DNA from: an uncultured Pseudomonadota bacterium
Lineage (GTDB): Bacteria > UBA10199 > JACPAL01 > GCA-016699445
NCBI GenBank assembly: GCA_964555055.1
Contig: CAZKQW010000012.1
Location: 4,897 to 68,896 of the forward strand
DNA: 64,000 bases
Reading direction: 5' to 3'
The notes beneath the pieces are model-generated. The model was not told the DNA's origin. It ran no database searches and saw only the letters and a program-made list of their open reading frames with translations. A program made the position numbers and the translations under genes. Shown piece by piece: positions 1 through 64,000 of the stretch. Each line of letters starts with the position of its first letter. Position 1 is the first letter of the stretch.

Positions 1-1
1 T

Positions 2-937
2 GGTTTCCAGGTCTTTAGCCTGGCGAAGCTTCGCAAGATGACGGAGGAAGGGGTCGAATTCCAATCCCACATCGATGGCACCCGCTATCTTTTGACTCCT
101 GAATTCTCCAACGAGATCCAGTGGGCCTTAGGCTCCGACATCATCATGGTATTGGATGAATGCCCGCCCTACCCCGTGACGGAAAGCGAAGCGCGTCGGG
201 CAATGGAGCTGACGCTCCGCTGGGCCGAGAGGTCCCTCATCATCCACCAAAAACGCCTTGAAGCGGAAATCTCCAGCTACAAACCGCTCCTCTTCGGCAT
301 CATTCAGGGAAGCCATTTCACACACTTGAGGAAGGAATGCACCGAGCGTTTATTGGAAATGAACGAGAAACACATCGCACAGACAGGCGGGCCGGGCTTC
401 GGGGGCTTTGCGATCGGTGGCTTGGCCGTTGGAGAGCCGAAAGAGGTCTTGTACGAGATGGCGGCGGCTGCAGCCCCATTCATTCCAGAGCGCTTCCCGC
501 GCTACGCTATGGGGTTGGGCCTGCCGGAAGACCTCGTCGAGTTGATCGGATACGGGATTGATATGTTCGATTGCGTAGTGCCGACGCGTAACGCGCGCAA
601 CGGCGAGCTCTTCACCAGCTTCGGAGAGCTCAAAATCAATCAGTCGCGCTACAAAGAAGACCCGCGCCCCATCGACGAAGATTGCTCTTGCCCCGTTTGC
701 AAAAAATATTGTAGGGCCTACCTCCGTCATTTGTACTTGGCGAAAGAAATTCTTTCTTCAAGACTCAATACGATCCACAACCTTCATTACTACATGACGC
801 TCACTCGGAAGATCCGGGACGTGCTCGATAATGGTAGCGAAGGACCAAACAAAGAGATGCGTTATGACGAATTTAAGAGATCTTTTCATCGGGACCGCAC
901 AAGCTCAGGCCACACAAACCCAAACGACCACGACTAG
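2..937 (+). CDS. tgt: queuine tRNA-ribosyltransferase (Tgt), 5'-partial at window edge
   Basis: Frame continues from nt 2 (…LAKLRKMTEEG…). Zn-site CSCPVCKKYCRAYLRHL. C-terminal …KIRDVLDNG…DEFKRSF typical of Tgt. Canonical tgt-yajC-secDF context. Confidence 0.85.
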   Translation, partial: GFQVFSLAKLRKMTEEGVEFQSHIDGTRYLLTPEFSNEIQWALGSDIIMVLDECPPYPVTESEARRAMELTLRWAERSLIIHQKRLEAEISSYKPLLFGIIQGSHFTHLRKECTERLLEMNEKHIAQTGGPGFGGFAIGGLAVGEPKEVLYEMAAAAAPFIPERFPRYAMGLGLPEDLVELIGYGIDMFDCVVPTRNARNGELFTSFGELKINQSRYKEDPRPIDEDCSCPVCKKYCRAYLRHLYLAKEILSSRLNTIHNLHYYMTLTRKIRDVLDNGSEGPNKEMRYDEFKRSFHRDRTSSGHTNPNDHD

Positions 938-1235
938 CACCGTCTCCGGACAGCCGGCGACATCTCCCGCTTCCTCCCTGCAGATGTTTCTGCCCATGAT
1001 CTTGGTATTCGTGATCTTCTACTTTCTCCTGATCCGTCCCCAATCCAAACAGCGCAAACAGCATCAAGAGCTTCTCAATACGCTCAAAAAAGGCGATGAG
1101 GTAGTCACGTCCGCGGGCATCCATGGAAAAGTTCACGGCGTCGCCGACAATGTCGTCACCCTCGAAATCGCCGACAACGTCCGCGTGAAAATGGACAAAC
1201 AACAAATAACCTCAGTCAAAAACCTCGCGGCCTAA
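864..1235 (+). CDS. yajC: preprotein translocase subunit YajC
   Basis: Single TM (PMILVFVIFYFLLIRPQSKQRKQ) plus GDEVVTSAGIHGKV motif. Start chosen at internal Met MTNLRDLF, so it overlaps the tgt 3' end. Confidence 0.7.
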   Translation: MTNLRDLFIGTAQAQATQTQTTTTSTVSGQPATSPASSLQMFLPMILVFVIFYFLLIRPQSKQRKQHQELLNTLKKGDEVVTSAGIHGKVHGVADNVVTLEIADNVRVKMDKQQITSVKNLAA

Positions 1236-1239
1236 AATC

Positions 1240-2973
1240 ATGCCTAAAAATTGGCGACTTCATAGCATCCTAACCCTCTTAGCCATCCTTTTGTCGATTT
1301 ACTATTTGATCCCGACATGGGGCAGCTTCGGAGCCATTCGAGAGCGTGCGGAAAAGGACGGCAAACCTGCCCCATGGTACTTGAACCTATTTCCCCGCGA
1401 AGAGATCAAGCTGGGTTTAGACCTGCAAGGCGGTATTTACGTGGAAATGGAGGTCGAACTGAACGACGCCCTCAAGAATCGTTCTGACCTCTTCGCCTCG
1501 GAAATCGAAAGACTCTCAAAAACCGAGGTTTTCGCTCCGGAAAAAATCGAGCGGGTTCCGGACAACACTCAAATTCGGATCACGCTTAAAAAAGAAGAAG
1601 ACCGAGAACCCTTTTTAAAGTGGCTGGGAGAACGATACAAAGGCCTTTTGAATGAAAAAAGGGAGATTAAGACGGAAAAAACGGTTATTTTCGACCTTTC
1701 AGAAGATTTCGCGAACCGAACTAAAGAGCAGTCCGCAAAACAAGCCGTCGAAACCATCCGTAATCGCATTGACAGGTACGGAGTTACGGAGCCCAGCATC
1801 GTACGCCTAGGGACCAACCGTATTTCTATCGAATTGCCCGGCATGACCGACCCTGAGCGTGCGTTGAACCTCATCAAAAAAGGTGGTCGCCTGGAATTTC
1901 GGCTGGTGGATGATTCATCATCGGATGAAGAAATCCGCAAACTGGTAAGTGAGGCGCGTACCGCCCTAAATCTTCCTGAAGGATTTACCGAGGACGTCGT
2001 TTCCAAAGTGAACCAACAGCTCAAAGACAAGATCCCCGCCGATTCCGAAATTCTATTCGAAGTTCAATACGATCCCATCACGAAGAAGATATCCGGGGGC
2101 CTTCCCTATCTCATCAAGAGAAAATCCGAAGTCACGGGTGATATGCTGAAGAACACGCAGGTGAATGTAAACGACAATGAGCCTTACGTCAGTCTTTCAT
2201 TCAACCCTTTAGGCACTAAGCTTTTCGGAGAAGTGACGAAAGCGAATATAGGCAAGCGCCTTGCCATTCTCTTGGATGGAAATGTCATGAAAGCCCCAGT
2301 GATTAAGAGCGAGATACCTTCGGGTGAGGCTCAGATCACACTTGGATACGGTGATTATCAAACTGTCCTCAAGGAAGCCGAAGACTTGACGCTCGTCCTT
2401 CATGAGGGCGCTTTACCCGCGCGCATGAAGGAGCTGACGAAAACCGTTGTCGGTCCTTCTCTCGGAAAAGATTCGGTCGCCAAAGGGCTTAAGGTGTCCC
2501 TTTGGGCATCGCTTCTTGTCGCTCTCTTCATGGCTTTTTATTATCGGGTATCCGGCGTATTGGCGGATATCGCTTTGCTCTTAAACGTCATCTTCATGAT
2601 GGCCTGTTTGGCGATTTTTCAAGCGACCTTAACTCTCCCTGGCATCGCTGGCATCGTCCTGACCATCGGAATGGCGGTGGATGCGAACGTCCTGATTTTT
2701 GAGCGTATGAGGGAGGAATTGCGCGCCGGCAAGTCTGCAAAGGCCGCTTTAACGGAAGGCTATTCTAACGCCAAGACGGCCATCGTAGATTCCAATATCA
2801 CGACCTTCTTGGCAGGCGTCGTGTTGTATCAATTCGGTACAGGACCCATCCGAGGTTTTGCGGTCACGCTGATGGTGGGGATCATGACGACTTTATTTAC
2901 GACGATCTGGGTGACGCGCATTCTTCAAGAAGGCCTTTTATATGGATTGAAGAGAGAGAGGATCAGCGTTTAG
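1240..2973 (+). CDS. secD: protein translocase subunit SecD
   Basis: 577 aa. N-terminal TM, large periplasmic domain, C-terminal 6-TM region. Followed 3 nt later by secF. Confidence 0.9.
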   Translation: MPKNWRLHSILTLLAILLSIYYLIPTWGSFGAIRERAEKDGKPAPWYLNLFPREEIKLGLDLQGGIYVEMEVELNDALKNRSDLFASEIERLSKTEVFAPEKIERVPDNTQIRITLKKEEDREPFLKWLGERYKGLLNEKREIKTEKTVIFDLSEDFANRTKEQSAKQAVETIRNRIDRYGVTEPSIVRLGTNRISIELPGMTDPERALNLIKKGGRLEFRLVDDSSSDEEIRKLVSEARTALNLPEGFTEDVVSKVNQQLKDKIPADSEILFEVQYDPITKKISGGLPYLIKRKSEVTGDMLKNTQVNVNDNEPYVSLSFNPLGTKLFGEVTKANIGKRLAILLDGNVMKAPVIKSEIPSGEAQITLGYGDYQTVLKEAEDLTLVLHEGALPARMKELTKTVVGPSLGKDSVAKGLKVSLWASLLVALFMAFYYRVSGVLADIALLLNVIFMMACLAIFQATLTLPGIAGIVLTIGMAVDANVLIFERMREELRAGKSAKAALTEGYSNAKTAIVDSNITTFLAGVVLYQFGTGPIRGFAVTLMVGIMTTLFTTIWVTRILQEGLLYGLKRERISV

Positions 2974-2975
2974 TT

Positions 2976-3884
2976 ATGTTGCAACTCAAAAACTTTCACT
3001 TCGATTACGTCAAATACCGCGGCTGGTTTGTTGCCTTTTCGGTCCTTACGATCATTATAGGGCTTTTCTTCATCGTCAAGAATGGCTTAAACTTCGGCAC
3101 TGATTTTAAGGGAGGTACCAAGCTTCAATACAAGCTTCAGTCGTCAGTCACGGACGGGGACGTCAGGCAAGCTCTAGAAAAAGGAGGTATCTCCAACTTC
3201 TCGGTGCAAAAAATCGGCGAAACCCAGGAAAATCGTTTCATCGTGAAGCTAGAGATAGAGGAGAACTCGGAACCTCTGGTTAAAAAAACGACCGAAAGTC
3301 TTCAAGCGTCCATCGGCACCGACAAGGTCATGCTGGAACAAAATGAGACCGTTGGACCGAAAGCCGGAGCGGATTTGCGTAAGAAGGCGGGACTTGCCGT
3401 CATTGTGTCTTGGTTACTTATGCTGATTTACATTGGCTTTCGATTTGATTTCGCTTTCGCACCTGGGGCTATTGTCGCCTTAATCCACGACGTCTTCCTC
3501 GCCGTGGCGGGTTTCGCCATGACGGGGCGTGAAGTCAGTCTAACCGTCGTGGCCGCTCTTTTGACGATTATTGGGTATTCCATCAACGACACCATCGTCG
3601 TCTATGACCGCGTACGAGAACATTTAGCGAATGCCGGCAAGCAATCGTTGAAAGACGTGGTCAACCGAAGCATTAATGAAATGTTTCCCCGTACTATTAT
3701 TACCTCTTTCACCGTCTTCATGGTCGTTTCTCTCATGTACTTCTTCGGAGAAGGTGAGTTCCAGAATTTCGGTTTCGCCATGATTATCGGTGTTGTGACA
3801 GGTGTTTATTCGACACTTTCCATAGCCTGCCCTCTTTATATATGGATCAAAGATAACGAAGCTTTTTTCAAAAAATTCACATAG
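2976..3884 (+). CDS. secF: protein translocase subunit SecF
   Basis: 302 aa. SecF-type TM topology immediately after secD. Confidence 0.9.
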   Translation: MLQLKNFHFDYVKYRGWFVAFSVLTIIIGLFFIVKNGLNFGTDFKGGTKLQYKLQSSVTDGDVRQALEKGGISNFSVQKIGETQENRFIVKLEIEENSEPLVKKTTESLQASIGTDKVMLEQNETVGPKAGADLRKKAGLAVIVSWLLMLIYIGFRFDFAFAPGAIVALIHDVFLAVAGFAMTGREVSLTVVAALLTIIGYSINDTIVVYDRVREHLANAGKQSLKDVVNRSINEMFPRTIITSFTVFMVVSLMYFFGEGEFQNFGFAMIIGVVTGVYSTLSIACPLYIWIKDNEAFFKKFT

Positions 3885-3893
3885 TCATTTTCC

Positions 3894-5624
3894 ATGGCAG
3901 CACCCATTGCTTTGGAACCTCCAAAAACACTGTCAGCGGAAGAATCCGCCCTTAGAAAGTCTTTCACTGAAAGATTTAAGCTTCACCCCGTTCTGTCGCA
4001 AATCTTGATTATTAGAGGGTTGCGAGAGGAGGACGAAGTCGAACGTTTTCTTTTCGGAGATTTGACCCATTTGCCCAACCCCTTCGATTTATCGGGAATG
4101 TCGGAGGCTGTCGAACGAGTGATTGAAGCCCTGAGAAAGAAAGAACCTATTCTTCTCTTCGGCGATTATGACGTCGACGGTATGACAGGATGCAGTCAAC
4201 TGGCTTTATTCCTCAAAGAGGTCGGGAGCGACGTCCGCGTTTTTCTACCTCACCGCTTGCACGACGGCTACGGGCTCACAGCTTCGAGCCTGGAGAAAAT
4301 CAAAGCCGCGCACCCCGGTTTAGTCATCACCATCGATAACGGAACGAAATCCAAAGAGGCGATTTCCGTCTTGAAAGACGAGGGCATTGATACGATCGTT
4401 ATCGATCATCACGAGACTCCAGACGCTGGCCACTTGCCCCCCGTCGTCGCCTTAATCAACCCTAAATCACCAGGACAGAAGTTCACGGAGCGCAACTTAG
4501 CTTCTGCAGGTTTGGTTTTTCTTTTCTTAGTGGCCTTACGCTCGAGACTCCGCGAGACGACCGCATCGCTTCCCAATCTTAAGCGTTATTTGGATCTCGC
4601 GTGTTTGGGCACCATTGCGGATGTCGTCCCGCTAACGGGCACCAACCGTCTTATCGTCAAGTACGGCCTGGCTGAACTGACTCAATCGCAGCGTCCCGGG
4701 ATCAAAGCCTTGAAGCAAGTCGCTGGGGTGTTGGACGAGGTGACTCCCTATGTGGTTGGGTTTCGACTTGCCCCCCGCCTCAATGCCGCGGGTCGGATGG
4801 CCGACCCTCAAGAGGCCTTGACGCTTTTAATGGCCGTCTCGGAAACAGAGGCGATCGCTCGTGCCCAAGCTCTGGAAACTTATAATCGGCAACGTCAAAT
4901 GGAAGAGGAAAAAGCTCTTAAGGAAGCTTATGCGATGATCGATGCGAAGGACTCCCCTTACGCGGACCATCGAGGGATTGTCGTCGGGTCGAAGGATTGG
5001 CCTCTCGGTATTGTAGGCATTTTAGCGGCTCGTTTGACGGAAAAATATCACCGACCCAGCATCGCCCTCTCTTTTTTCGAAGATAAAGGCATCGCAAAAG
5101 GATCAGCCCGATCCGTACCTGGGTTTTCCGTTCATAAAGCGCTTAAAGCCATTGAGAGCACTATGCTTAACTTCGGAGGTCATGATGCCGCAGCGGGTAT
5201 GACCATAGACTTGAACTCCGTGAAAACCTTCTCGGAAAGCTTCTCAAACTCCGTCGCCCGTCTCGCCCCCGAACCTTTCCAAAAGAAAATCCGAGTCGAC
5301 GCGAATCTCTCTTTCACCGACATCAGCCCCCTCTTAATGGAACAACTTTCTTGGTTAGGTCCCTACGGAGCCGGTCATCCTGAACCCGTTTTTCTCACGG
5401 AAGGTGTTCAGGCTCTGGCGTGCCGAGTGATCGGAAATGAAGACAAACATCTTAAATTTTCGGCACTTCATTCCCAAACCTCCCTGGAAGCTGTCTTTTT
5501 CGATGGCGCTCGCGAGATGGAACGACTCATTAAAAATCCACGTCAAAACATTATCTACTACTTACAAAAAAACATCTGGAACGGAAAAACCACGATCCAG
5601 CTAAAGCTCAAACACCTCCTATAA
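3894..5624 (+). CDS. recJ: single-stranded-DNA-specific exonuclease RecJ
   Basis: DHH motifs GDYDVDGMTG and IVIDHHETP. DHHA1-like C-terminal half. 576 aa. Confidence 0.85.
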   Translation: MAAPIALEPPKTLSAEESALRKSFTERFKLHPVLSQILIIRGLREEDEVERFLFGDLTHLPNPFDLSGMSEAVERVIEALRKKEPILLFGDYDVDGMTGCSQLALFLKEVGSDVRVFLPHRLHDGYGLTASSLEKIKAAHPGLVITIDNGTKSKEAISVLKDEGIDTIVIDHHETPDAGHLPPVVALINPKSPGQKFTERNLASAGLVFLFLVALRSRLRETTASLPNLKRYLDLACLGTIADVVPLTGTNRLIVKYGLAELTQSQRPGIKALKQVAGVLDEVTPYVVGFRLAPRLNAAGRMADPQEALTLLMAVSETEAIARAQALETYNRQRQMEEEKALKEAYAMIDAKDSPYADHRGIVVGSKDWPLGIVGILAARLTEKYHRPSIALSFFEDKGIAKGSARSVPGFSVHKALKAIESTMLNFGGHDAAAGMTIDLNSVKTFSESFSNSVARLAPEPFQKKIRVDANLSFTDISPLLMEQLSWLGPYGAGHPEPVFLTEGVQALACRVIGNEDKHLKFSALHSQTSLEAVFFDGAREMERLIKNPRQNIIYYLQKNIWNGKTTIQLKLKHLL

Positions 5625-5770
5625 GTCATTTTTGAAAAATAACGCGTCGCATAAAATAATCATTGACCGATTTGATGCACTGTGTAAATCTTTGACGCGT
5701 TGGGCAAAGAAAGGTTCAACACTATGGCAACTGCAAAAAAAGCAAAAATTTTGAAACAAGGAGGATTTCT

Positions 5771-6301
5771 ATGGCTACCCGACGTAAACAAGCCAAAGCA
5801 TCAAAAACAACTTCTCTCAAGCTTGAGGGCTTCACCGGTCTTCTCGGCAAGCTTGAGGTGGAAGCAGAGAAAGTTGTCCGACGCATCGTTGAAAAGGCGG
5901 AGACGAGCTCACGCGATATCAAAAAGGGTGTCCGCACTCTCATACAACAAGTCCGCAGCACGGGACTTGCTTCAATAGCCGAAGAGAAGAAACAGGATTT
6001 GGTGCGTCTTGCCGGCGAAGTCTTGACCAAAGCGAAGGAAGTCCAAATCGCATCGGTGGGTTCTTTAAACAACTTCAATCGAGATGAAATCGTCAAAGAA
6101 GCCAAGAAGAACATCGATGACATCATTAAGAAGATTAACTCTTCAGAACTGATGGCAAAAGCCAAAGTTCAAGCGCTAAATACAAAAGACCAAGTTTTGT
6201 CTATCCTAAGCATTCCCTCCCAAGAGGATGTGGTCAAGCTATCCCGCAAGATCGTCACCCTCGAAGGTCGGGTTAACAAGCTTACGCGAAAAGCCGCTTA
6301 G
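5771..6301 (+). CDS. phasin-like (PHA granule-associated) protein
   Basis: 176-aa Lys/Glu-rich coiled-coil protein ending …DVVKLSRKIVTLEGRVNKLTRKAA, as in PHA-granule-associated phasins. AAGGAGG RBS 8 nt upstream of ATG. Confidence 0.5.
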   Translation: MATRRKQAKASKTTSLKLEGFTGLLGKLEVEAEKVVRRIVEKAETSSRDIKKGVRTLIQQVRSTGLASIAEEKKQDLVRLAGEVLTKAKEVQIASVGSLNNFNRDEIVKEAKKNIDDIIKKINSSELMAKAKVQALNTKDQVLSILSIPSQEDVVKLSRKIVTLEGRVNKLTRKAA

Positions 6302-6317
6302 GATTGTACCTCCCTCG

Positions 6318-6357
6318 AACAGCCCGTCTTCCGAAAGGAAGGCGGGCTGTTTCGTTT
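6318..6357 (+). terminator. rho-independent terminator after phasin gene
   Basis: cagcccgtcttcc-gaaa-ggaaggcgggctg perfect 13-bp stem followed by tttcgttttt. Confidence 0.75.
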
Positions 6358-6388
6358 TTGCCTAAGAAAGATGTTCTAGGATTCCATC

Positions 6389-7075
6389 ATGCGCTTACCA
6401 ACAGCGATCGTCATTTTATCAGGAGGATTGGATTCCGCGACCGCTCTTTATCTCAGTCATTCTTCCTTCCGTATCGTCAAGACACTGACTTTTGATTACG
6501 GGCAAAGGGCCGTAGCACGTGAAATCAATGCCGCTCGAGAGATTTCATCGATACTGAGCATTCCCCATACTGTGTTTACCCTTCCTTGGGTTTCTGAAAT
6601 CACGCGGACAGCCTTAGTGAATCGCCAGAATTGTCTACCTCACCCTTCTGAATCCGACTTGAATCGACAAGATGTCGGCATGGAAAACGCGAAAAGCGTC
6701 TGGGTGCCGAATCGAAACGGCCTCTTCTTAAACATAGGCGCGACCATCGCCGAGGCGGAGGGGATCGATAGCCTGATTACGGGGTTCAACGCGGAAGAAG
6801 CAGCGACTTTTCCGGATAACAGCGAAGCTTTTTTAAAGGCTGCGAATGAATTCTTTGCCTACGCGACGCTTAAAAAAATTAAAGTCGAGAGTCCGACCCT
6901 CACCCTGACGAAGGCAGAGATTGCCTTTCGGGCTCGGGAATTGGGCATCCCATTCTCTAAACTTTGGTTTTGCTATGAAGGCGAAGCCATTCCCTGTCGG
7001 CGGTGCGAATCATGCCGCCGAAATTTTCGGGCTTTCCGACAAGTTGGGATTGCGGATCCCTTCGAATCTTCCTAA
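6389..7075 (+). CDS. queC: 7-cyano-7-deazaguanine synthase QueC
   Basis: PP-loop IVILSGGLDSAT. C-terminal Zn motif CYEGEAIPCRRCESCRR. Confidence 0.85.
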   Translation: MRLPTAIVILSGGLDSATALYLSHSSFRIVKTLTFDYGQRAVAREINAAREISSILSIPHTVFTLPWVSEITRTALVNRQNCLPHPSESDLNRQDVGMENAKSVWVPNRNGLFLNIGATIAEAEGIDSLITGFNAEEAATFPDNSEAFLKAANEFFAYATLKKIKVESPTLTLTKAEIAFRARELGIPFSKLWFCYEGEAIPCRRCESCRRNFRAFRQVGIADPFESS

Positions 7076-7084
7076 GGGCATCCG

Positions 7085-7642
7085 ATGCAGGTCAAGTGGA
7101 TCGATACACCTCTAGATTACGACGGCACACAGCTGGTCTCCCATTGGATCTTCAGGACCACGGGAGTGCTAGGCGACGGACTCGTTGCCTTCTCAGGCCG
7201 CTGCGAAGTTAGCCTGGAACATATGGTCGACTTAGTCGACGTGCGTGATAAGAAACCCATCTTCAGCCAGAATATGCTGCACTTCATCGGAGAATTTTTC
7301 GGCATCGGCTTGGAAACTACGATCCTTTATCAGCGACTACTTGTCAGTTTAGCGCAGCAGGAATTGGTGACGCGCACGAAAAAACACCATTTGGTGCGCG
7401 GCGGCAATGACCTTTACGATGAAGACTCAAAACTCTCCGTCTCGATCGCGACCGTCTCTCCCGTGTCTACCCTCGTTCATTTCGGGATCAATATCGAAAG
7501 TAAAGGAACTCCCGTTAAGACGAAAGGCCTTATGGATTACGGCGTCGATGCGGCCTCGATGGCCAAAACAATCCTTGAAAGCTTCAAGCATGAAGTCGTG
7601 AGCGCCCGCGAAGCGCGCTGCAAAGTCAGGCCGGTGCCTTAA
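7085..7642 (+). CDS. conserved hypothetical protein in queD position (possible DUF366-like), function unknown
   Basis: 185 aa. No CxxxHGH PTPS/QueD motif and no QueF motif. Its stop overlaps the queE ATG (TAATG), so it is translationally coupled inside the que operon. Confidence 0.4.
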   Translation: MQVKWIDTPLDYDGTQLVSHWIFRTTGVLGDGLVAFSGRCEVSLEHMVDLVDVRDKKPIFSQNMLHFIGEFFGIGLETTILYQRLLVSLAQQELVTRTKKHHLVRGGNDLYDEDSKLSVSIATVSPVSTLVHFGINIESKGTPVKTKGLMDYGVDAASMAKTILESFKHEVVSAREARCKVRPVP

Positions 7643-8412
7643 TGGAAAACGACGCCGCCATCATCGAAATCTTTTCCTCGTACCAAGGGGAGGGCTTACA
7701 CGTCGGGGAACGCCAGCTCTTCATACGCTTTCAAGACTGTGAACTCTCCTGCAAGTTTTGCGACACGCCTTTGACTTTCGTTCCCAATAAATTCTGTCGG
7801 TTAGAATCTCCGGCTTTCTCTAAAAAATACCAACACCTGCAAAATCCCATTTCCCAAGCGACGCTGAACAAAATCATCGGGGACTTCAACGACGAGACGA
7901 TCGTTCTAACTGGCGGAGAACCTCTGCAAAAAGTGTATTTTCTCAAGGAATGGTTGCCGCAGGTGAAACGACAGTATCCTCTCAGGAAAATCATGGTGGA
8001 AACCGCTGGCGTCCATTTCGGCGAATTCATCGAGCTCTCCGAATGGATCGACATCGTCAGCATGGATATTAAGCTCCCCTCCTCCACAGGCATGCATCCC
8101 TGGTGGCGCGAGCACGAGGCTTTCCTGAAGGCGGTCCGTCGTGCCGGAGAGCCTTCGGCCCCACCAAAGGAACTTTACATCAAGATCGTCATTTCCGGTG
8201 AAACGGAGGAAAAAGATATCGCACGCGCGACTCAACTGATCGCTTCCATGGACGCATCGATTCCCGTCATCCTCCAGCCGGCTTCCCTTTACGGTCGTTT
8301 CCGATCCATTCCCACGATCGATCAATTGGCGCGTTGGGAAGACCAGATAAAACCTGTCCTGAAAAACCTCCGCATTATTCCTCAAGTGCATAAACAAATG
8401 GGGATCCTATGA
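7642..8412 (+). CDS. queE: 7-carboxy-7-deazaguanine synthase QueE (radical SAM)
   Basis: N-terminal …GEGLHVGERQLFIRFQDCELSCKFCDT (CxxxCxxC radical-SAM cluster of QueE type). Confidence 0.8.
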   Translation: MENDAAIIEIFSSYQGEGLHVGERQLFIRFQDCELSCKFCDTPLTFVPNKFCRLESPAFSKKYQHLQNPISQATLNKIIGDFNDETIVLTGGEPLQKVYFLKEWLPQVKRQYPLRKIMVETAGVHFGEFIELSEWIDIVSMDIKLPSSTGMHPWWREHEAFLKAVRRAGEPSAPPKELYIKIVISGETEEKDIARATQLIASMDASIPVILQPASLYGRFRSIPTIDQLARWEDQIKPVLKNLRIIPQVHKQMGIL

Positions 8413-9545
8413 GGACACGTCTCGATTACGAAACATGCGAAGCGAAAATCCTCGCCCCTTACGCCATGCTTAGCGAAGCCACAGAAGGCCGTGAATATGC
8501 CGAAGAAGAACACGGGTACCGTACCGCTTTTCAAAGGGACCGAGACCGCGTGGTCCATTCCAACGCCTTTCGAAGACTCGAGTACAAGACTCAAGTCTTC
8601 GTCTACCACGAGGGGGACCACTACCGAACGCGATTGACGCATAGCTTGGAGGGATCACAAATCGCCCGCTCGATCGCGCGCATGCTGGGTTTGAATGAGG
8701 ACTTATCCGAAGCCATTATCTTAGCCCATGACTTGGGACACACACCCTTCGGGCATTCGGGCGAAGTGGTTTTGAACCGCCTCATGAAAAAATGGGGTGG
8801 CTTCGAGCATAACCGCCAGTCGCTGAGGATCGTCACCGTTTTGGAAGACCGCTATCCGGACTTTCCGGGGTTGAACCTCACTTACGAAGTGCGCGAAGGT
8901 TTGGCCAAACACCAATCCGCCTACGACAAGCCGAATGCCCAGGCGAATTTCAAGAAAAAAGGCCAACCCACTCTAGAAGCCCAGATCGTGAACATCGCCG
9001 ACGAAATCGCCTATTCCAACCACGACCTGGACGACGGTCTGCGCTCCGGTTTGATCAGCCTTAAGCAATTGAAGAACGTGCGTCTGTGGGTCGATCATTT
9101 TCAAAGACATGACGACGAAAAAATCCAAGTGAGACAAACGATCCGCTCGATTATCAACCATTTCGTCCTCGACCTCGTGGCGGAGACCGAGAAGCGATTG
9201 AAGGACGCCCGCATCCGTTCGGTCTCGGACGTCCGCGCCAGCAAGGCCAAACTCGTCTCCCTCTCGCGGGATTTCGACATGAAGAACCGTGAGCTCAAAG
9301 CCTTCCTGCGCGACTTCATGTACCGCCATCAGCACGTGGAGCGTATGGCCACTAAGACAAGAATGGTGATTGAGGGCCTCTTCAAGACTTACATCAAAAA
9401 TCCCAAGACCCTCCCGCCGGACCTCTACGAGAAGACGAAGAAGCAGCAGCTCGAACGGACCGTGTGCGATTACATCGCCGGCATGACGGACCGCTTCGCC
9501 CTGGAAGAATACAAACGCCTCTTTGATCCTTTGGAAAAGGTCTGA
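8409..9545 (+). CDS. dgt: dGTPase-like deoxyguanosinetriphosphate triphosphohydrolase (HD domain)
   Basis: HD motif HSLEGSQIARSIARMLG…AHDLGHTPFGHSGE. ATGA overlap with the queE stop. Confidence 0.8.
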   Translation: MRTRLDYETCEAKILAPYAMLSEATEGREYAEEEHGYRTAFQRDRDRVVHSNAFRRLEYKTQVFVYHEGDHYRTRLTHSLEGSQIARSIARMLGLNEDLSEAIILAHDLGHTPFGHSGEVVLNRLMKKWGGFEHNRQSLRIVTVLEDRYPDFPGLNLTYEVREGLAKHQSAYDKPNAQANFKKKGQPTLEAQIVNIADEIAYSNHDLDDGLRSGLISLKQLKNVRLWVDHFQRHDDEKIQVRQTIRSIINHFVLDLVAETEKRLKDARIRSVSDVRASKAKLVSLSRDFDMKNRELKAFLRDFMYRHQHVERMATKTRMVIEGLFKTYIKNPKTLPPDLYEKTKKQQLERTVCDYIAGMTDRFALEEYKRLFDPLEKV

Positions 9546-9560
9546 TATAAGCGGAGGTTC

Positions 9561-11483
9561 ATGGCCTCCAATCCCATTTTCGAAAAGAACCTCGCCGCCC
9601 TCAAAAAACACCACCCCGATCTGGCCCGACGGATCGCGGAACTCCCGGACGTACCCGCCGTCATCGTCAAAAAAACGGAAGCAGGAGAGTGGAACATCGC
9701 TTGTCAGTTCGCGGACGGAAGCTCGAAATGGTTCTATCCCGATCCCTCACCTGGAAATTATTCCGTTCACTTTTTGTCCCAAGAAAAATTCGAAAACCCC
9801 CGTCTCCTCGTTTTCTTAGGCCTGGGACTGGGCCTTCATCTTTTGGAATACTTAAAAAAGCCGCACCCTTTGAACCAAGCGATGATCGTCTTCGAGAATC
9901 AAATCCATTTCTTCAAGAAAGCTTTGGAGACCTCCGACTTTTCGGAAGCCTTCGCGGCACCGCGGGTATTTTGGGTAGTCGGAAACGACCTCGAGACAGC
10001 ACGCCTCTTTCTGAACGCTTTTTATTCAAACGGACCATGGCTCATGCTTGCGGACGCCATCGAATACGTGAATTTCCCGCCGAGTTGCCAAACCAATCCG
10101 AGCTACTACCTCGCCATCCAGGATTTGATCCCCAAAGCGATCGCCCATCATTTCAACCGCGTCTTCAGCGATCCCTACGACGCCTATCGGGGAGCGGAAA
10201 ACTTCTTCAAGAACCTCCCCCTTATTTTTCGGATGCCTTCTTTCGAAAAGGCCCGCGGCTTCTTGAAGGGAAAACCAGCGGTCTTAATCGCTTCGGGACC
10301 GTCCCTGACGGAATCGCTCCCGATCCTCCGCGAGATCCAGGACCGCGTTCCGATGATCGCGTGCCCTTCGGCACTTTCTCTCTTGATCCAAAATGGCATC
10401 CATCCCCATCTCTGGCTGAACATCGAGCGTGACGAGAACGTCGGCGACCTTTTCCGGGATCTTCCCGAGAAACCGGATCATGTCTTCGTCGGGCCTCCGT
10501 TAGTCCATCCGAAATGCTTCGCGACGAACCAAGGGTATAACGCCTACCTTTTAAGCCAAGGGCTTTTCGCCCACTGGTTGCCTTTCCTGGGGAAACCGAT
10601 CGACTTCGGCCATTCGGCGGCGAACGCCGCTTTCCGCATCTTGGAAGTCCTGGGATGCTCGGATATTTATTTAGTGGGCCAGGACTTGAGTTACGCCAGG
10701 AATCAAGAGAGTCATGTACCTGGAGCTTGGGAGGAAACGAAGCGCTTCTCGGAAAACCTCCAGAAGGAAAACCGGCAGACTTTGAGCGTCGAAGGGAACG
10801 ACGGCCGGCCCATCCTCACTAATCTCTACTGGCACACCTACCTCAAGAATTTCACGGAACAACTGATTCCGTCCTTTCCGGGCCAGGTCCATAACGTCAT
10901 CCCTTCGGGTTATGGAGCGAAGATCGCGGGCACGGTACGGCTCGATCCCGCAGAGCTTTTGATGCGATTTGAGAAAAGAGAAACGGATTTTTTGGCGTCC
11001 TTAAAGGCCGTCTTGAAGCCACCATCACCCGAAGAAACGCTAAAAACCTCCGAACTCTTCTCGGAAAAAATCGGGACGGCCCTCGAATGCCTAAAGGAAG
11101 TCATCGCCGAAAACCGGAAATTCTCCCTGAAGTGCAAGGAACTCACGTTCATGCCAGCCTTCATGAACCGAAAACCGGAAGAAGCCCTGCCCCTTTGGAA
11201 ACGCTTCTTGGACGACTTCTCGGTTTTTTGTAACCGCTACTACGTCGCCAACCACCCGCGTCCCGATATCCAGGAAACCTACCGGCACTTCTTCCACTCC
11301 ATCGTCCAAGGCTTGATCGTGAAGAACCAGATCGAGTTCTTCGGGAGCGCCAAAGACCTGTCAGGGGATTTCGGCGAGATCAACCGCAAGCTCGACCTCA
11401 TCTTCAACCTGCTCAAGGACGAATCCTATTGGGCCGAGATGATGGTCGAGCTTTTATCAAGCAATGGCTCTAAGGAATTCTAG
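9561..11483 (+). CDS. DUF115 / motility-accessory-factor (Maf) / MptE-like family protein
   Basis: 640 aa. Central block …AVLIASGPSLTE…IACPSALSLL…YLVGQDLSYA resembling 6-hydroxymethylpterin diphosphokinase MptE-like/Maf proteins. 15 nt after dgt. Confidence 0.45.
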   Translation: MASNPIFEKNLAALKKHHPDLARRIAELPDVPAVIVKKTEAGEWNIACQFADGSSKWFYPDPSPGNYSVHFLSQEKFENPRLLVFLGLGLGLHLLEYLKKPHPLNQAMIVFENQIHFFKKALETSDFSEAFAAPRVFWVVGNDLETARLFLNAFYSNGPWLMLADAIEYVNFPPSCQTNPSYYLAIQDLIPKAIAHHFNRVFSDPYDAYRGAENFFKNLPLIFRMPSFEKARGFLKGKPAVLIASGPSLTESLPILREIQDRVPMIACPSALSLLIQNGIHPHLWLNIERDENVGDLFRDLPEKPDHVFVGPPLVHPKCFATNQGYNAYLLSQGLFAHWLPFLGKPIDFGHSAANAAFRILEVLGCSDIYLVGQDLSYARNQESHVPGAWEETKRFSENLQKENRQTLSVEGNDGRPILTNLYWHTYLKNFTEQLIPSFPGQVHNVIPSGYGAKIAGTVRLDPAELLMRFEKRETDFLASLKAVLKPPSPEETLKTSELFSEKIGTALECLKEVIAENRKFSLKCKELTFMPAFMNRKPEEALPLWKRFLDDFSVFCNRYYVANHPRPDIQETYRHFFHSIVQGLIVKNQIEFFGSAKDLSGDFGEINRKLDLIFNLLKDESYWAEMMVELLSSNGSKEF

Positions 11484-11494
11484 AGACTAACCCC

Positions 11495-11977
11495 TCAGCG
11501 AAAGCGGGGCGACTCTCTGTATATTTTTACAGCTAAACAGCCGTTTCGAAGGTGATAAACATCTTGGGTCATACCATAAGTTTTATACAGATCCTCCACA
11601 TCTTCAACTAAATCTAAAAGCAACTTCTCGTCATCAACATGACCGGTATTAATATGCTTTAAGTCAGCTTTTAAATATTCTACCCTCACGGAATAGATGA
11701 GATTTGCCTTGTGAACCTGAAACATATTCGGTTCGCGCCTGGCCGCAAGCATTTCTGATCCGAATTGGGACTCTATATCCTTGATGAATTTGGTACGGTC
11801 ATCCTTTGAAACTCGTAAATCAACGCTTCTATGAATACTAACAGCCGCTTCTATTATAGTATGCATGTCTTCTAAGCGGTCAGCACATCTCGAAATGCTT
11901 ACGCTCGCGCCTGGGCTCAAGCTCATTGTGTTTATATTTCTTACCAATTCTCTTAACTCTATCGCCCTGGGAGTCAA
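11495..11977 (-). pseudogene. 3' portion of an AT-rich gene put out of frame from its ATG by an 11-nt homopolymer (phase-OFF state); full gene 11495..12234
   Basis: ORF-track ORF begins at a TTG. The same frame is open up to TAG at 12160-12158 and passes through the G-run. GGGAGG(12246-12241)+ATG(12234-12232) lies in the other frame. Frames verified codon by codon. Confidence 0.6.
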
Positions 11978-12133
11978 CCGATTGGAGTTTTCTTGATTGA
12001 TTTCCTTGAATATTCTATCGACTTCGCATGCAAGGGCGTAGGCCCCTTCGACAGATACGCCAAAACGCCCCGCAGAGAGCCGTTCGAAATTACCTAACAG
12101 TTTTTGGTATTCTTTCCTTTGAATGTTGCATGT

Positions 12134-12144
12134 CCCCCCCCCCC
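12134..12144. repeat. poly-C (poly-G on coding strand) homopolymer, 11 nt
   Basis: tgtCCCCCCCCCCCagaag. Encodes a Gly run in both reading frames of the interrupted gene. Confidence 0.95.
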
Positions 12145-12396
12145 AGAAGCACCGGGACTAGTCGTTTCAGGAACTCTTCCAGTCGGATAGAGTGTACTGA
12201 CAGGACTTAAAACGGAATTTGCAGTCATTATCATAACAAACCTCCCTAGATGATTTTCAACTGTCCCTCTGAACCATTCAAAGGGAGTTGAGGGAATTAT
12301 CGACGGGGTTTCTTGAGAGTTGCGGGCCCTTTATATCTTTCGTGATTTTCTGTTTTCTATATAGAAAACACTTATGGTGGGAGAACCGTGAAGGAC

Positions 12397-14199
12397 TTAT
12401 TCGTAGATCGTTCGGTAAGCTTTCCAGTTGGCGTAGATCTTACGCACATAGTCGCGCGTTTCGCCGTAGGGGATCTCTTCGATGAACTCTTCCTCCGGCC
12501 AGCCGTGCCTTTGCTTCATCCATTGGGACACGACGGCCTCACCCGCATTATAGGAGGCTGTGGCGGCATACCACTTGCCGTCGAAGAGAGCGTCCAACTT
12601 CTTCAGGTAAAAGATCGAAAGCTCGATGTTGGTCAGCGGGTCCTTCAGCCAAGAAGGGGCAAAGGCTCTCCATCCGGCTTCTTTCGACAACTTACGCCCG
12701 GTATAGGGCATGATTTGCAATAAACCGATGGCTCCCACGGGTGACACGACGGCGGTGCGGAAACGGCTCTCCTGCCTCATGATCGCGTACACCAAATAGG
12801 GATCGATGAAGTCCTGACGGCGTTTCACCTCGGAGAAGAGGAAATCCGCGTATGGCATTCGGTATTCGACGTCCTGTCTCGGAACGCGAAAATGAAATTG
12901 ATATCGGTCTCCCTTCTTAATGAAGCGATGGGGATCGTTCGGCAACGGCAACCCATCCCACATCGCATCCCCGCTATGCTGGCGTGCGAGACGGATTTCC
13001 ACTTCTGCGTCGGACATCAGCCCTAAAGAAGATAGGGTGTGGATGCGCTCAAGATCGTCCGTAGCGGGAAATTCCTTGGCTTCCTCTTCCCAGCTCAATC
13101 CCAAGGGCGTCCACCATTGCCTATAATCAGTGCGTATGCCAAGACGGTCGAGGCGTTCGGCGGCACGCACGGCGTAGTATGTGGCCGGGTAGAGACTGAG
13201 GATGGACTGATAGATTTCACGCGGATTTTCGACATCCTTCCGATATTTTTCGATCGACCGGGCTTTCCAATAGAGAAACTGCGACGTCTCCCCGTAGTGG
13301 ATCGCTTGCTCATAACTATCGATGGCCTCCCTGTAATGACCCAATCTGTATTGGGCCCATGCGATTTTACCCCAATACTCTCGCCGGTCCGGATTGCCCT
13401 TGGCCTTTCTCAAAAGCTGCCTCAAAGCAGAGATCGCGTTTTCATAATCCCCGGCGTCTTGATGGAGAAAAGCGATCTTCTTCAAAGCTTCGTGGGCCTC
13501 GGGAGATTTCGGGTAACGCAACATCATCAAACGGTTGGCTTCAATCGCCGTCTCGAAATCTTGGCTACGGGCGGCAGACTGCGACAGACGGACCAGGAGT
13601 TGGACGCTGGACTTGGGACGCGAGCCTTTCTTTCTTTGCTTACGCGAGGATCTTTCCTTCGCGAAACGCTCAGAGACCTTCCCGGGCAAAACCAGTTTCT
13701 TATAAATATCCTTGGCGTCGGCATATCGCTTCGAATCAAAAAAACAATCCGCGGCGGCCTCCGGCGAAGGCGACTTGGCGCAATCGTACTTCTCGTATAC
13801 CGGTTCCGGGATTTCTAAGGGTGGGCATTCTTCATGGGAACGGGAAATATGTTCGGCGATTTCGTACCAACGGCTGTCGGGGTACTTGGCGGCAAGCTCG
13901 GAAAAAGCGGCTTTGGCGTCGAGACACTTTCCCTGGCTCCATAAGGCCTGAGCATAATCGAAAAGAACGTAATCTTGAATGGCGGTTGAAGCTTCCCGGA
14001 GTTCCGCGAATTTCTTGGCCGCTTCTTCGAATTTATTTTCCTGCAAGAGCTTATGCCCAGATAGGTAGTATTTTTTTAATTGGGAGATTTCATTTCCCCA
14101 TGAGGAAATCGCGTGGAGAAAAAACACCGACAAAAAAACCCATCGTCTCATAAAAAAATCCTCATAGGTCTTCCAAGTTTTGGGATCCACAAAAAACAA
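12397..14199 (-). CDS. slt: soluble lytic murein transglycosylase (Slt70-like, TPR-like superhelix + SLT domain)
   Basis: Catalytic region …YAIMRQESRFRTAVVSPVGAIGLLQIMPYTG…SYNAGEAVVSQW. 600 aa with N-terminal signal/TM. Confidence 0.8.
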   Translation of the reverse strand: MFFVDPKTWKTYEDFFMRRWVFLSVFFLHAISSWGNEISQLKKYYLSGHKLLQENKFEEAAKKFAELREASTAIQDYVLFDYAQALWSQGKCLDAKAAFSELAAKYPDSRWYEIAEHISRSHEECPPLEIPEPVYEKYDCAKSPSPEAAADCFFDSKRYADAKDIYKKLVLPGKVSERFAKERSSRKQRKKGSRPKSSVQLLVRLSQSAARSQDFETAIEANRLMMLRYPKSPEAHEALKKIAFLHQDAGDYENAISALRQLLRKAKGNPDRREYWGKIAWAQYRLGHYREAIDSYEQAIHYGETSQFLYWKARSIEKYRKDVENPREIYQSILSLYPATYYAVRAAERLDRLGIRTDYRQWWTPLGLSWEEEAKEFPATDDLERIHTLSSLGLMSDAEVEIRLARQHSGDAMWDGLPLPNDPHRFIKKGDRYQFHFRVPRQDVEYRMPYADFLFSEVKRRQDFIDPYLVYAIMRQESRFRTAVVSPVGAIGLLQIMPYTGRKLSKEAGWRAFAPSWLKDPLTNIELSIFYLKKLDALFDGKWYAATASYNAGEAVVSQWMKQRHGWPEEEFIEEIPYGETRDYVRKIYANWKAYRTIYE

Positions 14200-14259
14200 C
14201 GAGGGCGATGAACCTTGAAAAGTTCATCGCCCTCGGCGAAGCCGTATTGTCGATGACGC

Positions 14260-15102
14260 TTAAGGCGTCGTGCAAGCCACCGTGGTGGTGGTTCCACCCA
14301 CGAAGTTACCGCTGACGACGGGCACCGGAGCCGTGCTTTGGTAAGCTAAATTTCCTCCGACGTCGTTATTGGTCAGGCTACCCGCGGCTCGATTGCAGAG
14401 AAACGACATGTCCCCGGCCGCGGTATTCCCGTTGATGGTGCTCCGGATGGAATTCTTTTCGAATAAGAAGGTCCCATTCACCCGGTTCGTGTCGATATTG
14501 AAGTTGATTTGAGGCCCACGGCAAGCCCCCGTAGCGGCCATATCGGCGACCCGCATGTCCCCACCGATGAAGCTATTAATAACCTCGACTACCGGAGGTG
14601 TCGTCGTATTGTTATACTTGGCTCGGATGGAGTTGATTACCAAATCCCCTCCGATGTCGGAGGTATCGATGCTCAAGCAGTTAACGATCGGCTTTTGGGT
14701 TGTGCTGGGCGTCGCCGGGCCTATCAAAACATCCCCACCAAAATAAGTTCTTTCGAAGACAAGACATCCCGTACCATACGAGCAGGTGGACACCGTCGGA
14801 GCCAAAGTCTGGAAGCTCCCCAACACTAAAGTATCCAGCAAGTTGATGCTGGCGAAGCCTTGAGTATTGAGGTTTTGATCCATGATGGCGGACTGAGCAT
14901 TCAAAACGCCATTGGAGTTCACGGTCACATCGCCTACGACCTCGGTGCCGTTCAGAGTGCACGTGCGCTTTGCGGGCACGATGAGATTCCCCGGAACCGT
15001 CACGGCTCCGAGAGTGCCCGTACAAACCGTGTCAGCCCACGCCGACTGAGTGATACCTATCGCACAGATCAAGACCGCTAATGCAGTTTTGACTCGCATC
15101 AT
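14260..15102 (-). CDS. secreted beta-helix-like repeat protein downstream of pilQ
   Basis: Signal peptide MMRVKTALAVLICAIGITQSAWA. Repeated (F/I/V)GGD motifs (FGGDVLIG, IGGDLVIN, IGGDMRVA, VGGNLAYQ). Gly/Asn/Thr-rich. AAGGAGG RBS. Confidence 0.5.
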   Translation of the reverse strand: MMRVKTALAVLICAIGITQSAWADTVCTGTLGAVTVPGNLIVPAKRTCTLNGTEVVGDVTVNSNGVLNAQSAIMDQNLNTQGFASINLLDTLVLGSFQTLAPTVSTCSYGTGCLVFERTYFGGDVLIGPATPSTTQKPIVNCLSIDTSDIGGDLVINSIRAKYNNTTTPPVVEVINSFIGGDMRVADMAATGACRGPQINFNIDTNRVNGTFLFEKNSIRSTINGNTAAGDMSFLCNRAAGSLTNNDVGGNLAYQSTAPVPVVSGNFVGGTTTTVACTTP

Positions 15103-15300
15103 ATGTAGCCTCCTTTTTTTGGTTGTTATCCCCGAAACGAGGAGATGACATAATCCTTTTCAGAGAAACAAACAACACTTCTTTACTGATTTTTCCTCAT
15201 GAGGATCATGGAAATGGTTTTATGGAACGAGTGAATGCCTGCAAGGCACATATCCGGTGGGATTTTCGCGCTGAAAATCAAACCAGGCTTCGGATGACGG

Positions 15301-16875
15301 TCAAGATTGGACGATCCTCGGTGTGATGAAGATCATGAGCTCGCTGTCCGCGCGCGTTTTTGCCTTCGATTTGAAGAGGTAACCCATCACGGGGATGTTT
15401 TGAAATCCGGGAACTCCCGTTTTTTGATTCGTCGTTTTTTGTTTAAAGAGTCCGCCGATAACCGCCGTCTCCCCGTCCTTCACCACCACCGTGGTATTAG
15501 CCGTATTGTCCAAGATGGCCGGAATGCCGTCGACTGTCTTCGAAAAGTCGGCCTCGCTCTCCACCGCTTGGATCTGCATCTTAATGTAATCGTCGATCGA
15601 AATCTGGGGAGTCACCGTCAGTTCGATACCCGTATTGATTTCCTGGAGTCCGGAACTGCTGGAGGATGAGGACGCGCTAGTAGTCCCTAAGCTGATGCTC
15701 GAAGTCGATTTGACGTAGATCTTGGTGCCGCTTCGAATCTTCGAAGGCATATTGTTCAAGGTCATCACGGTCGGTTTGGACAGGATTTGGATGTCACCCT
15801 TGCTTTCCGCAGCCGTGAGCTGGGATTCGATGTTGAAGCCGCCCAAACTCCCGATCAGCATGCCGATGCCGCTGGTAGGATTGTCGGCGCCCAAGTTCAC
15901 ATTGAGGGGATTTCCCGTATCGGCATTTAGACCCACATCCGCAGTCCCGCTCGTCGTGAATTTACCGGAAGTCCCGTTGACTCCCCAACGAATTCCGAGC
16001 GCGCGCGAGAAGCTCTTGCTCGCATCAACGATGCGCGCTTCAATCTGCACTTGCTGGTCCCGATTATCCATTTGATCGATGATATTGTGGATGTTTCCGA
16101 CCACGGCGTCCCTATCCTTCACCGTCAACGTATTTGTCCGATCGTCGTTGATGACGGATCCGCGATCGGAAAGTAGCGTCTTGATCTTTTCCGTCAGATC
16201 TTTGGCCGTCGCATACTTGAGGTGGAAGGTCTGAGTCCTTAAATCCGTCCCTCCAACGAAGGCATCAGGCTTGCCGATGCGGAGAACTTTTTCCTCCATA
16301 GCGTATTCGTAGCCATTTACCCGCAGTATGGATCGCATGGCATCGACCAAGGCGATGTCGTCGAAAGACAGAGTCACGCGCCCCGCAATGTCCTCGGGAG
16401 CGATCAAGTTCAACCCCGCGCATTTGGACAGCATCTTTAGAACGTCCGTCAGATTCGCGTCGCGAAATTCGATCATATACTCTTGCGTCTTTTTATTGGC
16501 GACCATCGGCTCGATGTAGTTTTCGACATTGAGATGAAATTCCTTCTCTTCGTCCTTTAAAACGACTTCATTAGGCAGGATTTTAGCGACCTTAAAGCGT
16601 CCGATTTCCTCGCCCTCCTTCACCATCTTTCCGGAGAGCAAGGCCATCTTCATCTTACCGTAAATGACACCTTGGACAAGGAGGCTATTCGGATCCATAT
16701 CACCGCCCGTCTGGCTTTCGGGGGCAAAAGGGCTGCGGAGCGTCGGGTTCAACATATTGCTGTTTTGTTCCAATTGATCCAGGGCCAAATCCGAGAGAGG
16801 CGAAGCCCAGACAGGAAAAAAGGTAAGGACTAGAAAAGCGATCGAAATCGCACGAAGATAAGGATGCGTTCTCAT
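15301..16875 (-). CDS. pilQ: type IV pilus secretin PilQ with N-terminal PilP-like domain
   Basis: Secretin C-terminus …PGFQNIPVMGYLFKSKAKTRADSELMIFITPRIVQS. N-terminal residues ~55-115 (GRFKVAKILPNEVVLKDEEKEFHLNV) resemble the PilP beta-domain. Confidence 0.85.
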   Translation of the reverse strand: MRTHPYLRAISIAFLVLTFFPVWASPLSDLALDQLEQNSNMLNPTLRSPFAPESQTGGDMDPNSLLVQGVIYGKMKMALLSGKMVKEGEEIGRFKVAKILPNEVVLKDEEKEFHLNVENYIEPMVANKKTQEYMIEFRDANLTDVLKMLSKCAGLNLIAPEDIAGRVTLSFDDIALVDAMRSILRVNGYEYAMEEKVLRIGKPDAFVGGTDLRTQTFHLKYATAKDLTEKIKTLLSDRGSVINDDRTNTLTVKDRDAVVGNIHNIIDQMDNRDQQVQIEARIVDASKSFSRALGIRWGVNGTSGKFTTSGTADVGLNADTGNPLNVNLGADNPTSGIGMLIGSLGGFNIESQLTAAESKGDIQILSKPTVMTLNNMPSKIRSGTKIYVKSTSSISLGTTSASSSSSSSGLQEINTGIELTVTPQISIDDYIKMQIQAVESEADFSKTVDGIPAILDNTANTTVVVKDGETAVIGGLFKQKTTNQKTGVPGFQNIPVMGYLFKSKAKTRADSELMIFITPRIVQS

Positions 16876-17501
16876 GTATTGCCTCCTCCACCGCCCGCCG
16901 GGGTGGTCTGCGTCGCCTTAGGATCCGCAGTTTTATTGGGATTCTTTTCGAACCGGTAAATATTACCCTGCAACGTCACTTCGATTTCCTGCTTTTCGGC
17001 TTTCTTCTCGGCTCCCTTTAAAACGACTTCTTCGATGTTGAAGAGGGCCGGAAACTGCTCCAACCGTTCTATGTATTGAACGATTTCCGGAAATAGCCCG
17101 TTGATTTGCATGGCGAAAGGAGTGCGCGAATACCCTTCGCTGTAGTTGGGGGATTGGTATCCCAGCCTCACCAGCGAGACGCCGCCTAAAAACGTGCGAT
17201 CGGTCAAAGCGTTCAGCAGGGAAGTCACTTCCTGAAAATCGGAGTGGATCTCTCCTAAAAGGACCTTCATCTTCACGCCTTTGGCATGGAGAGTCTCGGT
17301 CTTTTCCAAGGTCGGCGTCGCCGCAGTGAAATTTTCCAAAGCCTTCTTTTCCGTTTTCATGTTATCGATGCGGGCGGAAGTTTCCTGGATGACCTTTTCA
17401 AAAGGCTTATAAACGATCTTAGGCACCACGCTCAGCAGAGCGATGAGAAGGATAGCAAAAAGACCGAGCTCTTTTTTCGTCGCGCTTCGTCCTAAATTCA
17501 T
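16872..17501 (-). CDS. pilO: type IV pilus assembly protein PilO
   Basis: 209 aa. N-terminal TM, coiled coil then PilO-like periplasmic domain. Sits between pilN and pilQ. Confidence 0.65.
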   Translation of the reverse strand: MNLGRSATKKELGLFAILLIALLSVVPKIVYKPFEKVIQETSARIDNMKTEKKALENFTAATPTLEKTETLHAKGVKMKVLLGEIHSDFQEVTSLLNALTDRTFLGGVSLVRLGYQSPNYSEGYSRTPFAMQINGLFPEIVQYIERLEQFPALFNIEEVVLKGAEKKAEKQEIEVTLQGNIYRFEKNPNKTADPKATQTTPAGGGGGNT

Positions 17502-18112
17502 GGTGTCCCCCCATCTGCTACCGAAGATATGGGTTTTTTAGAGGCAATCCCCATTTCAATCGAAAATTCGAAGGTCGTACCGGTCTTATCCAATTTTTGC
17601 TCCAAGCTCCCGAGGATGACTTGTTCAAAATACGGGGAAGAGCCTAGGGCTTTGACGAACAAGGTCACCACTTCAGGCTGGTAAGCCTCTCCATTGATCT
17701 TGATTCTTTTTTTCGCTGCGGCATCCTTCTGACCCATCGAGTGGATGTCCATAAGCCACAGAGAATGAGGGATACGTGCCGTGATCTCTTTGAGGAGAAC
17801 GGACCACTCTCCGGAATCCTCGAAAAACGGCACTAAGGCCATGCGGGCCTTGGAGAGGTTGGACTTCTCGCCTTGTTTGGCGATTTCCGTCATGATCCGA
17901 TCACGGTTGGATTTAAGCGTCTTCAATTCCGATTCCAAGACGGTCACCTGCCGCTGAAGGTACGTAAGCCTCATCTTTTGCACGGAATAAGTCGCTCCGC
18001 TGCAAGCGGCTAAAAACAGGACGATCATGATCATGGCCCGATACGTGAGCGTCAAAGGCTCCTTCTCGATGAAGTTGATGTGTTGGACCACATGTCGCCG
18101 CGCGGAAGGCAT
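17498..18112 (-). CDS. pilN: type IV pilus assembly protein PilN
   Basis: Start taken at MPSARRHVVQHINFIEKEP… (ATG overlaps pilM stop by 1 nt). TM IMIVLFLAACS then coiled coil. The ORF-track 5' extension is spurious. Confidence 0.7.
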   Translation of the reverse strand: MPSARRHVVQHINFIEKEPLTLTYRAMIMIVLFLAACSGATYSVQKMRLTYLQRQVTVLESELKTLKSNRDRIMTEIAKQGEKSNLSKARMALVPFFEDSGEWSVLLKEITARIPHSLWLMDIHSMGQKDAAAKKRIKINGEAYQPEVVTLFVKALGSSPYFEQVILGSLEQKLDKTGTTFEFSIEMGIASKKPISSVADGGTP

Positions 18113-19056
18113 CAGGGTTTCCCTCCCGCCACCGGATAGCTGGCCAAACCGATGGCCGTATCGTAGAGGCAATTGGCATCCTTCATGGACAATTTCTCGC
18201 CCGGCGAGAGGACTTTCGTGGGGATCGCCAGGGCTTGTTGCAAAGCCTCCGAAAATTCCGGAATGTCGGCGCCGCCTCCGCAGAGGAAAAGGCCGTCGAT
18301 CTTGTCGCGCCGGAACACCAACGAAAACCCGTCGATGGATTTTTGGATCTCGACCGCGCATTGCGTGTAGAAACCGGGCCGGTCGTTTTCCATGCTCCGA
18401 TATGCTTCGCCGCAGACGCTCATGAGCGGGCGCGAGAAGAAGAGTTTACCGCCGTTGAGCACGATGAAAAAGGACTTCACCTCGCCGATCTCCACGATCG
18501 CGTAGAATTGATCCTCTTCCCAATCCTGCAACCGGTCGAAAGCCGCCACGAGAGACACGGATGTGGGCTCGACGGCCACCACATCCAACCCCAATCGCTT
18601 CAGAAAATCGACCTGCGCCTGTATGATCGATTTACGGACCGCGTAGGCGACGTAAGCCGTCTTTTTTGTGTCTCCCGCTTGGTAGTCCTCGATGATCGTG
18701 TAACGGATGACGAATTCGTTCACGGGTCCGTCCACGACGTCCCTCATCTGCCAACGGATGGCGTCGGGCACGTCGGAAGGCGGCATCTTGGGTAAATCCA
18801 CCCGACGGATCTTGAGGGACGGGTCTTCGATATTGCACACGACGCTGGCATGCTCCAGATTGTGTTTTTTCAGGAACTTCTTGAATGCGGCCACCTTCTC
18901 TGGATTTTTGGGAGTCACCTGGCCCTCGAAGAGCCATTGCTGAGCCTCATCGAGGCCACCGGATTTGCGCTTGATCTTCACCATCTTGACGGAGGTGTGC
19001 CCCAAGTCCATTCCGACGACGTCTTTTTTACCCATCCAATGGCTCAAGATACCCAT
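18112..19056 (-). CDS. pilM: type IV pilus assembly ATPase-like protein PilM (actin fold)
   Basis: …VVGMDLGHTSVKMVKI… N-terminus and actin-like/FtsA-like fold signature. GAGGG RBS 9 nt upstream of ATG. Confidence 0.8.
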   Translation of the reverse strand: MGILSHWMGKKDVVGMDLGHTSVKMVKIKRKSGGLDEAQQWLFEGQVTPKNPEKVAAFKKFLKKHNLEHASVVCNIEDPSLKIRRVDLPKMPPSDVPDAIRWQMRDVVDGPVNEFVIRYTIIEDYQAGDTKKTAYVAYAVRKSIIQAQVDFLKRLGLDVVAVEPTSVSLVAAFDRLQDWEEDQFYAIVEIGEVKSFFIVLNGGKLFFSRPLMSVCGEAYRSMENDRPGFYTQCAVEIQKSIDGFSLVFRRDKIDGLFLCGGGADIPEFSEALQQALAIPTKVLSPGEKLSMKDANCLYDTAIGLASYPVAGGKP

Positions 19057-19084
19057 ATTTTACCCTCAGGACACACATGGCACC

Positions 19085-19876
19085 TTATGGCACCTTCAAA
19101 GCCGCCATACGGTTTTGGACCTTCACGAGAACATCCGCGCCGATCCCCTTCGATTTATCGATGAAGGCCTGATAATTCTTCTTCGCTCCGGTCAAATCGC
19201 CCCGGGCCTCCAACACCATGCCTAAATGGAGATACGGATCCGAATAGTCCGGCTTCAACTGGATCGCTTTTTGGAACTGGTTCTCCGCTTCCGGCAGATT
19301 GCGGCTCACCATGTAAAGAACGCCTAAATTGTTGGTGCACTCGGCGAAATCCGGGTCGATGGACAGAGCCTTGCGGTATTGCTCAAAAGCCTCCTCGCTT
19401 TTCCCCAACTTCTTCAAAGCCAAACCATAGTTATTGTAGGCTTCCGCGTTCCGGGGCTCGCGAAAGACGACGCTCTCGAACATCTTCTTCGCCCCCTCGT
19501 AATCGCCGGATTCCATTTTCTTGATCCCGATCTCGGTCAGGCCCGCCGTGGACACGGAAGGATCCAAGGAATTATCGAGCTCCTTGGCGACATCGCTTTG
19601 AGACATGGCTGGAGGCGGCGTCGGCAACATCGCGGCTGAATTGGAGGCGGGTGAGGATGTTATTTGAGGAGAGAGAGGTGCCAGGGGGGCTTCCTTGCCT
19701 TTATAGAACCGGAAGTACCCAACCACGGCGAGTGATAGGATCACCATGCCCATTAGGATGTATTTTCTCATGTTGCCCTCCGCGTCTTCGTCCTGGACGT
19801 CGACGATGACACCCGTGGTGTCGGGTTGATGCGTGTCCTGTTCCGCCTTTTTAAGAGCCTTATGAATGATTGACAT
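19085..19876 (-). CDS. TPR-repeat pilus biogenesis protein (MshN/PilF-like)
   Basis: MSIIHKALKKAEQD N-terminus, TM, then TPRs (AEAYNNYGLALKKLGKSEEAFEQYRKALSIDPDF…). Confidence 0.65.
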   Translation of the reverse strand: MSIIHKALKKAEQDTHQPDTTGVIVDVQDEDAEGNMRKYILMGMVILSLAVVGYFRFYKGKEAPLAPLSPQITSSPASNSAAMLPTPPPAMSQSDVAKELDNSLDPSVSTAGLTEIGIKKMESGDYEGAKKMFESVVFREPRNAEAYNNYGLALKKLGKSEEAFEQYRKALSIDPDFAECTNNLGVLYMVSRNLPEAENQFQKAIQLKPDYSDPYLHLGMVLEARGDLTGAKKNYQAFIDKSKGIGADVLVKVQNRMAALKVP

Positions 19877-20744
19877 GGCGAGGCTCCTTTCCGCCGAGCC
19901 CTAGGACTTTCTTCCAAAGCGGCACTTTCTGCCATGACTTGTCGAGCATCTCCTTAAAGGCCTGATCCACGACGGCGTTGGTGATCACGTGGGTCTCCTT
20001 CGTAAACGCAGTCACGAGCATCAGCTCTCCGAGAGTGTTGATCAGGCGCGGGAATCCGGACGTATATTCGTAAATCTTCTTCAAGGCCGTGCTCTGGAAG
20101 ACGATGCAGCACTTTGGTCCCGACTGTTTCACCCGGTGGATCACGTAGTTTTTCGTTTCTTCGCAGCTTAAAGGATGTAGGCGGTGGGCGATCTGGATGC
20201 GTTGGCGGAGCTGGCGGAGGGCAGGATCGGCGAGCTTGGTCTCGAGTTCCGGCTGTCCCACGAGAATGATTTGGATGAGTTTATGGGTCTCCGTCTCTAG
20301 GTTCGAAAGGAGACGGACCATTTCGAGGGATTCGAGGGAAAGATTTTGGGACTCGTCGATGATGACGACCGCGTTGCGGCCTTTTTGGTCGTTTTCCAAA
20401 AGAAAAAGATTCAGCCGTTCTAAGACCGTCTGCACGTTGTCGGACTCATTCACGGCACAGCCGAAATCCCGAGAGATGGTCTTCACCAATTCGTCGGTCG
20501 ACAGAAGAGGATTCAGGACCAAGGACGTTTCGACGTCGTTTTTCAACTCATTGAGCAAAGCGCGGATCGTGGTGGATTTCCCCGTTCCCACTTCCCCCGT
20601 CAGGATCATGAATCCGCGCCTCTCGCGTATCCCGTAAAGCAATGTCGCCAAGGCGTCTTCGTGTTGGGGAGAAAGGTACAGGAAACGGGTATCCGGCGTC
20701 ACCCCAAACGGAGAATGATTCATGGAGAAGAATTCAAGATACAT
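19860..20744 (-). CDS. ExeA/GspA/MshM-like AAA ATPase
   Basis: Walker A LTGEVGTGKST. …LLSNLETETHKLIQIILVGQPEL. 294 aa. Confidence 0.75.
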   Translation of the reverse strand: MYLEFFSMNHSPFGVTPDTRFLYLSPQHEDALATLLYGIRERRGFMILTGEVGTGKSTTIRALLNELKNDVETSLVLNPLLSTDELVKTISRDFGCAVNESDNVQTVLERLNLFLLENDQKGRNAVVIIDESQNLSLESLEMVRLLSNLETETHKLIQIILVGQPELETKLADPALRQLRQRIQIAHRLHPLSCEETKNYVIHRVKQSGPKCCIVFQSTALKKIYEYTSGFPRLINTLGELMLVTAFTKETHVITNAVVDQAFKEMLDKSWQKVPLWKKVLGLGGKEPRHVNHS

Positions 20745-20868
20745 GCAAGCCTCCCGCTTTGACCCGTTTTTTGAAACCGTGCGGCAATCGTGAATGGAAT
20801 GGCGCGCACCCGTCCCATGGTCCTCAACGGATGAAATAAGGGCTTACATAAGCGAAAAGTATGCGTTT

Positions 20869-21303
20869 TTAATGATTCGTCACGAGACTGCTGACGCTGA
20901 CGTTCTGATCGGGATTAACTCCCCAACTCGTTGAAACGACTATGCGTTTATAATCGGAACCGGCTTGGGCCGTCATCAGATCACTGTCTTTGACCTCATA
21001 GATGTCGATTCGCCTGACGAACCCCACATCACTGCCTTTTAAAAGCTCCTCGGGTGGGTAGTTCATGTTGGTGATGTAGCGATAACCACGTATGCGTTTA
21101 TCACCCATGATGGCGTCGAGCTTCTTTTGGGAAAGTTCAAAAGCCTTGGCGGCGTATTGTTGGCTTATTTTATCCTGATTTCTCTTTTGATAAGCGGAGA
21201 TGGCTCCCATGAAGGCGAACGAGATGATGATCATGCCGCAGACGATCTCTACGAAAGAAATCCCTCTTTTCACGACGATTTTCGGATTTTCTTTAAGCGG
21301 CAT
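20869..21303 (-). CDS. prepilin-type minor (pseudo)pilin
   Basis: Class-III signal KRG/ISFVEIV with Glu at +5, then hydrophobic helix. 144 aa. Confidence 0.55.
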   Translation of the reverse strand: MPLKENPKIVVKRGISFVEIVCGMIIISFAFMGAISAYQKRNQDKISQQYAAKAFELSQKKLDAIMGDKRIRGYRYITNMNYPPEELLKGSDVGFVRRIDIYEVKDSDLMTAQAGSDYKRIVVSTSWGVNPDQNVSVSSLVTNH

Positions 21304-21313
21304 GAGTCCCTCT

Positions 21314-22444
21314 TTATTGAAGATCCCAAGAAGCTAAGCTAATGGTCAAAGGCCCCGTAGGCAGTCCCCCGGGAGTGTACCCTACCATTCCCGTCATATA
21401 GCTGGCATCGAAAGTCAGGCTCAGATCTTCCGTCGAATTCATGATGATGTTTCCGTTAAAATCCCCCCCGGCGACCAAAGCTCCCCGGACGCGATAATGA
21501 TCCGAATTTCCGAAGTCGAGATTCCCCTCCGTCCAGGCATAACCTTCGACGATCATGCCATCGGAGCCGACAATGCTTAAATTTCCCTTCGAAGCGATGG
21601 CGGGCATCATTTGGGAAGGATTCGAGGTGTTGGCTCTTATGGAGAGGCCCGTATTATGATCGGCCCTAAAATTACTCTCCGAAAAGATGCTTCCATTGAT
21701 GGTCACGTTATTCCCCATGATGGTCACGTTGCCCGTCGCGTATAAAAGCCCCGTGTAAGTCACGTTATCCCGAATCACAACAGTCCCCGTCACGCAACGG
21801 TTCCCCGTATAGTTCGCGTTGATAATGAGATTGCCAACGTAAGTCGACGAACACATGGCTTTGTAAACGTTAAAGTCGAGCTGAGGCATGGTCATCGTGG
21901 GACTCGAGCTTATAGTGCCGTTCACAGTGACGTCGCTATCAATGTTGGCATTTCCAGTGATCGCGATGTTTCCATTGATCACTCCCGTCGAACTATTGGA
22001 ATTAAAATTTCCCCCAGCCATCACGGCAAACTCATTGGGACTACTGGCGCGCGTCACGTTTTGGCTAATCACCTTAACCGCATTGCCCACCCGCGCCGTC
22101 ACGCGCACCGTCATCGATGAGGCGGTTTTATTTAGATATTCAGCCCAAAACTGACCGGAGCCTAAGGTCACGGGAGTTCCGCCATATGGGACTCCGGTTG
22201 GGGAAACGTTATCGGAAAAATTCATATCGTTGTTCAGCTGGCTCATTTGAATATATTGCAGGCCGCCGTCGGCCACGTACAAAGCTTGTGAAGCTTGAGA
22301 TTCGTCAATGGCACCCGCTGTCGTGGTCGCCGTCATGTAGTTCATGGAGGAGGCCATGGCACTGAAGAAGAGCATGGCGAGCAACGTCCCGATGAAGATC
22401 ATCCCGTCTTGTTTTTTTAATTTTTTATGGATCGTCTTCATCAT
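21314..22444 (-). CDS. PilX-N-domain minor pilin with large beta-helix-like C-terminal region
   Basis: KKQDGMIFIGTLLAMLFFSAMASS (PilX_N-like), then NGNIAITGNANIDSDVTVNGTISS repeats. 376 aa. Confidence 0.6.
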   Translation of the reverse strand: MMKTIHKKLKKQDGMIFIGTLLAMLFFSAMASSMNYMTATTTAGAIDESQASQALYVADGGLQYIQMSQLNNDMNFSDNVSPTGVPYGGTPVTLGSGQFWAEYLNKTASSMTVRVTARVGNAVKVISQNVTRASSPNEFAVMAGGNFNSNSSTGVINGNIAITGNANIDSDVTVNGTISSSPTMTMPQLDFNVYKAMCSSTYVGNLIINANYTGNRCVTGTVVIRDNVTYTGLLYATGNVTIMGNNVTINGSIFSESNFRADHNTGLSIRANTSNPSQMMPAIASKGNLSIVGSDGMIVEGYAWTEGNLDFGNSDHYRVRGALVAGGDFNGNIIMNSTEDLSLTFDASYMTGMVGYTPGGLPTGPLTISLASWDLQ

Positions 22445-22446
22445 GA

Positions 22447-22950
22447 TTAGCTCCTCAAGAAGTTTCTTGGGTGTATGATCGTTTCCATCGTTTTCGTCTG
22501 ACCGTTCTTGAGGACGGAGACGCTGATTTTAATCGCCCATATATTCGTGCTCGAGGGGGAAACCGCGGGGCTGGCGATGGCGGCGTTGTCTTGCCCGTAA
22601 TAAGTGAAAGTCGCGCTTTGGATGTTTCTCACGAGGACTTGACCGTCCCTCATGAAGTTGGCTCCTGAAATATTATAATTAATGTCCCTGTCATCGTTAT
22701 CTCGAAAACGGAATTGGGAGGCGGTGGCGGCAATGACGGTTCCTCTATCACGGACCTGGCTGATTTCGTGCTTCATACGCTCTAAGGCATAGCCGACGGT
22801 ATCGCTGGTTTCCGACTGCGCTTGAGCGATCGCCCACGTATCCAAGATAGGCTTGAAGATCGCGGCGCTTCCAACCATCACACCCGTCATGACGAGGATC
22901 ACCAGGATCATTTCGATCAGGGAAAACCCCTTTTGGCGCCGGAGATTCAT
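22447..22950 (-). CDS. prepilin-type minor pilin (PilW/MshO-like)
   Basis: RRQKGFSLIEMILVILVMTG N-terminal methylation motif. Confidence 0.7.
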   Translation of the reverse strand: MNLRRQKGFSLIEMILVILVMTGVMVGSAAIFKPILDTWAIAQAQSETSDTVGYALERMKHEISQVRDRGTVIAATASQFRFRDNDDRDINYNISGANFMRDGQVLVRNIQSATFTYYGQDNAAIASPAVSPSSTNIWAIKISVSVLKNGQTKTMETIIHPRNFLRS

Positions 22951-23462
22951 AGGGATTGAACCTCCGTCACAAGGGTTTTCAACACGTAATTCGCGGGCAG
23001 GGCCGCATTTGAAATGGTGACCGTGATCAGTTTATAGCTCGAGGTGCATCCGTTGGTAGCAGGGGACGGGATCGCGATGACTGCATTTATGTTGGCGGTC
23101 GTCACGTACCCCACATTCACGGTGGCCGTGTATCCGGTATAGCCGGGGAACGACTGAGTGTACCCGTTAAAATCATCCACGTCGTCAAAACCAGACTTCA
23201 CGCTTTCGCCGCTGTCGGGCCCTAAGCTGGTACTCCAATTACTGCTGGCGTCCTTGGCCGACCTTTCGTCGAATTTTCGGGCCTTGATCTCCTCCATCAT
23301 TTCATTGGCCAGACTCACCGCAGTCGGCCTTACGACGGCGCGGGCTCCGGTCATCGTCGTTTCCGCGAAAAGATGCATCAGCGACGGAATTCCCAAAGAA
23401 AGCAGAGTGATCGTCAGTATCAACTCCACGAGGCTAAATCCTTTTTCACCTAAGTCTCTCAT
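22947..23462 (-). CDS. prepilin-type minor pilin (PilV/MshD-like)
   Basis: GEKGFSLVELILTITLLSLG motif. Confidence 0.7.
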   Translation of the reverse strand: MRDLGEKGFSLVELILTITLLSLGIPSLMHLFAETTMTGARAVVRPTAVSLANEMMEEIKARKFDERSAKDASSNWSTSLGPDSGESVKSGFDDVDDFNGYTQSFPGYTGYTATVNVGYVTTANINAVIAIPSPATNGCTSSYKLITVTISNAALPANYVLKTLVTEVQSL

Positions 23463-23998
23463 TGGATGCTCACCTCTCCCGAATAAGCTTCGATTCTTAC
23501 GGTTCTTGTGATGCCTCCTTTACTCACGACGATGGAGGCGGCTGAATTCAACATGGTCCCGCTCATGTCGAGCGGATAGCCGTCGGAATTGAAAGCGATG
23601 ATCGCGTTTCCGTTGATATTGGCGGATGTGATGTCGACTCCGGTCATTCCGGGCAGGGTGGAGAAATTGACGGAGAAGTTCTGCTGCGTCAGCGGGTCCG
23701 TGATGGCGGTACTCACGAGCGGCGTCGCGGGATTGTAGTAATAAGCGGCATAGCTATTGGTAGCCGCATTGAAAGTGAGGTAATAATTGTTATGCCGGGC
23801 CATGGAGAGTCGCCGCATGTAGGTGATATCGGAAGCTATCTTACTGGCGGCACTTCGGCATTCGGCGGCTCCGCTATTACGAAATGATGGGATGGCGGCT
23901 ATCGCCAATATCGACAATAAGACGACGGTTAAGCAGAGCTCTATCAGCGTGAAACCGCGGTGACACTCGATACGTCGTTGAAAACGTCGAAGAGACAT
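23459..23998 (-). CDS. prepilin-type minor pilin (FimT/GspH-like)
   Basis: Start taken at MSLRRFQRR…HRGFTLIELCLTVVLLSILAIAAIPSF. The ORF-track N-terminal extension is probably not translated. Confidence 0.65.
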   Translation of the reverse strand: MSLRRFQRRIECHRGFTLIELCLTVVLLSILAIAAIPSFRNSGAAECRSAASKIASDITYMRRLSMARHNNYYLTFNAATNSYAAYYYNPATPLVSTAITDPLTQQNFSVNFSTLPGMTGVDITSANINGNAIIAFNSDGYPLDMSGTMLNSAASIVVSKGGITRTVRIEAYSGEVSIQ

Positions 23999-24180
23999 CC
24001 GACACCCCCGGATTCTATAGAACAATCCCGGTGCCAAAACAGGAAAATCTATCTTGCTGTAAACTCTCTCTTTTTCCTGAGCCTTTTTTTCAGAGTGTCT
24101 GAGAAGGCGCATTCATGAGCGATTTGCGGCAAAAAAAGACGACGGAAAAAACTCGTTCCGAACAAAAGGATGTTTTCCGA

Positions 24181-24211
24181 AAACAAAAAGCGGGCTGATT
24201 CATCAGCCCGC
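24181..24211 (-). terminator. rho-independent terminator after pilA (second of two tandem hairpins)
   Basis: Minus strand GCGGGCTGA-tgaa-TCAGCCCGC followed by TTTTTGTTT. Preceded by a 9-bp-stem hairpin gaagcttac-agaa-gtaagcttc at 24225-24248. Confidence 0.8.
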
Positions 24212-24262
24212 TTTTCCCAGAGGTGAAGCTTACAGAAGTAAGCTTCAAACTCCTGTTTATAT

Positions 24263-24688
24263 TTAAGGTGCGGTCGGCGACGTGAAGGTCCCCGTGGCCG
24301 GTGTGTACGTATACGTGAAGGTCGTGGTCCCGTCGTTGAACGTATAGGTCGTGGCGTTTACCTTGGTCCATGCGCCGTCGGTGATCGGCTGTTGCATGAT
24401 ATTGCCGAAAATCGGAGCTGCCGGACTGGCCGCGGTTCCATCCGCCACCGCATCTAAAGTGGCGGGAAAGATGCCTGGAGGTCCATTCTGCACCAAGTCA
24501 TTGGCACGGAACAAACTGACTCCGGCTCTAACCGCGCCCACCACGCCATCTCTCGAGGCTTGGCTGGCGTTCGTACTGACGTCGATGAAGTTCGGCAAAG
24601 CCGCGACGGCTAGGATGCCAAGGACCGTGATGACGAGCACGAGCTCGATCAGCGTGAATCCTTTCTTACTTTTGAGAATGTTTTTCAT
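24263..24688 (-). CDS. pilA: type IVa major pilin PilA
   Basis: MKNILKSKKGFTLIELVLVITVLGILAVAALPNF. 141 aa. GGAGG RBS. Confidence 0.9.
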   Translation of the reverse strand: MKNILKSKKGFTLIELVLVITVLGILAVAALPNFIDVSTNASQASRDGVVGAVRAGVSLFRANDLVQNGPPGIFPATLDAVADGTAASPAAPIFGNIMQQPITDGAWTKVNATTYTFNDGTTTFTYTYTPATGTFTSPTAP

Positions 24689-24711
24689 ACACTCACCTCC
24701 TGGGCGGGTTA

Positions 24712-24731
24712 ATTACAAGTCATGTGCCATA
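24712..24731 (-). promoter_or_regulatory. sigma54-like -24/-12 element upstream of pilA
   Basis: Minus strand TATGGCACatgacTTGTAAT (TGGCAC-N5-TTGT; -12 is GT not GC). Predicted TSS leaves a ~15-nt leader containing GGAGG. Followed by a very AT-rich tract 24730-24810 with repeated ATAAATTTAT units. Confidence 0.4.
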
Positions 24732-24853
24732 AATTTATTATTTGTAATATGTTGATATTAATAAATTTATTTATATTAATCATTAAATTTTTATTAAATT
24801 GATCAAAAATATGCGTTTTAGCACGCAACTCCTGTGTTAGATCGCTCAAACCT

Positions 24854-26074
24854 TCAATGCTTCCCGACGATTGCCGACATGTTCCACATGGGCAAAAAGA
24901 TCGCGAGCATGAACACCGTTACGATCCCGAAGATACCCCCTAGCAGCATGGGCTCCAGCATCGTCGTTAGGTTTTTGATACTATGCTCCACTTCCAAATC
25001 GTAGTGCGCTCCCATGGATTCAAGCATTTCATCCAAAGCGCCTGTTTTTTCACCGACGGCCGTCGCATCGATGATGACAGGCGTGAAGTAGGTGCATTCC
25101 GCCATCGACTCGGAGAGAGTTCGCCCTCGAGTGACCTCCGCGCGCAAGATATCCATCTCCTTAGCGAAAGCTCCGTTATCGATGGTCGCTCCAGCGATCT
25201 CCAAGCACCGGTTAATCGGCAAACCGCTCCTATAGAGAGCAGCTAAAATATGACAAAAACGGGAGTTGGCGACTTTCGTGTTTAAAGCGCCGAAAACAGG
25301 TAATTTAAAGGCCAGGGCCCCTAGACGGAGCTTCCCTCTAGCGGTCGCAGCATATTTTTTATAAGCGGTCATTAATCCCATGCCCCCTAAAAGCATGATG
25401 TACCAAAAATTATGGATGAACGAGCTTGTCCAAATCATGATCTTCGTCGGCAGGGGTAGCTCGGCGTGGTAATGCGAAAAGAACGACTCGAATTTCGGCA
25501 TGACGAAACTCATGATGACGATCGACGCGCAAATGAGGACGAAGATGACGATCTTCGGGTAGAGAGTCGCGGATTTGACCGAGCTCTTGATTTTCATTTC
25601 CTTCTCGAGAAGAGTGCCGATATTCCCCAAGACCTGCTCAAGAATACCCGCCTCTTCCCCCGCTGCCAGCATACTCACGTAAAGATCACCGAAAATCTTC
25701 TTATGTTTACCGAAGGCCTTTGATAGCCCATCACCACCCGAGACCGAGTTTTGAATATCCTGCAAAACTCCCTGAAATGCCTTATTCGGCGTCTGCCGGA
25801 TCAAGGTCGAAAGGATGGCTTCCATGCTCATTCCCGCCTTGAAAAGCGTGTAAAACTGGCGCGTCATCACCAGCATCTCTTCGCCGCTCACGCCGGGCTG
25901 CAGCAACTTCTCCAACTGGGCGAGGTCAAAACTTGTTTTACCCTTTTTGATCGCAAGCGGCATCAAGCCGCGGCCCGACAAGAAGGCCATCACTTCCCCT
26001 TCATCAGCGGCTTCCGTTTCTCCCGCGACCAAAGCCCCTTTTTCATCGCGGGCCCTATAGGTGTATAAGGACAT
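24854..26074 (-). CDS. pilC: type IV pilus platform protein PilC (GspF family)
   Basis: 406 aa with two GspF repeats and 3 TM segments. Confidence 0.85.
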   Translation of the reverse strand: MSLYTYRARDEKGALVAGETEAADEGEVMAFLSGRGLMPLAIKKGKTSFDLAQLEKLLQPGVSGEEMLVMTRQFYTLFKAGMSMEAILSTLIRQTPNKAFQGVLQDIQNSVSGGDGLSKAFGKHKKIFGDLYVSMLAAGEEAGILEQVLGNIGTLLEKEMKIKSSVKSATLYPKIVIFVLICASIVIMSFVMPKFESFFSHYHAELPLPTKIMIWTSSFIHNFWYIMLLGGMGLMTAYKKYAATARGKLRLGALAFKLPVFGALNTKVANSRFCHILAALYRSGLPINRCLEIAGATIDNGAFAKEMDILRAEVTRGRTLSESMAECTYFTPVIIDATAVGEKTGALDEMLESMGAHYDLEVEHSIKNLTTMLEPMLLGGIFGIVTVFMLAIFLPMWNMSAIVGKH

Positions 26075-26077
26075 AAG

Positions 26078-27781
26078 TTATCCTTCTTGGGTAACGCGGA
26101 CGACCTCTTCCAACGTCGTCACGCCTTGCTCCACCTTCTCCAAACCATTCTCCACCAGCGACTGGACGCCGTGCTTGCGGAACTCCGCCTCGATCACGTG
26201 ATCGGGAGACTTCTCGCTGATCAGCTTCCTCACCGTCTCGTCGATCGCGGCCAATTCGAAGATTCCGGCACGGCCCTTGTAACCACTCATCCGACAGACC
26301 TTACACCCTTGACCGCGGAAGGCTTTCTTCACCGTCCGACCGAGGAGATGCATGAGAGCCGGGCTCGGCTCGTCTTCCACCTTGCACTCAGGACAGATTT
26401 TTCTCACCAAGCGCTGAGCCAATACGCCGATCAAGGCCGACGATAGGAGGAAGTGCTCCACGCCCAGATCGTTCATGCGCGAGATCGCGCCCGCCGCCGA
26501 ATTCGTATGCAGCGTCGACAATACCAAATGCCCGGTGATCGCGGCCCGAACGGCGATCTCTCCGGTCTCTCCGTCGCGGATTTCACCGATCATGATCACG
26601 TCCGGATCTTGGCGCAGGATCGACCTCAAGGCCGATGCGAACGTCACGCCCGCCTTCGCGTTGATCTGGGTCTGATTCACGCCCGCCACTTCGCTTTCGA
26701 CCGGATCCTCGACCGAGATGATGTTTTTGTCCGGGCTATTGATGCGAGAAAGGGCAGCGTAGAGCGTCGTCGATTTTCCGGAGCCGGTCGGTCCCGTTAC
26801 GAGAAAGATTCCGTGGCTCTTGCCGATCAAGTCCGCGAACGTCTTCCGGTCTTTTTCCGAAAATCCGACCGATTCGATGCTCGCCACGCCTTCCTTCGTC
26901 AGCAGACGCATGACGATTTTCTCGCCGTATAATGTCGGCAGTGTGGAAACGCGCATGTCCAGGGGCTTGCCACCGATCTTGATCCGCACGCGACCATCTT
27001 GGGGAGCCCGCCTTTCAGCGATATCCAAACCCGCCAAGATCTTGATGCGGGATGTCACCGGATGGATCATTTCCTTATGCAAAAAACCACGTTCCTCTAA
27101 GAGTCCGTCAACGCGATAGCGCACGCGCACACCCTCCTGCCTCGGTTCGATATGGATGTCGGAGGCCTTATCTATGAAAGCCTGCACGATGAGTTGATTG
27201 ACTGTCTGAATGACCTTCGGGCCCGTCGCGATCTTTTCGAGGTTTCCACCCGTGTCTCCGGCGTCATCGGACGCCAGATTCACCAGTTCCAACTGCATCG
27301 CTACATCCGCGGAATCCGAAGCTTTTTTGGCGGCGCTGTGCCCGTAAGATTCGGCGATACAGCGGTCGATTTCCTGCTGGGAGGACAAAACGGGTTTGAT
27401 CTCGAGGTTTCCCAAGGCTTGCTTCAAGTCTTCCATCGCGAATCGGTCGAAAGGATCGGTCATCGCGATGATGACTTTTTCATCTTCGATATACAGGGGC
27501 ATCAGATGATAGCGTCGGGCGATATGAAGCGGGATTTTTTGAGTGAGTTGCGCCTGGATTTTCGAGGCATCTAAAGACACGTATGGGACGGCGAGCTGTT
27601 CTCCGAGGAATTCCAGCAACAAAGGCTCGCTCACGAAGCCTTTTTTCAACAAAATCTGGCCTAAGTCCTCCCCTAAATTCTGCTGGCTGACGCGCGCCAC
27701 GGTCAATTGATCCTTGGTCAAAAGCCCCTTGGCCACCAATTTATCGGCTAAATCGCTGCTCAAGTGATTCAAAAGCCCCAT
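26078..27781 (-). CDS. pilB: type IV pilus assembly ATPase PilB (GspE family)
   Basis: Start taken at MGLLNHLSSDLADKL… Walker A GPTGSGKSTT. C-terminal tetracysteine CPECK…CKVC. Confidence 0.85.
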   Translation of the reverse strand: MGLLNHLSSDLADKLVAKGLLTKDQLTVARVSQQNLGEDLGQILLKKGFVSEPLLLEFLGEQLAVPYVSLDASKIQAQLTQKIPLHIARRYHLMPLYIEDEKVIIAMTDPFDRFAMEDLKQALGNLEIKPVLSSQQEIDRCIAESYGHSAAKKASDSADVAMQLELVNLASDDAGDTGGNLEKIATGPKVIQTVNQLIVQAFIDKASDIHIEPRQEGVRVRYRVDGLLEERGFLHKEMIHPVTSRIKILAGLDIAERRAPQDGRVRIKIGGKPLDMRVSTLPTLYGEKIVMRLLTKEGVASIESVGFSEKDRKTFADLIGKSHGIFLVTGPTGSGKSTTLYAALSRINSPDKNIISVEDPVESEVAGVNQTQINAKAGVTFASALRSILRQDPDVIMIGEIRDGETGEIAVRAAITGHLVLSTLHTNSAAGAISRMNDLGVEHFLLSSALIGVLAQRLVRKICPECKVEDEPSPALMHLLGRTVKKAFRGQGCKVCRMSGYKGRAGIFELAAIDETVRKLISEKSPDHVIEAEFRKHGVQSLVENGLEKVEQGVTTLEEVVRVTQEG

Positions 27782-27932
27782 AACCCGTACCCTTCTTCTG
27801 TGAGGATTCCCAAATGCTCCCAACGACAGGTAGCGCCCATCCCTAAAGGGAAAAATCCGTTCCGGAAAAACTTTGTCCGTGGTGCCTCCGTAAATCCTCA
27901 TGCTAAAATCATGAGCTGGAACGGAGGCCCGC

Positions 27933-28988
27933 ATGCCATCATTAAAAGAACTTTTGGGAAAACTCGTGGAAATGAAGGGATCGGACCTTCATCTGACGGC
28001 CGGATCGCCGCCTCAAATCCGCCTTGACGGACACCTTCACAAGCTAGAACTTCCGCCGATGACGGGCGATGACGTCAAGGCCACCTGCTACGAGATCCTT
28101 TCAGAGGAGCAAAAAGGATCCTTCGAAAAAAACTGGGAATTGGATTTGAGCTTTGAAATGGCGGGCATCGCGCGTTTCCGCGCCAATCTCTATTGGCAAA
28201 AAGGGAACGTCGCCGCCGCCTACCGCATCATCCCGATCAAGATGCCGGACCCGAAAGAGATCGGTCTCCCCCAATCCGCCATCGACCTTACGAAAAAGCC
28301 GCGAGGGATGGTGCTCGTCACCGGACCGACGGGCTCCGGGAAATCCACGACGCTCGCCTCCCTCATCAACCTCATCAACATGACTCGGCACGACCATATC
28401 GTCACGGTGGAGGATCCGATCGAGTTCGTCCACGAGCACAAGAACTGCTTCGTCACGCAGCGCGAGATCGGCCAGGACTCCCACTCCTTTACGAATTCAT
28501 TGAAATACGTCCTACGCCAGGACCCCGACGTCATCCTCATCGGAGAAATGCGCGACCTCGAGACGATCGCCGCCGCCATCACGATATCCGAAACCGGCCA
28601 CTTGGTCTTCGCGACTCTCCATACGAACTCCGCGGTCCAGACCATCAACCGCGTCATCGACGTCTTTCCCTCGCACCAGCAGGCGCAAGTCCGCACCCAA
28701 CTTTCCTTCATCTTGGAAGGCGTCCTCTCCCAGCAACTGCTCCCCAAAATCGGCGGTGGCCGCTGCCTCGGCCTCGAAGTGATGATCCCCACGCCCGCCA
28801 TCCGCAACCTGATCCGCGAGGATAAGGTCCACCAAATCTATTCGCAAATGCAGATGGGTCGTCAGATCACGGGCATGCAGACGATGAACCAATGCCTATC
28901 CGAATTGGTGAAAGCCGGCACTTTGGAAAAGGAAACCGCCCTCTCCCGCTGCACGGACATCGAGGAGTTTAAGAAATTATGCCCTTAA
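27933..28988 (+). CDS. pilT: twitching motility retraction ATPase PilT
   Basis: 351 aa. GPTGSGKSTT Walker A. PilT-type AIRNLIREDKVHQI motif. Divergent from pilB. Confidence 0.85.
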   Translation: MPSLKELLGKLVEMKGSDLHLTAGSPPQIRLDGHLHKLELPPMTGDDVKATCYEILSEEQKGSFEKNWELDLSFEMAGIARFRANLYWQKGNVAAAYRIIPIKMPDPKEIGLPQSAIDLTKKPRGMVLVTGPTGSGKSTTLASLINLINMTRHDHIVTVEDPIEFVHEHKNCFVTQREIGQDSHSFTNSLKYVLRQDPDVILIGEMRDLETIAAAITISETGHLVFATLHTNSAVQTINRVIDVFPSHQQAQVRTQLSFILEGVLSQQLLPKIGGGRCLGLEVMIPTPAIRNLIREDKVHQIYSQMQMGRQITGMQTMNQCLSELVKAGTLEKETALSRCTDIEEFKKLCP

Positions 28989-29471
28989 ACGGAAATCTTC
29001 AGCGGGCACCGCACGGGTGAGCCGTAGAGGCCCCTCTTGCCGCGTCAGCTTAGTGGCCAGTACGATTTCGCATCCGTAGAATCGCGTCTGTTCGCGGACG
29101 ACGTCTAAAAACGCCTCACGGTAGCTTTGCCGAGTCTTTACCGCCTCCGTATCCGCGGCTGACATTCCCGGAGGAAAGACGAGGGCAAATTCCATTAGAG
29201 CTTGCGCACAGACTGATTTATCGCGGTCAACACTCCCGGCAACTCGGACGGAACTCATGCATTCCCAAAACGGGTCAGGACAAAAACGAAGGCAAACATC
29301 CACGAAAGATTTCATCGCTTCGACGTGAGGGATAACGGCTTCGACGTCCTCCCAGGAAGCGATCGGCTTCCTCATCCACGCGACGAGCCAAAGATTTTCC
29401 TTAAAAAGCGTTAAAGCCGCTTCCCCCGTCTTCACAGAGCCTGGAATCTCCGTCCTCTTCGACATGGTCAT
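28977..29471 (-). CDS. hypothetical protein
   Basis: Start taken at MTMSKRTEIPG. No recognizable motif. Its 3' end overlaps the pilT 3' end (convergent). Confidence 0.3.
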   Translation of the reverse strand: MTMSKRTEIPGSVKTGEAALTLFKENLWLVAWMRKPIASWEDVEAVIPHVEAMKSFVDVCLRFCPDPFWECMSSVRVAGSVDRDKSVCAQALMEFALVFPPGMSAADTEAVKTRQSYREAFLDVVREQTRFYGCEIVLATKLTRQEGPLRLTRAVPAEDFRLRA

Positions 29472-29687
29472 CACATGGGCATTGTCTACCCTTTGATGTG
29501 CGCTCGACGTGTAGGAAGAGGCTGGGATCCAGCGAAGCACCGATTATCCGTATAGCCAACGCAAGTCGTGTTCTGGGTAGGCAAGTCCAAAGCGGAGCAA
29601 TAAGCGCTAAAAACCATGGGGAGTTTTATTTCCATCATAAGGTTTCTCGGCATCTCGCCCTAAATGGTTGCGTTTTTTTTCGAAAGC

Positions 29688-31157
29688 TCAGGTGATATTT
29701 TCCGAGTGACGGATCCAAGAGAGCCATGCATCGGTGACGACGTCCCACGTGTATTCGCGATGGGCGCGGATTCGGGCGTTCCGGGACAGGATTTCCCAAG
29801 CGCCCGGAGCCTCGAAAAGACGGCTTACAGCCTGAGCCAACGAGTCTATGAGCGCTTCTGGGTCTTCCGCATAGGGCACGACGGTCCCGCCAGCGTTGGG
29901 AGCTGGTACGCCTAAAGTCTCAGGCAGTGCCCCACGATCCGAAGAGATCACGGGGACGCCAGCCGCCATAGCCTCTATAGCGGCGATGCAAGAGGTCTCG
30001 CTGGAGCTGACGTTCGGGTATAGCAGGATCGCGCATTCATGCAAAAGCCGGTAAAGGTCCCGTTTCTTCAGAGACCCATGGAAGACGACACCTTCTTTCT
30101 GGAGGGCCGGAAGCAATGGCCGGAGTTGGGGATCGTCTTCCAGCTTCTTTTCATTCGTGTAGGTGCACACGTGAAGCTCCGCATCCGCATACCGAGCCTT
30201 CAATTTTTCGAAAACTCGGACCGCCTCTTTCAGGCCTCGTTCGGGTCGGCTCATGTATAGAAGTTTGTGCGAAAACCGCGCGGGCCCGGGAAACTCAAAA
30301 TCCTCTGTGACGAATCCATTCCGCGTCTTGAAGAAAAGATCTTCTGGGATCCGATAAAGCTCCTTCACGAATTCCTTCTGGTAGTCGCTCAGGACTAAGA
30401 CCCTCTCGATCTTAGATACATGGGGAGTCAGATCCTCCCCCATCGTCAACCCCATATCGTGCAGCCACACCACCTGCCGACACTTCACGCGATGCTGCAA
30501 AATCGGATACAGGTACCGGGAAGACACCAGCAAGGGATAAGGCCGAACGTACCCGTAGGCATAAAAATCTTGGATGGGAAAATACGCCACGCCCGCGTAA
30601 ACTTTCGCGGCCGGGGTCGGACAAAAGCAAACTACGCGAAGTCCCCTTTCATGGAGTTTTTGGGCCATCCTCACGAACGCCGTCTCGCTACCGCCCAAAC
30701 CCTCTCGCGCAAGGGAATCGGGGGAAAAAGGTTTTCGCGCTAAAGTCCCCGTGAAAAAAACGACGTCAGCCGACGGCCCACCCCTGTAAGCGGGTTCGTT
30801 CTCGGCGATGAATCTCAAAAGATCCGAGTCCTCGGGATCCAAGCATGAAACGAATTTTAATTTTTTCAAACGGAGAGACGTTTTTTCCAGGCGGTAAAGG
30901 CAGCTATGGATGCTTTTCAGAAAGGGTGCATGCCGTTTCGTGTCGGTTTCGAGAAGATAGGCTTTACGGTAAAACGCTTCTGCGGACTTGGCGTCGCCGG
31001 ATTCCTCGGCGATCACCCCTTGGTAGAGGGGCCATTCGCAAGAAGAAGGCTCCAGAAGGCTTCGATTCTCACAAAAGTCATGGGCCGTTCCCCATCGCCG
31101 AGTCTCCACGAGTTCGCGCACGTCGTCAAAGGCCATGCGCCACCGTAGCACGCGCAC
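29688..31157 (-). CDS. glycosyltransferase family 4 with N-terminal TPR-like region
   Basis: GT-B/GT4 motifs GGSETAFVRMAQKL and EAMAAGVPVISSDRGALPE. ~150-aa helical N-terminal extension. Confidence 0.7.
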   Translation of the reverse strand: MRVLRWRMAFDDVRELVETRRWGTAHDFCENRSLLEPSSCEWPLYQGVIAEESGDAKSAEAFYRKAYLLETDTKRHAPFLKSIHSCLYRLEKTSLRLKKLKFVSCLDPEDSDLLRFIAENEPAYRGGPSADVVFFTGTLARKPFSPDSLAREGLGGSETAFVRMAQKLHERGLRVVCFCPTPAAKVYAGVAYFPIQDFYAYGYVRPYPLLVSSRYLYPILQHRVKCRQVVWLHDMGLTMGEDLTPHVSKIERVLVLSDYQKEFVKELYRIPEDLFFKTRNGFVTEDFEFPGPARFSHKLLYMSRPERGLKEAVRVFEKLKARYADAELHVCTYTNEKKLEDDPQLRPLLPALQKEGVVFHGSLKKRDLYRLLHECAILLYPNVSSSETSCIAAIEAMAAGVPVISSDRGALPETLGVPAPNAGGTVVPYAEDPEALIDSLAQAVSRLFEAPGAWEILSRNARIRAHREYTWDVVTDAWLSWIRHSENIT

Positions 31158-31187
31158 GGTCTTCGACTAAGTAATTTTTACGGATTG

Positions 31188-31260
31188 TGGGCCGTGCAGG
31201 GATCGAACCTGCGACCCGGTGATTAAGAGTCACCTGCTCTACCAACTGAGCTAACGGCCC
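31188..31260 (-). tRNA. tRNA-Lys: tRNA-Lys(CTT)
   Basis: Manual fold: GGGCCGT acceptor, D-arm GCTC…GAGC, anticodon loop CTCTTAA, T-arm GCAGGTTCGATCCCTGC. 73 nt, no encoded CCA. Confidence 0.8.
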
Positions 31261-31368
31261 GGCGTGCCTTACGGAAACGCGAGAACGTGGGCGGTTAGTG
31301 GAAAGTTTTCCGGGCGTCAATAGGTGATTGACGAAGGTGATTGACGAAGGAAATTCACGCCAATCCGA

Positions 31369-32073
31369 TCAGGACAGATCGAAAAGAAGAACCTCCGCCG
31401 TAGAGTCGCCGGTTTTGATTTCCAAAAGTTTGGTTTCGCTCGCTGCAGCTCCGTCGCCAGCGTTTAGAGCCTGCCCATTAAGTTCAACGGCGCCCCGAGC
31501 TACTTGCAGCCATGCGACGCGCTTCGGCGCAAGATCGTAGGAGACGGAGGATCCGGTCTTTAGGCGTGCCACGAAAAGATTCATGTCCTGCCGCACGGCG
31601 ATCGAACCTTCGCGCCCATCCGAAGACGCCACCAACGTCAACTTTCCCGACGCCAACGCGTCCGCGTAGCTCTTCTGCCCGTAACGCGGCTCGTACCCCC
31701 GCTTGTCCGGGAGGATCCAAATCTGCAGCAGATGCACCGTCTTGTCCGAAGATGCGTTGAATTCGCTATGCGTCACGCCCGTGCCCGCGGACATGTACTG
31801 GACCTCGCCCGGCCGGATCACGGACCCGTTCCCCATGCTGTCCTTATGCTCGAGCTCGCCCTCGAGCACGTAGGTGACGATCTCCATGTCGTTATGCGGG
31901 TGCGTGCCGAACCCCTCCCCCGCCGCGACCCGGTCTTCGTTGATCACGCGCAGCGACCGGAACCCCATGTGCTTAGGATCGTAATAATCGCTGAACGAAA
32001 ACGTATGGTACGTATCGAGCCACCCATGGTCGAAGTGGCCCCGGGCTTGGGATTTTCGGATGTGAAGCGGCAT
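31369..32073 (-). CDS. pirin family protein
   Basis: …GFGTHPHNDMEIVTYVLEGELEHKDSMGNG… cupin motifs. Confidence 0.85.
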   Translation of the reverse strand: MPLHIRKSQARGHFDHGWLDTYHTFSFSDYYDPKHMGFRSLRVINEDRVAAGEGFGTHPHNDMEIVTYVLEGELEHKDSMGNGSVIRPGEVQYMSAGTGVTHSEFNASSDKTVHLLQIWILPDKRGYEPRYGQKSYADALASGKLTLVASSDGREGSIAVRQDMNLFVARLKTGSSVSYDLAPKRVAWLQVARGAVELNGQALNAGDGAAASETKLLEIKTGDSTAEVLLFDLS

Positions 32074-32076
32074 GGA

Positions 32077-33096
32077 TTACCTCCCGTTTATGAATCGCCT
32101 CTCGATTGCATCCCACCAGCCATACACCGTACGGGCGTCGGGGCCTAGGTTTATCGCGTTCGTGGAGAGATCAGCACGAAAATGAAGGACACTCTCCCGC
32201 AGGGAATACGGAAACTCCAGATCCACGAAATTGACCAGGTAAAGCAATACGCCCTCCCAATAAGCGCCAGGGACGACATCCAGGACAATGTCCAGGAAGC
32301 GGCATGCCGTCGACCGGTCGCGGGCCGGAGTCAGGAACGACATCCTCGCCGCATGGTCTTTATCATGCTCTTCGAATTCGACCGGGTGCCGCGGCTTCGC
32401 TTCATCAAACGCGATCCAGCCCCGGAGTTGCTTGCCCACGACCGTGAACCCTTCCGCATGGGCTGCATTATAGGGAGTGGGCTCCACCTCGTCGGAGGAA
32501 GCGTAAAGCCGCATGGCGTTCTCCCCGCAAAAGACGTCCAAAACGGCCTCTAAAAGCGAATCCGCCAAGCGCCTCTCGCGAACGCTGCCGTCGGGCAACT
32601 CACCGATGAAATGCAGCCCATAATGCCCCAAATTTTTCTGCAAAAAAGGCGAGACTTTCTCCCCGGGAAGCTCCCCCTCCGACGTGATCTCGAGGACTTG
32701 GCCTTCGACATCGGACACCCGGGCCACCGTTTCGAGCACCCGAGCCCGCTTCTCAAGGGTCTCCGCGGACAAGGGAGGTTGCGAAGGCTCCCAAGCCTCG
32801 AAGAGGCGCGAGGCCGGGTAGACCCGACAATCCTTCACCCGCGGATTTTCACGCAAAGGATGACGCTGCAGGGCGATCGAAAGAGGATCGACGACGCGAC
32901 GGAGTTTTCCTCCTTCTTCCAAGGTCTTGAGGAGCCGGGCCTTGTCTTCCCCGTCCAAAAATTGCGTCGTAGGCAAGGCCCGGCGCAAGTCCCCTAAGAA
33001 TCTCGCTTCCAGGGAAGCAATGAGACGCGACTGGGAATCCACGGAAAAAACCCCGGGGCCTAGAACGGAATAAGTCCTCGTTTCGATGGGCGGCAC
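32077..33096 (-). CDS. hypothetical protein
   Basis: 339 aa with no signal peptide. Shares the pirin gene's orientation (3-nt gap). No motif recognized. Confidence 0.3.
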   Translation of the reverse strand: MPPIETRTYSVLGPGVFSVDSQSRLIASLEARFLGDLRRALPTTQFLDGEDKARLLKTLEEGGKLRRVVDPLSIALQRHPLRENPRVKDCRVYPASRLFEAWEPSQPPLSAETLEKRARVLETVARVSDVEGQVLEITSEGELPGEKVSPFLQKNLGHYGLHFIGELPDGSVRERRLADSLLEAVLDVFCGENAMRLYASSDEVEPTPYNAAHAEGFTVVGKQLRGWIAFDEAKPRHPVEFEEHDKDHAARMSFLTPARDRSTACRFLDIVLDVVPGAYWEGVLLYLVNFVDLEFPYSLRESVLHFRADLSTNAINLGPDARTVYGWWDAIERRFINGR

Positions 33097-33191
33097 GGGA
33101 AAGTTATCGGCATTTCGGGAGGAAAGTTGTCTCGTATTTTACTTGAATCGGCCCGGGCCTAAAAGTACACGCCCTCAGTCCTTATGAGCGC

Positions 33192-33273
33192 GCCGCAGTG
33201 GTGGAATTGGCAGACACACTAGGCTTAGAACCTAGCGGGTAAAACCATGGGGGTTCGAGTCCCTCCTGCGGCA
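33192..33273 (+). tRNA. tRNA-Leu: tRNA-Leu(TAG)
   Basis: Acceptor GCCGCAG/CTGCGGC. Anticodon loop CTTAGAA. Long variable arm. T-arm GGGGGTTCGAGTCCCTC. 82 nt. Confidence 0.75.
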
Positions 33274-33415
33274 TTTTCATTCTTACTCAGGCATCCTAGT
33301 ATGTCCCTCCGTATAAGCCATACCATTTAATATTTTTTTTAAACCACCCAAATTCCTGACATCCTAGAGTCGTGGAATGATGCCAGCACGACTTCGACTC
33401 AATACATTCGGGATT

Positions 33416-33949
33416 TTATCTTTGAGAAGCGGAGAGAGGACTAGGCGTTGGGACCAGGAGATCTTCGAGAAAAAAAGCGGAAAGCTCGGATCGGCCGGAA
33501 ATCCCCGCCTTGGAGTAAATGGCCATGGATTGCACACGCGCCGTTTTTTCTGTTGTGCCGCGAATCTCAGCGACCTCCTTGAGGCTCAAACCCTTAAGCA
33601 ATAAAAAGGCCACTTCCTTTTCCGAAACGGTTAAATCCCACTTCGTCAACTGCTGATCAATGGCCAAAGACAGCCCTTCGATGTATTTTTTGGATTCCAT
33701 GCGCCACGTTTCCGCTTCACGCTTAAACGCGGAAAAAGAATCCATTTCTTTTTGCAAACGCTGACGCAGAGTGATGGTGCCACTCAAAAGATAAAAAATA
33801 CCCGTCAAAGCAAAAATCCCGGCCACCCCTTCCATCATAAGATGCCAAAGAACCACCCCTTCTCTTGAATCCGTGATGAGATCCCATGCGACCAATACAG
33901 CGATCACCCCCAGCACCCTGACCACCACCCATCTTTCTTTTGGATTCAT
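33416..33949 (-). CDS. membrane-anchored LuxR-family HTH regulator
   Basis: Two N-terminal TM helices, then C-terminal LuxR HTH …LTVSEKEVAFLLLKGLSLKEVAEIRGTTEKTARVQSMAIYSKAG. Confidence 0.6.
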   Translation of the reverse strand: MNPKERWVVVRVLGVIAVLVAWDLITDSREGVVLWHLMMEGVAGIFALTGIFYLLSGTITLRQRLQKEMDSFSAFKREAETWRMESKKYIEGLSLAIDQQLTKWDLTVSEKEVAFLLLKGLSLKEVAEIRGTTEKTARVQSMAIYSKAGISGRSELSAFFLEDLLVPTPSPLSASQR

Positions 33950-33964
33950 CTTCCGACCTCGTTC

Positions 33965-34711
33965 TTAATCATCATCTTCCTCATGTTTGTTTTCTCCTCG
34001 AGGCGACCTAAAAGACTCAGACTCTTCCCCTTCATTTTCTCCTAATTGAAGCGTATTTCCGAAAAGATTCAATGTTTGCTTTTGAGCGTCAAAATAATGG
34101 AACAAATAAAGACTAAACGCGGCAACCAGAGCCACAAATACAAGCGCGACACCCGCCTGAGAACTCGCAATCGCATCATTCGCTTCGACTTCATTTTTTT
34201 CACCATGGAGCATTGAAAATGCAATCCCGTCGCGGTGACGAAATGAATGTATGAGGATGCCCGCGGTATGCATTAAAACAACCATGAGAAAAGCATTGGC
34301 AAAAAGCTCATGGACATCCTCAAAGGTTTCTTTTTGTCCACTGCCCATCAAATATCCTGTTACTCCTAGCCCCAAAGCACATCCAAACATAGCCATCGAT
34401 GCCCAGCTCGAAGCGGGGTTATGTCCGACCCATTTTCGCTTTTGTCCGGACATCATGGAAGTGAAGTAGGAAATAAGATCCTTTGGATGCAGGGCAAAAG
34501 ACGAGAATCGGGAATATTTGGCTCCTAAAAATCCCCAAATAAGCCGGAGGGTGACGAGGGAGGCCAACAGGAATCCAGCGAGCATATGGTAAGAAAAAGC
34601 CGGTGTTTCATCGTCAACCGTTTTAGCGATCAAAAATGCCCCCACAAAGAGAGCTGCGAAGAGCCAGTGGAACACCCTCATGGGCAGATCGTAGACGAGT
34701 TGTTTTTTCAT
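33965..34711 (-). CDS. cytochrome b561 family protein
   Basis: Start taken at MKKQLVYDLPMRVFHW. 4 TM helices with conserved His. Acidic C-terminal tail. Confidence 0.6.
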   Translation of the reverse strand: MKKQLVYDLPMRVFHWLFAALFVGAFLIAKTVDDETPAFSYHMLAGFLLASLVTLRLIWGFLGAKYSRFSSFALHPKDLISYFTSMMSGQKRKWVGHNPASSWASMAMFGCALGLGVTGYLMGSGQKETFEDVHELFANAFLMVVLMHTAGILIHSFRHRDGIAFSMLHGEKNEVEANDAIASSQAGVALVFVALVAAFSLYLFHYFDAQKQTLNLFGNTLQLGENEGEESESFRSPRGENKHEEDDD

Positions 34712-34877
34712 TTTTTCTCCGTTTTGAAGAGTTAAAGAGACTCTCAATAAGCGGAAACTTAAACCTTTTTATCGATAAGGACTATTGGGCAAATGACTTA
34801 AGGATCTAAAATCAGACACTTAGGCCATTTGAATGACGGAAAAATGGATTTCATGCTTTGGGAAGACTTGTAAAAAT

Positions 34878-34951
34878 GTGCGCCCAGCAAGATTCGAACT
34901 TGCGACCCTTGGTTTCGAAGACCAATGCTCTAATCCACTGAGCTATGGGCG
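34878..34951 (-). tRNA. tRNA-Arg: tRNA-Arg(TCG)
   Basis: GCGCCCA acceptor, D-arm GCTCAGTGGATTAGAGC, anticodon loop CTTCGAA, T-arm GCAAGTTCGAATCTTGC. 74 nt. Confidence 0.8.
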
Positions 34952-35123
34952 CCTAAAAAACATCCATGGCCCACTGCCAGCCAGAGGCTGGTCCGCCTCC
35001 GGCGGAAGCTATGGGCGCGTGGTATATTTTGCCACAAGAATCCGGCTTCGCCGTTTCGCGTGGCCCCGCTAGGGGGTTTGGGGGACATTGGCGTAAGCCA
35101 TCCCCCATTCTCCATCCCCCATT

Positions 35124-35516
35124 CTAATGATAAACGACTTCTTCTTTGGAGAGGGTGAACGGCGCGATCGTGGCGTCGAAGGCGTCACCGTCGTCGGTCA
35201 CCATCTGATACGTCCCGTGCATGACGCCCACGGGCGTCGTCAGGGGACAGAAGCTCGTGTACTCGAACGACTCCCCCGGCTCCAGGCGCGGCTGTTCCCC
35301 GACCACTCCGGGCCCCTGCACTTCCTCGGAGGCCCCGTCGGAATTGGTGATGATCCAATGCCGGCTGATCAACTTCACGGTCTCGTCGCCTTGGTTGGTG
35401 ATGCGGATGTGGTAGGCGAAGAAATACCGGTTTTGCGAGGGCTCGGAACGCTCCTCGACGTACTCGCTTTCCACCTCCACCTGCACCCCCCGCGTCGTGG
35501 CCGTTGACGTTGACAT
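35124..35516 (-). CDS. apaG: ApaG domain protein
   Basis: Start taken at MSTSTATT… YFFAYHIRITNQGDETVKLISRHWIITNSDG…EPGESFEYTSFCPLTTPVGVMHGTYQM. GC-rich. Confidence 0.7.
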   Translation of the reverse strand: MSTSTATTRGVQVEVESEYVEERSEPSQNRYFFAYHIRITNQGDETVKLISRHWIITNSDGASEEVQGPGVVGEQPRLEPGESFEYTSFCPLTTPVGVMHGTYQMVTDDGDAFDATIAPFTLSKEEVVYH

Positions 35517-35612
35517 AAGGCTGACCCTTAAGCCCAAAAACCGCCCCTTTGCCAAGCGAAAACTTCCGGAAAAAAGGGCAACTTTTCCCTCCGTTCGCCG
35601 AAAACAAAAGCG

Positions 35613-36800
35613 ATGCTTTCCGCGCAAACCCGATTCGTCTTCGCCCATACATCCGAGTGGAAACTCGACACGACAGGCTTCGCCCACCCGCAGCTGGGCC
35701 AAGACCTCCCCCTCATTGAAGCGGGCTTGCGGGACGCGGTTTCCTGCACCCACGCCGACGCTTCCCTTAAAAATTGGGCCTCTTCCAAGGCCGCGGACAT
35801 CACCCAGTATTTTTCCCCGGAATTCCTCCCCTCGCTCCCCCGTGAACCGGTCGCTTTGGACGCCAGCCAGCGCTTCCGGCGCCTCCGTTACCTCCTTCTC
35901 GAATGGGCCCGGCTGGCCCCGGAAAGTGTTTCCGACTTTAATGCCATGACGGAAAGGTTGGGCGCGGGAGCTTATTATAATGCTATCGAAAGCGTCTTAT
36001 TGAATGGCTTCATCCTCGACGGCCCCCTCCCGGCCGATCCGGAAGAACTACTCTTCAACTCGATGCTCGCCTACGCCCAGTGGGGACGGGCCGGTCTGAT
36101 GCCGGCCTTCCCACCCGAGGACGAGAAAAGCCGTTACCTCCGGCGGGATCCGGTCATCGGCGTCGACGGCCTCGCGCTGCCCTTCGCGATCGGTAGGGGG
36201 AACGGCGCGGCCGAAAGCTCGACCGGCATCAATCATACCCTCCTCTATACCGCCCCCACACGCGACGACGAAGACGGCATCTCGACGGAAGCGACTCCTC
36301 TCATGACCGTAGGAATCCGCCGCCATCAAGATGCTTACGCGATCGTCAAAGTGCAGGGCCAGAAGATGACACGCCAAGCCCTGGACGCGGCCGGCCGTCC
36401 GCACCGCTTACTGGATACGGCCCTCAATCTCTTAGGAACCGCCTCCCTAAAGACGTGGCTCACCCGTCGGATCGTGGGCGAATGGCACGGCGACCGACCG
36501 GCCGTGGTGCGCGTCGCGCGAGGCGAATGCCTGATGTGGGCCTTTGAGGGCATCTCGCACCCCACGAAAGACGGCAGCCTATCCGATTGCCAAGACGAAA
36601 AAAGCCGCATGGAGCTCTTAGAACAGCGCAAAACCGACCTGCTGAAGAGGTCGATGGAAAAAGCGGCCCAGTGGGAACTCCAGAAGATCCAAAAAGCCGA
36701 ACGCATCTTCGCCACCCACCGCACCGTCGCCGCCTCCCTGGGTCCTTTCCACCCGGAAGGCCCCTGGTACGCCGTGCGCTATGAGCCCCAAAAGCCTTAA
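35613..36800 (+). CDS. hypothetical protein (GC-rich orphan)
   Basis: 395-aa continuous ORF, strongly GC-rich relative to neighbours. No motif recognized. Start uncertain. Confidence 0.35.
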   Translation: MLSAQTRFVFAHTSEWKLDTTGFAHPQLGQDLPLIEAGLRDAVSCTHADASLKNWASSKAADITQYFSPEFLPSLPREPVALDASQRFRRLRYLLLEWARLAPESVSDFNAMTERLGAGAYYNAIESVLLNGFILDGPLPADPEELLFNSMLAYAQWGRAGLMPAFPPEDEKSRYLRRDPVIGVDGLALPFAIGRGNGAAESSTGINHTLLYTAPTRDDEDGISTEATPLMTVGIRRHQDAYAIVKVQGQKMTRQALDAAGRPHRLLDTALNLLGTASLKTWLTRRIVGEWHGDRPAVVRVARGECLMWAFEGISHPTKDGSLSDCQDEKSRMELLEQRKTDLLKRSMEKAAQWELQKIQKAERIFATHRTVAASLGPFHPEGPWYAVRYEPQKP

Positions 36801-36991
36801 GAAAATCCTTATTGCGCTTGAAAATCGATTCGGCTACGCACCGCCTTTCATTTTGATATTCGGTAGCAATAGTGAGAGAGCATCGGCAAAATCGGCTTCA
36901 CGCCGTTTTGCCGAGCGGAGCGAACGGTCAGATAATGAGTTTCAGATGAAGGTTTCAGGAAGAGAGCGGTCATCTCTTCCTGAATTTCAAT

Positions 36992-37066
36992 GGTGGGCTT
37001 AGCTCAGCTGGTTAGAGCGCCAGGTTGTGGCCCTGGAGGCCGAGGGTTCGAATCCCTTAGCCCACC
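36992..37066 (+). tRNA. tRNA-His: tRNA-His(GTG) with encoded G-1
   Basis: G(-1)GTGGGCT acceptor pairing AGCCCAC plus discriminator C. Anticodon loop TTGTGGC. T-arm GAGGGTTCGAATCCCTT. Confidence 0.8.
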
Positions 37067-38750
37067 CAATTGCGCATTGGCGCGAACCTAATGCAGAACC
37101 CATATTCATTCGTCCTCTAAGCTCTAGGGAGCCCTGGAGCTTAGAGACGATGATGGGTTCGGTTAGGATGTGCTTTAAAGTCGTATTGTCTCGTGTTTCC
37201 GAGATTTCCTTCAGTATCTCCGTCAAACGATCCTTGATGAGATAAGGCGTGACTAAAAGCTTTTGGTCATCCGTATTGCCTATCGTCAAAAGTTCCTGTT
37301 CCAGCTTCATTTTACGGGATTCTCGCTCCCGTAAGGCCTGAGAAATGGATTCAATATCGCCGGAAGTGCCATCCGTAATAAAACGAATCAAATTACTGAT
37401 TTCTCTAGAGATTCTATTAAGCTCCGTTTCGACGTCTTTTTTACGATTAGGAGCATTCCTCAAATAGTCTTTGATGCTTTGATTGTATTGATCCGCGGCA
37501 TATTGAATGGCCTGAGGGTTGGAAATAATGTGTTCATTGATATAATCGATAATTTCCTTTTCGACGACATCCTTTCGGATCAGAAACTTTTGATTACAGG
37601 TGGCATGACGATGGGCTTCGATACAGCCGTAATAACCGCCATGTCGGCCCGTCACGAGGGAACAGGCACTTCCGCAAACGGCACAGGACAGAATGCCGCT
37701 TAAAAGCCCTACATTATCGATCCGGAACTGCTTACCAAAGACCCTTTGCTTCCGTGTCTTGGCGACCTTTCTTCGACACTCTTCGTTTTCCTGAATGCGT
37801 TTCTGGACTTGATCCCAGAGATCCTGAGAAATGATCCTCAGGTCATCTCTTTGGGTCACGATCCAATCGCTTCGAGGCCGAGCTTTTGGGATTTTCCTAC
37901 CCGTATCGGGATCTATCGAATAAACCCTTTTATTGTAAGTCCACTTCCCAATATAGTTTTCATACCTCAAAATCCTTTCCAAAGGCCCAACTTTCCAGCC
38001 CCGGGAATAGGATTTGGGAGGTGGCACTCCCTTCTCATTGAGATATTTTGCAACATACACCCGGCCATGACCTGAGGCGTACAGCTCATAAATCTCTCTC
38101 ACTATCGCTGCTTGTGCCGGATCAATGATGATCTTGAAATGGGAAGAGACCTCTTTCCCTTTACGCTTCTCCTTCTGCGTCGCGACTGACGTATATCCGT
38201 AAGGCCTTTGCCCCGTTGAAAACTCGCTCCTGGCCCTAGCCTCCAATCCCCGACGAGTCCGTTCGGCATGAGCTTCATTGCCGAAATCGGCGACCATTCC
38301 CTTGACCGTAAAAAACGTCTTTGAATTGGGATCCGCCGAAGAAAGCCTATCGGAAATGGACACGAGCTCGACGTCGTAATGGCGAAGGAGTTGGTACAGC
38401 TCGAGGAGGTTACCCAAGGAACGGGTCAACCTCGAAAGATCGTCCACGATAAGAAGATCGAAAGCCTGCCGTCGGATTCCATTCAGAATGGCTTGATAAC
38501 CTCGCCGGCCTGCGATCTTCCCGGTAATGGCCTCATCCTTTTGGACCCACTCTGGTAGAATTTGGATCGGAGATCCCGCGTAGAGCCGAGTGGCTATCTG
38601 GTCTTTTTGGGCCAAATGGTTGATGCGGTCGATTTGATCATTGGCCGACGTCGGAGACTGCATCTCGCTGCTGTAGCGAGCGTATACCGCGGCTCGAACA
38701 GCCGGCTTTAGAGAGGCTGAGGCTTCTTCGGAGGACATACGGGATCCCAT
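36999..38750 (-). mobile_element. large serine recombinase (resolvase + recombinase + Zn-ribbon domains); 3' end overlaps tRNA-His
   Basis: Catalytic Ser region AAVYARYSSEMQ. Recombinase domain. Zn ribbon CAVCGSACSLVTGRHGGYYGCIEAHRHATC. Last ~23 codons are antisense to tRNA-His. Confidence 0.8.
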
Positions 38751-38888
38751 GGTTGATTGGATGGATAATACCGTTGGATGTCTTTTTCAAGCATGCGTTT
38801 GACGACGGCATCCATAAAATGCCGCATGCCGGCAGACAGTTCGACAATCTCCGGTTGCCTTTGGGGAAAGGAAACTATGGGATTTTCT

Positions 38889-39191
38889 TCATTGGTATTT
38901 TGCAAGCGCAGCATGACGGCTCTCCTTCCAGTCATAGAGGTTCCACTCCAAGCATTGCGCGGCCGAGAAGACCGCTATGCGTAGAACCTGGCACATGGTT
39001 TTCGATAGGGTCTGGTCCACTTCAATCCGGCTGGAATCGAAGGCGATGATATTTATCTCATCTCGAAATTCACGATAGAGCCGGATCAACTCGTGCTTCT
39101 CGGAAGCCACCAGAGTCCTGAATCCGATCTTCTTGAAAAGGCCCTTCGCTTGTTCGAGGTAGGATGTGTCGGGATCGATTAAGAAAATCAT
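38889..39191 (-). CDS. CheY-like receiver-domain fragment (single-domain, possibly degenerate)
   Basis: MIFLIDPDTSYLEQAKGLF…DEINIIAFDSS resembles the receiver N-terminus and phospho-Asp region. 100 aa, C-terminal part lacks the conserved Lys. Confidence 0.3.
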   Translation of the reverse strand: MIFLIDPDTSYLEQAKGLFKKIGFRTLVASEKHELIRLYREFRDEINIIAFDSSRIEVDQTLSKTMCQVLRIAVFSAAQCLEWNLYDWKESRHAALAKYQ

Positions 39192-39201
39192 GGAATACGG
39201 T

Positions 39202-39221
39202 ATTACAAGCCATGTGCCAAA
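39202..39221 (-). promoter_or_regulatory. second copy of sigma54-like motif (19/20 identical to pilA copy)
   Basis: Minus strand TTTGGCACatggcTTGTAAT, ~14 nt from the ATG of the receiver-like ORF and upstream of the recombinase. Confidence 0.25.
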
Positions 39222-39367
39222 GAGGATTTATGGATTTTACGCAGGTTTTTTACATTTCGAATTCATGGATCTGTTTCTTATCGTTTACAGGAAACGTTTT
39301 GCTGTTTTCATCCACTTTTAAATAACCGATTGAATTTTTTGGATTAGCTGATAAGGTTTTCGCCTAG

Positions 39368-39655
39368 ATGAGACGAATTTCTAAACTCTCCAAATTTTTA
39401 GCAGTGGCCGCTCTGGTCGGTTTTTTCAGTGTTCTTGCCGATATGCACTTGGAAGAATACTCCTCCAAACAAACATCTCAGCAAAATGATACTTGTTGCG
39501 TGACGTGTTGTCCCGCTCACCATTTGGGACCTACTGAAAAAGTAAGTCGCGTGGAGCCAGTCAAAACCCTCGATTGGGAAATCCCCGTCGAAATCGCTTT
39601 TTACTCCAAAAAATCGATCGTCTCTATTTTTCACCCTCCTCGGTTTTTAGCCTGA
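39368..39655 (+). CDS. small exported Cys-rich protein (CCVTCCPAHH)
   Basis: Signal/TM LAVAALVGFFSVLA. Cys cluster. First gene of the efflux operon. Confidence 0.35.
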   Translation: MRRISKLSKFLAVAALVGFFSVLADMHLEEYSSKQTSQQNDTCCVTCCPAHHLGPTEKVSRVEPVKTLDWEIPVEIAFYSKKSIVSIFHPPRFLA

Positions 39656-39726
39656 TTCACCTCTTCATTATTCATCAATAATGTCAGTTTTCACGAACGA
39701 GAGCCTCATCTCGCGAGGATACGTGT

Positions 39727-40971
39727 ATGAAAAAGGCCTTAGTCCTTTGTGTTTCCCTATTTTTCTCACCGGTTTTGGCGTTCGCAGAACCTCAAAACTG
39801 CGCGTTCAAAAAGACGCAGGATATTTTGGATTGCGCCCTTCAAAACCACCCTGAGGTGGTCCAATCTAAAGCGTCCCTTGAGCGGGATTTGGCACTAAAA
39901 AAGATCGCTCGCCAAAGGCCTAATCCTGAATTGGAGAGTAAGATTATCTCCGGGAATGAGGCAGGAACCTCCGTCCTGACCACCGAAACAAGCCTGCTTC
40001 ATACACTCGAATTAGGGGGAAAACGTAAATTCAGGATTCGAGAAGCACTCGCTCAAGGGGAATTGGCTCAAGCCAGCCTCTTGGAATCCCAGGAACTTAC
40101 GGCCCTGAATACAGTTCTTGCTCTCTACCGTCTGAGGCAAATTCGATCAGAATTGGCATACATCAAAGAATCTCTAACGACATTCGACCGTATCCTCCGC
40201 CAATTCAAGTCTCGTCCTTTGCTTCCGCCTGAACAAGCCGTGTCTCTTTCCGTGTTCGACCTTGCAAAGCAGGAATACCAACTCCGTGAAAAGTCTCTTT
40301 TAGAAGAAGAACAGGGCCTAGAGACTTTTTTAGAAGTCGCGACTGGCACTTCCTTCTCGAAAATAGCGGGATTTTTACCCGAGCAAAAACGTTCATGGCC
40401 TAAAATCAGTCTCGCCGTCGACGAGAAGAATGCCGTGGTTACTTCCGGTTCCGAAATCAAAAAAGCCGAAGCCGATCTAAAGAAGGCTGAAGCCGGCTTA
40501 AAACTCGCTAAAAGCAACGCTTGGCCCGATTTTAAATTGGGCCCCACTGTCGAAACGGGAACTCTAGGTCATAAGGATAGTGTAGCCGTAGGGGGTAGTG
40601 TTGCCATACCTCTTCCACTTTTGAATTTGAATCGCGGAGAGAAGGCTTATGCAGCGCTTGAAAAAGCCAGGGCTTTCTCAAGCCTCGAACACACGCGCAA
40701 AAAGGTCTCTTCTGAAAGAATCAAGCAAGTGAAGCGATACCAAAATGCCGTGCAAGTCCTTTCACGGGTTCATTTCCAAGACTTAAATCAGAAGCATCAT
40801 GAGGTGGAAAGATTCTTCGATAAGGGATTGGTCCCTAGCTCGCTCGTGATCGAATCTCATCGCCAGCTTCTTGAGATCACCAAAAGCTTTCATGAACAGG
40901 AACTCACGGCAATCGATTCCCTGTGGCGCGTCTACGTCATCGACGGTGAAATATTTGAGAGGAAGTTATGA
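39727..40971 (+). CDS. outer membrane efflux protein (TolC/CzcC family)
   Basis: Signal peptide MKKALVLCVSLFFSPVLAFA. Two OEP repeats. 414 aa. Confidence 0.8.
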   Translation: MKKALVLCVSLFFSPVLAFAEPQNCAFKKTQDILDCALQNHPEVVQSKASLERDLALKKIARQRPNPELESKIISGNEAGTSVLTTETSLLHTLELGGKRKFRIREALAQGELAQASLLESQELTALNTVLALYRLRQIRSELAYIKESLTTFDRILRQFKSRPLLPPEQAVSLSVFDLAKQEYQLREKSLLEEEQGLETFLEVATGTSFSKIAGFLPEQKRSWPKISLAVDEKNAVVTSGSEIKKAEADLKKAEAGLKLAKSNAWPDFKLGPTVETGTLGHKDSVAVGGSVAIPLPLLNLNRGEKAYAALEKARAFSSLEHTRKKVSSERIKQVKRYQNAVQVLSRVHFQDLNQKHHEVERFFDKGLVPSSLVIESHRQLLEITKSFHEQELTAIDSLWRVYVIDGEIFERKL

Positions 40972-41480
40972 GACTCAAAAAGATAAGAATATTTACTTTT
41001 GTCCTTCTAGTGGCGGCCCTCAGTTTCATCGTGGCTAGAGAGTATGAACAATCTCATCAAGGCCACGATCATCATGACCATGAAGAACACGCCGAGGGAA
41101 ACGGCACGGAAGAAGTCGATAACCATGAGCATAAAGAACATGCTGAAGAGGAAGAAACTTCAGGCAGTGTTGGTCCTGGAAAGGCCGTCGAAGAAGTCCA
41201 CGAAGAATCAGGCATCCGATTATCTACCGCGGCGATGAAGCGACTGGGTGTCAAGACTATGCCTGTTTCTCATCTTTCATCCCCTTATCCAGTCTCCGCT
41301 TTAGTGAAGTACCAAGAAGAAATCGGAATTTATCGTTACCGACAGGGATGGTTCAAATTAATCCCTTCAGACTCAACCTCTTTCCAACCAGGGGATGAAA
41401 TCGTCGTTTACGGCGCGGCTTTGTTGAGAGCCGCGGAACTCGATGCTTTTGGCGGCGGAGAAGAAGGACACGGACATTAA
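40968..41480 (+). CDS. His-rich short periplasmic protein in adaptor (MFP) position
   Basis: 170 aa. TM, HQGHDHHDHEEHAEGNG…HEHKEH. The ends resemble the MFP membrane-proximal segments (GIRLSTAAMKRLGVKT…, …GDEIVVYGAALL). Hairpin, lipoyl and barrel domains absent. Confidence 0.45.
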   Translation: MRLKKIRIFTFVLLVAALSFIVAREYEQSHQGHDHHDHEEHAEGNGTEEVDNHEHKEHAEEEETSGSVGPGKAVEEVHEESGIRLSTAAMKRLGVKTMPVSHLSSPYPVSALVKYQEEIGIYRYRQGWFKLIPSDSTSFQPGDEIVVYGAALLRAAELDAFGGGEEGHGH

Positions 41481-41492
41481 GGAGCTTAACTC

Positions 41493-44400
41493 ATGATCAA
41501 TAAGATTATTTCATTTTCCGTCTATAATAGGGTGGTTGTGCTGGTATTCACTGGCCTTCTTATCTTGGCAGGTATTCTGGCTTTTGAGAAGCTTCCCATC
41601 GATGCGGTACCGGACATCACGAATGTCCAAGTTCAGATTAATACGCCGGTAGAGGGTTTTGCCCCCCAAGAAATCGAACGCACGATCACTTATCCCATCG
41701 AAGCGGCTATGAATGGCCTGGCCGGCGTGACAGAAGTCCGCTCCATTACCCGATTCGGCCTCTCTCAAGTCACGGTTACTTTTGAGGATCACACCGACAT
41801 TTATCGGGCGCGGCAACTCGTCTCCGAACGTCTTCAAAGGACTTTGGGATCCCTTCCTAAAAACATCCAGCCTACTTTAGGGCCCGTCTCAACCGGTTTG
41901 GGAGAGATCTACCATTATGCGGTCGAGGCCGAAAAAACGGCGACAGGTCCGGAAAGAACGCTCCAAATGATGGAACTCAGGGCCTTACAAGAATATTTCG
42001 TCAAGCCCCGGCTTTTAACCGTCAAAGGAGTGGCCGAGGTCAATACGATCGGAGGGTATGAAAAGCAGTTCCATATTCAGCCCAGACCTCAAGATATGGC
42101 CGAATATGGGGTGCACTTCGATGAGATCGCGGAAGCCCTGGAAAGGACTAACCGCAACACGGGCGGAGGTTACGTCGAGCAAACATCGGAACAGTTCATC
42201 GTTCAGGTCGTCGGCCTTTTAAAGAATGAGGAAGACATCAAGGCGGTCCCCATCCGTCCCTTGGAATCCCTTAAGACATTGACCATCAGTGATGTGGCAG
42301 ACGTGAGTCTAGGAACTGAGCTCCGTACTGGGGCTGCTTTGGTTAACGGACATGAAGCAGTCATCGGCACGGCCTTCATGCTTTTAGGAGAGAACAGTCG
42401 CACTGTTTCCTTAAGAGTCGCTGAGAAAATACAAGAGATCCAAAAAGATTTACCCGAAGGCTATCGGCTTATCCCTCTTTATAACCGTTCAGAGCTGGTG
42501 AATTCTACCCTAGGGACCGTCGAGCACAATCTTCTCCTGGGGGCCTTCCTAGTCATTATCGTCCTATTAGCCCTCGTAGGGAATGTCAGAGCGGCCATCA
42601 TCACGGCGATCACTATCCCCCTTTCGCTTCTATTCACTTTTCTCATCATGCGTTGGCAGGGAATTTCGGGAAACCTCATGAGCTTGGGGGCTTTGGATTT
42701 CGGGATCATCATCGACGGAGCCGTTATCGTCTTGGATAACTGCGTTCGTTTTGTCCATGACCGGAGCCGAGCGTTAGGTCGCTCTTTAACGCGTCAAGAA
42801 TTGAAGGAAGCCGTCATCGAAGCGACTATCGAAATCAGAAAGGCAGCCGGATTCGGGGAGTTGATCATCGTCATCGTCTTCCTTCCCATCTTCGCCCTAA
42901 CCGGCATCGAAGGCAAAATGTTCCAGCCGATGGCCGCCACCTTCATCTTCGCGGTGATCGGAGCCTTGATCCTTTCCTTCACGACGGCTCCTGCCTTGGC
43001 AAGCCTTTTCCTATCCGGCAAGGCGCAGGACAAAGAGCCATGGCTGATGAAAAAAGTGCGCCATATCTACTCTCCCGTTCTGCGTTGGGCTTTGGTGCGC
43101 AAAAGGCTCGTTTCCCTAGCTGGGCTTTCCATGATTATTCTGGGGGGAATCCTATTTTCATTTTTAGGTGGTGAGTTCTTACCTCGATTGGATGAGGGGT
43201 CCTTCGTCCTCCAATTAGTGAGGCCGGCAAATATCAATCTTTCACAATCGATCGAGCTTCAGAAAGTATCGGAAGATGTCATTAAAGAGTTTCCGGAAGT
43301 GAGCGCTGTTTTCTCCCGCATCGGAACCGCCGAAGTCGCGACAGACCCCATGGGGGTCAACTTGGCCGACACCTTCATCATGCTCAAGGATAAGAAGGAA
43401 TGGCCGAAAATTAATGGAAGCAAGAGGGACAAAGAAGGGTTGGAAAAGGCTGTGATGCAACATTTAGAGGAGGAAGTGCCCGGGCAAAGAATTCTCCTCA
43501 CCCAGCCCATCGAAATGCGCTTCAATGAACTCATGGAAGGCACGCGTGCCGCTGTGTCCGTGAAGCTTTTCGGGGAAGACATGAACACCTTGGTGTCTCT
43601 TACCAAAGAAATCGCCGAAGTGATCGAAAAGGTTCCAGGAGCCGGTGATGTGGAAGCCGAAGTCAAATCGCCATCCCCCATGCTGCGCATAGAGCCTAAT
43701 TACGCTTTCCTTCATCGCTTAGGGATTTCCATCCAAGAAGTGCTGGAGGCGGTAGGGACGGGTTTAGGTGGCTTGGAGTCAGGACATATTTATGAGGGAG
43801 TCCGGCGTTTCCCCATGGTGGTCCGTTTAAGCAATGAAAACCGTTCCGACTTGGAAACGATTCGAAATCTTCCTGTAGGGATCGCCACAAATCTGACCGC
43901 TCCTTTAAAGCAAGTAGCTACGGTCAGCTTCGTGGAAGACTATAGCTCCATCTCACGGGAAAGTTCCAAGAGACGCGCAGCTGTTTTGATCAACCCTAGA
44001 GGTCGGGACACGGAAAGCTTCGTGAATGAAGCTCAGGAGAAAGTGACCCAAGCCGTGAAGTTACCCGAAGGATATTATATGGAATGGGGTGGCAACTTTG
44101 AAAACCTGAAAGAAGCAAAAACTCGCTTAATGATCCTCACTCCTTTGATCCTAGTCATCGTTTTACTGATGATTTATGCCGCCTTTCGCGACTTCTTTCA
44201 AACCCTTCTGATATTTTTAGGAATCCCATTAGCTCTCGTAGGCGGTGTCCTAGGCCTTATGTTGAATGGCCTTCCTTTCAGCATCTCGGCAGGCGTCGGT
44301 TTCGTCGCTTTATGCGGGATCGCCGTCTTGAATGGCGTGGTTTTGATTAGCTACTTCAATCAACTACGGAAAAGTGGCCTTACTCCTCGGGAAGTTGTCC

Positions 44401-44642
44401 TCAAAGGGACCGACGTACGCTTACGTCCTATCCTCATGACCGCTCTGGTGGAAATCTTCGGTTTTCTACCGATGATGCTCTCCACAGGAGTCGGAGCCGA
44501 AGTACAAAAACCATTGGCTTCCGTTGTTATCGGAGGCATCGTTTCCTCAACGCTTCTTACCCTCGTTGTTTTACCAACGATTTACGCCTGGGCCGCGAAT
44601 ACATTCGGAATCGGGAAAGAGGAAGGTCAAAAGAATGAGTGA
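41493..44642 (+). CDS. heavy-metal efflux RND transporter (CzcA/CusA family)
   Basis: 1049 aa with 12-TM RND architecture and two large periplasmic loops. Confidence 0.9.
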   Translation: MINKIISFSVYNRVVVLVFTGLLILAGILAFEKLPIDAVPDITNVQVQINTPVEGFAPQEIERTITYPIEAAMNGLAGVTEVRSITRFGLSQVTVTFEDHTDIYRARQLVSERLQRTLGSLPKNIQPTLGPVSTGLGEIYHYAVEAEKTATGPERTLQMMELRALQEYFVKPRLLTVKGVAEVNTIGGYEKQFHIQPRPQDMAEYGVHFDEIAEALERTNRNTGGGYVEQTSEQFIVQVVGLLKNEEDIKAVPIRPLESLKTLTISDVADVSLGTELRTGAALVNGHEAVIGTAFMLLGENSRTVSLRVAEKIQEIQKDLPEGYRLIPLYNRSELVNSTLGTVEHNLLLGAFLVIIVLLALVGNVRAAIITAITIPLSLLFTFLIMRWQGISGNLMSLGALDFGIIIDGAVIVLDNCVRFVHDRSRALGRSLTRQELKEAVIEATIEIRKAAGFGELIIVIVFLPIFALTGIEGKMFQPMAATFIFAVIGALILSFTTAPALASLFLSGKAQDKEPWLMKKVRHIYSPVLRWALVRKRLVSLAGLSMIILGGILFSFLGGEFLPRLDEGSFVLQLVRPANINLSQSIELQKVSEDVIKEFPEVSAVFSRIGTAEVATDPMGVNLADTFIMLKDKKEWPKINGSKRDKEGLEKAVMQHLEEEVPGQRILLTQPIEMRFNELMEGTRAAVSVKLFGEDMNTLVSLTKEIAEVIEKVPGAGDVEAEVKSPSPMLRIEPNYAFLHRLGISIQEVLEAVGTGLGGLESGHIYEGVRRFPMVVRLSNENRSDLETIRNLPVGIATNLTAPLKQVATVSFVEDYSSISRESSKRRAAVLINPRGRDTESFVNEAQEKVTQAVKLPEGYYMEWGGNFENLKEAKTRLMILTPLILVIVLLMIYAAFRDFFQTLLIFLGIPLALVGGVLGLMLNGLPFSISAGVGFVALCGIAVLNGVVLISYFNQLRKSGLTPREVVLKGTDVRLRPILMTALVEIFGFLPMMLSTGVGAEVQKPLASVVIGGIVSSTLLTLVVLPTIYAWAANTFGIGKEEGQKNE

Positions 44643-45246
44643 TAATTGCCAAGATGGATGTGTTTCCACTCAGGAACATTTATCGAAGGAATATCGTCGG
44701 ATCCTTTGGATCTGCTTGGCTGCCAATGCCTTGATGTTCTTCGTTCAAGCCTTCGCCAGTATGGCTGCTTATTCAGCTTCTTTATTGGCGAACTCAGCGG
44801 ATTTTCTGGCGGATGCCATCAATTATGGGGTTACTTTGTTGGTAATCGGTAGCAGCGAGAGATCCAAACGACGAGCGTCAATGGTAAAGGGGACATCACT
44901 CGCCATCACGGGCCTGTGGGCCGCTTTTGAAACTTTACACCACGCGGTAACCCAAAAAACTCCTGAAGCGGATATTATGGGATGGGTCAGCTTAGTCGCC
45001 CTGACAGTCAACATTGTTTGTGCCGTACTTCTTTATAAGCACCGAAGTGGGGATATTAATATGCGTTCGGTTTGGATTTGCAGCCGAAATGACGCTCTCG
45101 GGAATATTGCGGTCATGGCCGCCGCATTAGGAGTTTTTGCGACTGCTACCGTCTGGCCAGATATCTTGATCGCAACGGTTTTGGCTGGGCTCGGTTTGCA
45201 CGGGGCGTATCAAATATTATTTAAATCTTCAAAAATACGCGTGTAA
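44635..45246 (+). CDS. cation diffusion facilitator, transmembrane domain only
   Basis: Start taken at MSDNCQDG. 6 TM with CDF-like HH/D motifs (LLANSADFLADAINY, AFETLHHAV). ~203 aa with no C-terminal cytoplasmic domain. Overlaps the RND stop by 8 nt. Confidence 0.6.
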   Translation: MSDNCQDGCVSTQEHLSKEYRRILWICLAANALMFFVQAFASMAAYSASLLANSADFLADAINYGVTLLVIGSSERSKRRASMVKGTSLAITGLWAAFETLHHAVTQKTPEADIMGWVSLVALTVNIVCAVLLYKHRSGDINMRSVWICSRNDALGNIAVMAAALGVFATATVWPDILIATVLAGLGLHGAYQILFKSSKIRV

Positions 45247-45322
45247 GAAGCCAAACTAATTATGTGAAACACAATATTACAAGCTATGTTCCAACGTTTA
45301 TAAGAAACGTTTCTGGCTCAGT

Positions 45323-45673
45323 TTAGAAACTGATCCCAAACCTCTTTAAAATCCAAATATACATAAGATAACTGACCACCATTCCCGCAGACGAAAGAGT
45401 TAATGCCAACGGAAACTTCATCCCGATCTTCAGGAGAAAAGGCAAGATCAGGAAAAATAATAGAGAAGGCAACACAGCCCAGAAAATCCCATAGGATAAA
45501 GAGACAATTTTTTCGGAATCATGGGTATCCCGATACAGCCAAATCATGGCAAGAATCGACGTTAAGGGAAGAGCTGCAAGAATGGCCGCGGCTACCGACC
45601 ACCTCTTTCCAAGCTCGGAGACTCCTACAACGACCACAGCAGAGATCGCTGTTTTGAATAAAAAAGAGTTCAT
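45323..45673 (-). CDS. small integral membrane protein (DUF3147-like)
   Basis: 116 aa with 4 predicted TM helices. Confidence 0.4.
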   Translation of the reverse strand: MNSFLFKTAISAVVVVGVSELGKRWSVAAAILAALPLTSILAMIWLYRDTHDSEKIVSLSYGIFWAVLPSLLFFLILPFLLKIGMKFPLALTLSSAGMVVSYLMYIWILKRFGISF

Positions 45674-45691
45674 CTCAAAACCTCACTTTTC

Positions 45692-46957
45692 TTATTTTAG
45701 AAATCCTAACAGTTCCGCTTTGGTGATCAAATAATCCCTGCGGATCTCCAGATAACGTCGCTGTTGATCCAACACTCTCTGTGAAACCATCAGAATTTCG
45801 GGAGAGCTTTTCACGCCACGACGATATTCTTCTGTGCTCAGAGATAAATAATCCCTTGTTCTCTTTAAATTAGCCTCCATCGTATGAAGAAGATCGTGAC
45901 GCACGCGAAGTTCGTGTTGGTACTTGGTTATTTTAACGCCCACCTCCCGCTTTTTCTGCGACGCTTCATGTTCATAAGCCACCGCTTGGTGAGCCAAAGA
46001 CTTCTTTTGGGCATTTCCATAAAGTCCGTCGAAGAAATTTAAGGATAGCCTCACACCTCCGACCGCTTCCTCCCTTGCCCCTAGTGAGAATCTCTCTCTT
46101 TCGCGAAAAGGATAAAGAGCATAGCTTCCATAGATATCCAAAGAAGGAGTCCACCATCGTGCCGCCTGCTTGGATTGTAGCGCCAGAATAGAACCTTTCT
46201 TCTTCAAAGCCTGAACGTCATAATGGCCTTCGGAATCAGGAGACTCTCCTAGAAGTTCCGCATCATGGCCATGATGATCCGACTGGAAAGATTCATTTAC
46301 TCGAAGCTCGGAACCTTCCGGAACTCCCAAAACAGCGGCCAGCTCTTGTAGAGAGTGCTCGTAATCCTCTTGGGATAAGACTTCCTCGGCCTCCAACTGA
46401 TGACGATACATTTCAAAATCCAATCGATCGGAATCGGTCGTGAGTCCTGCGCTAATTCTTTGTTTCACCGATTCCGCATCCTTTCGGCTCTGCGCTAAGG
46501 CTTTATCGAGGATATTCAGATAGCCTTTATGAAAAAGAACTTGGGCATAAAGGGAACGAGCGTGGACAAGTGTCGTACGGTAGCGTTGATCAAGGCTCGT
46601 TTCGGAGAGCTTCACTTGCTCCTTCCTGATTTTCTCCTCCAATAAGTCTTTGCCGCTCCGAAACACATTGATAGTGCCTTCGACATCGCCGACGGGTTGA
46701 GTCATCCGTTCAAAATTACCCGTCTTGAAAGTCTCTCCTCCCCCAGAAGCCTTGATTTGGGGGAGGAAAGACCGCTCCAGATGATTCGTTTGGTCTTTAG
46801 CCGCTTTCAAGTGGAAATCGCCGGCCATGACAGACCCATTCTGCTTCCGGACCAATTGAGGAATGTCTTCGAATCCTACGGTCACGACGTCCGCCCAAGA
46901 AAAGGTCGGCCAAACCAGAAAGATCAGGAATAAAAAAAGAAAGATTTTGTTTTTCAT
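45692..46957 (-). CDS. outer membrane efflux protein (TolC/CzcC family)
   Basis: Signal MKNKIFLFLFLIFLVWPTFSWA. OEP repeats. 421 aa. Confidence 0.8.
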   Translation of the reverse strand: MKNKIFLFLFLIFLVWPTFSWADVVTVGFEDIPQLVRKQNGSVMAGDFHLKAAKDQTNHLERSFLPQIKASGGGETFKTGNFERMTQPVGDVEGTINVFRSGKDLLEEKIRKEQVKLSETSLDQRYRTTLVHARSLYAQVLFHKGYLNILDKALAQSRKDAESVKQRISAGLTTDSDRLDFEMYRHQLEAEEVLSQEDYEHSLQELAAVLGVPEGSELRVNESFQSDHHGHDAELLGESPDSEGHYDVQALKKKGSILALQSKQAARWWTPSLDIYGSYALYPFRERERFSLGAREEAVGGVRLSLNFFDGLYGNAQKKSLAHQAVAYEHEASQKKREVGVKITKYQHELRVRHDLLHTMEANLKRTRDYLSLSTEEYRRGVKSSPEILMVSQRVLDQQRRYLEIRRDYLITKAELLGFLK

Positions 46958-46961
46958 GGGA

Positions 46962-47408
46962 TCAATCCAAGTTATCGAAAGCCGTCAGCAGCTCCCGGTC
47001 TTTATCTTTAAATACGACATCGAAGTCGTAAGGTTTTTTGGTCGGTAATGTGGTCTTGCCGATGAAGTTATTGCCTTCCGCCTTCAAGTCGACTGCTTGA
47101 GTCCCTTTCGCAAACGAGAAAGTTCCGCGCGCATTCTTTCCGAAATTATCCAAGGCAAGTGATTTCATCTTAGCATCATAAAGGTACACGCGAACGGTGC
47201 CATCCTCGCCTCGAACCAATTCGGCCTTATAAAAAAGCGGGGCTTTAGTTCCTTTATCGGCGTCTTTAAAAGCGACTACCGGCGACACCACGCCTCCGTA
47301 AGTACCGACATCGGCCAACTTCGGGCCATGCCCTTCGTCGTGGGCAGCCGCGGATAAAGGCATCGCCAGCACGGCAACAAGCGTCATTATTTTTTTCAGT
47401 GCGTTCAT
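46962..47408 (-). CDS. small periplasmic protein in adaptor position (HDEGHGP N-terminus)
   Basis: 148 aa with signal peptide MNALKKIMTLVAVLAMPLSAAA. No MFP domains. Sits between the RND and OMF genes with 4-nt overlaps. Confidence 0.45.
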   Translation of the reverse strand: MNALKKIMTLVAVLAMPLSAAAHDEGHGPKLADVGTYGGVVSPVVAFKDADKGTKAPLFYKAELVRGEDGTVRVYLYDAKMKSLALDNFGKNARGTFSFAKGTQAVDLKAEGNNFIGKTTLPTKKPYDFDVVFKDKDRELLTAFDNLD

Positions 47409-50400
47409 AAAATATCTCCTTGTTTTGAGTATTGATCTTTCGTGGATGAGACCATTCTCTCCACGGACTTTCTTCCGAATTTATAAAATACGGCGGGCGT
47501 AACTAAGATGTCTAAGAGGGTCGATGAGATCAGTCCTCCGATAATCACGACGGCGACCGGATAAAGGATTTCTTTCCCGGGCTCTCCCTTAGATAAGGCA
47601 ATGGGAATCAGGGCGAGAATGGCCGCTAAGGCGGTCATCAAGACAGGCACAAGACGCTCTAGAGAACCTCGAATCACCATCTCGGAAGAGAAGGTCTCGC
47701 CCTCCTCTTTTACGAGATGAAGATAATGGCTGATCATCATGATACCGTTCCGGGAAGCGATTCCGCACAAGGTAATGAAGGCGATCAGTGTGGCAACGGA
47801 GAGCACCCTTTCCGTCATATAGATTGCTAAGACACTCCCGATAAGAGCGAGAGGGATATTAATCATGACTTGTAGGGCGATAGGTACGGAACGGAAATGG
47901 AAATATAGGATGGAAAAGATGCCCACGAGGGACAAAAGACCTAAGAACAAGATTTGCTGAGAGGCTTGTTGTTGGCTCTCGAATTGTCCTCCATATTTGA
48001 TGAAATAACCCGAAGGCAGTTTCACTTTTTCGTCGATTTTAGCCTGGATCTCGCCGACCAGGCTGCCCAAATCACGTCCTTTAGAATTAGCCGATATGAC
48101 GATTCGCCGCATCATATCCTCACGGTTGATCATATTCGGACCCGTGCCCGAATAGACTTGAGCTACTTCCTCAAGCTTCACTAGCTCACCAGTCGGCAAT
48201 GTTTTAATAGGCGTCATTTTGATGGAATCGGCGCTAGCCCTAGATTCGTCGTCCAAGCGGAGAAAAATATCGTACATCTTTTGCTTCTCCAAAAAGCGAG
48301 AGACTTGAGCTCCATTCAAAGCGATTTCCAGATCTTCCGCCAGAAGACCGGCACCCATGCCTTTTTGGGCTGCGGCTTCTCGATCAATGGAGATTTTCAA
48401 TTGAGGAATGAGGACCAACGGTTCTGTCTGCAGATCAACAAGGCCTTGTATTTCACCGAGCGCGGAAAAAGTTTCTCCGGCTAGGCGCCTCAGTTCCGTC
48501 AGATCAGGCCCAAAAACCTTGATCGCGATTTGAGCGCGCACACCGGATAAAAGATGATCGAGTCGATGGCTGATGGGCTGACCGACATTCACACCCAAAT
48601 CGCCTACTTGTAGGATCTTATTTCGGATCTCCTCCAAAACGACCGGACGATCCCGACCTTCTTCCTTAAAGTCGACATCAATCTCATGCCAATGCACACC
48701 CTCGGCATGCTCGTCCAGTTCTGCGCGGCCTGTTCTGCGGATGGTGGACTTCACTTCTGGAACGGAAAGAATGGCTTCCTCCACTTTTTTGCCTAGAGCA
48801 TCGGAGGTTATGAGCGAGATTCCCGGACCTGCAGCCACCCCAATCGTCGCCGTACCTTCATTGAAAGCCGGCAGGAAGTTTTTTCCCATGGAAGGAATCA
48901 AGGCTAAAGAGGCCAGCAGCAGAAGACTGCAACCGACCAAAATACGATAAGGGTGAAAAAGCGTCTTGGAGAGGAGAGCGCGAACTTTTTTCTTTAAAAA
49001 CCGGACAATCGCGCCGTCTTCCTTCTCGACAACTCGGGAACGAGGGAGGAAATAATAACATAAGACCGGTGTTACGGTGAGCGAGACCAATAACGAGGCG
49101 ATCAATGAAATAATGTAGGAAACTCCTAAGGGTGTGAAAAGTCTCCCTTCGATTCCACTCAAGGCAAAAAGTGGAATGAAGACCAAGACAACAATGATCG
49201 TCGAGAACACGATCGAATTTCTGATTTCGGAGGAAGCCTTATAAATGACCGATAAGACGGGTTCCGGTTGAGGGAGTTGCCGATTCTCTCGCAATCTTCG
49301 AAAAACGTTTTCTACATCCACGACGGCGTCATCGACTAATTCCCCGATCGCGATCGCCAATCCTCCCAGCGTCATCGTATTGACCGAGAGGCCGACGAAC
49401 TTAAAAACGATGGCGGTCAGCACAAAGGAGAGCGGAATGGCCATCAGCGTAATCGCGGTGGTCCGAAAATTCATGAGAAACAGGAAGAGGACGATGGCCA
49501 CCATGATAGCGCCATCTCTCAAGGCGTGTTCGACGTTCTTAATGGACGTTTCGATGAAACGCGATTGCTTGAAAAGGTCCCCTTCAATGCGGACACCTGT
49601 AGGAAGGGTCTTTTGAATTTCCTTCAATTCCGCATCGATCTTGCGCGTCAAATCTACCGTATTGGCGCCTGGTTGCTTTTGGACCGTCATGATAACCGCG
49701 TGCTCAGCGTTGATACTTCCTTCGCCACGTTTCGCCTTCGGGCCTATCTTCACCTCAGCCACGTCTTTCACCAATACCGGTCGACCCAAGTGCATCCCCA
49801 CAAATGAATTTTCGATATCCTCTAGCGACTGAACGCGGCCTAAAGGCCGGATCAAAAACTCCTTCTGATCCATATCGATGAAACCGCCCGTCGTATTTTC
49901 GCTCATTTCCAGAAGGGTTTGCTTGAGTTGCTCGAGAGAAATGCCGGAGAATTGGAGCTTCCGACTGGAGACGAGGATTTGATACTGCTTTACTTCCCCG
50001 CCCATCACGATCACTTGGCTAATACCAGGAATCGTCATGAGCCTGGGGCGAACCGTCCAATCCGCCAAGGATCTCAGTTCCATGGTCGAGGTTTTCTCAG
50101 TACCCTCATCGTTCCCATGGGAGTTTGTTAGACCCACGAATTGGATCTCTCCCATAATGGAAGTGACGGGAGCCAAGCTCGGCGTCATCTCGGGGGGAAG
50201 TCGGACTAGCTGCAAGCGTTCGGCAACCAGCTGACGATTGCGAAAAACATCAGTTCCCCAATCAAATTCTAAATGGATGATCGAGATGCCTATGCCACTC
50301 GAAGACCGGACGCGAACGGAACCCGGCGTCCCATTCAGGACGGACTCGATAGGAAGCGTCACTAACGTTTCCACCTCATCAGGAGCCAATCCATGGGCTT

Positions 50401-50554
50401 CGGTAAGGATGGTCACCACGGGTCTATTCAAGTCGGGGAAAACATCGACTGGAAGCGTCGTAATAACCCATCCACCATAGCCTAAGGTAGCCAAAGCCAA
50501 GACAAGGATGCTCAAACGGTGGTTGAGCGCGTACTTTAAAACAGCATTAATCAT
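47405..50554 (-). CDS. heavy-metal efflux RND transporter (CzcA/CusA family)
   Basis: 1049 aa with RND architecture. Confidence 0.9.
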   Translation of the reverse strand: MINAVLKYALNHRLSILVLALATLGYGGWVITTLPVDVFPDLNRPVVTILTEAHGLAPDEVETLVTLPIESVLNGTPGSVRVRSSSGIGISIIHLEFDWGTDVFRNRQLVAERLQLVRLPPEMTPSLAPVTSIMGEIQFVGLTNSHGNDEGTEKTSTMELRSLADWTVRPRLMTIPGISQVIVMGGEVKQYQILVSSRKLQFSGISLEQLKQTLLEMSENTTGGFIDMDQKEFLIRPLGRVQSLEDIENSFVGMHLGRPVLVKDVAEVKIGPKAKRGEGSINAEHAVIMTVQKQPGANTVDLTRKIDAELKEIQKTLPTGVRIEGDLFKQSRFIETSIKNVEHALRDGAIMVAIVLFLFLMNFRTTAITLMAIPLSFVLTAIVFKFVGLSVNTMTLGGLAIAIGELVDDAVVDVENVFRRLRENRQLPQPEPVLSVIYKASSEIRNSIVFSTIIVVLVFIPLFALSGIEGRLFTPLGVSYIISLIASLLVSLTVTPVLCYYFLPRSRVVEKEDGAIVRFLKKKVRALLSKTLFHPYRILVGCSLLLLASLALIPSMGKNFLPAFNEGTATIGVAAGPGISLITSDALGKKVEEAILSVPEVKSTIRRTGRAELDEHAEGVHWHEIDVDFKEEGRDRPVVLEEIRNKILQVGDLGVNVGQPISHRLDHLLSGVRAQIAIKVFGPDLTELRRLAGETFSALGEIQGLVDLQTEPLVLIPQLKISIDREAAAQKGMGAGLLAEDLEIALNGAQVSRFLEKQKMYDIFLRLDDESRASADSIKMTPIKTLPTGELVKLEEVAQVYSGTGPNMINREDMMRRIVISANSKGRDLGSLVGEIQAKIDEKVKLPSGYFIKYGGQFESQQQASQQILFLGLLSLVGIFSILYFHFRSVPIALQVMINIPLALIGSVLAIYMTERVLSVATLIAFITLCGIASRNGIMMISHYLHLVKEEGETFSSEMVIRGSLERLVPVLMTALAAILALIPIALSKGEPGKEILYPVAVVIIGGLISSTLLDILVTPAVFYKFGRKSVERMVSSTKDQYSKQGDIL

Positions 50555-50605
50555 ATGGGTCCTTCTGATGGGGACATCGTTCTGGGGAACTGAAGAAAAA
50601 AGGGA

Positions 50606-51046
50606 TTACGACAAAGGCGGGGCTTTGTTGGGCTGGGCGCTAAAAATATTTTCGGAGAAGAAATCTCCTGGAGGAGCGCGACCTAAAGAAGGCTGACAGG
50701 ATACTTGAAGCGAAGGTAAAGCATAGGGAAGATTAACGGTTTCTAGATAAACGAGTACTTTTCCACAAACATGCGAATGTGAGGCCTGGGAAAGAACAGG
50801 CTGATCTGGCAAAAACCGATGGGTGTGATGAGCTTCACCTTCATGATCCTTTAGGTCTTGAGTCCATTCAAAAGAATGCGATGAAGAAGATCCATCATCA
50901 TGATGATGGGAATGACTATGAGCAATTCCTCTTTCGTGGATTTCCTTATGAAGAGAGCTTTCGGTATTGAGCCCGGAAAGAAATAGTAGTGATAGAATCA
51001 AAAAAGATGATAAAACTCTTATCTTTCGCTGTTTCTTGAGAGCCAC
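50606..51046 (-). CDS. His-rich exported protein
   Basis: Signal peptide. HSHSHHHDDGSSSSHSFEW…HEGEAHHTHR. Confidence 0.45.
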   Translation of the reverse strand: MALKKQRKIRVLSSFLILSLLFLSGLNTESSLHKEIHERGIAHSHSHHHDDGSSSSHSFEWTQDLKDHEGEAHHTHRFLPDQPVLSQASHSHVCGKVLVYLETVNLPYALPSLQVSCQPSLGRAPPGDFFSENIFSAQPNKAPPLS

Positions 51047-51133
51047 TTAAGGAAAGTATGTTCATTGGGCTGTATTGTCAAAATAAAACACCCATCATTC
51101 AGAACACGCTACAGAGTTTCTCTGGTAAAGTGA

Positions 51134-53497
51134 TTAAATTTTCACCCGATTCAAACGAAGCGCATTCACGATTACTGAAACAGAGCTCAAACTCATTGCA
51201 GCGGCCGCGATCATTGGACTTAAGAGAATACCAAAGATGGGATAGAGAGCACCTGCCGCGATAGGAATTCCAAGTGCATTATAGATGAATGCGAAAAAGA
51301 GGTTCTGCTTGATGTTAACTAGTGTCGCTCGGCTTAAATGACGGGCACGAACAATTCCTGTTAGATCCCCTTTGACTAGAGTCACTCCAGCGCTTTCCAT
51401 GGCGACGTCGGTCCCCGTCCCCATGGCGATGCCTACTTGAGCTTGGGCTAAAGCCGGAGCATCGTTGATGCCATCACCCGCCATAGCCACAATGTGTCCT
51501 TGGCTTTGCAAGTCCTTAACCTTTTCCGCTTTTTGATGAGGCAAAACCTCGGCGATGACTTCATCAATCTGAAGCTTACTGGCGACGGCTTTGGCGGTAG
51601 CTAGGCTATCACCGGTTAGCATAATGACTTTCATGCCTTCCGCATGCAGATTCTGAATCGCCTGTGGAGTAGACTCCTTGATGGGATCAGCGACGCCGAC
51701 AATACCTGCAAGTTTGGAGTCAACGGCTACGAGCATGACCGTTTGACCCTCTGAGCGGAGAGCCTCCACGCGGGACAAAGCGGGAGCGATCTCCACCTTA
51801 AGATCTTCCATGAGCTTCTTATTCCCTAGAGCCACTTTCATCTGATTAACCTCACCCCGTACGCCTTTACCCGTCAAAGATTCGAAGTTTTGAACGGATT
51901 CTAGCGTGATCTTACGATCCTCAGCCCCATGCACAATAGCCTCAGCTAAGGGGTGTTCACTGGACCGCTCCAAGCTGGCCGCTATTTTCAATAATTCGGA
52001 TTCCCCAATATCTAAGACATCGGAATAAGTTTCTAAGCTCACTAATTTTGGTTTTCCTAAAGTCAAAGTTCCCGTTTTATCGACGATAAGAACGTCCACT
52101 TTTCTTAAGGTCTCGATGGCTTCGGCGTTCTTGAAAAGAACTCCGAATCTCGCGCCTTTGCCTGTCGCCACCATAATGGACATGGGCGTGGCCAAACCTA
52201 ATGCGCAAGGACAAGCAATGATAAGCACGGCCACGGCATTGACGATGGCATGGGATAAGCGCGGATCTGGGCCCACGAGAGCCCAAAGGATAAAGGTAAC
52301 GATACTGGTGATGACGACAGCAGGGACGAAGTAAGAAGATACCTGATCCACCAGCCTCTGAATGGGGGCTCGGCTTCGTTGCGCCTCGGACACCATACGG
52401 ATGATTTGAGACAAAAGGGTTTCCGCACCGACTTTCTCAGCGATCATCACAAGAGCTCCGGTTCCGTTCACCGTAGCGCCGATCAGATGATCGCCTCTTT
52501 TTTTCTCTACGGGAATCGGCTCACCCGTGATCATAGATTCATCCACGCTACTCATGCCTTCTAATACCTTGCCATCCACGGGAATTTTCTCTCCGGGGCG
52601 AATGCGGAGTTTGTCTCCTTTCTGCACCTGGTCTAAAGGAATGTCCTCTTCATTGTCGTTCCCTCGACCGTCCTCTCGAATTCTCCGTGCTGTCTTGGGC
52701 GACAGGCCTAAGAGGGCCTTAATGGCAGCGCCCGTTCGGCTACGCGCCTTGAGTTCCAAAACTTGTCCCAATAGGACCAAGGTGATGATGACGGCAGCCG
52801 CCTCAAAATAGCTGGGGATCATACCCATACTATCGCGAAAAGAAGACGGGAAAATTCCCGGGAGGAATACCGCCACGAGACTATAGAGATAAGCGACACC
52901 CACTCCCAACGCGATCAGAGTGAACATGTTCAGGTTTCGCGTGAGGATAGACCGCCAACCTCGTATAAAAAAAGGTGCTCCACCCCAAACAACGACGGGC
53001 GTCGCTAAGGCCAAATTCAACCATTCAAGGGAACGAACCGAAATCCACTTTGTGAAAAAATGCGGGGAGGCCATGCCGACCATCACGACAACGACTAACG
53101 GTATACTCAAAAAAAGACTGACCCAAAACCGCCTGGACATGATCTTAAGCTCGGCATTTGATGTATCGGATTCTTCTAGCGTAACCATCTCCGGTTCCAA
53201 AGCCATGCCGCACTTTGGACAAGATCCGGGGCCTTTTTGTCGAATCTCGGGATGCATCGGGCACGTGTAAATCGCATCGCCATGGGATTTTACGGGTGCT
53301 TTTACTTCGTCTTTCTTGAGGAAGGACTGAGGATCCGATTGGAAACGAGTCAAGCAATACTCGGAGCAGAAGTAATAGGTTTGCCCTTTGTAGGCTGTAT
53401 GGCCAGCAGCCTCCTGAGAGGTGACGGTCATTTCACAGACTGGATCCTTCAAAACCTCACTGCCTTTTGATGGCGAGGAGTCGTGATGATGATTCAT
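51134..53497 (-). CDS. copA: copper-translocating P1B-type ATPase with N-terminal YHS and CusB-type metal-binding domains
   Basis: [11 protein letters not shown]…[33 protein letters not shown] motif [28 protein letters not shown]. Confidence 0.9.
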
Positions 53498-53507
53498 AAG
53501 CTGCCCC

Positions 53508-53966
53508 TCAACGAGTTTTTAATTTCATTTTCATAAAATCGATCTCGGATTGCTGGCCGGAAACGATGGACCGGCATAATTCCTTGATCTCAGGATCTTC
53601 TATATTCGTATTTTTACACATGAGGATGGCAGCTCCGTGATGCGGTATCATGGATCTAAGAAAATCATTGTCCGAAATGGCCACTTGTTTTCGTGTAAAC
53701 ATGAAAAATAAAGCCAGGGCCACAAGGCTGAAACTTATCACAACGATTTTAGCCTTGTGGCCGTGATACATGGAGCTCATGACCATCACTTCTATGATCA
53801 CCATCGCAGCTGTCATAACGGCGGCCATGTAGAATTGATTAAAATTCGGATAAACATTGTCGATGGTATCCACCATCACATACATGAGCCCATACATTGC
53901 GACGAATGACAGGGCCGCCATGAGGCCCAACTTGGTCCACATTCCATGAGTTTGTGAATGTTTCAT
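53508..53966 (-). CDS. DUF305 family protein
   Basis: TM N-terminus. [14 protein letters not shown] motif. Confidence 0.6.
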
Positions 53967-53978
53967 ATTTTCTCCTTT

Positions 53979-54362
53979 TTACAATCCATGAAACCTCAAA
54001 ATACTATCCGGATCCTTTTGGAATTGCTTTGGAAACATGTTCTGACACATGGCGCAGCAATAATTGAACTCGAACGTTTTCCCCTTATATCGAGAGTCAT
54101 TCCCTTCGTAAGCGACTTGACCTTTAAAAAGACCCAGGCCTTTCTCATCCATGGGTCCCCGAGAAACGGCACAAAGCCTGTTATTTACCTTAATGAGATT
54201 TCCTTCGATGGTCGGTATCGCTTTCTCCCCTTGAATCCCAATCATCGGGGGTAGAGATGGCTGGGGCTGGGAGGATTGACTTTCAGTAGGCTTAGATCGG
54301 GTGCAAGAAGCCAAACCTAAGGATAATGTTAAAAGACCTATAATTATGAGATGGTTTTTCAC
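53979..54362 (-). CDS. YHS/TRASH-domain lipoprotein
   Basis: Lipobox LGLASC. …RLCAVSRGPMDE…YKGKTFEFNYCCAMCQNMFPKQFQKDPD. Confidence 0.5.
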   Translation of the reverse strand: MKNHLIIIGLLTLSLGLASCTRSKPTESQSSQPQPSLPPMIGIQGEKAIPTIEGNLIKVNNRLCAVSRGPMDEKGLGLFKGQVAYEGNDSRYKGKTFEFNYCCAMCQNMFPKQFQKDPDSILRFHGL

Positions 54363-54374
54363 GATAACCTCCTT

Positions 54375-54875
54375 TTATTCGTTTGAATTTATTTTTTGAC
54401 GACTCTCTGTAATCCATTTCAAAACTTTTTCTCTTTCTTGCTTTGAAAGTCCCGATCCCCAATGCATGATCCGGTAGCGGAATGGCGGCATTGTCTTTTT
54501 TTCCGTAACTTCCTGTATGGCATCCAAATCCTTCTCGGGGGAACCATGACCCTGGAAAGGAAAATCATTGGTCATATCCAGATGCTTTTTTGCTTCCGTA
54601 ATATCGTCGTCGATGAGTTTTTTGGCTCCAGGGAGGGCATGATACCAGGGGTATCTCGTTTGGGTGGAATGACAGTCAAAACAGGAGACTTGGAAAATCG
54701 GCTTGATGTCTCTCACGTAGTCCTGGTTGATCTTAGCTAAGATCTCTTTTTCTTGGTTTGCAGGCTCTTTTTGTTCTTCCCCAGCCTCTTCATGAGGTTG
54801 ACCTTCATGGGAAATGAGAGGAGTAGAAATCAAAAATATAGAAAAGAGCGTTAGAAATAAAAAATAAGAGCGCAT
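54375..54875 (-). CDS. c-type cytochrome-like haem-binding protein
   Basis: Signal peptide. Single CFDCH (CxxCH) motif. Confidence 0.5.
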   Translation of the reverse strand: MRSYFLFLTLFSIFLISTPLISHEGQPHEEAGEEQKEPANQEKEILAKINQDYVRDIKPIFQVSCFDCHSTQTRYPWYHALPGAKKLIDDDITEAKKHLDMTNDFPFQGHGSPEKDLDAIQEVTEKKTMPPFRYRIMHWGSGLSKQEREKVLKWITESRQKINSNE

Positions 54876-54889
54876 GATCTCTCCTTTAG

Positions 54890-57526
54890 TTAATAAGTAA
54901 GTGTGACTCCAGCTCCCAATCCCATGTCGCTGTCGTAATGTGTGGAAAGAGAAAAATATTTCGTTACGATATAGCGAAATCCCGCCATGTATTCTTTGTC
55001 GGTATTGAGCATGAAATTAAAGCGCAGACGTCTTGTGATCGGAATATCTTCCCGACCTAACTGAAAACGAAATTTCCCGTCTGAATCCACGCGCATGTCC
55101 GCGTTTAGGAGTAAGGGTAAGGTGTATTGGAGGCCGACGACAGCGGCTTTACGGTCGTCTTTATTGCTGCTTTGCCCAAACCAGGTCTTGCTCTCGTCGC
55201 CGAAAATGTTCTTAGGGCCGCCTTCCATTTTGTAATGAACGTCGAACCCCACATAGGGATACCACCATTGCATGCGTCCCAAATAGCGTCCGACGATCGT
55301 TTCGCTCTCGTAACCATGCATATCATGAAAGCCTAAATGCCACAGGGTGCTCGCCTTCCATCGCGTGTTGGCTATCATGGCTTCGCCGTCGCTCCCGTTG
55401 CTCTCCAAGCCGATTCTGGCCATCGTATGGAACATCCTATCGTCCTTGAATAACTGGCGTTGTGCTTTCTTGGGGTCGGGGATCTCCGGATTGGGCGGCG
55501 AATTTTCGTAATGGAAGATGCGTCCCATGCCGCTCATCATGTGATAGAGGATATGGCAGTGGAAAAACCAGTCGCCGCTTTCACTGGCGGCAAATTCGAT
55601 CACGTCTGTTTCCATCGGCATGATGTCGATGATATTTTTCATCGGCGCATATTCGCCTTGCCCGTTGAGTAGCCTGAAATCATGTCCATGCAGATGCATC
55701 GGGTGGCGCATCATGCTGTTGTTGAAAAGAGTAATTCTTACATTTTCACCTTTTTTAATTAAGATTTTATCCGATTCGGAGACCGTTTTATTGTCCATTG
55801 TCCACACATAGCGATTCATATTGCCCGTTAATTCGAACTTTAATTCTTTGACCGGACCTTTGGGCAGAGTGGTTTTTTTGGGGGCACGCAGCATTCCATA
55901 ATTCAATGTCACAATGTCAGGTGTTTCACTTTCCATGTTCATCCCGGGCATATTCATACCCTGCATACCCGACATCTTATGATTGGACATTTTCATCTCA
56001 TGGCCTTGCATAGGCATGGGACCTTTTTTATTCTTTGAGTTTTCCTCACCCGTGACTTCTGGATACATGACCGTATTCATATCCATTTCCTGATTGGCCA
56101 TTTTCATACCCTTCATTTCCTTCATGTTACCGTGCATATCCATCATGTCGTTCATCATTTTCATTCCAGAAAAATACTTAAGCTTAGGGAACTTTGCTGC
56201 GGACACTTTTTCCCCGCGGCCCAACCAAAGAGAGGCTGATTTTGTGCGGTCTTCCGGCGTGACTAAAAATTCATAACTCTTATTTTCAGGAATTTTAACA
56301 ACGACATCGTACGTTTCAGACACGGCTATCAGTAATCGATCCACTTCCACCGGCTCGACGTCATTGCCATCGGTGGCCACGACAATCATTTTACCGCCGG
56401 CGTAGGTCAGCCAAAAATAATCCGAGGCTCCCGCATTGGCGATTCGCAACCTGACCCTATCTCCCGCCTTAAATTGTGGCTGTTCGCTTTGGTTTTCACC
56501 GTTGATCAGGAACGTATCGTAATACACGTCGCTGACATCCATCGCATTCATGCGTTTCCACTCATTGGTAAGTTTCGTCTTGAAATGACCTTTTTTAATG
56601 GCCTCTCCATAGCTTTGAGTACTTCCTTTTTTGATGGCAAACCAATCGGTACCCGTGTGAAGGCTGCGCTCCACTTCTTTGGGATTCATGTCTGTCCATT
56701 CACTGAGGACAATGGATAGTGTAGGGATGTCCCATTCTTTTCGCTTATTCATGATGAAAGCACCATACATACCGATTTGTTCCTGAAGCCCTGTATGGCT
56801 GTGATACCAATGAGTCCCATGCTGAATAATGGGAAACTTATACACATGGGTCGTATGTGGTTTGATCGGCATTTGCGTTAGATTCGGGACGCCGTCGTAT
56901 TGGTTAGGTAAAAAGAGGCCATGCCAATGCAAAGACGTCTCTTCATTTAAGTCATTGTGGACGTATATTTCGGCGGTGTCGCCTTCGGTAAACGTCAAGG
57001 TGGGCATCGGAATGGTCCCGTTGACGGCAATGGCTCGTTTTGTTTTCCCAGAAAAATTCACTTTCGTTTCGGCAATATGTAAATCGTAGCGGACGACACG
57101 CGGGGGTGTGTTGTTCACAATGGTTTTGAGGGGACCCAGCTTTACTTTGGGCATTTTCATGTTGCCCATGTTATGCATGGAACTGTTTCCCTCCATTTTC
57201 ATCCCGCCCATATCATCCATAGGCTGCATGCTGTGCTTCATGGGCGTTTGCACTTCATCGTGTTTTTGATGGGAGGGCCCTGAATCAGCCTTCGGCTTTT
57301 CCTCAATTAGTTTCATGCCGCATTTTGGACAATTCCCCGGCTTGTCCGAATGGATTTCAGGGTGCATCACACAGGTGTAAGTCGTAGACTGTTCTTGTTT
57401 TGGTTTTTCTTTTATTTGCATGTTCATACCCTTCATATTCATGTCTTTCATATCCTGTGCAGACACGAATGAAGAGAGGGTCAGACTAAATACAAATAAG
57501 AATAGATAAAAAATTCCTGATTTCAT
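54890..57526 (-). CDS. multicopper oxidase (CopA/PcoA-like) with N-terminal metal-binding domain, Met-rich segments and C-terminal CopB/PcoB-like outer-membrane domain
   Basis: YTCVMHPEIHSDKPGNCPKCGM. MCO motifs SLHWHG, HSHTG, HCHILYHMMSGM. Met-rich MNDMMDMHGNMKEMKGMKM. Last ~240 aa have an amphipathic beta pattern ending …GLGAGVTLTY. Confidence 0.7.
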   Translation of the reverse strand: MKSGIFYLFLFVFSLTLSSFVSAQDMKDMNMKGMNMQIKEKPKQEQSTTYTCVMHPEIHSDKPGNCPKCGMKLIEEKPKADSGPSHQKHDEVQTPMKHSMQPMDDMGGMKMEGNSSMHNMGNMKMPKVKLGPLKTIVNNTPPRVVRYDLHIAETKVNFSGKTKRAIAVNGTIPMPTLTFTEGDTAEIYVHNDLNEETSLHWHGLFLPNQYDGVPNLTQMPIKPHTTHVYKFPIIQHGTHWYHSHTGLQEQIGMYGAFIMNKRKEWDIPTLSIVLSEWTDMNPKEVERSLHTGTDWFAIKKGSTQSYGEAIKKGHFKTKLTNEWKRMNAMDVSDVYYDTFLINGENQSEQPQFKAGDRVRLRIANAGASDYFWLTYAGGKMIVVATDGNDVEPVEVDRLLIAVSETYDVVVKIPENKSYEFLVTPEDRTKSASLWLGRGEKVSAAKFPKLKYFSGMKMMNDMMDMHGNMKEMKGMKMANQEMDMNTVMYPEVTGEENSKNKKGPMPMQGHEMKMSNHKMSGMQGMNMPGMNMESETPDIVTLNYGMLRAPKKTTLPKGPVKELKFELTGNMNRYVWTMDNKTVSESDKILIKKGENVRITLFNNSMMRHPMHLHGHDFRLLNGQGEYAPMKNIIDIMPMETDVIEFAASESGDWFFHCHILYHMMSGMGRIFHYENSPPNPEIPDPKKAQRQLFKDDRMFHTMARIGLESNGSDGEAMIANTRWKASTLWHLGFHDMHGYESETIVGRYLGRMQWWYPYVGFDVHYKMEGGPKNIFGDESKTWFGQSSNKDDRKAAVVGLQYTLPLLLNADMRVDSDGKFRFQLGREDIPITRRLRFNFMLNTDKEYMAGFRYIVTKYFSLSTHYDSDMGLGAGVTLTY

Positions 57527-57590
57527 GCAGGCTCCTAGGCTAAAGATAAAAAAAGAAAAAAGGGGGACTATGACCTTGAGGAGTGAAGGT

Positions 57591-58007
57591 TTAAATCAGG
57601 AAGGTACTTTTTTGTAGGTAAAGCCGGGATGACTCAGGAGGCGATAAATCATGAAAACTATTGAGTGGGATAGCAATGGTAAGATCAGGAAGAAAATATG
57701 AAAAAGAGGAATGAGTAATCGCTAGGTGTTTGTAAAAATCTATGGAAACCGCTTCTACTTTTGAAAGAACAGCACTTTCATCTTGTTGAATGCAGGAGCA
57801 GTTATCATGAGATTGAGAAGGATTTTTCGTGCCATCGGCATCGTCATGGTGATGATGAGAAGTGGCCTGAGAAGCAGAAGGAGCAGAAGCCTCGGAATGA
57901 CAATGTTCCGACTTTTGATTTAGGTTGTCATGATGACAAAGACACAACGCCACTGAAGCGTGAAGAACGACGAATGCAGCGAGCAGCGATGTCAGGACCT
58001 TTTTCAT
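57591..58007 (-). CDS. His/Cys-rich exported protein
   Basis: Signal MKKVLTSLLAAFVVLHASVA. CLCHH…HCHSE…SHHHHDD…CSC. Confidence 0.4.
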   Translation of the reverse strand: MKKVLTSLLAAFVVLHASVALCLCHHDNLNQKSEHCHSEASAPSASQATSHHHHDDADGTKNPSQSHDNCSCIQQDESAVLSKVEAVSIDFYKHLAITHSSFSYFLPDLTIAIPLNSFHDLSPPESSRLYLQKSTFLI

Positions 58008-58076
58008 CTCTTAAATGCCTATAAAATATAAATATGTTTGTCCACGCAACAATAGTGTCCCTTAAGAAGTAAGACA

Positions 58077-58610
58077 TTATGATGTCCAAGCACGTCGGAG
58101 ATAATAGCTCGATTCAACCGATAAGATGCCCCCAATAAAGGTCCCTAATAACCACAAGATAGTGATTGTTGCGACAAGCTCCGCGCCAAAAAAATAAAAG
58201 GCCGTGAGAGACACCAGACTGAACACACACGTTTGAAGCCATTCATGACGCTTAATGGATTCGAGCTCCTCCAGGGTCAGAAACAGATTCGAAAAAACAT
58301 AGGTCGAGCCCATGAAGAAGACCCCGCAGAGAGCCATGCAAAGCTCATGACTTCCCAATTTCATGAACCAGCTTGTAAGTGAGAAGTTTGTCCCGAAGGG
58401 ATTGAGCCCGAATTGATTACAGACGCTCAAGGATAGGAAACCAAAAAACAGGTGGATGATTCCAACTTTGCCGAACACAAGCCAAGGATTTGGGAAAAGT
58501 CGATTTTTTACTTTTGCGAAAAGCGTGTCCGGAACATCGACCGGATACACATCAGTGCTCAGAAATTCCTCGAACTCTTTTTGCCAATTTTGCTTATCCT
58601 GGTTGATCAT
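58077..58610 (-). CDS. membrane anti-sigma factor (NrsF/DUF1109-like)
   Basis: 177 aa multi-TM protein directly after the ECF sigma gene with conserved Cys. Confidence 0.45.
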   Translation of the reverse strand: MINQDKQNWQKEFEEFLSTDVYPVDVPDTLFAKVKNRLFPNPWLVFGKVGIIHLFFGFLSLSVCNQFGLNPFGTNFSLTSWFMKLGSHELCMALCGVFFMGSTYVFSNLFLTLEELESIKRHEWLQTCVFSLVSLTAFYFFGAELVATITILWLLGTFIGGILSVESSYYLRRAWTS

Positions 58611-58612
58611 AT

Positions 58613-59212
58613 TTAATCTTTTTTTGATTTCATCACTTCCCGAAGCCTTTTTAATCCACGACTCACCAATTGCCTGGCGTTTTGCGGTGATGTCCCTAAC
58701 CTCAAAGCAATGTCCTCGAAAGTGGCATCCTCATAAACTTTCATGGAGACGGCCGTTTTTTGGTGAGGAAGTAACTGTTCGATCAATTCGTCATTATTTG
58801 AAGGTCCAAACGCGGGCTCTATTGCAGGAACAAGCCTTTCGAGGAGAATATGATCCGTTGGTTCTTCCTGTTTCTTCTTAAGAGAATCGAGCCAAACGCT
58901 GCGCGCGATGGAAAAGAGCCATGGCGCAAATGGCAGAGTCGGGACATATTGTATCCGAGACCGATGGAGCTTCAAAAAAACATCTTGGGTGAGATCTTGG
59001 GCCAGTTGGAGGCTCGATAGCTTTTTTGCCAGGAATCCCAAAACGCGACCCGAATGGCGTTGGAATAGGAGCGAAAAGGCCATTTCATTAGTTTCTTCTT
59101 TATAATGTCTCATGAGTTCTTCATCCGATTGCGATTGCGCCTTTGAAGCGAAATCAGGCTTCTCGGTCCTCTCTTCATGAGTAATACGACGCAAGTCTGC
59201 TTTTTGTGACAT
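58613..59212 (-). CDS. ECF (sigma-70 family) sigma factor
   Basis: Region 2 …DLTQDVFLKLHRSRIQY… Region 4 HTH …FEDIALRLGTSPQNARQLVSRGLKRLR. Confidence 0.75.
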   Translation of the reverse strand: MSQKADLRRITHEERTEKPDFASKAQSQSDEELMRHYKEETNEMAFSLLFQRHSGRVLGFLAKKLSSLQLAQDLTQDVFLKLHRSRIQYVPTLPFAPWLFSIARSVWLDSLKKKQEEPTDHILLERLVPAIEPAFGPSNNDELIEQLLPHQKTAVSMKVYEDATFEDIALRLGTSPQNARQLVSRGLKRLREVMKSKKD

Positions 59213-59300
59213 GGGTGGCGATTCATTAACAAAAAAAGTGGTGAATTAATATAAATGTTTGCTTTGTCACAATTTCAACGGATCTGTCGTATTAACTATT

Positions 59301-60497
59301 ATGAATTGGAAAACCGGGACCTTTTTGACCCTTACAATTGCTTTTTTGATTTTCCTTCCGGGGTGGACAGAAGCGAGACAAAAGCTGTCTTTGGATGAAT
59401 TCCTTGATTTTGTTCATACAGAAAGCCCCGATCTCTCCATTGAATCCGCCAATGTGGCGGCTTTCAAAGCCCGCTCCTCGGGGATCCGCATTCCACCGGG
59501 CATGGTGGGATTCATGCAAATGCAAAGCGGTGGGGATACCGCCAAGGGCCTTGAAGTCGCTCAAGAGATTCCTTTCCCCACAAAAATAGCCCAAGACAAG
59601 AAAAGCAGGCGGCTTGAATACGAAGCCCAGAAAAAAATGAGTGCTATCCAAGAGGTGACGGTATCGGCCAAAGCCCGCGTCGCTTATATTGAATTTTGGG
59701 CGGCTTCCACCCGCTTGGCTATTTTAAAAGAAAAACATGACTGGCTTCATCACCACGCGAAGCTCAATAGAACACTCACAATTTCCGATAACGCCGCTCA
59801 AATCCACCTTTTGGGTATTGAATCCGAGGCAGACCTTCTTGAAAATGACATTTTATCAGAGGAAGCCTACTTTGTTGAAGCCCGCAATGCGCTCAACAGT
59901 TTCGCTCCATCGCTAAAAGGTCAAGACTTCATCGTAATGGAGCCTGTCCTTGAGAAGGCTAAGGCGGGAGAATCACAAAATCCACTCGTCGCTTGGAAGG
60001 AGGAAGAACTAAAGGCCAAAAAAGCCCGCGTGGCGTTGGCCAAGCAATCCTACCTCCCCGATCTTTATGTCCGTTTCCGAGCTTATGAAGGAATGCCTAC
60101 AGTTCAAGCCAATCAAGAATTGATGGTCGGCGTCACGGTCCCTTTTCTTAACTTCTGGCAACCCAGGGCCGAGGTCAAGGAAGCTTCCGCCCAAAAGGCC
60201 AAGGCTTATGCGGAACTGGAAAAAGTAAAAGTTGAATCGGATTCTAGACTTTCTGCTCTTCTTAAAAAATCAGAGGCGATGAAAAGCCAAATTTCCGTCT
60301 TGAAAAATAAACTCATCCCACGTGCCGCTCGTAGGGCCGAACTCGTAAAAAATATCTCTCAAAGGACTATGGAAGGCTTGGATGAACATAAAACGGTGAT
60401 GTTGGATTATCTCGACCTCAAACTTAAGAGCATCGATCTGCGGCTCGCTTATGAAAAAAACTTTCAAGAAATACGTCAACTGACGGGAAACCCATAA
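59301..60497 (+). CDS. outer membrane efflux protein (CusC/TolC family)
   Basis: ATG at MNWKTGTFLTLTIAFLIFLPGWTEA signal. The ORF-track start is a TTG 42 nt upstream. OEP repeats. Confidence 0.75.
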   Translation: MNWKTGTFLTLTIAFLIFLPGWTEARQKLSLDEFLDFVHTESPDLSIESANVAAFKARSSGIRIPPGMVGFMQMQSGGDTAKGLEVAQEIPFPTKIAQDKKSRRLEYEAQKKMSAIQEVTVSAKARVAYIEFWAASTRLAILKEKHDWLHHHAKLNRTLTISDNAAQIHLLGIESEADLLENDILSEEAYFVEARNALNSFAPSLKGQDFIVMEPVLEKAKAGESQNPLVAWKEEELKAKKARVALAKQSYLPDLYVRFRAYEGMPTVQANQELMVGVTVPFLNFWQPRAEVKEASAQKAKAYAELEKVKVESDSRLSALLKKSEAMKSQISVLKNKLIPRAARRAELVKNISQRTMEGLDEHKTVMLDYLDLKLKSIDLRLAYEKNFQEIRQLTGNP

Positions 60498-60507
60498 GAG
60501 GCATGAT

Positions 60508-61380
60508 ATGAAATACAGAAACTATATGGTTTTAATGCTCCCAGCGGTCCTCATTTTCACTGTGTTGGTAAATGGGTGTCAAAAAAAAGAAAGTCCGCCG
60601 CAGAACTCTCAGGGCTCCACCACTCAATCTAGCGTTCATGAGGATCCCGACGGCTATTGGACCTGCCCCATGCATCCGCAAGTACACCAACACGAAAAAG
60701 GAAAATGCCCAATTTGCGGCATGGACCTCGTGCATATGGAAGCCAAAAAAAAGACCGAAGGAAGTTCTCGGGATATGGAGAATAGGCCCCAAAACGAAAT
60801 ATCTGTAAGCGATAGCCAGCTTCGCTTAGCTTCTGTCGGCCGCTATACGGTCTCCCGGAAAGACATGTTCGTTAGTCTTCCTGTTTCCGGGAGCATTCTT
60901 TCTTCCGGTGAGGTTGTCCTTCAAATTTACGAATCGGATTTAGGTCTAGTGAAGGTCGGCAGTGAGTTTTCTGGAGCGGCAAGTTCCGCTCCTCACGAGT
61001 CTTTAAAAGGAAAAATCAAGGCCATTGATAATTTGGGGGATCCTACCACTCGAACTTTACGAGCGTTGGGCACTTTGGACTCAGGGCTTCAAAGAATATC
61101 CGTCGATGGTGGATTTCATGGTGCCATTACATCACAAATTAAGAATCAGATCATAATCCCCGAAGATTCCGTCTTTCATGCGGGGACTCGCAATTTGGTT
61201 TATCTCATTTCGTCCGACAATCAGATCAGCCCAAAAAAAGTCGTCATAGGAGCAAAAGGATCAAACGAATATCAGGTCTTCTCGGGACTCGATGAAGGCG
61301 ATGTCATCTCCACCGGACCGAATTTTCTATTGGATTCGGAATCCAAAATAAGAGGCGGAAATGATCAAGCGCATCATTGA
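60508..61380 (+). CDS. periplasmic adaptor (CusB-like MFP, short) with N-terminal metal-binding domain
   Basis: Lipobox VNGC. WTCPMHPQVHQHEKGKCPICGMDL. Barrel/MP-like C-terminus …GDVISTGPNFLLD. 290 aa. Confidence 0.7.
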   Translation: MKYRNYMVLMLPAVLIFTVLVNGCQKKESPPQNSQGSTTQSSVHEDPDGYWTCPMHPQVHQHEKGKCPICGMDLVHMEAKKKTEGSSRDMENRPQNEISVSDSQLRLASVGRYTVSRKDMFVSLPVSGSILSSGEVVLQIYESDLGLVKVGSEFSGAASSAPHESLKGKIKAIDNLGDPTTRTLRALGTLDSGLQRISVDGGFHGAITSQIKNQIIIPEDSVFHAGTRNLVYLISSDNQISPKKVVIGAKGSNEYQVFSGLDEGDVISTGPNFLLDSESKIRGGNDQAHH

Positions 61381-64000
61381 ATTTTCCGCGACGCATCGCT
61401 TACTGGTATTCGTTCTAACAGCTGTTCTCATCGTGCTGGGGGCTTATTCGCTCAAACGCATTCCTCTCGACGCCATTCCGGATCTCTCCGATACTCAAGT
61501 CATTATTTATTCTAAATGGGATCGTTCTCCCGAAATTATCGAAAAACAAGTGACTTACCCCATCGTCGCTTCTCTCTTGGGGGCCCCTAAAATCAAGTCT
61601 GTACGGGGCTTCTCGGACTACGGCTTCTCCTACGTTTACGTCATTTTTGAAGATGGTACCGATCTTTATTGGGCAAGAAGCCGGGTAGTCGAATACCTCA
61701 GTCGAATTTCCGCTCAACTTCCCTCCGGGGTCAAAACAGAATTGGGTCCGGATGCGACGAGCGTGGGTTGGGTATATCAATACGCTCTGACTGATGAATC
61801 GGGGAAAAGAAACGCGGCTGAATTGCGTTCCCTCCAGGATTGGAACCTCCGCTATCAGCTCCAGTCCGTCGCCGGCGTCGCGGAAGTGGCGGGTGTTGGC
61901 GGCTTCGTCAAACAGTTCCAAGTCAAAGTTGACCCCACAAAGCTCGTCCTGTTCCATGTCTCCCTTCCTCAAGTTTTAGAGGCTGTCCGCAATACCAATC
62001 AAGAAAGCGGAGGCCGCGTCATCGAATTCTCGGGTGCGGAGGCGATGGTCCGTTCGGAAGGCCTCGTTTCCACCGTTGAAGAGATCGAAAACGCGGTTGT
62101 CATGTATCCCATGCGCAGCAAGTCCCCGATTCTCGTCAAGCAAGTGGCAGACGTTTCGATCGGCCCGGAGATGAGGCGAGGTGTTACGGATCTGGATGGT
62201 AAAGGTGACACCGTCGGTGGGATCATTGTCATGAGGCAGGGGGAAGACGCTCCTTCTGTCATTGGAAGAATCAAGGAGAAGCTCGGAGAAATTCAGAAAT
62301 CTTTGCCTGAAGGCGTTAAAATCGTCACCGTCTATGATCGTTCCGATCTCATCCATCGGGCAATGGAGACCCTCAGAGGGACTCTGATCGAGGAACTGGT
62401 CATCGTCAGCCTCGTGATCCTGCTTTTTCTATGGCATGTCCCTTCCGCCATTATTCCTATCGTCACGATTCCCATCTCCGTTCTTCTGGCTTTCATCCCT
62501 TTGGTACTACTCGGTCAGACATCCAACATCATGTCTTTGGCCGGCATCGCGATTTCCATCGGAGTTTTAGTGGATGGAGCGATCGTCGAGGTTGAGAACG
62601 CCTACCGTAAGATCCAACATTGGGATGAAGGAGGTAGAAAAGGCAGTTTTTTCAAGGTACGTTTGGAAGCGTTGACCGAAGTGGGGCCCTCCGTTTTCTT
62701 TTCCCTGCTTGTGATTGCCGTCTCGTTTCTACCCATCTTCACTCTTGTGGATCAGGAAGGTCGCCTCTTCCGGCCGTTGGCACTTTCCAAGAATCTCGCC
62801 CTCGCTATTGCGGCTATTCTCGCCATTACCTTAGATCCAGCGCTTCGCATGCTCTTTGCGCGTGCCGATCCGTTCAAAGGGAGGGTGCCGTGGCTCAATA
62901 AGATGGGAAATGTTTTGTTAGTCGGGAAATATTATTCCGAGCACAAACATCCTATCAGTAGAAGACTGTTCGCCATTTATGAGCCCGTTTTGCACTGGGT
63001 TCTGGAAAGAAAAAAGTTGGTCTTGTCACTGGCCGCGGTCGCTGTCCTCTCCATCGTTCCGGGCTTTATGATGTTGGGCTCAGAATTCATGCCGACATTA
63101 CATGAAGGAAGTTTGCTCTATATGCCAACGGCTTTGCCCGGCATTTCGGTCACGGAAGCCCAGAGAGTGCTGACCGCCCAGGATCAAATCATCAAATCCT
63201 TTCCGGAAGTCCAATCTGTCTTTGGAAAAGCGGGTCGCGCCGATACATCCACGGATATCGCACCCCTTTCGATGATTGAAACGACCATTATTCTGAAACC
63301 ACCATTGGAATGGCGTAAAAACGATCGTTGGTATTCGTTCCTGCCTGAGGTGATGAAGTTTCCTTTTCAACGGGTATGGCCGGAAACGATTTCGGAAGAG
63401 GACTTGGTTGCCGAAATGAATGAGAAGTTAAGCTTCATCGGCATGCCCAATATTTGGACCATGCCCATCAAGAACCGTATCGACATGCTGTCGACCGGGA
63501 TCCGAAGTCCCATTGGAGTTAAGATTTTTGGGCCCGATCTCCGAACAATCGAAAACATCGGCCGGGATATCGAAAAGAAGCTTATGTCCGTGCCGGGCAC
63601 CAGAACCATCGTCGCCGAGCGCATCGCTAGTGGTTACTTTTTAGACGTGAAGTTCGATCGGAATAAGATCCAATACTACGGTCTTTCCATGAAAGAGGCG
63701 CAAGATCAGGCCATGAGCGCCATCGGAGGAGAGAACGTCTCCACGGCTCTCATCAATCGAGAGCGTTATCCCATTCAGGTACGATTGGCTCCCGACTTTC
63801 GCCAGGATCAACAAGCCATTAAACGAATCCTGATATCGACGCCGATCGGAGCCCAGATCCCGTTAAGCGAGATTGCAGACGTCCATATGACCGAGGGGGC
63901 GTCCATGATCCGCGATGAGAACGCTTCCCTGGTCGGCTACGTCTATGTGGATATCGACTCTAAGAGGACGGATATCGGCACTTATGTTTCCAAGGCGAAA
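61352..64000 (+). CDS. CusA-like heavy-metal efflux RND transporter, 3'-partial (runs off window)
   Basis: Manually translated from ATG 61352: MIKRIIEFSATHRLLVFVLT…SLQDWNLRYQLQSVAGVAEVAGVGGFVKQFQV… No stop seen to 64000. Confidence 0.85.

Follow-up and report, generated by a model that had tools for sequence, protein, structure and literature searches.

A candidate poly-G phase-variable orphan gene in a lineage-specific slot beside a Maf-family gene of an uncultured bacterium

Introduction

Does a long G tract that interrupts a short reading frame beside a Maf-family gene act as a reversible ON/OFF switch for an otherwise intact gene, or is it the mark of a recently inactivated gene, a miscounted homopolymer or an incidental feature lying between two unrelated frames? 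To our knowledge, almost all documented cases of simple-sequence-repeat phase variation come from host-adapted pathogens. In Campylobacter jejuni, poly-G/C translational phase-variable genes include maf1, with a tract of G(7-13), cj1295 and cj0045c, and a run of at least 7 G/C inside a reading frame has been used as a working criterion for homopolymer phase variation (PMC6321876). A preliminary description of the DNA studied here had proposed that an 11-nt tract holds a contingency gene in the OFF state and that slipped-strand mispairing could turn it back on. Here, we report a computational analysis of this locus within the window, i.e., the whole 64-kb stretch of DNA that was analysed, which leaves the slipped-strand reading plausible yet unproven.

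Results and discussion

On the minus strand, read 5' to 3', the locus consists of a Shine-Dalgarno (SD) sequence, GGGAGG (12246-12241), a 6-nt spacer, an ATG (12234-12232), 30 codons and a run of 11 G's (12144-12134). The features of the locus are as follows.

11484 to 12396, no strand: slot between the convergent Maf gene and slt, with no homology to the slot of the relative
11495 to 11977, minus strand: mechanically listed ORF of 160 aa from TTG 11977, all alpha-helical; given by NCBI as 143 aa from ATG 11926
11978 to 12133, minus strand: 52 codons 3' of the tract, with predicted helices H40-54 and H62-81 and a coding score similar to that of the annotated part
12094 to 12096, minus strand: TAG terminating the 46-aa product of the 11-G state, from frame translation
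12134 to 12144, minus strand: homopolymer G11 (C11 on the plus strand), the frameshift point, in frame at 12 or 9 G and out of frame at 10 or 11 G
12145 to 12234, minus strand: 5' arm, the ATG and 30 codons, MIMTANSVLSPVSTLYPTGRVPETTSPGAS, predicted to be disordered and rich in Ser, Thr and Pro
12158 to 12160, minus strand: TAG bounding the downstream frame just 5' of the tract, from frame translation
12241 to 12246, minus strand: SD sequence GGGAGG, 6 nt 5' of ATG 12234
12351 to 12370, no strand: perfect 20-nt palindrome TGTTTTCTAT/ATAGAAAACA, 26 nt past the stop codon of slt and 116 nt 5' of the ATG
Product stretch ...SPGASGGGGTCNIQR...: peptides spanning this stretch would be the mark of an expressed product

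Past the tract, the frame opened by ATG 12234 reads GGGG-HATFKGKNTKNC and ends at TAG 12096-12094, giving a product of 46 aa with codon 47 as the stop. The frame of the 160-aa ORF stays open in the 5' direction through the tract up to TAG 12160-12158. This stop closes it a short way 5' of the G run, and TTG 11977 is therefore the first start codon that this frame offers. When the length of the tract was varied in silico, 12 G yielded 246 aa and 9 G yielded 245 aa, while 10 G and 11 G yielded truncated products of 47 and 46 aa, respectively. A change in tract length therefore toggles the locus between a full-length ORF and premature termination, the in silico behavior expected of a translational switch, and the tract occupies codons 31-34 of the 246-codon fused ORF, a 5'-proximal position inside the reading frame. 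These results agree with the preliminary description, which had placed the ATG, the SD sequence, the 11-nt tract and TAG 12096-12094 at the same coordinates and in the same frames, had read the 160-aa ORF as open from TAG 12160-12158 through the G run, and had held that 12 or 9 repeat units fuse the two parts into a protein of ~245 aa, so that the sequenced length of 11 is OFF.

The palindrome upstream of the start is unique in the window, where 0.03 occurrences would be expected if up to 3 mismatches are allowed, and the relative described below lacks it. It had been reported as 18 nt long (12352-12369) and ~115 nt 5' of the ATG; the element is real, but its length is in fact 20 nt. The accompanying suggestion that it forms the slt terminator had to be abandoned, as the stem is AT-rich, no T run follows it and the terminator scan missed it, while a role as an operator is possible. 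No sigma-70 promoter on the minus strand reached the scan threshold, and there was no match to Rfam in the region 11000-13000.

The tract is a statistical outlier within the window. It is the sole homopolymer of at least 9 nt in the 64 kb, in which the G/C runs comprise eight 6-mers, one 7-mer and this 11-mer. For runs of at least 11 G/C, an iid model predicts 0.027 occurrences in 64 kb and an order-3 Markov model ~0.007; one was observed, indicating that the tract exceeds chance expectation. In frame, it encodes Gly4 as four consecutive GGG codons; GGG makes up 22% of the glycine codons in the window, and the probability of a Gly4 coded purely by GGG is ~0.002. The six other glycine runs in the window (at least 3 residues) use GGG for 1 of their 20 codons, and the ordinary genes of the window avoid such GGG runs. 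The glycines encoded by the tract sit in a low-complexity linker, ...TTSPGASGGGGTC..., that should be able to tolerate either Gly3 or Gly4. At 11 nt and inside an ORF, the tract lies above the cut-off of at least 7 G/C used in PMC6321876. No further long G/C tract is present in the 64 kb, and so nothing there points to phase variation of additional genes.

The product of the fused frame is an orphan, without known relatives in the collections searched. The fused protein was used as a query in a word-indexed search of 5.8 billion clusters, where it matched its own 143-aa NCBI annotation (P0001) alone, and in an exhaustive HMMER search over 1.84 billion representatives, which returned the protein itself and one marginal, repeat-inflated match (E = 2.5e-4) to the TPR_10 region of a STAND NTPase (P0004), made up of three stretches at approximately residues 90-180 of the fused protein. 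No homologue was found among viral (IMG/VR), GTDB genome or JGI metagenome contigs, no significant match in Pfam, NCBIfam, PHROGs, PADLOC or PDB sequences, and no paralogue by tblastn against the window and the collected loci. Both the fused protein and the 46-aa product were absent from the protein collection, and exact-sequence look-up returned no record for the 143-aa and 46-aa products. The orphan was also considered as a Maf/MptE-like (PF01973) protein and rejected, there being no Pfam or NCBIfam match; Maf is the neighbor at 9561-11483 alone.

Structure prediction for the ~245-aa fused product, a check that had been named in advance, gave a partial answer. The single-sequence AlphaFold2 model contains a disordered segment without secondary structure (residues 1-39) and eight helices that start right after the glycine run, but it is of low confidence (pLDDT 51), with higher confidence in the C-terminal 100 residues alone, and Foldseek searches of this low-confidence model against the PDB returned generic helical-repeat proteins as the top matches, none of them significant (best E = 0.06). 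No internal repeat was detectable in the fused protein, no Pfam TPR model matched the orphan, and no signal peptide was found in the predicted product by inspection. The best description, based on these predictions, is of an all-alpha protein of the cytoplasm, possibly TPR-like, whose N-terminus is disordered and rich in Ser, Thr and Pro, and our best guess at its role is that of a cytoplasmic helical-repeat adaptor or scaffold protein. There is resemblance to TPR_10/kinesin-light-chain-type repeats, such as those of P0004, in the weak similarity, the all-alpha prediction and the helical-repeat Foldseek matches; unlike such repeats, the orphan has no Pfam TPR match, no internal repeat and only non-significant fold matches.

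The gene also differs from its surroundings in composition. The GC content of the locus is 0.40-0.46 compared to 0.51-0.57 in the flanks, as expected from the earlier observation that the locus is more AT-rich than both of them. GC3 is ~0.43 in the downstream frame and 0.27 in the short upstream arm, compared to 0.62-0.68 in the adjacent Maf and slt genes and 0.44-0.76 in the long ORFs of the window. The neighbor at 9561-11483 (plus strand), previously assigned to the DUF115/Maf family, does encode a Maf protein, with MptE-like and Maf_flag10_N domains. The orphan (minus strand) and the Maf gene (plus strand) are convergent, with stop codons 11 nt apart. The link that had been drawn to the phase variation of Maf genes was not upheld: the orphan does not belong to the Maf family, it and its neighbor are convergent, and the Maf gene of the window contains no G/C run of at least 6 nt, so that the analogy with Campylobacter is one of position alone.

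A Maf-based scan recovered a sole relative, L001 (CP064976), an activated-sludge MAG of the GTDB phylum UBA10199 (SILVA bacteriap25), together with a distant locus (L002) that was uninformative. Synteny in L001 is the same as in the window and its Maf protein is 75% identical, but its Maf-slt slot holds a 179-aa rubrerythrin/ferritin-like gene (L001 11900-12439, minus strand) unrelated to the orphan, and nucleotide homology between the two breaks off precisely where the Maf and slt coding regions end. The comparison with relatives proposed in the preliminary description could therefore be made for the slot, which contains a different gene in L001, but it provided no homologue in which to compare the tract or the upstream frame. 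The lack of homology to the relative's slot, along with the foreign composition, identifies the slot as lineage-specific replacement DNA, and the rubrerythrin-like gene found there in L001 indicates that the Maf-slt slot is a hotspot for gene replacement. Judging from composition and context, the DNA in the slot was probably acquired horizontally, as had been suggested; the foreign composition and the lineage-specific slot fit this origin, but no mobility gene lies next to the slot, and no meaningful flanking repeats mark an insertion. In L001, a Nanopore-based complete MAG, the Maf gene is split into three ORFs (10001-11903) and slt into two (12509-14223), most likely as a result of uncorrected homopolymer frameshift errors, for which reason L001 is unusable for judging real frameshifts.

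An orphan whose composition is foreign, whose slot is occupied differently in the relative, and which shows no family, fold or other functional sign in the searches, might be a recent pseudogene, i.e., a horizontally acquired gene that a single indel at its most mutable position has inactivated and that is now decaying, with tract lengths of 10 and 11 drifting non-adaptively. Both of the lengths observed, described below, are OFF, as this explanation would have it. However, both arms are otherwise intact (30 and 212 stop-free codons), implying that any inactivation is either very recent or reversible, and neither the all-GGG Gly4 nor the outlying length of the tract would be expected in an ordinary gene. 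Moreover, a G11 tract would revert at high frequency anyway, making a 'dead' gene mechanistically indistinguishable from one that is OFF. On balance, we consider a pseudogene unlikely.

Evidence on the length of the tract came from run DRR685533, for which a literature search found nothing. The Logan assembly of this run breaks exactly at the tract. Contig 338186 (6,309 bp, Maf side) ends ...GCATGT-C10-AGAAGCACC, while contig 64991 (19,095 bp, slt side) ends ...GGTGCTTCT-G11-ACATGCAACAT; the length of 10 is labeled L003/L005 and the length of 11 is labeled L004. The two contigs meet at the tract, overlap by ~30 nt and differ there by one base, with the other flanking sequence identical or near-identical, and each stops 9-11 nt beyond the G run. 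The tract in the NCBI contig is 11 nt long. Since the Logan contigs of this region are 6-19 kb in length, chance would rarely place a contig end so close to the tract, by our estimate roughly 30 nt in 10 kb. Compared with the window, the Maf-side contig carries four clustered SNPs, at 7309, 7725, 7728 and 7944 (L005 1466, 1882, 1885 and 2101), in the DUF366 and QueE genes, and the slt-side contig carries 0 SNPs over the 8,980 nt compared. The four SNPs imply that the reads derive from a population with at least two closely related haplotypes rather than from a clone. Both 10 and 11 exist among the reads, and the length of the tract is non-uniform. Of the tract lengths that the preliminary description had proposed to look for, 10 and 11 were seen in assemblies of one read set, but both are OFF, neither ON length (9 or 12) was seen, and n-1 stutter fits the data equally well.

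Three further observations concern these contigs and the means of counting such runs. The index lists another contig carrying both flanking genes. The ends of Logan contigs 255161 and 338186 lie ~75 nt from each other in the intergenic region that follows recJ (window 5768-5844), a break that could stem from a repeat, low coverage or strain variation. Lastly, the only other G/C run of at least 7 nt in the window, a C7 at 21463-21469 near the 3' end of a 376-aa ORF with no Pfam family (21314-22444, minus strand), offers an internal control for stutter.

The difference between 10 and 11 may be technical, as stutter at repeats consists mostly of n-1 deletions and grows with repeat length and the number of PCR cycles (PMC11878640). 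If so, the true tract might be 12 (or 9) nt long and the gene intact, with 10 and 11 arising by deletion-biased stutter during library PCR, cluster amplification or base-calling. That two assemblies of one run give different lengths, that both Logan contigs end 9-11 nt past the tract, and that the source is a mixed metagenome of modest coverage assembled into contigs of 6-19 kb are all consistent with such a miscount. In de Bruijn graph assembly, variant paths that dead-end just past a homopolymer fit low coverage or a loss of read quality. On the other hand, a length of 11 was obtained independently in the NCBI contig and in one Logan contig, whereas 12 should be the majority class if it were the true length, and the window contains no other frameshifted gene, indicating that the assembly is generally accurate. 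A miscount, like a pseudogene, appears unlikely.

Several lines of evidence indicate that the sequences on either side of the tract belong to one gene. An SD match of at least 5 nt precedes 20 of the 39 reference genes in the window, and one of at least 6 nt precedes 11 of the 39; ATG 12234, with the 6-mer GGAGGT at a spacing of 5, is among the better matches, while neither of the internal starts, TTG 11977 and ATG 11926, has an SD sequence in the same scan. In a codon-usage log-odds analysis trained on the long ORFs of the window, the proposed frame ranked top of the three in every segment, and the 156 nt that separate the tract from TTG 11977 scored 0.18, compared to 0.14 for the annotated 143-aa part. 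The 60 open codons from 12157 to 11978 (tract included) contain no ATG, GTG or TTG, and a stretch of this length would be stop-free with p ~0.03 given the local composition; a stop-free frame of 220 codons arose in 0 of 20,000 shuffles. Additionally, two helices in the AlphaFold2 model (H40-54 and H62-81) fall upstream of the annotated start. These four independent lines, i.e., the SD sequence, coding statistics, the start-less open stretch and predicted structure, along with the all-GGG glycines, agree in supporting a single ancestral ORF of ~246 aa interrupted at the 5'-proximal G11 tract, and the public annotation of a 143-aa hypothetical protein probably truncates this 246-codon gene.

The same data make it very unlikely that the locus consists of two unrelated ORFs, one of 143 or 160 aa translated from its own internal start and the other, of 46 aa, either spurious or a separate peptide, with the tract incidental to both. 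NCBI does call the 143-aa ORF, and AlphaFold2 confidence is raised in the C-terminal 100 residues alone, but the internal starts lack the SD sequence seen in about half of the genes in the window, the 60 start-less open codons score like the annotated part, and a strong SD sequence and an ATG are placed exactly where a single frameshift at the tract joins the downstream frame. Recoding, whereby some full-length product would be made from the 11-G template through a -1 ribosomal frameshift or through RNA polymerase slipping on the tract, is more improbable still. Judging from the sequence, moving back by one base on G GGG GGG (a -1 shift) would bring the ribosome into frame, with perfect tRNA re-pairing possible, and long homopolymers are known sites of transcriptional slippage. 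However, the documented cases of such slippage are mainly at A/T runs, Rfam gave no match, and there are no homologues to show a conserved out-of-frame arrangement. A programmed -1 frameshift site would combine a slippery heptamer with a stable stimulatory structure 5-9 nt further on; the G run could slip, but the RNA 3' of the tract forms no stimulatory structure (the first 17 nt are unpaired) and is no more structured than shuffles (z = 0.26).

Based on the data presented above, the locus is best, if tentatively, explained as a slipped-strand, translational simple-sequence-repeat switch in an orphan gene, sampled from a population that is mainly OFF. In this model, a single lineage-specific, probably horizontally acquired gene of 246 codons would be translated from ATG 12234 behind a strong SD sequence, with the pure G run at codons 31-34 forming a short glycine linker between the disordered N-terminus and an all-alpha, possibly TPR-like body. 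Slipped-strand mispairing during replication would add G's to, or remove them from, the G11 tract, with 9 or 12 G giving the full-length frame and 10 or 11 G a truncation of 46-47 aa, and expression would thereby be stochastic, heritable and reversible. The model supposes that the differences in length arise in vivo, that switching reaches the ON state and that selection keeps the switch. Since a G11 tract is intrinsically hypermutable, some reversible switching is to be expected if the tract is real; given that there are no homologues, there is no evidence of selection maintaining either the tract or the gene. Two further findings weigh against a switch: the predicted product has none of the surface, glycosylation or restriction-modification hints typical of contingency genes, and the dead-ends of the Logan contigs 9-11 nt past the tract also fit poor read quality or low coverage. 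As for the broader claim of a phase-variable contingency gene, the tract does lie within the ORF and its length does toggle the frame, but the lack of an ON length and of homologues tempers it, and we regard it as somewhat doubtful that this is a contingency locus of an uncultured, free-living environmental lineage in which a selected poly-G tract places an orphan under stochastic ON/OFF control.

The locus functionally resembles the contingency genes with poly-G tracts known from Campylobacter, Helicobacter and Neisseria, and it is a candidate member of the known class of poly-G phase-variable genes. As in the C. jejuni genes, a G/C homopolymer of at least 7 nt lies in the 5' part of the ORF and its length toggles between full-length and truncated products; the tract, at 11 nt, is of a length also reported among those genes, and the orphan adjoins a Maf-family gene. 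In contrast with C. jejuni, a host-adapted epsilonproteobacterium, the host here is an uncultured environmental bacterium related to the candidate phylum UBA10199, the product, a helical orphan, gives no hint of a surface or glycan-modifying role, the Maf gene has no tract, and no ON allele, switching rate or other tracts are documented. The locus also shares features with the homopolymer frameshift pseudogenes and assembly errors of draft genomes and MAGs, namely a lone frameshift at a long homopolymer over which assemblies disagree, but it differs from these in that the window is otherwise free of frameshifts, two assemblers agree on 11, and the tract is an extreme outlier encoded by a run of the disfavored GGG codon. 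If the switch is real, simple-sequence-repeat phase variation would occur in an uncultured environmental phylum and on a taxonomically restricted gene, extending homopolymer phase variation beyond host-adapted pathogens. Because the mechanism itself is textbook, the significance of this would be modest. Disagreement between independent assemblies of one run, and contig breaks at a homopolymer, can also flag candidate hypermutable loci.

The wider gene order of the window begins with SecDF, RecJ, a QueC-DUF366-QueE-dGTPase set, Maf (plus strand) and the orphan (minus strand), and continues with slt, a 280-aa secreted ORF without a family and an MSHA-type pilus cluster (secretin, PilO/N/M, TPR, AAA, T2SSF and MshE); beyond tRNA-His lies a serine-recombinase island with RND pumps, a P-type ATPase and a multicopper oxidase. 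The first of these sets, comprising QueC, DUF366, QueE (radical SAM) and a dGTPase-like HD protein (6389-9545, plus strand), is a 7-deazaguanine pathway cluster that lies directly 5' of Maf and is kept in L001. The 280-aa ORF (14260-15102, minus strand) has a signal-peptide-like N-terminus, a strong SD sequence (AAGGAGG) and no Pfam or NCBIfam family. It separates slt from the pilus secretin gene and is missing from L001, where the secretin gene directly succeeds slt, making it a second lineage-specific insert within 3 kb of the orphan slot. Further along, the gene of a large serine recombinase (36999-38750, minus strand) overlaps tRNA-His (36993-37067, plus strand). Two AcrB-type RND pumps, a heavy-metal P-type ATPase and a multicopper oxidase come after it, and GC3 is lower here, at 0.46-0.57; this region (36993-62000) is probably a metal-resistance island integrated at tRNA-His.
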